A DNA stretch of 64,000 nucleotides from Bispira polyomma (Eukaryota), in the NCBI GenBank assembly GCA_965649765.1, contig OZ287756.1, positions 57,970,001 through 58,034,000 on the forward strand, given 5' to 3'. A program made the position numbers and the translations under genes. Each line of letters starts with the position of its first letter. Position 1 is the stretch's first letter. The notes below the pieces were generated by a model that saw only the letters and a list, made by a program, of their open reading frames with translations, had not been told where the DNA came from and did no database searches. Below, in pieces: positions 1 to 64,000 of this stretch.

Positions 1-519
1 AGTAACTAGTGGTTTACTATTTTCGGACTAATTTCGGACATTTTGCAAGCTATAACAGCTAAAAATGAAAATATTAAAATTGGAAAATAAATTATGGTTT
101 GGTCGTTTCTGGAGCTGTCAAAAAACCCGATAATTTTGAAGGTAAATACACCAACTTTTGTGAGCTACCAAAATATATAAAATTTGTTTTTATCAGATTT
201 TAAGGCAAACGTATGTGAAAAATAAATTATCAAAACATTTTTTAAGGCGATTCAGTTGTATATACATGTGTTTCAGATTTTACTTTGAATTTTGCCTTTG
301 GTTTACCTAACTTGGTACCCACAGTAGATGGTTCTCGAAATCCATCTCGATCGCTGACTAGTGACTGGTTCACTATTTCCAGACTCATCAGTATCTTGGT
401 TTGTAATGGCATTATCATGATATGGCCGCCAGGCCATTCTCTTCTTGTCTTTCAAATCTACAAACAGCAGTAATTTGTACACAAAATTTCTACCCCGTGT
501 AGCAGGTGTTATTTGGAAA

Positions 520-895
520 GGAATGTGCACAGAAGTATCATTTGAACGGTACTGTGCACAGAGGTATTATTTTGGGGGTTCTGTGCACAGAGGTTTTATT
601 TGGAGAGTACTGTGCACAGAGGTATAATTTGGAGAAAATTGCACAGAGGTACTATTTTGGGGGTACTCTGCACAGAGGTAGTATTTAAGTGGGTACTGTG
701 CACAGAGGTATTATTTTAGGGGTTCTGTGCACAGAGGTATTATTTAGGGAGTACTGTGTACAGAGGTATTATTTAGACGGTACTGTGCACAGAGGTATTA
801 TTTGGGGAGTACTGTGCACAGAGGTATTATTTTAGGGGTTCTGTGCACAGAGGTATTATTTGGAGGGTACTGTGCACAGAGGTATTATTTGGAGG
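520..895. repeat. Minisatellite, ~30-bp unit (actgtgcacagaggtattatttggggagt), ~12-13 copies, intronic
   Basis: Direct inspection; each unit has a tgtgcaca palindrome. Confidence 0.92.
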
Positions 896-1202
896 TTTAT
901 ATGTTCTCTACTCTAGTCAGTAAATTTTTGAAGACGTTGAATACTGTACAATACCTTTTTTATTGTTGTTTTTAAAAAATCGATCCACTCACCCACTTAA
1001 TTGATGCTGATCCACTTTAATGTTAACCTGTGTACTACATACAGTTAAGATTTCACAAAATTAAAAATTCTCACAAAATTCTCAAAAAATAAAAAATTCT
1101 AAACTAAATTAGTTAAGATTTCACAAAATCTTAACTTGTACGTGGCATGTACAAAAATTTTTATATTCTCCTGTTTGAAGAGTCATCTCCTGTTTTTTTC
1201 AG

Positions 1203-1326
1203 GGCACGTGATGACTTTATTGATGCAGTAGAAGGCATTAAGGAGAAGCTGCTGCGTAAGTCCGAACCAGACCAGCTGACTTACATTGGTGAACTGCTAG
1301 GGGGACACAGCTTCAGTCCCAAGATG
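1203..1326 (+). CDS. MAN1B1: ER mannosyl-oligosaccharide 1,2-alpha-mannosidase (GH47), internal exon; upstream exons lie outside the window
   Basis: tttttttcag| acceptor (1201-1202) and ATG|gtgaga donor. Translates (phase 2) ARDDFIDAVEGIKEKLLRKSEPDQLTYIGELLGGHSFSPKM, matching the GH47 segment that precedes 'MDHLVCF'. Confidence 0.93.
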
Positions 1327-1755
1327 GTGAGAGCACATCTCATATAGTTTGTGTGGTTTGGGGTTAACATCGCTTACAACACTTGTTGTGTTATATCTAG
1401 ATCAACAGTTCACTTGAGGAAGAAATCAGTGCATAATATTAATTATGACTGAGAATTGGTCTGTATTTTGCAGGTAGATTAATTGCATAATTGTTCGACC
1501 GATGATCGATCTATAATCGATCATTCACATAATTATATTGTTTAAAGTGTTAATTTACCCATCCTGGTTAAATTCAAATGTTTAACATTTATTATCTACC
1601 GCTAAACTATATGACTTCCGGTAAATATAAACAAAAACAAACAAAAAGTAATAAAAATTGTTTTATTAGACATAAAATGTATATGAAATAACACTTAAAC
1701 GTCAAAATATCTTATTAGTTGAAGTTAGGAACAGTATTTGGTGAATGATAGATTA

Positions 1756-2225
1756 CCGGGTCCGCTCTCGGAAGCGCCCAGGGGTGAAAACAATAAAAAT
1801 TCCAACAAATGGGGTGGGGGGGGGGGGGGGTGGATGTTTGCAAGAGCATGTACGTGAAGTTGTTTTCGCTTCAATCCGTATAAACACTATAAAATAACAT
1901 AAAGTATATAAAACTTACTTATTTGATCTGTGAAATAGAATAATCAACAAATCCATACAATTCCTTGCGAAAAACAGCCCCATTTTGTTGTTTTTGTCTC
2001 CAACTGTGACTAAAAACACAACAACTGTGTACCGGAAATTACAGATACTCCCAGGTCACCATTTGCAGTGTAAAGAGGAAGCGCAAATCTATGGTTGCTT
2101 AGTGACCAAGTTACCTTAAGTTACCTGGTATGTTTTGCAAAAAATAATTGCCTGTTTTCCGTAATATTTGAAAAGCTGGGGATGGGCGCTTACGCTAACA
2201 TGGGCGATATCGAAAGCGGAACCAG
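1756..2225. mobile_element. Non-autonomous DNA transposon (Tc1/mariner-type MITE), nested in an older element
   Basis: ta|ccgggtccgctctcg ... cgaaagcggaaccag|ta: imperfect TIRs with TA on both flanks. Confidence 0.7.
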
Positions 2226-2337
2226 TATATAAAATTAAGACTAACCAACAACGATCTTGGAGTATCACCGACAATTAATCAACTGGTCATCTAATCGTCC
2301 ACCACTAATATTAATACACATTTGATTGACAGGCATA

Positions 2338-2712
2338 TAGGGACGTCATCTTGTATCGCGATATCGTGAAATCATCGAGAAAAGGTATAAGTTTAGGTAT
2401 CGTGATTACAGTTTTGAAATCGTGATATTGTGGGGACTTCCAATTCACTTCTTGTTTTAGGCACTTGGATGCAAACAACTAAAGTTAATGTATCAGTTCA
2501 TTAATTTTACAGCAATGTACAGATTAAATAGGAAAAATCTGACCAAGTAGAGCATAAAAAAAAAAATCACTAATAATCTTATAATGTAAATAAATGAAGC
2601 CAACAAACATTTTGGAAAAAAATTTATGTACACATATTTAATCGTGATATTATCGTGATATCGTGAAAATCTAGTGATATCGTGATGCCAGTTTTGACTG
2701 GTGATGACCTTA
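2338..2712. mobile_element. Probable hAT-like MITE with subterminal atcgtgat repeats
   Basis: Starts tagggacgtcatc, ends gatgacctta; clusters of atcgtgat(at) at both ends. Confidence 0.5.
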
Positions 2713-3479
2713 TTACAAGCCTAACTGTTGTTTTTTGTAGGTGGGGTTTTGGTTGTATATTGACATACATTCACATTTGATTGGCAGGATCCCCTTGTAT
2801 TCTTTGTAGGTGGGGATAACATCTAACATAGTTTGATGTGTGGTTTGTCAGTTCCCAAAATGATATTTGCTTATTGGTGGATAATAATCGATCGATTAAT
2901 CAATCAATTGGTACCTTTTTCATAAAATTTATATCTTGACTAAGTGCATGAATAAAGTTGAAGTAACATTCTATTTTACACATAAACATCAAAATTCTCA
3001 GTTTAATTTTGAGTAAATACTACCTAAGATGAATTATAATCCGAGAAATTTTAAAAATGTTAATATTTTACCGTTACACAGATTGTAAATTTCACCCCAA
3101 TTTTTTTTTTGAAAAGTTGCCTGTTTTCACATGTCTGATGCATTAACCGGCTAGTGATTGATAAATTGTCATAGGACTGTCGATCTATTAATCAATTCTT
3201 CGAATAATCAGTGTGGCTTTAGTAGTTAGGTTTTAACATTGCTTTCAACATGTCTTGTGTCAACACATGACAGGCACTTAAAACTTGTGGACAAAATCAG
3301 TACAGGGTAGGTGATCAAAGGTTTCTGTTCTGCAAACCACTGTTTATTCAGCAAGTCTAATCTGCCAAATTGCCGCCAGGGTCGAGATTTAAACCCACGA
3401 CTGCAGAGGGGGTAGGCTGGTGTCTTACCACTACAAGGTGGGGCCCCAATATCATTTTATAATACCTACTAAAACAGTA

Positions 3480-3932
3480 ATAGTTTGGGTGGAGCTTTTT
3501 ATGTGAATTAACATCTTTTAGTTTATTCTCTGATTGACCAGACAATCTGGTCTGTTTTATGGGTGGAGCCTGTTACATAAATTAACATTTAGACACCTTT
3601 TATTGACAGGACTGCTTGGCCTGTTTTATAGGTGGGGCTTAGGTTGTACATTTTCACATACTATATCTATTTGATTGACAGGACCACTTGATGTGCTTTA
3701 TGGGCAGAGCCTGTTATGTAAATTAAAATTGATTCACTTTTGATTGATAAAACTACATGCCAGTGCTCTGTTTTGTGGGCGGGCCTTAAGTTGTACATTT
3801 ACCCATGCTTTCTCTATTTGATTAACAGGACCACCTGGTGTGTTTTATGGGTGGAGCCTTAGGTTGTTCATTTACCTATGCTTTCTCTGTTTGATTGACA
3901 GGACCACCTGGTGTGTTTTATGGGCGGAGCCT
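3480..3932 (+). repeat. Degenerate ~70-73-bp tandem repeat of a splice acceptor plus exon start (about 6 copies; last is the real exon)
   Basis: tgattgacag|gaccacctggtgtgttttatggg(t/c)ggagcc-like units near 3540, 3609, 3681, 3750, 3828 and 3901. Confidence 0.88.
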
Positions 3933-4096
3933 TGGCTCTGGGTGCACACATGGGTTTGCCCCAAGACTACCAGACAATCGGAGCAGAGCTGACTGAGACC
4001 TGCTGGAACATGTACAAACGTATGCCGACTGGACTGAGTCCAGAGATTGTCTACTTCAACACCCTGCCTACCTCCAGGGATGACATCATTGTCAAG
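3902..4096 (+). CDS. MAN1B1: ER alpha-1,2-mannosidase internal exon
   Basis: ttgacag| acceptor, AAG|gtgggt donor, 195 nt, phase 0/0. DHLVCFMGGALALG...TCWNMYKRMPTGLSPEIVYFN...DIIVK contains the GH47 DHLxCF and TGLxPEI motifs. Confidence 0.95.
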
Positions 4097-4309
4097 GTGG
4101 GTTTATTGTTACATGCTATAATATCAGTATTAAGTGCATACATAACTTGGGCTTCTGGTGTCTTCCCTTTAGCTCAACTGGTAAACGTCCGCCTTGGGAG
4201 CAGGAGATTGAATTACAGTCGAGGTGTAACTTTTCTTCTTTCTAATAATATAATACTGTAATATACAGTATGCATCTTCTATCTATCTGTTTTCCAGTCC
4301 ACACAGTAC

Positions 4310-5930
4310 TAGCCAGTGTACCCAGTAATTAGTATCTTGTATCTATATTCCAGCCGGCAGACATTCATATATACTGGTTCTAGCCTGTGTACCCAGTGAT
4401 CAGTATCTTGTATCTGTTTTCCAGCCAGCAGACACTCACATATACTAGTTCTAGCCAGTGTACCCAGTGATTAGTATCTTGTATCTATATTCCAGCCGGC
4501 AGACATTCACATATACTAGTTCTAGCCATTGTACCCAGTGATAAGTATCTTGTATCTGTTTTCCAGCCAGCAGACACTCACATATACTAGTTCTAGCCAG
4601 TGTACCCAGTGATCAGTATGTTGTATCTGTTTTCCAGCCGACAAACACTCACATATACTAGTTCTAGCCAGTAAACCCAGTGATCAGTATCTTGTATCTG
4701 TTTTCCAGCCAGCAGACACTCACATATACTCGTTTTAGCCAGTAAACCCAGTGATCAGTATCTTGTATTTGTTTTCCAGCCAGCAGACACTCATATATAC
4801 TAGTTCCAAGCAGTATACCCAGTGATTAGTATCTTGTATCTATATTCCAGCCGGCAGACATTCACATGTACTAGTTCTAGCCATTGTACCCAGTGATAAG
4901 TATCTTGTATCTGTTTTCCAGCCAGCAGACACTCACATATACTAGTTCTAGCCAGTGTACCCAGTGATTAGTATCTTGTATCTATATTCCAGCCGGCAGA
5001 CATTTACATATACTAGTTCTAGCCATTGTACCCAGTGATAAGTATCTTGTATCTGTTTTCCAGCCAGCAGACACTCACATATACTAGTTCTAGCCAGTGT
5101 ACCCAGTGATCAGTATGTTGTATCTGTTTTCCAGCCGACAAACACTCACATATACTAGTTCTAGCCAGTAAACCCAGTGATCAGTATCTTGTATCTATAT
5201 TCCAGCCGACAAACACTCACATATACTAGTTCTAGCCAGTAAACCCAGTGATCAGTATCTTGTATTTGTTTTCCAGCCAGCAGACACTCATATATACTAG
5301 TTCCAAGCAGTATACCCAGTGATCAGAATCTTGTATCTGTTTTCCAGCCAGCAGACACTCACATACACTAGTTCCAAGCAGTATACCCAGTGATCAGTAT
5401 CTTGTATCTGTTTCCAGCCAACAAACACTTACATATACTAGTTCTAGCCAGTAAACCCAGTGATCAGTATCTTGTATTTGTTTTCCAGTCAGCAGACACT
5501 CATATATACTAGTTCCAAGCAGTATACCCAGTGATCAGTATCTTGTATCTGTTTTCCATCCAGCAGACACTCACATATACTAGTTCTAGCCAGTGTACCC
5601 AGTGATTAGTATCTTGTATTTGTTTTCCAGCCAGCAGACACTCATATATACTAGTTCTAAGCAGTATACCCAGTGATCAGTATCTTGTATCTGTTTTCCA
5701 GCCAGCAGACACTCACATATACTAGTTCTATCCATTGTAACCAGTGATCAGAATCTTGTATCTGTTGTCCTGCCAACAGACACTCATATATACTAGTTCT
5801 AAGCAGTAAACCCAGTGATCAGTATCTTGTATCTGTTTTCCAGCCAGCAAACACTCACATATACTAGTTTTAGCCAGTGTACCCAATGATCAGTATGTTG
5901 TATCTGTTTTCCAGCCAGCAGACACTCACA
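4310..5930 (+). repeat. 71-bp tandem repeat (~23 copies) of a splice acceptor plus the first 16 nt of the exon
   Basis: Unit tacccagtgatcagtatcttgtatctgttttccag|ccagcagacactcacatatactagttctagccagtg; 'ccag' recurs at 4350, 4421, 4492 ... 5911. Confidence 0.97.
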
Positions 5931-6025
5931 ACCTGCTAAGGCCTGAGACTGTAGAGAGTCTTTTCTACCTCTACCGTATCACAGGGGACAGGAAGTACAG
6001 GGAGTGGGGATGGGCAATATTCCAG
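5915..6025 (+). CDS. MAN1B1: ER alpha-1,2-mannosidase internal exon (catalytic RPE motif); not in the ORF track
   Basis: ttttccag| acceptor, CAG|gtaatg donor, 111 nt. [37 protein letters not shown]. Confidence 0.95.
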
Positions 6026-7574
6026 GTAATGGTGGATTCTAGTGTAGAAGACGGCAAACCGGATAATAATAGCTTTCTAATTGCTTTAAAGGCTGAAACG
6101 ATCCATCGGAAGTCAAAAGCAATTGCCACCGGTTTGACTAAAAAATATTAAATTAAGAAGAATTATTCTACAAAATTGTGTAGAAACCTTGAAATCATTG
6201 TATAACTCACCATATCCATGTCATGACCATCTTATTATGGGCTTATTTAACATATCTCTGCAGTAAAAAATTCGCGGAAATCCATATCCTGTTTAGGGTT
6301 ATGTGGCGCATGTACACTTTTTTTCATTTGACGTTATATTAAGATGTTTAAGGTGAGAACCGAAATAATTCGATTTTAGCCCGGAAATTTTTTTCAGAAA
6401 CCAGTTATGAAACACTAGTGTACTCTAACATGACAGAATTCTATATATATACGCATTGATGTAGTCTTGTTGCCCCGAGGGAAAATAGTTCTGGCATGAA
6501 TATAATATTGCAGTGAATATTAGTAGAATTTAGGTAATTGTTTTGAATTTGTCATGTTACAATAGAAATGACTCCAGTCCAAGGTTATTCCTTATAACTA
6601 ACTACACCCAATATTGATGACAAATGATCAATAAAACACAGTATTTTAACACAGTATTTTGACTCAATATTTTAACACAGTATTTTAAGCATTCTTAACC
6701 TAATTTTTCCGTCTCAATTCTAAACACTGACTATATAATATACTCTGAAGCCTTAATCATAATAACTGTGACTTTTTTGTTCTGATAACTGAAAAACGGC
6801 TTGATAGAGTCATTTGTTCTAGAAAGAGAGACATTAAATAGTGCTAGGAACAGTAATAACTTTGATGAATATTTCATTGCAAGTAACTAAAGAGAACATT
6901 CAATGAAAAAAATATGCTTGAATACGAGATAAATGTAAAATACAATAAATTTAAACACAATACAAGAAGCTTTTGTAAGTAGATTGTAACTTTCTTTTTT
7001 GTAAATCTGACAAAACTAGCTTTTATAGCATTCACACCTTTGCATCCTCTATTTACTCCCGATCTCAAGAAAATTACATGTGTGAACTGGCGTAATTGGC
7101 TAACATCTGGACATAAACTGGTGAGATTGGCAAGAACATGGGCAAAACTTCCACGTGTGGCCCGCTCTAAAGGCACATCTGGAGAGAACTGGAGACAAGG
7201 GCTATGGTCGTGGATTAAACGGAGCAAAAACTGCTCAGAACTTGTGTGATCTAAACAGGACTGGTGTAATCTGGTATATTCTGGAACAAACGTTGCATAA
7301 ACTTGTGATGAACGGCTTAGATCTGGTATATTCTGGGCAAAAACTGGTCATAAACTTGTGAGATCTGGTAAAAACTGGGCGTAAACCGGGCATATCTTGG
7401 GTATAAACTGGGCATATCCTGTGCATGATCTGGTGAATGATATGCAAAAGTCACCCATTCTCTCCTGATCAGCCAAGTTCTAATAATCGGGAATAAACTG
7501 GTGTAAACGTGGCGATAACTTGATAGTGTGATCACTACATTACAGTGTCGTTTTTACCGTTCTATTTTTTTCAG

Positions 7575-7805
7575 GCCTTCGAAAAACACACCAAATTGAA
7601 AGAAGGCTACACATCTATCAACAATGTCAAGAACCCTGGTAACCCTGGCTACAGGAACAAGATGGAGAGTTTCTTCCTGGGCGAGACTCTCAAGTACTTT
7701 TACCTACTGTTCAGCGACAACCCCGATCTGATGCCCCTAGACAAGTGGGTCTTTAACACAGAGGCCCATCCACTTCCTGTGTTTGAAACCGCGACAGAAT
7801 TGTAG
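7575..7805 (+). CDS. MAN1B1: ER alpha-1,2-mannosidase last coding exon
   Basis: ttttttcag| acceptor. AFEKHTK...[20 protein letters not shown]...[12 protein letters not shown]...TAG; MESF/ETLKY/NTEAHP are diagnostic GH47 C-terminal motifs. Confidence 0.96.
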
Positions 7806-7923
7806 CGATCCTCTTAGTAGATATCGGTGTTTTTTTTACGGCAGATGCGTTGTTTCCGCATTTTAACCGATAAGTACGCTTATGCTGTATTCATATTGCA
7901 CAAGGCTGTCTTGTTTTAAAATA

Positions 7924-8132
7924 CAGTGAAACCCCTATTATCCAAACATGCTGGGAGAGCTAGATTTGATTTTTGGATAATAGAAAGTTTATTAAAAAAA
8001 GAAAGAGGCCTTTCTGTATTAAACAGTAGAAAAATATAAATTTTTGGGAGAGAATGGAAATGAGTTCATAAAATGAGTTAATAAAATCGAATATTTCGGA
8101 TAATACAAGTTTGGATTGTAGAGGTTGTACTG
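7924..8132. mobile_element. pogo/Tigger-like MITE just downstream of the mannosidase stop codon
   Basis: ta|cagtgaaacccctattatccaaac ... gtttggattgtagaggttgtactg: 19/24 TIR match. Confidence 0.7.
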
Positions 8133-8859
8133 CATTATTTTGTTATTAATATTCCAAGTGTGTTGTATATTGTGGTCGTTTGTTGTATCCTGTGAAACCT
8201 TTGATATTAGTTAAGACTTACTAGATTTTATATGAAAGGTATTTAAATAGGGAGAAAATAGCCTGAAAATAAATATGTTGTTCCTAAAGATCAGGCTGAC
8301 TGCAAATCTATTATTGTTCCTTGGGCAATTTTTTGAAAATTCACCAAAAAAAGGATATAGATATATAAATTGTGATGTTACAATTTTAATATCTAACTTT
8401 GTACTGAAAAATATGAATGGAAATTTCATTGTGGGTAGACGCTAACTGTTGCAAATACCACTTTTTTTTCTGAATTCTGTAGGGTAGTACTGTTATGATG
8501 TATATAATTGTTCTAAAACAAGTCTCATTTTAAAATATGTATCATGTCAAAAGAAGGCATGAAGAAATTTTATATATTAAATATTCATATTACCGAGGGT
8601 ATAATAGCAGCGGGAAGATAATAGCATCAGTTTATAAATCAAAAGCTTGCAATCAATCTGTAAATCAAAGTTCCTGTTTCCAATGTTAAGAGACAATAGA
8701 TCTGGGAGTTCGGGTTTACCAAAGGTGCATGACACTGCCATGCAACCAATTAATTGTGCGTATCAATTACTGCATCTCAAAAATAAAGAGATCTTAGGCC
8801 ATTACCATTTACTCCATTCTATGGTTTAATTATGGCTACTTTCTTCACAATACAGCAAG

Positions 8860-9088
8860 CGGGGCTGTGTTGACTCAGTGGTTAGACGCGTCTGCTTCAT
8901 AATCACTGGTCTCTTACCAAATGAATGTGGGTTGAATCCCATTTGTTCCTTCATGTGGGTAATTTTGTCATGTACTTGCCATAGGATGATGGTAGTACAC
9001 AGTGGCTTCAGCACTGGTTTTTATTCGCTGTTGCGATCTGACCTAAGTGTTACAAAGCGATGTAAAACCCAAATAAATTCAAATTCAT
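8860..9088 (+). mobile_element. tRNA-derived SINE
   Basis: A/B-box-like head (tgactcagtggttag...gggttgaatccc), aaattc-repeat tail, 11-bp TSD aatacagcaag (8849-8859 / 9089-9099). Confidence 0.8.
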
Positions 9089-10479
9089 AATACAGCAAGT
9101 AAAGTTATGCTTATGTTGCTAGACTTGGGAGGGATTCTTAATAATAGGTAGCATTTTCAATGTGTGTATAAGAAACTTTTGTGTGCCACTGAAATTGACC
9201 ACCTAGAAAATGTTGTGTTTTTGGTATAATTGTGGGTAATACTTGTTGAAATTCAGATTTTTTTTTAACTAAATTGCCTTCCCCAAATACCAGTTATTTT
9301 TTCCTCAGTTTTATTGATTTGGCCTAAATTTTAGAGGGGGGGGGGGGGGGGGGGGTAATTTTAGATACAGTGGCGAATTTAAGATTCCTAACTCTACTAA
9401 ACTCTTCCCTTTTTGGATAACGTTTTCATTTTTGAAGCCTCCGAGTTTACAGTTTAGCACAAATGCTTGTAAATTGTAACAACTAAACTCGCAAGTCAGT
9501 CCAAACTCCAGTTAGCAAGTGCCCGAGCCTGTTTAAGAGGCTGTAAGGTATTGCTATCATCTGGGGAGTCCGGATGGTTTTCTGGGTGGCGGTTCTAAAC
9601 AGTATACTTTTGTACTACAGGCCAACAAGATCCCTGCTTTCACAATCACAAGAAAAAGTATTTTGCTGAATAAATTTGTTCAGTTCATTGTAAAGCACTT
9701 TGAACATCATTGGCTGGTAAGGCACTCTATATATATACCTTATGTTAAATTATGTTAAAAACAGGAGGAACAAGGGTTGTAGTTTAAAAAAACACAGGCA
9801 CACAGTATGAAGTACAGTAATGTTGATATGTCCACCGTATACTCAGCCATAATTTACTTTTCACCGTATATGCTTGGCACCCCTAAAAATTTGTTATCCG
9901 GCGTCTTCCCGATTTCTTCCAACCAATCCATGAGGGCCTTACATATTGTTTCTTAAGATGGCAGAGCCCTTCTTAGAATAAAAACTATATTGGGCTGTGC
10001 CTGATAAAATGTAAATTTCCAATAGTGAATATATATATGTTTATAATATATATATTTTGATAAAGTTTGTGGATTCTTTGTAGAGGATCCCTGGTTACAA
10101 TAATTGTATTATTATTATTTAGTTATTTTGATGGTGGTGATCTGTTTACTTCTGTAGGTAAAGTTCTTAAATGTGGTCCATTCCAATTTCTGGTGCAAAC
10201 ATTTTTCACATCACGTATAACATTGTTATGTACATTGAAAAGAGTTATAGAAACTTTGAATCCTTTACTTAGAAGTGCTGTTTGTTGTGTTATAATTATG
10301 GTAGTTAGTGGCAGAATAATGCCCTTAAGTGGATGTTTTGATGAGACAATTTTCTGAGGCTATTGGCAACGCCAATTTAATAGGTTTCATTGATTCAGAA
10401 GTATGTGTGTGAGCAATGCTGATAGGGGTAGGGGGGGTAACTATTTTACTTTTCATGGCTATTTTTATAATGTCATTAC

Positions 10480-10712
10480 AATAAATGTACTGTTCAACTC
10501 TTTTCAACCTTCAAAAGCAAGCTCAGGACCTATCTCTATCAAAAAGCATATCCCACCTGACACTTTCTTGCCCATGGCCGACTCCCTCTCTGGTAACAAC
10601 CCTTTTTTTCTATCCACCTCAATACGATTACCAAACAATCATTTTTGTTGTTGTGCCTTACAATCCACTAGTACAGAGATTAAGCGCAATTACAGAATTG
10701 ATTAGATTAGAT
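10480..10712 (+). mobile_element. LINE 3'-end fragment (homologous to 13780-14005)
   Basis: Shared text aagcaagctca...ctccctctctg.taac.accc....tccacc.caa.acga.tac...tgc(g)cctta...ctagtacagaga.taagc...attaca.aattgattagatt. Confidence 0.55.
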
Positions 10713-11947
10713 TACACAAAAAAATATATAAAATCATGTATAGGCAGCTCAAGTTTTTACATGCATACTGTATATTAGTATGGATGACGTAAACAATCAC
10801 CCAGTGAGTGATTTTATGACTGACTGGATGAAAAACCAAATGAAACTGTTTGATTTCTTTAGTGTATGTAGCCATATTTTGGTGTTACCACATTGCAGCC
10901 TATCTTTCTGGAAAACAACGCTGGTCAAAAAATGATTCAAATTAGTAGAGGAAAAAAAGAGGTTACGGCTGAAAAATCAAAAACAATAAATTTGTAAAAA
11001 CTAAATATTCTTGCAGCATTTTGTTTCCTAGTGGTTTCAAACCATATTGGTATACTATACCCATGTGCATGTGAATGCTACCTAATCGTGTATACAATAT
11101 CTACTGTGGAGAGTTTACTGCAAATAGCTTCCATGTCTGTGTTTATAACTTGTAGGCAGTTATGTTATATATAACTATTAGCTACAAGTACATGAGAATA
11201 ATATACTGACTCGTCGATTTGGTTAAAAAGAATGTTTTCAATCATCCAAGTGTTTGTCATTGCTCAAGTCCATATATGTATGTTTTTTAAACAGACACAT
11301 GCGCACAATGTGAGAAATAGTAATCTGACTCCCTTCAGTTTGCACAGATCAAATTCTTCCAACCAATCCATGAAGGTCGTACATATTATTTCAAACAAAT
11401 ATAATATAACAAATGTAGCTGAACCTCCATTATGTGTAGATGTTGTAAGGGCCGTTGTTTTGTTTTATGAATAATAATAGTTAATCATGATCACCTAAAT
11501 GAATAATCTAAAGTGCTTGTAGTTTTATGTAACTAGCTTTTGTTTATACTTTAAAGATATATATATTTTGTCACACACGGTCACACAGTAAATATTTTTA
11601 GAACTGTATTATTAAACATATTTCTCATTTAGGATGTTTTAATAGATTCTGTAAATCTACAAAGATTTTATGGTCACTTTAATGTTTTTTTAATTAAAAA
11701 ATAATAGTGACAAAGTAGACTAGTCAGTAATATAAGAATGTTATCAGGCTTGTTAGTATAAAGAGTAGGCAAGTAAAAGTAAATTTAATAGAGTGAATGT
11801 GTATGTTTTATAAAATTGAATATTCTGATATTATGTAACTGTGGATTTCACATATTGAGACCATCACAATGATTATTGTGAAACGAGGCCAGTTTGTGGA
11901 GTCTTTGTAAATCCCTTGTTACAATATTAATAGTATAGAGTCTTTAA

Positions 11948-12548
11948 TTAAACCCCTTTAAGTAGAACTCTGTTAAGTCGACTTACCATTTGTGTACTGT
12001 GAAAAATTTTGTTAGTTCCACAAATACCTTATCCTTTTGAAATGTACCCTGTTAAGTGGAAATCCTGCTTAAAGATATTTATTTTAATCAATTGTAGGTT
12101 CGCCTAAATGTGTGTATATGTGGCCTCCGATATACGACTCCTGATTTGCAAATTGCGATTTTGCATCCCCCTGGATGAAAACAGAAAATTATTGAATTAT
12201 TACCTTTAAACATTGCAATTTTACTTTCTCACTCGATTTTTACCCTCCCGGCCCAAAATTTTTTGATTCAGAAGCTGCTGATCGTTTGCCGCCATTTGCA
12301 GTCTGACACATTTAAACAACTAAACAAAGTGATAATGAGACAAAAATTCGCTGACGCAAAGCGGGCCATTGTATATCAGAAGCGACATCCATGTGTACAT
12401 ACACTTGAAAGGTTCACTATTTAAAAGTAACAGATAGTGAATAGTGAGGTTTAAATTTTTTGAAATATACCCTGTTAATAGAAATCCTGCTTAAGCTGAT
12501 TTATTTTTCCGGTGGTCCATTGACGTTCCACTTAAAGGGGTTCAACTC
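11948..12548. mobile_element. pogo-like MITE fragments with a nested TIR element (12118-12388)
   Basis: ccctgttaagtggaaatcctgcttaa motif, also seen at 15320, 32010, 32474 and reversed at 50020. Nested element has TIR atgtggcctccgatatacga / ttgtatatcagaagcgacat (16/20). Confidence 0.55.
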
Positions 12549-12832
12549 TATGTGATATTGTGTATGTTGGGCTGTCCATCTACAGCTGTATGTGATTTGA
12601 TGTAGGGCTGTCCATTAACAGCTCTATGTGATTTGATGTAGGATTGTACATGTCCATTAATAGCTCTATGTGATTTGATGTAGGGTTGTACATGTACAGT
12701 GACAGCTCTGTGTGATTTGATGTAGGGTTGTACGTGTACATTTACAGCTCTATGTGATTTGATGTAGGGTTGTATGTGTACAGTAACAGCTCTGTGTGAT
12801 TTGATGTAGGGTTGTACGTGTACAGTGACAGC
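12548..12832. repeat. Minisatellite, 42-bp unit, ~7 copies
   Basis: tgtgatttgatgtagggttgtacatgtacagtgacagctct repeated. Confidence 0.9.
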
Positions 12833-13639
12833 CAATAAGACATATTTATGGACCCACTAAAATGACAAAAAAGTAAATGATGGTAAATTTTGTTTTTTAT
12901 TTGCACAAGAGTGTACTGACCTCAAGGCCTGTATTCACTAACATTCTCATACTTAGAATTATTCTTAGAAATCCTTTAAGAATAATTTTAAGTATAATAA
13001 TTTTGGTATTCACTAGATTCTTATACTATAATTGTTTTTTTATTCTTACAAAACTTTCTAATAATAATCTTTGATTCTAAGAATGGTCAAGACCTTACTT
13101 AAATTAAGAAAAATACATGGCATTCTTATGCATTTGATGTATATGTAATGTTATAAGTCATTTAGGTTTTCTAAAGGTGTAGTTGGATATTTTTATCACC
13201 TTCTCCAGGAAGATATGGGACCTAATTCAATAACATTCCTTACTCTTAAAACTCCTCATATACTAAGATTTCTAAGAATAATTCTAAGAAAAAGAATTTT
13301 GGTATTCACTAAAATCTTATTCTCCACATTTCAAGATGAGATGGTCACATGATTATCATAAAACCTGTGCCTACATTTCTATTTACAATTCTTAGCTTCT
13401 AAGTAAAAATTTGTATTTTGAGTATTAATTCTTAGCTTAGAATTGCATTGTGAATACCTTTTCATTCTGAGAATAAGAAAATTTTTAGATAGAAATTCTT
13501 CTAAGAATAAGTCTTATTCTGAGCCAGGCTCCAGACTGCTAAGGGTTTGAAGACCTGACGCTGTATTCACTAAAGGTTCTTGTCAATAAAGGCCTTTCAA
13601 AAATACCTCCACCCATATCTCACCCCTTACTCTCAACAA

Positions 13640-14008
13640 GTCAATACCCATTGTAGTAATTCTTGCAAAATATTTCTCTATGTTCCTACCCTTGATCGCA
13701 TACACAGATTAAAATCCATTTCAATCATAGTTTCTCATACGCTGCACTCAAGGTATGGAATGACCTACCCAATTAAATTGCCTACCTTTCTCTTTCCTAT
13801 TCCCACCTTAAGAAGCAAGCTCAAGGCCAATCTTTCAAAAAGCTTATCCCTCTTGGCATGGTCATTTGCCATCACCAACTCCCTCTCTGTTAACGACCCC
13901 TTTTGTCTGTCCACCACAACACGACTACTGAACAGTGATTTTGATTATTGCGCCTTAAAATCTGCTAGTACAGAGAGTAAGCCTCATTACAAAATTGATT
14001 AGATTTGA
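13640..14008 (+). mobile_element. LINE 3'-end fragment (L2/CR1-like)
   Basis: Degenerate 'FS.AA...WN.LP' sequence (ttctcatacgctgcactcaaggtatggaatgacctaccc) followed by a tail shared with 10480-10712. Confidence 0.55.
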
Positions 14009-14694
14009 TGATTGTCTTAACTTAGCCTTAAGTCTACAATTTTGGTCTTTGATTTGGGCGGAAAGGTTTAAGATTTAGTCTTAGTCGCAGTGACAAACAA
14101 TAATTTTTTGCTTAACGTTAACTTTGCCCTGGACACTAAGACTAAAACAGTACGCAGTATTAACATATTTTAGACATACATGTTAAACTTTAAGACTCAA
14201 AACTGTTGTGCACATTGCCCAGTTATGGTTCTCTCAACATATTATCTTCCTGAATATACGCTCTTGTTCCTTCACAATAGTTTGTGGTTACATGAAAATA
14301 ATCACTTGTTACCACAAGAGACAGCAGTTGAAACCTCTTGAGAGTGAACATCTCTGAATATGTAAATGTTTAGAGTCCTCTATTGAGATCTCATTCAACT
14401 TTACAGTTTACACCCCTAGTCTGGGTTTATAGTCTGATATCAGCATTATTGAGGTCTCATCTAACTTTACAGTTTACACCCCTTGCCTGGGTTCTTCCAC
14501 TTGTCAGCATATTGTTCAAATCTCAGCTCCCTCATGCAGCATACACTAGCCATGCTCCCACATACAGCGCACAAAGACTATAACACCTACTAGCAACCGA
14601 GGTACCCATTTATACACCTAGTGGAGAGGGACAACTTTTTGTCTAAGGGTAAAATCACCAAGTTTTTAGTGACTGGACTCTCATAACCAAAGTG

Positions 14695-14944
14695 GGGCCT
14701 CGGTGGCCTAGTGGTTAGCAAGCATTGTGCTTCACAATCACTGGTCTTTCACCTCTGGGCGGCGTGAGTTCGAATCCCGTCGATGCCTATGTGGGAAAGG
14801 TGGTAGTTCCTTACTGTGGGCCGCTGGTTTCTCTGCAGAACCTTGACCAACTGTATGCAGTATTTCCTCCAGCGTTTCCAACTACCCGTTCCAATATAAC
14901 CTACTAAAAGGTACTAGAGTGGACGTAAAATATCCAAATTCAAC
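14695..14944 (+). mobile_element. tRNA-derived SINE, full length (family A)
   Basis: A box ggtggcctagtgg, B box gttcgaatccc, tail ccaaattcaa, 15-bp TSD ctcataaccaaagtg (14680-14694 / 14945-14959). Confidence 0.92.
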
Positions 14945-16532
14945 CTCATAACCAAAGTGACACTCTAACCGCTAGGTCACCGCTTTTTTGTAAAAAACGA
15001 TAGGAAACAATCTATTTTGGGAGAGAAGACAGCAGTTCATGAAATCGATAATATTCGGATGATAAAAAGTTTGGGTACTATTCCCTTCTACACGTACCTC
15101 CCAAGTAGTGAACACCTCTTTATAGTGGAACACTTAGGCTGGGCCCGGTGAGTGTTTACTGTATGGAGGATTAACTGTATTTTGTTCCCACAAAAAGTGG
15201 AATAATATCTTAGTGTAAAGAGAACACCCCCTTTAATAGAACTCTGTTAAGTTGAATTCCCAGATAAGCAGAAGTGAATTTGTGGTTCTAACCAGACTTT
15301 TTTTTATTAAACCTTGTACCCTGGTAACTGGAAATCCTGCATAAAAAGAAGTATTTTGTGTGGTCCTAGAAGTTCTATTTAACAGGGTTCAGCTGTATTT
15401 TTTATCGGGGAATGAGGTAATATCTGATGGGAGTGAGATTGTATTTTGAGGAAATGAGATACTATCTTATGGTAATTAGCTAGAATATCTTGTGAGAATG
15501 AGATAATATCTGATGGCGCTGAGATTTTATCGTAAAGGAGAATGAGGTATTATCTTATGGTAATGAGAGTGTATCTTGAGGGAACAAGACAAACTTTTTT
15601 TTTCATTTTAGGTATTCTGTATATATATATATGTATATTGGTATTTTTCTGTAGAAATACTAACAGTATTAATAGCAGTTGCAGGCTTCTGTGAAGCTGG
15701 CACTCGATTTATAATAAGGTACAAACATTGAGGGGCACCAACCTATATGGGGGTGCTTTATTGGTATATTATATATACTGCCTATTTTCCTATATAGAGT
15801 TCTTGTAGCAGGGATTAATAACATTTTGTGTATAAATACAGTACAACCTTAGCCATGTTTTTGGACTTTCTCTCTGTTGGTCAATTGTGTCCACGGAAAA
15901 CTTCAGTGGCCACTAGTGGGTGTTGTAGTCGTTTTGCGCCGTATGTGGTAGCACCGCTAGTATAGATTGTCCCCGTCGACCCAAGTGTATAAATGGGTAC
16001 CCGGCCGCTGAGCTGAGAGTGAACTATTGGTTGACAAGTGGAAGAACCCAGGCTGGGGGTGTAAACTGTGTACAGTGCCATATACATAAAAGCAAAAATA
16101 AAATATATATTTTACAGTTATGCTCTGTGGACATATGGAAGTTTGTAATAAATTACAGAGAATTTTAAACGGAAAGTTTTAATAAGTATCAAGATATGCA
16201 TATATTTGCATCCCCCCTTTTTTAAATAATCGGAGTAAAATTGTCATAACGGTTGAAATTCCTTCAGAGTAAATATTGCATTTAGCTTTGTTAAATTATT
16301 CATATATTTATGGCAGAATTGATATTGTGACATTATGATGACAAGTAATTTGATTTGAAAGTCCAGACTTTACTTGCAATTCATGATTTCTATGTGTTGT
16401 CTGTGTTATTATTTATCAATAGCTTTTCTGGTGCAATCAAATCTTGTTTCGATTAAGTCATAATTTTAAAATTTGTTTCATATTGTTCCTTATGTTGGAA
16501 TTTTTGGGAGTCTTGGTGAATGGGTATTTATG

Positions 16533-16720
16533 GTCTTTGTGGCCTGATGGTTAGAGTGTTTGGCTTTGGACTGATGGGTCCCAAGGATCAATCTTTACTG
16601 TAGGTAAGATTGTCCCTCCCCACCTAGTATAGAGCAGAACCTGGCCACCAATGGGTGATAGTTTTTGCACTGTATGTGGCAGCATGTCTAGTATATACTC
16701 CCTTAGAGAGTAGAGAGGGA
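16533..16720 (+). mobile_element. Degenerate tRNA-derived SINE (family B)
   Basis: gtggcctgatggttagagtgttggctttgga head, shared with 36958, 38762, 59585 and 62013. Confidence 0.65.
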
Positions 16721-16747
16721 ACAATTAGTTAACAAATTTGAAAAGTA

Positions 16748-16945
16748 TTGTCTCTCAGCAATCTCACCAGGGGAAATTGTTTCTCCACCTCTGACTTCTT
16801 ACCCAAAATGACGGGTTCAAAATCATTTAAAGTTGCAGCACATTCTGAATGGAACAATCTTCCTGCTAGTCTTCCTACTGAGACAGGGGTTACAAGCGTC
16901 AGAAAAATATTCAAAACACATCTGTATCAACTCATTTTTTTCGCC
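16748..16945 (+). mobile_element. L2/CR1-like LINE ORF2 C-terminal fragment
   Basis: GSKSFKVAAHSEWNNLP...FKTHLY matches the conserved LINE ORF2 tail (F..AAP..WN.LP...FK..LKT.L). Confidence 0.7.
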
Positions 16946-17899
16946 CTAACATTTGTCTGCTGATCACGACTGAACACTGATCACAAACCTTTTTCTCCTA
17001 TCGGACTATTCTTTTGCATATTGACTTGGATGTGCTCCACAGAAGATGCCTGGTCATCGATTGTGGTGCTTTCGACGTAAATACAATAACTATAAAAGAG
17101 CATTCACATTTTTAAATTTATTTTATTCTGCAAGGAATTTTATTGAAACAGTCTACTAGGCAGTGGATTAATGTACTGTTAAACCCGATAAGTCGAACCT
17201 CGATAGCCAAGAGACCAAGAGAAAGACGTCTGTTAAAGTAGGATTTGAAATGAAAAATTTTATGAAATAGGACCTTTGCAGAACACAGAGTCCTTTTAAA
17301 TGTGCCTGCTCATGGGCTGCCACTATGAGGGCAGAGGCTTGCTTGGGAATGAACATTAATCAATGTCCCCAATGATCTTCAATCTTCCACTGTAAGATAG
17401 TGCTTAGTGACAGAGGACCGCTATTTTAAGTGGTCATCCAAGCCACCAAATGAAACTAGCAGTCGGTAGCTGGAATAAAACCGGGAACCTTCTGATCATT
17501 AGTCCAACACCCTAACCACTAGACCAACAGGTGTAGATTTACCTGTTAAGGCAACAGTTAGATAAACCAATAGTCTGTATTTAAACCTTATTATTAGAAG
17601 AAAAACTGGCATTGAAACTACATAAAGCTAAATCATACTAGAATAGAAATGCCAAATTCTAATAGTATGTTACAGATAACAGCATTTCAATAAATATGTA
17701 GTACACAGTAGGAGACTTTGCTGTTTAACTAAAATCAGTTATTGTAATAATTGTATTTATACTTTTAAAGGTAACAGTGGAGAAAAGCAGGATACCTCAA
17801 AATTGAGACAAAATTATATGATATATTTTTAACGTGCCTAATTGATTCCAAGCATCTTCTAAAGTGCAACATCATCAACAAAGTTGTTAGGATCGTAGT

Positions 17900-18300
17900 C
17901 TATTTCAAATTCAAATTCTTGATCAGGAAGGTGATATGGAGAAGAAAGGTGTCTAGGGCAATGCACTATAAGCCAAAGTGAAGAGAATGGCATGAAATTT
18001 GCTTCTGAAACAAGAGAGGGTTCTTCTTTTGGCTGGTAAATTATTTCATAGGGTTGGTGCATCAACATACAAGGCCTAAGATCCAATCTGTTTACTGGTT
18101 CTGGTATCATAGACTGAGATTCTGTTTTTCCTAGTAAGCCTACTGAAAGACAGCAATGAAGCAAGATATGGGGGCTGACAAAGGTTGACAACTTTGTATG
18201 GAGTGACATTGGTTTTGAAGACGATGCAGTACTTGATAGGTAGCCACTGGAACCTTTTAAGAAAAGGAGTCGTACTGACACCATAGCCCCAAAATATCCT
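17900..18300 (-). mobile_element. L2/CR1-like LINE ORF2 fragment
   Basis: TPFLKRFQWLPIKYCIVFK...PPYLASLL resembles the L2 'LHWLPI..RI.FK...P.YL..LL' motif. Confidence 0.7.
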
Positions 18301-18869
18301 GACATTACATGTAATTTCATTTTTTTTCGGTGCCCTCACAAAATCGTTTTATTATGTAGTTGTCCTGATTATATTTTTGCACAATGTATATAATGTAAAT
18401 ACTTCAACCTACAACCCAGAGAATATCTTAATGGCAGCAAATGTGAAGGTTTCACAGTATTTGGCTACAGTTATATGACATGTCTGCCAGGGAAATGGTG
18501 ATTACACTGCCATATATGGACAGTGACATGTCTTTTTTCTTTCTTTATTTTTTGTTTTTCTCCTTTGAGTTGTTTTAATCACATTTTAGATACTTGGAAT
18601 GAGACACAATCAATATCCAATATCAGCCTCCTTGGTTCATAAATAGTAAAATAACTAGTTGTCTAACATGACAAGCATGTTGTCCTCAATTTCGGTTAAG
18701 TTAAAAAAGTGTAAACTCGTGGGGAAATATGTAGGATGATTTTTCTGTCTCTTATGTTTTTTTATAGATGGTTGAATTGTTTCTCCAGTAACATTAGCTT
18801 ATGTTAAAGTTTATTTTTGAGGCATTAGCTTCACAATCACTGGTCTGTCACCGTCTGATCTCACTCCAA

Positions 18870-19868
18870 ATTTTTATAGATATACTTAGTGTTATTAGTG
18901 TTAGTCAAACATTTCACTCCATATTCTATGGGATATACTTACTGCTATTCAAACATATTATTACTGTTATTCAAACATCTCACTCTTATAGATATACTTA
19001 GTGTTATTCAAACATCTCACTCTTATAGATATACTTAGTGTTATTCAAACATCTCACTCTTGTAGATATACTTAGTGTTATTCAAACATCTTACTCCATA
19101 TTCTTATAGATATACCTATTGTTATTTAAACACCCCACTCCATATTCTTATAGATATACTTATTGTTATTCAAACATCTCACTCCATATTCTTATAGATA
19201 TACTAAGTGTTATTCAAACATCTCACTCCATATTCTTATAGATATACTTAGTGTTATTTAAACATCCCACTCCATATTCTTATAGATATACTTAGTGTTA
19301 TTCAAACATCTCACGCCATATTCTTATAGATATACTAAGTGTTATTCAAACATCTCACCCATATTCTTATAGATATACTAAGTGTTATTCAAACATCTTA
19401 CTCCATATTCTTGTGGATATACTTATTGTTATTTAAACATCCCATTTCATATTCTTGTGGATATAGTTAGTGTTATTTAAACATCCCATTTCATTTCCTT
19501 GTGGATATACTTAGTGTTATTCAAACAGCTCACTCCATATTCTTATAGATATACTTAGTATTATTCAAACATCTCACTCCATATTCTTATAGATATACTA
19601 AGTGTTATTCAAACATCTCACCCATATTCTTATAGATATACTAAATGTTATTCAAACATCTTACTCCATATTCTTGTGGATATACTTATTGTTATTTAAA
19701 CATCCCATTTCATATTCTTGTGGATATAGTTAGTGTTATTTAAACATCCCATTTCATTTCCTTGTGGATATACTTAGTGTTATTCAAACAGCTCACTCCA
19801 TATTCTTATAGATATACTTAGTATTATTCAAACATCTCACTCCATATTCTTATAGATATACTTAGTGT
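18870..19868. repeat. Minisatellite, ~44-bp unit, ~23 copies
   Basis: atattcttatagatatacttagtgttattcaaacatctcactcc repeated, with an internal block duplication of the 'gtggata' variants. Confidence 0.93.
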
Positions 19869-21353
19869 CAGAGTTTCAGTTTTATAAGTCCATAAGTTAA
19901 TTTTATTTGTGATAGTTACAATAAAAAATACAAAAGAATTGTAATGCTTATTGAGTTAATTTTGTTTCTCAAACACTTTGTTGAAAGATGATGGAATGTG
20001 ATACAAGAAGGATACATTTAACCAACTAGTATAATTGTTTCCTTTTGTCTTAAGATTTCTTACAAATATGACAATAAAAGTGATAAATATTTCATTTGTG
20101 AACTATTATCAGTATATTGGTAATAACAACCACACCCATTAATTGACATTGACAGAAATAAATTCTCACAGCTTAGTGAAACAGCTCTAATTTCACACCC
20201 AATTAAAAACTCAAAAAAAACCCTGATAAATTACATCAGTTTTTTTAGTGTTAACAGCAGAGAGAGAGAGAGAGATCTTAGCTTACAGCTTGATGTACAA
20301 CTGGTTTGTGTGGTCTTTGTTGAAGGGAGAAAAGGGTAGAAACAAAGAAACACATAATGAGTAAAATGATCCTTTATGCATAGGTTAGTATTAGAAGCAT
20401 TGACAAGTAAAGGTAATTACAATTAGACATCAAGATCCATTTTAGGGTAGCAATTAGTGGTGCAGTCTGACAAGTTCAAAGAAGTTTTAAGACAATAATC
20501 AGTCATGTTTCAGCATGTCAGAGGCAAATTGCACCACTAACTCTAGAAATACAAACATCATATCTTTGTTTTTACTGATACACGTTCAGTATGTTTCACC
20601 AGATACAGAAAACTGAATATTGCTTCAGCAGAGTCTATAATACTTGGTTCCAGATTGTAAATATATACTTTTATGATATTTTCAGCATATCCTAGCAAAA
20701 TATAATGTCATGCACAGTATGTTCTGTTTATTGTTTACATATTACTCCTGGATCTGTTCAAAGTTTTACATATACAATTTATCGTACAGTACATTCTCTG
20801 TAACTAAAAATCAGTACAAGTCGAATTTCTAAATAACTAGAAGCAATTGTCTGATCTCAAAATTCACAAATACTTCAAACAATTTAGTGGAAGTTAGCCA
20901 TAATTAGGCGCAAATTTTGTGAATTTTAGAAACTCCAAACCACACATAATCAACTGTGGTAAATGTCTTGATTTTCAACCACGCACCAGCATTCTACCAT
21001 TATCATCTGCTTCATTGTTTTTCATCTATCACACATCGTTTTGTATAAAAAACTTGTATAATTGTATTTTACTATTATTGCCTAACTTTGAGAAAAATAT
21101 GTTTCAACAGCTGTATGGAATAATAAATTTTATTTCAGAAAATTGTCCCACTTGACATATACACTCATATATATATATTTATAGTTATATATATCAAAGT
21201 TTTAGTATTTTCTACAAAATGCTTACAAGTGTACACCACCAAAAAGCCAATATAGATGCACAGGTAAAACAGTATGTACATATTTACAGACACGCTATCT
21301 CTGAATGATGTGTATATAAATATCTTCAACAACAACGTCTATGCACATCTCGA

Positions 21354-22919
21354 CTACTGCTGCCGCCGAAATAAGTAATGCATGAGCATCAGCCCCAGCT
21401 TGAAGGTCATCGAAGAAATGGCAAAGCCCATGATGGCCGCAGGGAACCAGAGCACAAGTACATTCTCAGCGTGGTCAAAGACTTTCATCAGCAGCTTGTT
21501 GGGACCTTGTGGGGTATACTCAGCGGCCTCAAAACCCGCCCTGACCAGATTAATGCCGCCAGCCATGAGTAGCGCCGCAACAGAGGTGCTGCCCGCGATG
21601 TTTCCTCGGGTGTCCTTGTACGGTAGCACGTGGACGTGGTGTAAGAGCATGATAAAACAGACCAGCATCATGCAGAGCATGCGGATGAGAGTGTCATTGA
21701 CAAAGGTAAAGAGCAGGATAAGGATAAGCCGCCGGAAAACGAGCACACCCGCACCGCACAGGGGCCCAAAGAGTCTGCTCTCCGAGTCCTTGAACGGGCC
21801 CTGTAGTATAGACATGACTGCCTGTGCCTCGTCAGAGGGTGTAAAGTTTGTCTGAGGCTTGTGTCCCCGTAACTTGAGCCGGATGATGCACCAGTGCAGC
21901 AGAAAGGGCAAGGGCAGAAGGCAGGCCATGAAGAACTGGGGCAGGGAGATGATGCCGTCCTTGAGGAGACCAGGCCCGATCAACAGCACCAGGCAGAAGG
22001 GTACGATACAGCTGACCGTGTAGATCATGACGCCATACTGCCACATGGTGTAGCAGGAGATGGTGCCCTGGATGAAAAGCACGTTCTCCTCACCGACAGG
22101 CACGCAGTTGAGCAGGGTGAAGCTAGTGGTGGCTAGCTTCTGATATGTGAACAGCAGGGACAGTACGAAACCCGTGGCCAGTTTGCTGGAGAATCTCTTC
22201 TTCTTTGTCAGTGATGTTTCTTCCTCACCAGCAGCATCATCCTCTGGGCACGCTGCGACCATCTGCCCATGCTTTCCGACATTTTTCATGTGGGTTGCGA
22301 TCCCATTTTTGCCATTTCTCTCTTTGGCATTCTCTTCTATCTCCGGGTGGCTATAGTAGGCGAGCTTGTGGCCGACGCCATTTACATTGCGCCTGGTCTG
22401 GTGCTGGCACCTGATGCCATTGATACACTGGTATGCCAGATAAATGAGGCCAAAGAGCAGCAGTACGTAGGGCACAAGTATCACTTGGATGAGGATTTTG
22501 TGTGTTGGGGTGAGTCCGGCTATAAAGCACACCTTGTCCATGAACTGAAAGATCTCGACACGAAACTTAAACAGGCCACTGAGAATCTCTTTGAACATTT
22601 CTCTGGTTTTGTTGTCTTCCTCCGCGAAGACAGTTTTAATATGCAGCAGCTGTGCGTCTTGAAAGTAATAAAAGAGAATGATCAGAAAGCTAGCTCCAGT
22701 GTCCACAACTGGCTCTTCAGCATTGTCATCCTCTAAACCTGTGTCTAGCTTGTTATTAATGTTATTGTTTTCTATACCATCGTCTACACTGGTCTCTGCC
22801 ACTTCGGAGTCCAGCCTCAAGTTCTCCACGTCATCTGCTTCCTTGAGTCCATACCTGTTTCTGTAGTGAGGCAGAGGATCAGAGGCATGATGGGTAATGT
22901 TGTTCATTTGATACTCCAT
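21354..22919 (-). CDS. Membrane protein last exon (multi-TM domain)
   Basis: cttccag|ATG acceptor, 521 codons to TAG, with about 8-9 hydrophobic segments (FLIILFYYFQ, ILVPYVLLLFGLIYL, FVLSLLFTYQ, RRLILILLF, LPYKDTRGN etc.). Confidence 0.92.
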   Translation of the reverse strand: MEYQMNNITHHASDPLPHYRNRYGLKEADDVENLRLDSEVAETSVDDGIENNNINNKLDTGLEDDNAEEPVVDTGASFLIILFYYFQDAQLLHIKTVFAEEDNKTREMFKEILSGLFKFRVEIFQFMDKVCFIAGLTPTHKILIQVILVPYVLLLFGLIYLAYQCINGIRCQHQTRRNVNGVGHKLAYYSHPEIEENAKERNGKNGIATHMKNVGKHGQMVAACPEDDAAGEEETSLTKKKRFSSKLATGFVLSLLFTYQKLATTSFTLLNCVPVGEENVLFIQGTISCYTMWQYGVMIYTVSCIVPFCLVLLIGPGLLKDGIISLPQFFMACLLPLPFLLHWCIIRLKLRGHKPQTNFTPSDEAQAVMSILQGPFKDSESRLFGPLCGAGVLVFRRLILILLFTFVNDTLIRMLCMMLVCFIMLLHHVHVLPYKDTRGNIAGSTSVAALLMAGGINLVRAGFEAAEYTPQGPNKLLMKVFDHAENVLVLWFPAAIMGFAISSMTFKLGLMLMHYLFRRQQ

Positions 22920-23117
22920 CTGGAAGATATATAATGGTAAGACACAACACATTAGACGTAAGATTTTATTTATTTTTGTAGTGACATGTGTAACAATAAC
23001 AGTATTTTTATATTACAACATGTGTAACTTAAAACATTTACTCAGCCCCAACTGGGCCTGTAAGTCTAAGTTAAGTTTGTGTGAGAAGTGTTGATATGAT
23101 GAGAGGTTTATTTGTAC

Positions 23118-23423
23118 CTGCTTTGACCTCCATGGGAAGTGGATCTCCTTGATATTGACGGGGTTGAAGAACATCAAGTCTCTCACATCTTTCTGGTAGA
23201 GCAGGAAGAGGGCATAGAGGAATCCCGAGCCCACCGCCAGCGGCCACAGCCAGGTGGCGTCACAGTTGTCGTCTTTGACGCACTGTGAGGAGAACAGGGC
23301 CTCGGAGTAGCCCGTGTCACAACTACCACACAGTCTGCCTGTACGGTGGAGTGCACATGTACTGAAGCTTTCACACGTCTTGTCTGAACAACAGTAGCCT
23401 TTGGGGCAGTGCTGGAAACGAAC
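23118..23423 (-). CDS. Membrane protein exon (Cys-rich stalk and first TM helix)
   Basis: ttacag|GTT...CAG|gtacaa, 306 nt. CPKGYCC...CALHRTGRLCGSCDTGYSE...C...WLWPLAVGSGFLYALFLLY. Confidence 0.9.
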
Positions 23424-24293
23424 CTGTAATATAAGGAATAAGGTGAGACTATTATTATTATGCATTTGTAATGCGCTTTAACTGATGCTAGGCATCTTCT
23501 GAAGTGCAACAACATAATCAACTAACCAATCATGTAGCCCATAGGCATAGCTAGGTCGTAAGGAAGGATATGTTGCTCTACAGTAGGAAATTAATAGGTA
23601 TAAGGGGTATAAGTTGGAGGAGATGGGTTTTTCCTTTTTTTCTAAATAGTTTCTAATGATTTAAGCTCAGCTGGGAGACTGTTTAGTAGCATGGGGACTG
23701 CAACGGACAAAAAAAATTAGATCCAGCTTTCTTGGTTGGTTAAATAAAAACCGGAGTGCTCCTGGAGCTCTTATGAGTACATGTATTTATGTATTTGGCT
23801 GGGGTGTAAATTAGAAAGTTGAACTCAAGGGACGACATCAGATGAAAATCTACACTTTTTAAAGCATTTCATTTTTATTTAGCAAATTCCTCGTTCCCAC
23901 TATTGGTTCGGAATGTCCACGAGGGGACTCTCAAAAGTCGCACCAAAACAAACAACATATATTTTCTCTGTATAATGTGATAAAATACAAGACGTAAAAC
24001 TTTTTTTGTGAGAATTTGTTACTTCTCCACTAGTGTGGCGAGCAATTCTCCGGGGAGAAATTTGCCAGTGAGTAACTTATAGAGTGAGCAACAGGCTATA
24101 ACCCCATTGTTTGTGGCCGGCAATCAATGGTGAAATTGGAACAACAACTGGATTTTCACATTTAACAATCATATAGCACAGAATTGTGAGAACGATTCTT
24201 GCAGATATATGTGTACTCACAACAGAAGACAGAAACGAATATAATTAATGCTGCTATATTTTTTCTAGATAAACATTTTTTATTCTTCTCCTA

Positions 24294-24325
<32 letters not shown>

Positions 24326-26346
24326 AAAAAAAAAAAAAAAAGGTTTACATGTGTTTGAAGTAATCATGACGTATCACACGTGACAATGAACATAAATTGT
24401 AAGGGCCTAAAAAAAAATTGTACACATAAGTTTGATGGCAATTTTTAAAAACAAATACACCACTACTATTTAAAGTGCTATGGAAGCAAATAGAAATCAA
24501 ACTATGTTGTTGATTATTGTAAATCACAAAACCCTTACTAATTTGACTTTCCATTCAATAGTGTAACCCCCAAAAATAAATAATTATAAGACAGCCCAGC
24601 CCACAGAAAGCAAGTGCTGGTTTTTTCCCTTTACTCTACAGCATTTTTCAGAAGAGCCAGAATTCAATTTCCCCTGTTGGATCCCTCTTCCGCCTTACAG
24701 AGGCTGGTGTTTTGTCGGGAGGGGGATGCTGGAAGTGATGGGTGGTGAGGGGAGATGGGGGTTTCTTATGTGCTGAGGAGACAATTACCAGCATATGTCT
24801 ACACAGCTTTTTGTCATAATGACACATTCTCACTCTTACACAAAGGCCTAGAAGGACATATATATCACAGTGGGAAGCACATCAAGTACAAAGTGGGGCC
24901 CATGTCTTAACAAAGGATTCTAACTTAAACTCAATACGTATAATGAGATATTTCAATTTTGTAATGGTAAGATAACCTACACATGTGACCATTCATTTTG
25001 ATAGGAGGAACACAAATATTCAGTCAGAGTTAAGATTATATTTCTTTCTTGTTTGTATACGGAGGTAACAGGTGCAGCTAGTACATATTTTGAGATTACT
25101 TTTTGATTTAAGTTTGGGAACCTTTGATACAATATGGGCCTTTGGGTTTGTCTTTTGTTTGTGTTAAATCACAGTGGTACTTTTTTGACTGGGGAAAAGT
25201 CTCCTCTTACACCCCTCCTCCTTTCACCTTCTCTTTCTCTCTCCCTAAACTTGTAAAGATAAAACACACACAAGAATTTTGTCTTTTTTTAAAAAGTGAC
25301 AGAGTGTGAGAAATACTAATCTGACACCCCTTCCTCAGTGTTGGCTAGGTCGATAGCTTCCAACCAAATCCATGAAGACCTTACATTTTTTTCCAACATA
25401 GCAGCAATATGAGGTAACGTCCGATTATATTAAGCCCACACCCCCGGGTACATTGCTTCCCATGCAATCCATGCAGGCTTTCACCTGAAAAAAAAAATCA
25501 TGGGAAAAACTCCCAGGGAGTGTTGGTATTGAGAGCCTAATAAAGATAGACAATCTGCTCTAGACGAAGGCAAGACCAAGTAGCAGTAGTTGCAGGGGCA
25601 CCATCTCCACACTGGGGCCAACTTGAAACGACATCTAAGTGCGATTTCAACACCATGCAGTGACTTTAATCTTAAAACTGTCAATACACTGTGAATCATT
25701 GACACTAACATGTTAGCTGTACTGGAGCAAGTAATGCTGGTACCAATTATGTTTGTTTTTAAAAAAAAATTCAAAATGATAAAAATATGGCTTAAAGTTG
25801 TCCTTTTTGAAGCAAATATCATCCGAGTAAGATTGAAATTAAGCAGAAACAGTATATCCCAGTTAGAAGGAAATAGTTTCTAATATTGTAGCAAAACGTG
25901 TTTGCGAAACCCCGAAATTCATTCTTAAAATTTTGAGTTTGAGTTTGTGACGTCACATTGGTACGCCGCCCAACTGCATTCTGACCATTATAACACATTG
26001 CAATGCTATATATCACAAAACAAACGTGGCATATTTAAAATGAGTTATAAAGACAAATTAGATGTAAGACTATAAAACAATATTTCTACAACAGAACTAT
26101 TCAGCATAACTCAAGTAATTTATTATTAATTAATATATTGACCAAGATGACTGAATCTAGAGCATTCTCTACTGCTGCCCCTATGTTATGGAACAGTCTC
26201 CCCATTGAATTTAGTTCACTTCAAACACTTTCTGACTTTGGAAAAAAAGGCCTAAAACCCTTCAAACTTCCCCACATTAGTCCACTCCTTGTACACCCCC
26301 ACATCCTTCCTTATGGCTTCGGCTCTGTTGTTTTGAATTTCGCTAA

Positions 26347-26500
26347 AGGTCCTCAGTGGCCGAGTAGTTAGCAAGTTTGGCATCTAATCACAGGCTGTCA
26401 CCTCTGTGTGGGTTCGCCTCCCACAAGTGACAAATGCTGTGGGACTGTCCCAATATGACCCTGGCTGTTGAACAGGACGTAAAACCCTAAACTTTGACTT
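26347..26500 (+). mobile_element. Short tRNA-derived SINE, adjacent to a LINE tail fragment (26150-26260)
   Basis: gtggccgagtag A box, gggttcgcctccc B box, actttg-repeat tail, tttgaatttc on both flanks. Neighbouring SRAFSTAAPMLWNSLP. Confidence 0.7.
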
Positions 26501-27389
26501 TGAATTTCTCCATTGATTAACCGATTCAGTTGTTGCGTTTTGGAAGATAACACGCATCAATAAGGCGTGTTAAAAATCCATAATACAATACAATATGCGA
26601 TCGAGTGTCAAAATAGAATAGGGTGGCATTTCAAAACTGCCCCCTTCGTGTTGACGCTTGACAAGAGTGAGTGTTTCTGTGTGTGCTGCATTCTGGGATA
26701 GCCCTGTTTGTCACCATCACAAACTCAAGCAAAGTCTTGTATATATTTTTTGCACTGTCTGTCTTTTTATTTCTTTCTCTTTAGTAAATCCAGTTATCTT
26801 GACAATGATCTACATTAAGTGATACTGGGGTATTTTGTCTCTTTTTTTCATCAAAACCATTTCTGCCTTTTCTCTGTTGCAGAACAGCAACACTATTTGG
26901 ACCAATTTTAAAGCATGAAATAAGAATATTGATAATAATCTGCTGATGTGACATATATTCATATTTAGTAAACCAGCTAATATCAGATTCCAGAGTAAAC
27001 TACCCTCTCATCTTTTCAATCTGGCTTAATATAATAACCCTCCCCATAGTAAAACAATGATATTATAAACACTCCCATAATAATTGTTCCTCAATACAAT
27101 GATTTTCGTCACTTTGTCAATGAAGTACTGACATTGATTAGACGTGTTAATTTTTTTTAATCATATCATATTGTAAGTAGTAATTTTAAAGCATGGAATA
27201 AGAATCTTAATAATAATTTGCTGATTTGATATATTCTCATATTTAGTCAATATCATAAATTTATTTGTATATCAGAAAATAGTAGTTCTACTGTACTACA
27301 TAAAAAAGGGCTAAGTCTAGACATTATCCTAAGTGTAGAACAAACATATACTAGATCTAAGACAATGTTTGTTAATACCAGCCCAGGCT

Positions 27390-27812
27390 GTTATACAATG
27401 ACATACCTGGTTATAGTAGATGTATCCCCAGAGGTTTAGCCACTTCTGTAACAGAATAACCTACCTGGTTATAGTAGATGTATCCCCAGAGGTTTAGCCA
27501 CTTCTGTAACAGAAAGACATCCCTGGTTATGGTAGATATATCCCCAGAAGTTCTGTGATATAATGACCTACCTGGTTATGGTAGATGTACCCCCAGAGGT
27601 TCTGTGATATAATGACCTACCTGGTTATGGTAGATGTATCCCCAGAAGTTCTGTGACAGAATGACTTCCTTGGTTATGGTAGATGTATCCCCAGAAGTTC
27701 TGTGATATAATGACCTACCTGGTTATGGTAGATGTATCCCCAGAAGTTCTGTGATAGAATGACCTACCTGTTTATGGTAGATGTATCCCCAGAAGTTGGC
27801 CACCGCTGTGAT
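27390..27812 (-). repeat. 49/58-bp tandem repeat (8 copies) of an exon end plus splice donor
   Basis: Minus strand: AACTTCTGGGGATACATCTACCATAACCAG|gtaggtcattatatcacag; unit ends at 27768 (real), 27719, 27670, 27621, 27572, 27523, 27465, 27407. Confidence 0.95.
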
Positions 27813-28826
27813 GCCCTGTTGACACCTGCCTCCGTAGGGACACTGCTGGCAGTCGATGTCCTGGTACTGGTAAGAGCCTGTGTAGGCGGTCTGTGGTTCT
27901 TTGCCGTTAATCAGTAAGGTATAGTAGGCGAAAGAGGAGTATGTCAAGCTGTAGTTCAGATAGCCATAGTCCAGACTGTACTTGTGCCTGGGGCAGGATT
28001 CACAGAAGTAGGACAGCTGGTCTAGTTTATAGGAGCGCCGCAGGCCTATAGGGGTCACACCATAGGCTGACGTGTTGGTCACTCGCAATCTGTAGCCCAC
28101 TGGACATTGGATGGCAATATCGCTGACCTCTATTGACCAGTGGTCGCCACTGTGTCTGACCAGGGTCATGTGGTTCATGGCAGTCAGTATCATTAGGCTG
28201 GCACTGCGTACAGACACCAGTCCGTTTGAGTAGATGAGGTCTCCCTGCAAGGCGTGCCTCTCTACGGGGCTGTTCTCAAAGTACACATTGTCCACCTGCA
28301 TCGTACTCTCCCTGTCCACAAACACCGCCCCACCTAGCAATCTGGCTGTGTTGTTCACAAACTCGCAGTCCTTTAGGCTCAGGTTGCCCCTCTGGATCCG
28401 GATGCCCCCGCCTTTGCCAACGAAGGAGATCAGTCCTTTGCAGCAGTCTGACTGGATCCGGACTTCGTCTCCATTGATCTGGAAGCTGTCCTCGTAGTTG
28501 TAAATCTTATTCATGCGGTAAGAGCCGGCGTCATTCTGTCTGAAGGAGCAGTTGGTGACGTAGGACGGAGTGGACGGGTTCGTTAAGTACAAGATGGCCG
28601 CTCCAGCATGCATGGCGATGTTCTCCGCAAAGCTGCAGTTCTCAACCATGGTTGTGTTAAATGGGCCGATAAAAGTCACTCCCCGCTCATTGTTCCTGAA
28701 GATACAGTTCTCTATGGAGACTACACCGGCACCCTCAGGGCCTAGTTCTGGGTGAGGGTTAACTGCTCTGACCATCAGTGCCGCAAAGTAGAGGTTCATG
28801 ATGCTTTGGATGGGGTCATTGTACAC
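27768..28826 (-). CDS. Membrane protein exon (FxxN/GGA beta-helix repeats and start of Cys-rich region)
   Basis: ccacag|GTG...CAG|gtaggt, 1059 nt, phase 0/0. NCIFRNN, NCSFAENIAMHAGAAI, DCEFVNNTARLLGGAVF, CPVGY, CESCP, CQQCPYGGRC, NFWG. Confidence 0.9.
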
Positions 28827-29647
28827 CTGTGGTAGGCAATACAATAATTATAATATTTGAAACATTTTAACTGATAGCCCCTGTAGAAAAAGGGTCAACT
28901 AACTGTGGGGCAGTTAAATGGAGGGGGTCATATAAAATAAGTTGTACCTATACCCAGCCCACTGTCTAATGACCAAAGACATTAAAAATATGTTACTGCC
29001 ACTCTGGTTTGGTGGGTAACACACTCACGTAAGAATACGGAGAATCTGGGTTCGATCCCCAGCCTTGGTGACCAGGTACAGACATATACATAGTGGTCCA
29101 AGTAACCTGTTAAAATGGTTGAGTGAGAGATGTGATAGTTCCAGCTACTGGTTGTCTGTACAAGGACAGCAAAGAAAGGTTAATGCTTTAGTTAGTACAT
29201 TAAATATCATATACATATAGCCAAAATCCAAATGAGTCGGAATTTTACTATATACTACAGTTGAACCCATTTAAGTCGAACCTCAATGGAAATAGCTTTA
29301 ACTTAATCAGAATTGAGAGTTATAGTCATTGTGGTTGGACTGCAATAATATTACATTGTAATTAATTTCTAAAGTTAGACCAAGGCTGGTATTTAGAAAA
29401 ATTCCTAAATTTTTTTACAACTGTTTTTAATTTTTTTTCATTATTTTTCAGCCAGTTACATATAATTGTCAGGACGTTGTCCCGACAGCTATGGGTACTT
29501 CATTAACAGTGCCTTGATTTGATTAACCTTGTGTATTAATAAAACTAAGATCAATATACAAGAAAATGTGTTTGAAACTAATGGTACTTTCCATGAAAAA
29601 AATAGGTGTCCTATTACTGGCTACTTTAAGGAGAAACATTAAGGGAC

Positions 29648-29895
29648 AAGCGGTGGCCTAGTGATTATAAGTGTCTGCTTCACAATCACTGCCCTCTCAC
29701 TTCTTGGATTCGAATCCCACAGATTTCATTTTTCATATGAGAGAAATTTTGTCAGGTACTTGTCGAAGGTCATGGTTTATAGTGGAATCAACATTGGTTT
29801 CCCCCCACCACTAATCCTGGCCATTGCAATATGACCAATGCTGTTGTTGAAAGCAAGGTAGAACCCAAATAAATTCTTCAAATGATTTCAAATTC
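29648..29895 (+). mobile_element. tRNA-derived SINE related to 8860-9088
   Basis: ggtggcctagtg...ggattcgaatccc...aacccaaataaattc tail. Confidence 0.7.
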
Positions 29896-29981
29896 TTTAA
29901 ACATTGTCACAGTCAATTTGATTGGCTGAAATTTTTGTTTGAAGAAATCTGATTGATTGATTATGGCTCTTCCCCCCATAC

Positions 29982-30179
29982 CTGTTTCTCAAAGACTGAG
30001 TTCCTGACTAGCACCCTACTGGGAAGCAGAGAGTTTCTGATGGTAAGGTAGATCTCCCCATGACTACTCTGCATGTTGGGCACATTGGAGAAGTGACAGT
30101 CACTTATCTCAAAGTCCACATTGGAGGCTGAGGTGATGGCCAGCTTAGTGTGCAGGAAGGTGGAGTCTTGGAGCAGAAC
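29982..30179 (-). CDS. Membrane protein exon (beta-helix-like ectodomain)
   Basis: cccag|GTT...CAG|gtatgg, 198 nt, phase 0/0. VLLQDSTF...ISDCHFSN...VRNSVFEKQ. Confidence 0.85.
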
Positions 30180-30959
30180 CTGGGGCACACATGAACAACA
30201 ACACAGATGCGTTCAGCCTCATAGCTGGTATTGTATTTTATTCTAACATGACATGGCTGTGTACGCGATTCTTATTGGCTCAACGCTACAGTAAAAATAA
30301 CCACATACGCATTAGACTCATTGTGCCTGTAGTGTACTTGATGCCTAGTGGATATAGTTCCTGCAATAACGTTATTTTGCTGCAGTAAAAACAGCTGGAA
30401 TTTGGCACTAATTTTAATTTGTCATATTGAAATAGGATAACACATTCCAAATCAATGGTAAAAATTACTTGGTCTTATTCCATAATTATAATTTAACACG
30501 CTTTTGCCATCAGTAGGCAATGTCGTTTTTACATTTTGCACAGGATGGCGGCATCAGCAGTAAGTCGAATGAGGGACAACAAATTTTCACTTATTTATCA
30601 ACAAAGTTACTAGTCTTAATATTCACTGTTGCCCAAAGTTTATTTAAGGTGAACAAAAAAAAAGCTCAAACAGTTTGTGTTACATATTTGGAGTTTTACT
30701 GCACAAAGTAAAAAATTTAACTAGAAGAAACTTGACCTAATTTACAATTCTTAAGAAATTCACTTATCTTAATTTTTACTATAGAATACAAGTTTAAATT
30801 TTTAATAAACTAATTAAAGAGAATTAATTGTAAATAGGCAGACACTCATTGGAATTTGAAACTTGCAATTTTATTTTTGGCTTATATCTTTACTCAAATA
30901 ACATCTAATATATTGCCATACATAATAATAATTGAAACATTTATAAAGCGTCAAATTGA

Positions 30960-31170
30960 TGGGAACATCCTTTAAGACGCTTATATCTATAAAAGGGAAA
31001 GTCCAGGGACAAGCAAAAGGTCGTTACCAGAAGGCATTCACCAAAGGGAAGGGTGACTAAGGAGGGGGTAGGCCAGTCTGAAAAGGTAAGTTTTAGATGG
31101 CTACTGAAACCTACTGTTTTTTTCTGTTTGGTTGGGTTGATGAAATGGAGAGGTGGTTTTCCCGGGTAAG
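30960..31170 (-). mobile_element. LINE 3'-end fragment homologous to 48390-48680
   Basis: Shared gggaaaa.tccaggg.caagc.aaaggtc.ttac.aga..gcat.cac.aa...ggccagtctgaaaaggtaa. Confidence 0.6.
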
Positions 31171-31249
31171 GCTATATATTGTGAATACAACTAAAATATT
31201 GCAGTATAAGCATGCTACGAATTTCCAAGCACAATACTCGCCCCCTTAC

Positions 31250-31797
31250 CTGTAAATACTGGCCCATCATGTTAATCACACCAGACGGTTGACAGTTGAC
31301 TGTACAATTTTCGTCCATACTGCCCCTCCACTCACTGTTGATAAACCTCAGGCCCACCATGGGTATGGTCGGCGGTGACATCCACTTTGAGTCCTCCATC
31401 ACAACCTTGTTCAGCATGACCGTAACGTTGCCCGTCGGGTTCTCCAAGGTCATCAGTACCCGACTCAGGTGTAGGTTCTCCAGTTCATACTCGTAGCTCG
31501 AGTTCTGTTCAGCCCACGAGATGCTCAACATCAGCAGCCGATTACCATTCGAACCGCACCCTACCAACGGGAGGCCGTTGTGACCCACTAACTTGATGGA
31601 GATGTTCAATACCAATGGCTCGCAGAGCCAGTCCGGATTGTCCCGCGATCTCTTAGCATTGATCCAGACCGTGTCCCCTTCGGACACCTGACCCAGGATG
31701 TGGGTGAGTGTTTGACAAGGTGTGTCCTCATCATGACCGCAGTGATCCCGATCTTCTCCGTAAACAGCAACATAGTGATGGCCAGAGCCCAACACAC
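31250..31797 (-). CDS. Large multi-pass membrane protein, most upstream identified exon (N-terminal cap of a beta-helix-like ectodomain)
   Basis: tttgcag| acceptor (phase 1), CAG|gtaagg donor. HYVAVYGEDRDHCGHDEDTPCQTL is the YV..G.D...CG....PC.T motif typical of the start of pectin-lyase-like beta-helix domains. GC-rich relative to flanks. Confidence 0.85.
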
Positions 31798-32862
31798 CTG
31801 CAAATTATAGACAAATAATCTGTCAATTGTGGCCAAATGGGGAACATCATCCCAATACAAGCACAAAAATCATTCAGTCAGGTGGCCGGATCCCAACCTA
31901 CCTGCAAATTATATATATAGAAAAAATAATCTTTCAATTGTGGCCATATATGGAAAACACCATCACTTGGAACACGTGTACAAAAAAGCTCTAATTTTTC
32001 TTTAAAATCGACCCTGATAAGTGGAAATCATGCATAAGTAGAGCTTTTTCTCCTAAATCCCTTGAGATTAGACTTAAAGGGATTTAACGGAACCGCAGTG
32101 ATCCCGATCTTCTCCATAAATAGCTACACAGTGCTGGCCAGAGCCCCACCCACCTTCAAAATTATATTTTTGCTTATTTTTATTGATGACACAGTCAATG
32201 CCATTTTACAATAAAACTGGTACCCTTGCAGGAGAGGTAGTCCAGTTATGTTAGCGCATTTACACAAAGGAACCCCCCTAACACAATCCCACAAAGAAAT
32301 AGCTTAATTGATTTTAATCAACATGACATTGAATTGTATCCCATTTTTAGTATACACAAAAGGAGGGCAGAGTAGCAAAAAAAAAACGAGAATAAGTAAA
32401 TGCACCCGCCATTATATATAAAGAAATGATCTGTCAATTGTGGCCCAAATATGGCAAACACCATACAAATCTGCCCTGTTAAGTGGAAATTGTGCAGAAG
32501 TATAGGTATTTCTCCTAAAAAGCCTAAATCTTTGTTTCAACTTTGAGCACCAAGAACACTACAGCTGAAAACAGCCAATGTGTTGTATACAGTGAATTTT
32601 ATCAAAGTTTTCGTCTAATTAGAATCGTGGACACAAGCCATGTCATGTTAGAACGTATTTTAGCTGGGATTTATAAAAACAAAAAACACGAAATAGGTGG
32701 TTTCTGTGTAGAAAAAATGCACTCATGATACTTGGCAGTGCATATTCTTATAGTAAAATGAAATACAATCCATGTACTAGTCTATAAATGTGTATTTCAT
32801 TAGCTAATATATCAAGGGTTTGTTTAAAGGCAGTTCACAGACTTTAACTCACATAACAACCA

Positions 32863-33089
32863 GGCATCCGTATTCTCGAAAAATGATTTAAAGTTCAACT
32901 CAGATATTATAGACTCCCTATATTTCTGACTAGTGTAAAGTTAAGTAACCTCTGACTGCATATTTGAACTCAGCACTGAAAGCTCTATTAAAATGAATGG
33001 TCACAATTGTAGGTTCATCCGATGTCCATTGAAGGCCTTTATTTCAGTTTGAGTCTAAGTTTTGAGCTTTAGAAAGAGAATGCAGGGCC
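32863..33089. mobile_element. MITE (possibly PIF/Harbinger-like)
   Basis: TIR ggcatccgtattctc / gagaatgcagggcc. Internal aaagctctattaaaatgaatggtcacaa recurs near 46205 and, inverted, near 46590. Confidence 0.55.
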
Positions 33090-36000
33090 CAGGCAAAACT
33101 CATCATCAAAGACTGATCAGTCTGAGCAAAACTCATTTCTCTCTGAGACCAATCCCACTTCATATATCCAACTTTTTTGTGCATAATATTTGACACTTAA
33201 TAAATTGTTTTGTCACATTTTTGTTGGTTTGGTGTCTTTAGTTCTTTGATCATACTTTTTTTTATTTCTCAGACCTCTTTCTCTATCTGTGGCGGTAAAA
33301 GTTATTTTTAAGTCACATCTGGTTTTAGATGAGTGATGTTCAATAGTTATCAATATATCTGGAACATCATGAGATTAGTTTCAATGAACCATGGTGCTAT
33401 GTGTGGGGTGAGATAATGTAAAATCCTTAATTGTTTTCTCCAGAGGCTGATATTTTCAAGTTTTGTTTTTAGTATTTTTTTAAATAGTTTTTAGTATTTT
33501 TCATGTAGGGTTTCACATCAATGCAAAGTTCTTTCAAACATTTACAATTTCGCATTACTTTTACATGTCTGGTAGGAACATTTGAGTTTGACAGCTTTGA
33601 TAATGGTATTATTTTACGGGTATTACCTAATTATATTCTTACAGAATACACAGATACTTCAACTCACCTAACTTATCATAATACCAAATACTTGATATGT
33701 GTGTAATACATAATATATTTGTTATTGAATTCTTACACGTTAAAATGTGTCTACATGTTTGTACATATTACACTATGCTTTCATCTACTTTTTTGAATTC
33801 TATTATGTAAATAGTTTACCATTTCAGTCCATACCTGATAAAAAAAAGTGTAAAAGTAAATTCTGACTTTATATTTAAATTGATCACTGAAGTCCCCTAT
33901 CAATGTGTATGGTTAAATGTAGATGTTACTTCGATATACAGGGACTTCTACTCACAAATCCTCCATTTCAGTTGAGTCTAAGTTTCAGCTTAACTTTATT
34001 TGCAGAATGCGAGTCCTGTTTGAAATTGACTACACACAAGTATTTAATTTTCATCATTTATCACGTCTTTCCAATTGATTAATTTGTTGTTTATCTGTCA
34101 AAGTATTAATTGCTTCCCCATATAAACGGCTGCCCGTTTAATTAAAATTCGAGGCTCTTTATTACTGTGGATGTGACAGGAAATGGATCTGGTAAAAAAA
34201 AACCAAGCGCTTTCAAAAGTTTATTTATGAGATAGATATAACGATTTCAAAACACAAATTGTCCTTTAAAACAGACAAAGGGACCCAGTGTAAAATACAC
34301 TAACGTTGATATGGCCACTACATCCTCAGGCAAATCTCCTCTCCCCCCTCAGTTTAGATTGCTTCCAACCAATCCATGAAGGCATTACATATTATTTAAC
34401 ACTAAACTACGTCTGAAAAATGTTATTGCTTTCAATTTTGTTTAAAGAGAAAAATTCTATTACTGATTTAATAATTTGCAAAACTGTCTAAAAATAATAT
34501 ATACTCCAGAAATTTAACTTCAGAACATGTCTACATTTTAAAGTATTGGTATATAATTTATTTATAGTAAGTATTGAAGCAAATAACATAAAGAACAGAA
34601 CAAAAATTAAGTATAATCATATCAAGATTAACTTGACAAACATAGTTATGTCCAATATTACACCAGTTAAATATTCCAGTTTTAAACTTAGTCCCTTATT
34701 TTTGAATTTTTATTATTCTGACCTTGAGATCAAACCTTAGATGGTAAGCATACGGAAATCTGGTTAATGGAGCTGAGACGTACATCAAAGTGGCTTCATG
34801 AAATATGGATTTCTACTAAAAAGGGGGAAAATACAACTGAGAGTGTTCTTAAGGGGTACTATAGCCATTAGGATTCCAATATGTTGGGCCAAAGGTCAAT
34901 ATTCTGATACTAACTTTGTACTAATCTGTGACACATCAAACAAGTACCCTCTATCATCCAAACTTCTAGATTATTCAAATATTTGATTTTTATGAACAGA
35001 CTATATATGTTTTCAACCTCAGAATATTAATATTATGTTTATTATGTTGATTTGTATTTATATGTTATCAACCTTCAATTATCTGAAAATAAAATGTATC
35101 TAGCTGTCCCACATGTGATCTTTTAGCAGAAAGAGGTCTTTTCGGAGGTTAAAGAAAACGATTTTCTACTCTTTCAAGTACGAATGTGATAGAACAAATA
35201 TTATTTGCTTTTGACAGCTTTCCCGAGGATGTTTTGAAAGAAAAAAAGAAAACAAATTATTTGTTATTTGTTTCTTACCATTTCAGACGGCCCTATTTGG
35301 CTCAAAGTCTTTTAGGCTGGTTTTAAAATCTTTAAACAAAGGTATAATTGTGTTTTTAATTTTACCCAGTGACAAGCCTGTTCTGTGGAATGTACTGCCT
35401 TTCAAATGACCTTGGCATGACGAAGTCTAATTCTATATGAAACTTAATTCTACCTTATAAAACAAGAGTTGTCTTTTTTTTTAAAAAAAAATACACAAGC
35501 ACACAGTGTGAATATACACAAAACGTTGATATGTCCACTATATTTACTCAGGGCAAATCTGGCACACTCCCTCAGTTTGGACGGATCAAATTGCTTCCAA
35601 CCAATCGATAAAGGTCTTACTTAATTTTTCTAGGATGGTGGCACTCTTTTTAATGGCGGCAACTTTTTTAAAGAATGAAAACAACGTTAGTCCGTGCCTG
35701 ATAAAAAATATGTTTCTTCTTAGCTTCTTGGTCTTGATGTAGAACGCAGATGTTTGTGAAATGACAACGAGAAGTGTCACTTAATAATTCTGATATTTGA
35801 GACATCAGGATGGAGGGGTGGGGTGGGTGGCAGGAGAGTAATGGGGGGATTAAATTTTTTATATAAAGATTAATTTTTTACATGATTTAAGTAACTGTGA
35901 CACGGTGTGGAGAAAAGAAGTAAAAACTTGCTGTTTAGCACAAAGAGAATGCAAACACAAATACAAATTCTGACATGGAACTGGATTGGAAAATGTACAA

Positions 36001-36619
36001 TTTATCTCCCTAATATTATTAGCTCGAATCAAATTTGCACCATTTTACAATAATCTGTGGAAATGACTGGAATTGTTTTTTTTTTAATCCATGTGTAATT
36101 TTATTTGACAAAAAAAAAAAACAACATATATTTTATTTTATTCCTGATGATCATTTTAGCATACAGGATCATAAGTGACAAAAGAAAGATGTAATGTAAA
36201 TGTAGGTTTATAGTCCGATATCACTCAGGATATGAGGCCTGCTCTGACTTTACAGTTTACATCCCCCATATTGAGTTCTTCCACTTTGTCAAACCTATTG
36301 TTCACTCTCAGCTGACTCAGGAAGCATATATACGTTATGGATGCTTGATATAGCACACTGACCAACACCCAATAGCAATGACATAAATAGCTCCTATTTT
36401 TACCATATATACCATTAGACCAGTGTATAGCTATGCCATGTAATGATTTACATCACTTTCAACACTTCTTGTCATATAACAACAGGCAGTTTACTTGTGA
36501 GGTTGGACAAGGATTTTCTGCTCTGCAAGCTACCCCCCTTCAGCAAGTCTACAACTAACATTTCTTCACTTAAATGCCAGAACTAATAATAATAATAATA
36601 ATAATTATCACTTGATGTA

Positions 36620-36935
36620 GCACAGTTATGAACAACACTGTGGTCTAATGTGCTTTGACTTTATTACTGCAGCCTTGGTTCTTCCACTTTGTCAACCAAT
36701 TGTTCGCTCATAGCTCCCGCAGGGGAGCATACACTAGCCATTCTGTGACACAGGGTGCACACAGACTAACACCCATGAATGGGCAGGTACACATTTTTCT
36801 ACCACCTGGGTTAAGGGAGGGACAGCATTGTGTGAAGTATCTTTTCCAAAGGTACAATTACAAGGCCAGCAGGGAGGTTCGAACCCAAACATCGAACCCG
36901 GATCCGTCGGATTTAAAGCCTGTGACTAATAGTGG
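36620..36935 (-). mobile_element. Degenerate SINE on the minus strand
   Basis: Reverse complement of family-B body (ttcttccactttgtcaaccaattgttcgctc...gcatacactagcca) and B box (gttcgaaccc). Confidence 0.6.
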
Positions 36936-36957
36936 CACCCACAACTGTAGAGGTAGT

Positions 36958-37292
36958 GGTCTCTGTGTCCTAGCCGTTTGAGTGTCGGACTTTGAATCTG
37001 AGGAATCTGGGGGTTCAAGATCGATCCTTGTTGTGGGCCTGGATATTGCACCCTTGGACAATGTGCTTCACATAAAAGTGATTGCTCTTTACCCAGGTGT
37101 ATAAATGGGTACTTGACCTTTATAATGGGGGTTATAGTCTTTGTGCACAGTATGTTGAAGCACGGCTAGTAGGTGCTTCCTGAGGTAGCTGAGACTAAAC
37201 AGTTGGGTTGACACAAGTGGCAGAACACAGGCCGGGGGTGTAAACTGTAATGTCGGCTGAGACCTCAACAGAGGTGATATCAGACTATAAGC
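36958..37292 (+). mobile_element. tRNA-derived SINE family B with CORE-like central domain
   Basis: tRNA head, cccttggacaa..tgcttcac...cccaggtgtataaatgggtac, tail ggggtgtaaactgtaa...gatatcagactataa. Confidence 0.75.
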
Positions 37293-39429
37293 CTAATCAT
37301 ATTTACTTTCCTGAGGTGAGGAAGTTGAATGCCTATTTGGGATATACATCAGCCAAGAAGCCTCATCTGGATTCTGTGTGTAACCACTGGCAATACCCTC
37401 AGTTACATAACCCCCCAGCCCCCCACCCCCCACCCCACCCCACCTCCGGTGAACACTGAAACTTAGCTGCCAAAAAAGGAAAAGGAGGGTAAGGGGGATT
37501 TCCTGACAGCGGGCATCATGGGAAATGAAATCAGTCCGCTTAGGTACATCAATATCAGATATGTCTCCAAACATAACAAAGAATCCACCACACATCTCCC
37601 ATATCAAAAGGGGTAGAATCAGTTCAGATTGTAGTCAGTTGTATGATTGTGTGCCCTTTTTCTTGTTTTGTTGTTTTAGTGAGCAGATATTGTTTTAAAA
37701 AGTAGAAGAATATAGAGAGATGATATATGAAATCACACAAAAGTGACCTTAATATACAATAATAGACAAGAAAGATGCTTAAAACCATAAAGTAAATAAA
37801 ATCTATATGTTTATCTGCATATTATCATATAACTTATCTCATAGAAGTGACTATTTTAAAAATCGCCTGAACCAAATGTATATAAATTATTCACTGTGGA
37901 TTAGTGGCAGCATTTGTTTATTTGAAAAATCTCTGGGATGAGGGCTTAAAATTTCTGGGGGGGGGGGGGGGGGGGGGGGGGGTAATCTCATACTGTGAAT
38001 CTAAAACAAATGTAACTACTACCATTACCGAGGAGTTTTCCCTGTCATTTCTCCTCCCCCCTTCTATTTTGGTTATTACTCAATTGACTACAAAAATGGA
38101 CTTATACTGAGGAAAATTTATAGGAATTATTTAGGCAGGACATGAAGATAAACAGAAATATGTAACTTGAAAATGGGTATATTGATCTCATTATATTGTC
38201 ACAAGAACTAAAAGCTGACATTACCAAAGCTGACATTACCAAAGATATTCCTTGGAATTTTTTCCTTCTGTCTTGGTTATTACTCCTAACATTTGATTAA
38301 CTAGAATTTGATACTGAAAAGCCACAAGAGTCATGTTTTCCTCCTAAAAAAACCCAACAACCCTGGATTAATAGTTTTTTTATCCCTGGGTCTATAAGTT
38401 TTAAGTGTTGCTGTGTTTAGATTTTATTTCCAGGCTTTTGTAACAATAACATAACTCCAATAGCTAGATGGGGCTTTTAATGGAGCGGCACAATTTTTGC
38501 CAAGGCATCAAAAACAATTCTTTAATCTGCTCTTTGACCCCAGATCCACTTTCATATTAAATGAATTCCTCCTTGGCCCATACTCGAAGCTATACGACTC
38601 AATTCCATGCAAATTGGTTCAGTAGTCTGTCTAAATCCTGGAAATGAAAAACTCCAACCAACTGGCAGAGATGAAAACATAACCTCCTTTGTTGGGGGTA
38701 ATATTAACCATTCTAATAAAAGCTACAATTGTTGCAGTCACAGCTAAAAGCATATCTGTATGGTCTATGTGGTCTAGTGGTTAGAGTGTTTGACTTTGGA
38801 TGAGACGTTCTCAGGTTCCATCCTTATGCTTCAGGCCTATGGAGACATTGTACACCTTGCGGACATTCGGATGATGGAAACGGACGTTGGATGACGGATT
38901 TGGTGTCAAAATCGTGCAGGCCTATTTGTCCTTTTAGGCTGGCAGTGGACACTTGGTTGACAAAGTATAAAAAACCAACCCAGGCTGTGAGATGTGTAGA
39001 CTGTGAAGTCAGATGAGACCTCACTCTATCAAATTATAAACCTTTCTAATTAAACACACACATTTTACACATATTTACACATCGATCACAAATGACTGAC
39101 AGAGGTATCTGCTTGCATTACTGAGATACAGTCAATACTGAGCCAAAAATGTCATTGGACACCTTGTAAAAAGTGCAGGAAATTTGACCAAAATGGCAGT
39201 TTAACATTCCAACCCAAATCAATTAAATTGCTCCAGTTTGTAATTAAGTTAACACCCTGATAAACTGCTAGTTGTTATTTATCAGGCGAGTCCTGATGTT
39301 GTTTTTAATCTAAAAAGAGTGCAGCCGTTGAAAAGTGTGCTGCTATTTTAGAACTAATAGAACTAATATGTAAGGCCTTCATGGATTGGTTAGTGACCAA
39401 AAGTGACCGATGATTTATTACAATAGCCA

Positions 39430-39750
39430 ATGGTTAGGCAAGGTTAAAAAGATAGGTTTTGAGCTTTTTCCTAAAACCAATAAGTGTATTTAGTGATCTG
39501 CGGTCGACTGGGAGACGGTTCTATAACAAGGGAAGTGCAATGGAAAAAGCTCTGGATCCCGCATTCCTGGCGGGTCTAACCATTAAATAGAGAGTCTGTT
39601 ACCTCTTTTTAGGTTACTAAAAGAGAGAAGGGAAGCAATGTAGGAGGGCTGTTGAGTGACTACAGCCTTCACTGTGGTAACATAAATTCTTAACAAATTC
39701 GAGAGTTAATGAGAAGCCAGTGTAGTATTTTTAGGTAAGGAGTAACGTCT
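39430..39750 (-). mobile_element. L2-like LINE ORF2 3' fragment
   Basis: Reverse complement gives remnants of TPYLK.LHWL..., RAFSIA.P.L.N.LP and KKLKTYLF. Confidence 0.55.
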
Positions 39751-42700
39751 TAGATTCAACCACATAAGTTCTGAATAAAATATATCTCATTTCTCTCTTT
39801 TCATTGTCACCCATACTGAAGTTGATCTGTTTTAGTAAACCCATTACAAAATGTCCAGTCGAGTAAAAACAAATTAGTAAAGATGTTTTTTTCACTAGTT
39901 GTCCACAGAAGTTTTTGATTAAGCTTTAATTCTGCGTTATTGCTATGTCTAAGATCTACAGATGCTTATATGTAACATGTAACAGGTAGCCTCGATACTG
40001 GATATATATGTCAGATAATTAATACCTGCCATTTTACCATGATTGTGTTATAATAAGAATTATTATACCTCGGTGGCGAATCTAGCCATTCTATTGGTTA
40101 AAATGTGATCACGTGACATGACATAATTCGCGATATGGCCCGTGAGTCGGGGGCCATATCACTGCAGCGGGCCATATCACTTGCAAAGTTTAGTAAGCAC
40201 TTATATACAGTGCCCATATTTACCCTTATTTTAAACACTTGTGGTAATCTTATGTCATAAAATTATTGTTATTTCAAGCCCATGTCTAGATAAAGTGCCA
40301 ATATATATATATATATATGTATTATACTTCGGTGGTAAATCCAGTGATCCTATTAGTTAAAATAAGATCATGTGACATAAAACCTGATATGGCCCGGGAT
40401 TCGGGGGCTCATATTACTGTAGCGGGCCATATTAATTACAAAGTGATTGTAATTTTGTTTCCATTTATCGTTTGGCTAAATGCAAACCGCCAACTTTGAT
40501 CAAGGACTTTCAAGATTTATAGATAATTCTGATGACTATTTAAAAAATTATACAAAATAAAAGAATGCCAAAAACACAGACTTATCAACAAATAATTTAA
40601 AACATATTTTTTAGCAGTATGTAATCGAAACATAAAAAAATCTTATTGAAAGAGTATCTTTATTAGAAAATCTAAAAAATGCTTCTATAAGCTGATCATA
40701 CTGACGGCCATGCCATATTGGCCCGGCCTCAGGTGCATATATGGCCCTGACAAACAGCTTATATTTTATGTAAATATATATATATGTATATATTATACCA
40801 CTCTTTATTCTTTAGAGATATCCAGCTACCATACATTATATAAAGTAGTTTGTTTGCAACCTTAGAGGAGTGTAACATTTGGTGTAACCATAGCTTTAGT
40901 ATTCACCCAGAATATAAAAGCAGAAATCAATCTTTACCCCTCCAACCACCTTTGTTGTCTGAAAGGCAAACAATGAAGTATATATCCTGATTGAAGTGCA
41001 CCTCCGCCAGGAGAGACCGGAAATGTAAAGACAGAGTGTTGTCAAATCAAAGATTAGGAGGGGGAATAGGGGAGTGGCCCCCTTTTGGTGTCCCTTACCT
41101 AAAACCAGCCTATTTGACTTTTTTTTCCCCTGATTGGTTTTATCATATTCTAATAATGGATGATATTGTGTCTGCTTTAGTGGTTCTTACCAAACTCTCT
41201 CTATCTAGTTTTGTCAGGGGTGTGTGGGGGTAGTAACCTAAGTAGACTAATGCTGCCATCTCTCTTGAGAAAAAAATAATCATTGTGCTGTATTCTGGGG
41301 GGAAATATCAAGCTGGACTCCATTCGAAGGTATCCCTGGACCGAGATTTCTGTCCTCTGTATACAGAAATACTTTTTAATAATGATATTTATGTAAATAA
41401 GTACTTTTAGGTTTGGGCCATAAGTTATAAAATTGTGTACGACAATCCGATTAATCGATTTTACACAACAACATACTAAGTGGAAAGATGATTCTTTTTG
41501 TATGATATAAGTGTTGTGTCAGATTTGAAAATTTTTGCTTAGGGTATTACCGCTCTGTTGCTTCTGGTTAGAAAAGCCACAAATCGGAGACAGGGAAACT
41601 CACCTATCCATATATCTCATGCTATAGAGGGAATATACAGAACATATCTGAATTCGGCGATGAAAAGCTCCACCATAAAATGAATAGTCACAAGAAGTAC
41701 TGATGAATTCCCTATACTAGAGTTATACATCGCCTCCTTGAACTTAGGCTTGAGTTGGTTGCAAGAATATATGGGCCCGGACTGTGCAGAGGTAGCTACC
41801 ATCTACTTCCCTTGGCATGAGTTTTCAATTTTGTCCCTGACATGCACAATATAGAAAAGTTGGCGTTAGATCCCCAGGTGCACTTTCTGGATATAGCAGA
41901 AAAACTTAAAACCTATATCTTCTTTAACTAAACCCCTCCCCCTCCCCCCCCCTTAATTACCTCCCTGGACACCCTACGATATGGTTATTGTGTGGTGGTT
42001 TATTGTGCAGAAATCTTGACCAAAATGACCTATGCTAGTTTTATCCACCAGTAAGCTGACCGTTGTGCTGTTAAAAAACGTCAGTATTTTACAGCACAAA
42101 TTTCATAGTTTTAATTTTCATAGTTTCCATATCGCCAATAAACATGGTCTTCGCTAAATCTGAATCTTTAGTTGCTGTTGCTGCAAATGGCATGAAAACC
42201 CTCTAATAAACTGTACCCCAGGAACAAATATCTGCACCAGTGTGCAGACATGGACTGGTATTCTTACAAAGATTCTAAAAAAAAATATTTGTCTTGATCA
42301 ATTTGATTATCAGAAAAATATTTGGGTTTTGTGTTGAAGGGAGAACTCCCATTTTCTCAACCGGTAACATACATACATAATTGAATCGTTAAAATACAGC
42401 CAATCTATGGTTTATAATAGCTATAAAATTGTGTGTTTATTTTTTTTTAGATTAGTGTTATTACTATCTAAGACAACAAATTAGTTTTAAATGCATTCTA
42501 AGAACAAAGTTAAATATAATCAACCATTAAAAAGGAATAGAAACCCTATATATTTTACTTTGTGAGGACCTTTCGATTAGAAACATTTAATATATAATTA
42601 ATTTTATTGAAATTAACTGAGGCAGAATAAAGAAGATCTTATATGTTACCCATCAATTAATATTCTATGATGTCTGCCTTACATATACCTTATTACAACA

Positions 42701-42793
42701 GAAACCCTAGTGGCCACCAAGATGTAAGATCAAAATAGACTATCTGTGCTATGTACTGTGTGACCATTCGTTTTACTAGACGTTTCTGTGCTG

Positions 42794-43048
42794 GGGCCGC
42801 GGTGGCCTAGTGGTTAGCAAGCATTGTGCTTCACAATCACTGGTCTCTCCCCTCTGGCCGGCGTGAATTCGAATTCCGTCGATGCCTATGTGAGAAAGGT
42901 GGTAGTTCCTTACTGTGGGCCACTGGTTTCAGTGCAAAAGCTTGATCAACTGTATGCAGTGTTTCCTCCAGCGTTTCTAACTACCCGTCCAAATATAACC
43001 TAAACAGGTACTAGAGTGGAGGTTAAATATCCAAATTCAAATTCAACC
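42794..43048 (+). mobile_element. tRNA-derived SINE family A, full length
   Basis: Near-identical to 14695-14944; 11-bp TSD tttctgtgctg (42783-42793 / 43049-43059). Confidence 0.92.
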
Positions 43049-43205
43049 TTTCTGTGCTGAATTCAAATATACAGTCAGATTTTTATTTAACTTCCCTCTC
43101 TCACATGGAGTCTGGGTTTGAGTTTAGGAAATGTTTCAGACAAAAAAGGCTGGTGGTGATGGATAAGGTTAATAGGTCAACACTGGAAGACATCTCCAAG
43201 CAGAT

Positions 43206-43219
43206 GTTACTATGGCAAC
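43206..43219. promoter_or_regulatory. Candidate RFX X-box
   Basis: gttactatggcaac fits the palindromic X-box consensus GTTNCYATGGNAAC; variant gttactatggctac at 44712-44725. Confidence 0.35.
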
Positions 43220-43763
43220 CGTTGCTGTGATAAATGATGCTAGGAGAGAGATAGAGGGAAGTGTGGGTAGGTGGTGGGGTTGGTAGGGGAGATTAATTAA
43301 CCATCTGCATCTCTATAGAGGACAGTCATTTCTCGAACACTGATCAGGTGTGATAGGGGGCCCACAAATCACTGACTCACTTCTTTCCCCCTACATTAAT
43401 TGGCATGCTAGACTTGCTAAACCAATATCTTATCATCACCACCATTACCATTGTACTAGTGAGCTCTCTATATATACTAATGGCTATCACTCTTTTAGGA
43501 CTTGATTGTGGAGACTACTACATATACCTAGTATTAGTAAAGGCCCTTTGTTCTCATCCAGACTTACATCCGTGACCCTTTACGTTGGAACAGGTTATGC
43601 CACAAATATATCAGGTATAGATCACCCCATCGTCCTCCCTCACCTCCCAAAAAATTTTCCCACTAACACAAATTTGAAGCAAGCTTGCAAAAATACTGTT
43701 ACAGGCCTGCCGCAAAAGACATAACAAAGAATAACAAATATCCACTAATACTAATTGCAACAA

Positions 43764-43964
43764 TTTTGAATTTGGATATTTAACGTCCACTCTAGTACCT
43801 GTTTAGGTTATATTGGGATGGGTAGTTGAAAACGCTGGAGGAAACACTGCATACAGTTGAACAAGGTTCTGCACTGAAACCAGTGGCCCACAGTAAGGAA
43901 CTACCACCTTTCCTACATAGGCATCGACGGGATTCAAACTCACGCCACCCAGAGGTGAGAGACC
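43764..43964 (-). mobile_element. 5'-truncated SINE family A
   Basis: Reverse complement of the family-A 3' ~200 nt; 14-bp TSD actaat(t/c)gcaacaa. Confidence 0.88.
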
Positions 43965-46900
43965 ACTAATCGCAACAAAAGCTGGCTAACTGCTACTAAT
44001 TGGGACTAATGCTTAACGAGCCAGAACGAACCAACACAATCTCCTACTGACAAGAAACATTGCAAAACTCTATGTAGTTTGGGTTTAACATCACTTTTTA
44101 ACACATTTTTGTGTCATTATATTAAGACAAGACAGTTTAGTTGGTTGATTAAAACAGTGCTGCCAACTTTTCCCCCGCATACACAACACCAACCAAGATT
44201 CGAACCCATGACAAGCAGAGGTGGGAGGGTCGATTGTCTTTAATCACTACACAAACCGAGGTGCTCCTAGCTACTATATCTTTCTATCTCAAGCTCATGT
44301 GTCATGTGACAATTATTTGCTGGTTATGAATGAGTTGGGTTTTTTGGGGGATTGGGAGAGGCTATTTGCCCCCCCCCCCCCCCCCCCCCCCCCTCAAAGA
44401 TAAAAAATGCCTCTGCAGCAGAATGTTATTTTGAATAGAATAGAAACCGGTCGCTTTATAAATATCAAAGCTGAAGAAAGATTTTGTCAATTCTATTCTT
44501 TAAATTGTGTTATATTTTTTTGTGTATATGCCCTTTTTACAAACAATTTTAGGGAAGATTTGTATGCAAAATATTTCGAAATACACTCTGATTTTATGCA
44601 ATTAATACATGAGGAAAAAAATTATTAGAATACAAAGAAATCCTATAAGAAAATTAGTAAATTATTTGAGGCTTACTTGACCATTAAGGAAAAGACACTT
44701 TGTATAGATAAGTTACTATGGCTACTAAGGCTACATGTACACTCCATAAATATATATTTTTTGTTTAAGAAAACTGACTTATAAATTCATACGGGCTGGG
44801 TAAATGAATGAAAGTATATGTTGTATAGACATATTGTTACATGTCACTATAATGAATAAAATTTCATGTCTTATGTGAAAAGTAGTTAAGAAGGAAGTAT
44901 AGTTAAATAGAGTTACATGTGCCTCTGATATCACATGTGACTTGACACACCAAACCTAAACCAATGTAATCTCCCCCACAAACCACGTGACCACACAGAG
45001 ACTCTTACTAATTGGCTGGCTAATAGGCTGTTATAATTCTAGACTCTCCACCCGAGACACAGGTGGCTTCAAGTAATGCTACACCCCTCCACACACAAGA
45101 AAGACAATTCTATACACTCACGTGACATTGTAGGTAGCAAACAAGAAGAGAGGGGGGGAGGGGGGGGGGCACTGAAAAGAAAGAAAAAGGGGAGTGTCTG
45201 TTACAAAAGGAAAGACATCTTTTGAAATAAAGATGCAGTGTATCAATATTCTCGAAAGTGTAGATATTCAGCTCAAACTTATACCCATACTTAAATGACT
45301 GGAATTCTCTCTATAACTCCAGATACAGTAAACATATCTAAAAGCTGACATTATATATTATGAATTAAACGTTGAAAGTTGTATTAAAATGAATAGCCAC
45401 TATTGTATATTTCCACATAGCCTATATTATGAGTTGACTGTGACTTTCAAGCTTAAGTATATTTCGAGAAAAATACTCCAACCCAGAATTTTGAGTCACA
45501 ACTGGACAAATATTATAAGCATGGCTTCTTCATTCATATATAGTGTTTCTAAATCAGGAATTTGTCCTGCGTCCTATTCCTAACATTTCAAATACAATTC
45601 TCAATGTGAAATTGAAATTGATGAAAAGTGAATTAAAAGATTCATTGTGGACTTAGCCTATTGCTGTACAGTTAGCAGAGATGCCACGTATTGAGGATAG
45701 CATTACACCCACTCATCCTCAGACCACAGGTCTTTTCATTATCCAGTGGGTTGGGGTATAAGTTTCCAAGTAACTAATATTTTAATTACAGATATTGAGA
45801 GAAAGGTATAACTGCTTTCCATTGTTCACGGAGGATCATAATCAGCCCCTCTCTGGTTATGATGTCATCAAAAGGTATTATTGTTCTAGTCAAGAAGACA
45901 ATAATAGCACCTGAGGCATGTAATGTACATGGCACACTACAGAAATGTATCAACGGTGAATGGAATTCCCTTTGTTTGCTATTCATGTAATGCATGAGCA
46001 TTAGAAGGTATTCAAACTTAAACCACCCGTTATCTATTGTTCATCTGTTATTTATTGTTGATCTACCCTTTATCTGGTATTAATGACAAATTTGCTGACT
46101 CCCTAAGTACGGCACTAGATAAATGTAAAATGTATGTAGGTTTGTAATCTCTTAGGTTTATAAACCTAAGTAAAATCTATCTCCATATTTAAATTCAGTG
46201 TTGAAAGCTCTATTTAAATAAATGGTCACAAGCATAGGTTATGTCCATGTGCAACGAACGATTTCCCCGCAGCCTGTATTTTGAGTATGACTTTAGGCAT
46301 AACATTATTTTGAGAAAAACAGCCCAGGTCCTGTGCCAACTCATCCTCCACAAAGGGCAGGTGTTAGTTTGGCCACTGTGATGTGACACTAGCTGCTACT
46401 ATTACTACTGTCTCATCAAGCCTGACATGTGAAATCCCTCCTTTTATATAAAGCCCTGAGCTGCTGCTGGTGGTGTTCTTTGAAAAATATGTACTGGAAA
46501 TGCTTAAACTCTTACTCAACTCCAATGATAGTCTATGTGGAATAATTCCTTGTATATACATATTGGGAATAGTAACCCACATTTTGTAACCATTCATTTT
46601 AATAGAGCTTTCAACACTGAATTGAAATATGCAGTCAGATTTTTATTCTGTTTGCTGTATCCAGAGTTAATTCAGATTAGAGGTGAGTATAAGCTGAGTA
46701 TACATTTGAGAATATGAGTCCTAGCTCCCTATTATAGCTCTCCATCCCCCATCTATCTTTTCCCACCACCCTGTACATCACAAGGTCCCCCATCTAAATA
46801 CCTCTGTATTTAAACCCCCCAACTCAGCACTTCAGACGGAAAATGAGATTTTCTGCTTGGCTGCTGTTGTGGGGTGTGGGGGGGTATTAAGGAAATCTAT

Positions 46901-46975
46901 CACAGGGAATTCCTCACTGAAAAGATGGACTACCCTCAGGAAAGTACACAGGCAGTGTGTGTGTGTGTGTGTGTG

Positions 46976-47120
46976 TGCAGAGAAACCAGCGGCCCACAGT
47001 AAGGAACTATCACCTTTCCCACATAGCCATCGACGGGATTCGAACTCACGCCGCCCAGAGGTGAGAGACCATTGATTGTGAAGCGCAATGCTTGCTAACC
47101 ACTAGGCCACCGCGGCCCCC
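46976..47120 (-). mobile_element. SINE family A, 5' half, abutting a (TG)n microsatellite
   Basis: Reverse complement of ggggccgcggtggcctagtggttagcaagcattgcgcttcacaatc...gtttctctgcac. Confidence 0.85.
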
Positions 47121-48389
47121 AATATAAAGTCTGAGAAAGCAGACTTTGTTGCCGATTTAGACATTAAGGACGGCTTGCGGCTGAATAATGCCCAATGGTC
47201 TAATCGACAACAAAGTACGAGCATGAGGACTATATTTCTATTATAAAGACCGGTGATGGTGTATTTTAAATCAAATAGCAAGATATTTTCCAACTTTGAT
47301 GTGAACTATTTTCTGTCATGTCACTTCTTTTTCGTAGCCATAGTCCTTTCTACCAGATAGAGTATGGCTATGAATTGTCCACTGGTGGCTTTTGTGTTCG
47401 ATGCACAATTCCCGGTCTTTATGATATATTTCAATTTAGTTGTGTTTATGCAGAGGCGTCATATCACATCATATCACGACGGCCATATTTTTAACAGTGG
47501 AAGAAAACCAGTGTTGATGCCACTGTAAGCCAGTTGGCCCTACAGTAAGTTCCTAAGATGAAGGAATTGACAGAATTTAAACCCCATATTGGTGAGAGGG
47601 CCAGTAATTGTGATACAGGCACTTCCAAATCACTCAGGACAACCACGGCCGATAATAGAGGAATTGAAAATATTATTCTGAGTTTTATATAGGGTTTGAA
47701 GAACAAAAGTGGGCAACAATATTTATAAATAATCGAACTAGTAAATGGCCAGAAAATAAGCATCATAATAACAAATTTCATGTCTAAACACTTCAAAAGT
47801 TGGCAACATTGGTAATCCATCATAACTGTTCCATTAATTGATCGTTAACGTAAACAATATACAAAGTTAACCCGGTCTAGTTGATTAGTTCACACACAAC
47901 ATATTTGTGTCCACATATCCTAACAGGGTAGTCGGTCAAGGGTTTTTTAAACCAACTGCCTTCAGCAAGTTTGCTGCCAATTTCTTGACATATACCCTAG
48001 GGCCGAGATTTGTTTTTCAAGAAATGTGATTGGCTTCTGTTTGAAGTAGTCTGAATGGTTGAAATTTAGAAATTTCTAAGAATGGTCCCGTCAAAATGTT
48101 ATTAAAATACACTTTTCTCCTCAAAGTTTTACTTATAAGGAAGTAAATGAAATAATTAATCTTATAAATCTACTATGTTATACAAAATAGTATTCTTACA
48201 CATATGAGTCTTCAAATTCCATATGTATTTTTTGTGGGTTTTGTACATTTCTTGCCTTTCTTTGTAAATGTGCTTTATATAGTACAAAATAAGCTATTAT
48301 TATTGCTATTAGTGCAGCCAAAATATGTTGATTCTTTTGTGTCTAAAATTGTTTATAATATTAATAATTGAAACATTTATGAATGGTCA

Positions 48390-48770
48390 AATTAATAAGG
48401 ACATCCTCTGAGGTGGTGATATGCAAAAAGGGAAAATCCAGGGGCAAGCGAAAGGTCATTACGAGAAAGCATCCACTAAGGTAAGAGTTACAGAGGGGGT
48501 GGGCCAGTCTGAAAAGGTAAAGTTTTCACAAGGCTTTTGCAACCAGTGATTTTATCCTGTGATCTGACAGTGTGTGGGAGTTTATTCCATTCAACAGCAG
48601 CCGCAACGGCAAAGCAGCACCTGCCGATTTTTCTGTTTGGTCGGATTGAGGAAACTGAGAGACGGTTTCCCTGGAAACTAGATTTGATGAGTGAGGAAAA
48701 ATAAGGAGGTTGGTTGAGTTTGATAGCTTTGAACATAAGATGCTTGTATTTAAAAAGAATGCACTTTTGT
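48390..48770 (-). mobile_element. L2/CR1-like LINE 3' fragment
   Basis: FKAIKLNQPPYFSSLI...GRCCFAVAAAVEWNKLP. Confidence 0.7.
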
Positions 48771-50159
48771 GGTTTTAAATCAGAGCCTGAGCAAGATTAG
48801 TAAGGTTATGTCAGTTCACCGAGGTCACTTTACTGGTGTGAGCAAAAATAACTTGTTTTATGTGGCCTTATATTGCTTATTTCTTGCATGAGGGATAAAC
48901 TCAAAGGGCAAGTAAGGGTATTTATCCAGGCCATTCTGTTTTGTCATCTGCTACACTTGCTTTTTATCAATGGCAAGTTAATTTAAGTAAAGCTACTTAT
49001 TTGCTACATTTGTATGTATTTTGAATTTTGTGTTTGGTACTTGACAGTTTTTCCCTGAGGTAACTGTACTCTGCACATTTAGGGAATTGTATCTGTACAC
49101 ACAGCTACAGTAGTACTTACCTAAGGTTAAGTTCTAACTTTAGTGTCTACCCTTAAGCGCATAAGATCAGCTTTTAAATGTCCTATAAGGTCAGGCATCA
49201 CTGAAGTTAAAGCCCTCTTAGGTGGTTCCTGCAGTAGTTATCTAACATAATTGTTGATATTGCAGTAGTGTACTAATGATTGTAACAAAATAGAAGTGTT
49301 TAAAATAGTATGTGTGTAATAAACCTAAATAAATTTGATTGACTTGACATGCGTGTACATGTTTATGTATTGATCTATGTGTTCAACAACTATGTAATGA
49401 TAGAATGTTAGCATTCCAGGAAATGTCAAACAAGATTTCTCTTCATCTGAGATAATAAATTTGATTTTGGGTTTAATGAGGCTTTCAACAAATTCTATAG
49501 GTCACGGCTGGCAGTTTCAGTGCTGGAGGAAGCCAGTGTTTACTACTAGTTGGTCAAGACTCTACCGTGGAAACTAGCGATCATCGGATAGTACCCATCT
49601 ACTTTCCCACTAACAACCAACGACAGAGATTCAAACCAGGACCATAGAGACGAGTGTGTTAGCTCTGTACCACTGAGGCCCTTCTGATAATAAAAAGTAA
49701 GCAAATATCTCTAGAGGAATACTCAGTAGATGGCATACCTCCACCAAGGCACAAATGTGCAAAACAATTCCTGGGTCCACTTTTTCTAACTGGATCCACT
49801 ATAACAGTTATGGTCCAAGTATCAAGCCGCGACCAATTTTAAATTAAATCGGTTTTTGTTGCAAAAAAAACAAATAGACCCATGGAAAAAATACTCGGCC
49901 ATATACAATTATACTATAAGGGACCATGAGAAATATCTCTACTTAAGCAACACGGACACTCGAACAGGGGTAGAATTAAAAGTAAAAGATCACTACAAGG
50001 GACAATGAGAAATACCTCTACTTAAGCAGGATTTCCACTTTAATAGGGTGGATTTAAAAATTAGAAGACCATTGTGGGACTACTGAATGTCCACTCCACA
50101 TCAATGTGAAAATGACTAAACAAACCAAAACAAAGTTTTTACTTGAAGAAAGGTTCTAT

Positions 50160-50438
50160 GCTGTACTGCATAGACCAAACCTTAATGCCTCAGTCCGACT
50201 GAAGTCATGTACTTCATAGGCCAAACCTTAATGCCCCAGTCCCACTGGATTCACGTACTTTATAGACTAACCTTAATGCCCCTGTCCGACTTAAGTCACA
50301 TACTTCATAAGCCAAACCTTAATGCCCCGGTCCAACTGGATTCACGTACTTTATAGACCAAACCTTAATGCCCTGGTCTGACTTAACTCATGTACTTCAT
50401 AGGTTAAACCTTAATGCCCCGGTCCCACTGGAGTCATG
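50160..50438. repeat. Minisatellite, ~46-bp unit, 6 copies
   Basis: catagaccaaaccttaatgccccagtcc.actg.a.tca.gtactt repeated. Confidence 0.88.

Positions 50439-64000: not shown

Follow-up and report, generated by a model that had tools for sequence, protein, structure and literature searches.

A coding exon of this annelid gene ends at a donor site and is followed, on the minus strand, by seven in-frame copies of its own end, and the question that the locus raises is whether any of these copies is ever an exon. The original prediction took them for micro-exon cassettes that could be combined into inserts in the extracellular Cys-rich stalk of the encoded protein, and for a snapshot of exon and intron birth by tandem duplication. 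Our analysis of the window (the whole 64,000-nt stretch of DNA), together with exons sampled from the same genome, leads us to regard the array as a mirage that is probably silent: the spliceosome would use the first, authentic donor, and the copies would be removed with the intron and remain untranslated.

Anatomy and possible origin of the array

The array follows the exon end at 27768, and the last 30-45 nt of exon 27768..28826 are the source of its repeat unit. Every copy is in frame and free of stops, and stands behind a 19-nt spacer that starts with donor sequence and ends in CAG:

27805..27812, minus strand: exonic ATCACAGC, from which the CAG of the spacers may stem
27749..27767, minus strand: authentic donor CAG/GTAGGT (donor score 11.4) and first 19-nt spacer
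27719..27748, minus strand: copy 1, 30 nt, GT kept at 27718, acceptor score 3.4, 19 nt from the real donor
27670..27699, minus strand: copy 2, 30 nt, donor lost at 27669
27621..27650, minus strand: copy 3, 30 nt, GT kept at 27620, acceptor score 2.5
27572..27601, minus strand: copy 4, 30 nt, GT kept at 27571, acceptor score 3.3
27523..27552, minus strand: copy 5, 30 nt, donor lost at 27522
27465..27503, minus strand: copy 6, 39 nt, GT kept at 27464, acceptor score 8.2, nearest upstream donor dead
27407..27445, minus strand: copy 7, 39 nt, GT kept at 27406 (GTATGT, 10.9), acceptor score 6.8
27387..27406, minus strand: last donor copy and intronic ATAACAGC, at the passage from the array to unique intron sequence

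This anatomy had been described exactly in the original prediction, both in its copies (30 nt long in five cases and 39 nt in two, spacers of 19 nt ending in cag, phase 0, no stop) and in its donors, with GT kept in five of seven copies (27718, 27620, 27571, 27464, 27406) and lost in two. Five of the repeat units are 49 nt long and two are 58 nt long. TRF reports a period of 49 with a score of 482 (5.6 copies, 92%) and a period of 58 with a score of 263 (3.7 copies, 81%), far beyond chance. Copies 1-4 agree with the exon-end unit in 44-47 of its 49 positions and copies 5-7 in 42-43, and the two 58-nt units have private changes in common. In a search of its own genome that skips very common words the array matches one place, and it reads as a locus-specific unit built from local sequence, with neighbouring units homogenised. 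The authentic donor, fixed by homology to intronless paralogs, sits in the terminal unit of the repeat. Judged by its letters, the array can be assigned to the exon-intron boundary minisatellites, or 'mirages', all of whose sequence-level defining features it shows.

Contigs from three DNA runs each contain 7 pieces of the array and its flanks; their letters all agree and one piece spans the boundary between a 58-nt and a 49-nt unit, in runs that belong to one study, perhaps the source of the assembly itself, and whose contigs leave 27580-27675 uncovered, a gap from which nothing follows. In run X3 the single-copy array pieces have a depth of 130-170 against 65-83 in the flanks, and in X1 and X2 they are about equal to the flanks. 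Depth is not copy number, and a copy-number difference between samples is one possible reading. Just beyond the array, at 27287-27368, lies a short high-copy dispersed repeat with a summed contig depth in the thousands.

The origin of the array may be legible in two octamers, one exonic (27812-27805) and one intronic (27394-27387), which are identical at 7 of 8 positions. In the single-copy state they would have stood 57 nt apart, and a microhomology-mediated duplication of those 57 nt (45 exonic and 12 intronic) would explain both the repeat unit and the CAG of the spacer. The original prediction had traced this cag to exonic sequence, and the exonic octamer supports this derivation. Alternatively, the intronic octamer may be the remnant of a lost unit. 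The 58-nt unit would have arisen by an indel of +1, and the 49-nt unit by the loss of 9 nt, or of 8 nt from the founder; the units would then have been multiplied and homogenised through slippage or unequal exchange. The proximal copies resemble the exon most. In both derived units AG..GT is in frame, and the presumed 38-nt founder stretch is out of frame; the chance expectation is about 1 in 9.

Host gene, splice sites and possible products

The gene model around the array comprises five coding exons, with the host intron as follows:

31250..31797, minus strand: first coding exon found; no signal-peptide exon was located
29982..30179, minus strand: second coding exon found
27768..28826, minus strand: coding exon of 353 codons, with the beta-helix end and Cys-rich stalk
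23424..27767, minus strand: phase-0 host intron of 4344 nt, which three paralogs in this genome lack
23118..23423, minus strand: next coding exon, with a Cys-rich DUF7630-like stretch and the first membrane helix, acceptor score 12.0
21354..22919, minus strand: last coding exon, with a hydrophobic multi-pass region and the stop

Joined, the five exons form an open frame of 1224 residues with a right-handed beta-helix (PF13229, E 6e-7), a Cys-rich stalk resembling DUF7630 (E 7e-4, short of the curated cut-off) and a C-terminal part that is hydrophobic and multi-pass. The named longer homologs (five of 87) are all annelid (Capitella, Paralvinella, Dimorphilus), and the architecture points to an annelid cell-surface receptor or adhesion protein. 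The gene holds other repeats as well: a partial acceptor copy at 31901, 104 nt upstream of the first coding exon; a degenerate copy of about 70 nt of the start of that exon near 32150-32085 (minus strand); and, at 22945-23065 in the 198-nt host intron, a dispersed repeat of about 100 nt with 23 other matches at 71-89% identity.

The intact donor copies score 10.9-11.4, as high as the real donor. If the exon is extended to any later donor, the frame meets a stop after ...HLP, 14 codons into the intron (codon 367 in a two-exon test). As acceptors, the 30-nt copies score 2.5-3.4, which is under all 125 called acceptors (at least 4.4) and near the 75th percentile of intronic YAG (3.1, n=1975), on a matrix that was trained on our own calls in this genome with a cut-off of 4 and so has a clipped low acceptor tail; real acceptors with low scores do exist (one host acceptor at 4.5, one curated acceptor at 2.7). 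The 39-nt copies have acceptors of 8.2 and 6.8 (29th and 15th percentiles) and donors of 11.4 and 10.9, all within the normal range. The weak pyrimidine tracts noted in the original prediction are thus a property of the 30-nt copies, those of the 39-nt copies being ordinary, and copy 6 is the best cassette candidate of the array. A branch-point-like TAAC, made by one A-to-C change found in all copies and absent from the real exon, lies at -24 in six of the seven pseudo-acceptors. TGC occurs within 30 nt of none of them (0/7), so that the UGC of SRRM3/4-type microexons is missing at this distance. At 30-39 nt the copies also exceed the usual microexon definition of 3-27 nt. Recursive AG/GT splicing at the copied donors was set aside, as by sequence no pyrimidine tract precedes them.

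Geometry limits the possible products further. In animals the smallest introns usually measure 50-90 bp, and the earlier judgement that introns of 19 nt are too short holds outside a few parasitic lineages; the 19-nt spacers between neighbouring cassettes are therefore too short to splice. Five of the seven copies are bounded by AG..GT in frame and four can be reached as cassettes; copy 1 cannot, because it begins 19 nt after the real donor. Enumeration gives at most 8 splice routes and 5 peptides, with inserts of +30, +39 or +69 nt only, and 4 routes remain if introns are held to a floor of 123 nt (no smaller gap occurs among the 55 measured between sampled exons). The idea that non-adjacent cassettes could be joined survives for these four copies, but fails for copy 1 and for a +60 product, which is impossible.

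An insert, if made, would probably be tolerated by the protein. The direct splice from 27768 to 23423 gives a W-to-C span of 14 residues, which is shared by 56 of 72 aligned sequences (68 of the 87 homologs, of at least 1000 residues and without P0087, plus the host and three paralogs); the span is 15 residues in 12 others, 16 in two and 23-24 in two. In a model of a paralog stalk (mean pLDDT 85), strands 138-143 and 146-151 form a hairpin with a two-residue turn, and the junction maps one residue into the second strand. Two of the 72, P0047 from Capitella and P0049, carry 10 and 9 extra residues at this hairpin. Because of the position at the turn and these two homologs, an insert of about 10 residues would probably fold, in keeping with the inserts that the original prediction proposed for the stalk. 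A fold search with the paralog stalk model gave no match at E<=0.001, and weak furin-like and TNFR/Eph Cys-rich rows only.

The intron itself may be specific to this lineage. Three paralogs (L005, L007, L009), on three separate branches, have open frames of 1173-1228 codons across the intron site, which suggests, with the introns of the gene taken together, that the four host introns are lineage-specific gains. All four internal introns (after 31249, 29981, 27767 and 23117) are in phase 0 after CAG, three of them with exonic GT following; among the 138 sampled donors, 30 have CAG before them. Several close homologs seem to be single-ORF predictions made on genomic DNA. A shared mobile-element origin of the four introns was rejected, there being no mutual blastn hit, and the ends of the 198-nt intron are unmatched elsewhere in the genome, where its internal repeat of about 100 nt alone finds matches.

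Boundary repeats elsewhere in the genome and the fate of the copies

How far the cassette-like look of the array is exceptional depends on how often exon boundaries are repeated in this genome. We sampled exons of SNF transporters and CCT chaperonins, where 163 of 167 matches were entered (four were overlapping or intronless), and 149 exons remained after 3 rows without DNA and 11 of more than 400 nt had been dropped. Of 125 called acceptors 16, and of 138 donors 6, have a junction 20-mer that recurs within 1 kb of the exon's own intron. The same 20-mers are found in the flanks of other exons at 0 of 1832 acceptors and 0 of 2031 donors, and on the exon-ward side in 2 and 1 cases. Against a background of intronic repeat-end 20-mers (19/500 in the acceptor control, 14/552 in the donor control), there is an excess of acceptors (p=3.5e-4) but none of donors (p=0.26); the acceptor rate is also above the donor rate (p=0.015). 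Since the donor rate equals the intronic repeat-end background, no donor-specific selection is needed. Under a looser control that accepts any copy further out, and that includes positions inside the mirages themselves, the background rises to 40/500 and 27/552 and the acceptor excess narrows to 12.8% vs 8%. A coarse TRF edge test on the 149 exons found 19 acceptor-type and 6 donor-type cases, against 2-8 and 3-7 at six shifted positions, with no donor excess. The resulting rough annelid mirage rate, about 1 in 8 acceptors and 1 in 23 donors, rests on two gene families, on matrix-called splice sites and on seven acceptor cases at one homologous SNF site. It is relevant to the question of how a splice site is selected when identical decoys are present, and is a warning for gene annotators.

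At that SNF site, near profile position 79, the homologous acceptor is repeated in seven paralogs with unit lengths that are all different, from 43 to 126 nt (C1:25150503, C1:25326837, C1:81554089, C1:84769038, C3:72403098, C4:30924447 and C5:29423843). It is possibly a repeat hot spot, spotted after the fact, and the acceptor excess therefore rests partly on one site class. The acceptor mirages at C3:72403098 and C1:84769038 contain good AG..GT pairs in frame (12 and 21 nt) and look as much like cassettes as the donor array does. One CCT exon, C5:12590113-12590343 (L046), has mirages at both ends, with an acceptor unit of 85 nt x 2.9 and a donor unit of 58 nt x 6.9. In the paralog at L007, an array of 70 nt x 7.5 with an acceptor-like unit (3199-3717) ends about 100 nt before the acceptor of the long exon.

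The window has further repeats of its own. A GH47 mannosidase gene on the plus strand carries an acceptor mirage of 71 nt x 23 at 4305-5930 with the exon start at 5915, where AG is kept in 18 of 20 matched copies, and, at 3540-3933, four upstream acceptor copies about 70 nt apart before an exon start at 3902. Other minisatellites lie at 52106-55745 (34 nt x 107), 19058-19868 (44 nt x 18), 504-895 (29 nt x 14), 50162-50439 (46 nt x 6) and 58949-59286 (105 nt x 3); the flanks and short frames of these five showed no exon edge.

Among 28 hand-curated junctions (20 acceptors, 8 donors), 26 have copies at the 20-mer level. AG or GT is kept in 96 of 104 copies of these arrays. The partner site is at least as strong as the weakest one in the donor array in 6 of the 26, and both sites are in the normal range in 3. 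Because 20 of the 26 also hold an in-frame, stop-free AG..GT stretch, the cassette look appears to be largely automatic, as expected when coding sequence is copied up to a phase-0 donor. The donor array is one of many in the genome, in the upper tail of cassette-likeness and not unique. The single locus is ordinary by itself, and its value lies in this genome context.

We therefore consider a silent mirage by far the most probable reading. Use of the first donor is proposed by analogy with intron 7 of F7 and the amphioxus mirages, and rare products of later donors would probably be lost to nonsense-mediated decay. Several observations pull the other way: the sites of the 39-nt copies are in the normal range and matched by only 3 of the 26 comparison arrays, TAAC stands at -24 in six of seven copies, both derived units are in frame, two homologs have 9 or 10 more residues at the hairpin, and the acceptor matrix is clipped at its low tail. 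In addition, human 6-16 and CBS splice at two more pseudo-donors (PMC1557585), and first-donor scanning was demonstrated in mammalian cells, while the host here is an annelid.

The same observations make it conceivable, though unlikely, that a distal 39-nt copy (most probably 27503-27465) leaks into a minor fraction of transcripts, where it would lengthen the stalk hairpin by 13 residues in an unregulated and unselected way. Its site scores and TAAC, the dead donor just upstream of copy 6, the 264-322 nt that separate the 39-nt copies from the real donor, and a junction by a two-residue turn (in the paralog model) where homologs carry 9 or 10 extra residues are all consistent with this. The identical strong donors that surround the copies at distances of 49-58 nt should, however, hinder exon definition; the amphioxus and F7 precedents are silent; and 3 of the 26 other arrays look as good.

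Rather less probable still is a mirage that is turning into exons, in which the 39-nt copies at the distal end, singly or together with a 30-nt copy, would be spliced in a tissue-dependent manner to give hairpin variants of +10, +13 or +23 residues in the receptor-like protein. Two indels and one point change would then have supplied the in-frame AG..GT bounds and the branch-point-like motif. If true, the exon-recruitment model proposed for amphioxus globins would have a living example here, and splicing of a 39-nt copy would let the locus test directly whether boundary repeats give birth to exons.

We give little credence to a selected combinatorial array of micro-exons by which the extracellular stalk would be diversified. 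In its favour are the frame kept by all seven copies, the GT kept by five of them and a tolerant insert site, but the 5 peptides from at most 8 routes (4 with the 123-nt floor) are nearly identical, and copies that match the exon-end unit at 42-47 of 49 positions offer no diversification. Two donors are lost, the array is unique in the genome, the intron is absent from three paralogs, and UGC, a motif that is usual and not required, is missing. With AG..GT present in 20 of 26 arrays and first-donor use in the close precedents, the combinatorial insert set of the original prediction is not supported.

That the array records intron birth by tandem duplication of a CAG/GT proto-splice site is scarcely credible: the intron seems lineage-specific and its junction reads CAG/GT, but the model predicts intron ends that copy the opposite flanking exons and by eye neither is seen, so that the intron part of the birth proposed originally is not supported; TRF finds no such array in the gene's three other introns, which show no mutual similarity; and the array holds intron-start sequence and so postdates the donor.

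Comparison with known systems

The silent mirage that we favour has its closest counterparts in amphioxus, where mirages are known in Adh3, the globins BflGb6 and BflGb9, troponin C and PGBD5 (PMC3087553; PMC3902484). They are tandem duplications of either boundary, often keep AG or GT and are length-polymorphic (PMC3087553); they leave splicing undisturbed by RT-PCR, and exon recruitment from them is drawn as a hypothetical model (PMC3087553; PMC3902484). Like them, the worm repeats consist of minisatellite-like boundary copies with the authentic site in the terminal position, AG or GT survives in many copies though not in every one, the unit falls within 10-160 bp, neighbours are homogenised, and both 5' and 3' boundaries are affected. 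The worm array differs in its annelid host and in that each unit has both AG and GT in frame; moreover, splicing silence and length polymorphism in amphioxus are experimental, whereas the worm array is read from genomic DNA. We found no report of mirages in annelids or of a genome-wide mirage rate in the literature searched, whose scope takes in few subscription journals. In earthworm metallothionein genes intronic repeats are reported, with none described as spanning a splice site in the text available (PMC12783039).

SRRM3/4-type microexons usually have UGC between branch point and AG, although this is not strictly required (bioRxiv 10.1101/2024.09.17.613571). The worm copies resemble them in being short and frame-preserving, with a strong donor and a weak 3' context; they differ in having no UGC, long pyrimidine tract or conservation, and in the identical donor 19 nt upstream.

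In human segmental duplications, internal tandem repeats remodel exon-intron structure and can give alternative transcripts (PMC2812944). These share with the worm array a boundary minisatellite with potential for alternative splicing, but they make new introns with transcript support, whereas the worm intron predates its array.

Human VNTRs that span a donor are known from F7 IVS7 (37 bp, 5-9 copies), 6-16, CBS IVS13, lamin B2 and PDGF (PMC1557585). In F7 only the most upstream donor is used, and identical downstream donors work only when the upstream ones are mutated; 6-16 and CBS also make use of two additional pseudo-donors (PMC1557585). As in F7, the first unit of the worm array spans the boundary and the donor is reiterated as identical pseudo-sites in a similar number of copies. 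The F7 unit contains 4 exonic bases, whereas the worm unit contains 30-45, including a CAG able to pose as an acceptor; and whereas 6-16 and CBS use extra donors, any extra donor in the worm array would lead to a stop. Such boundary repeats are known from lancelets and humans, and the worm array is, by its sequence features, best regarded as a further case of this known structure.
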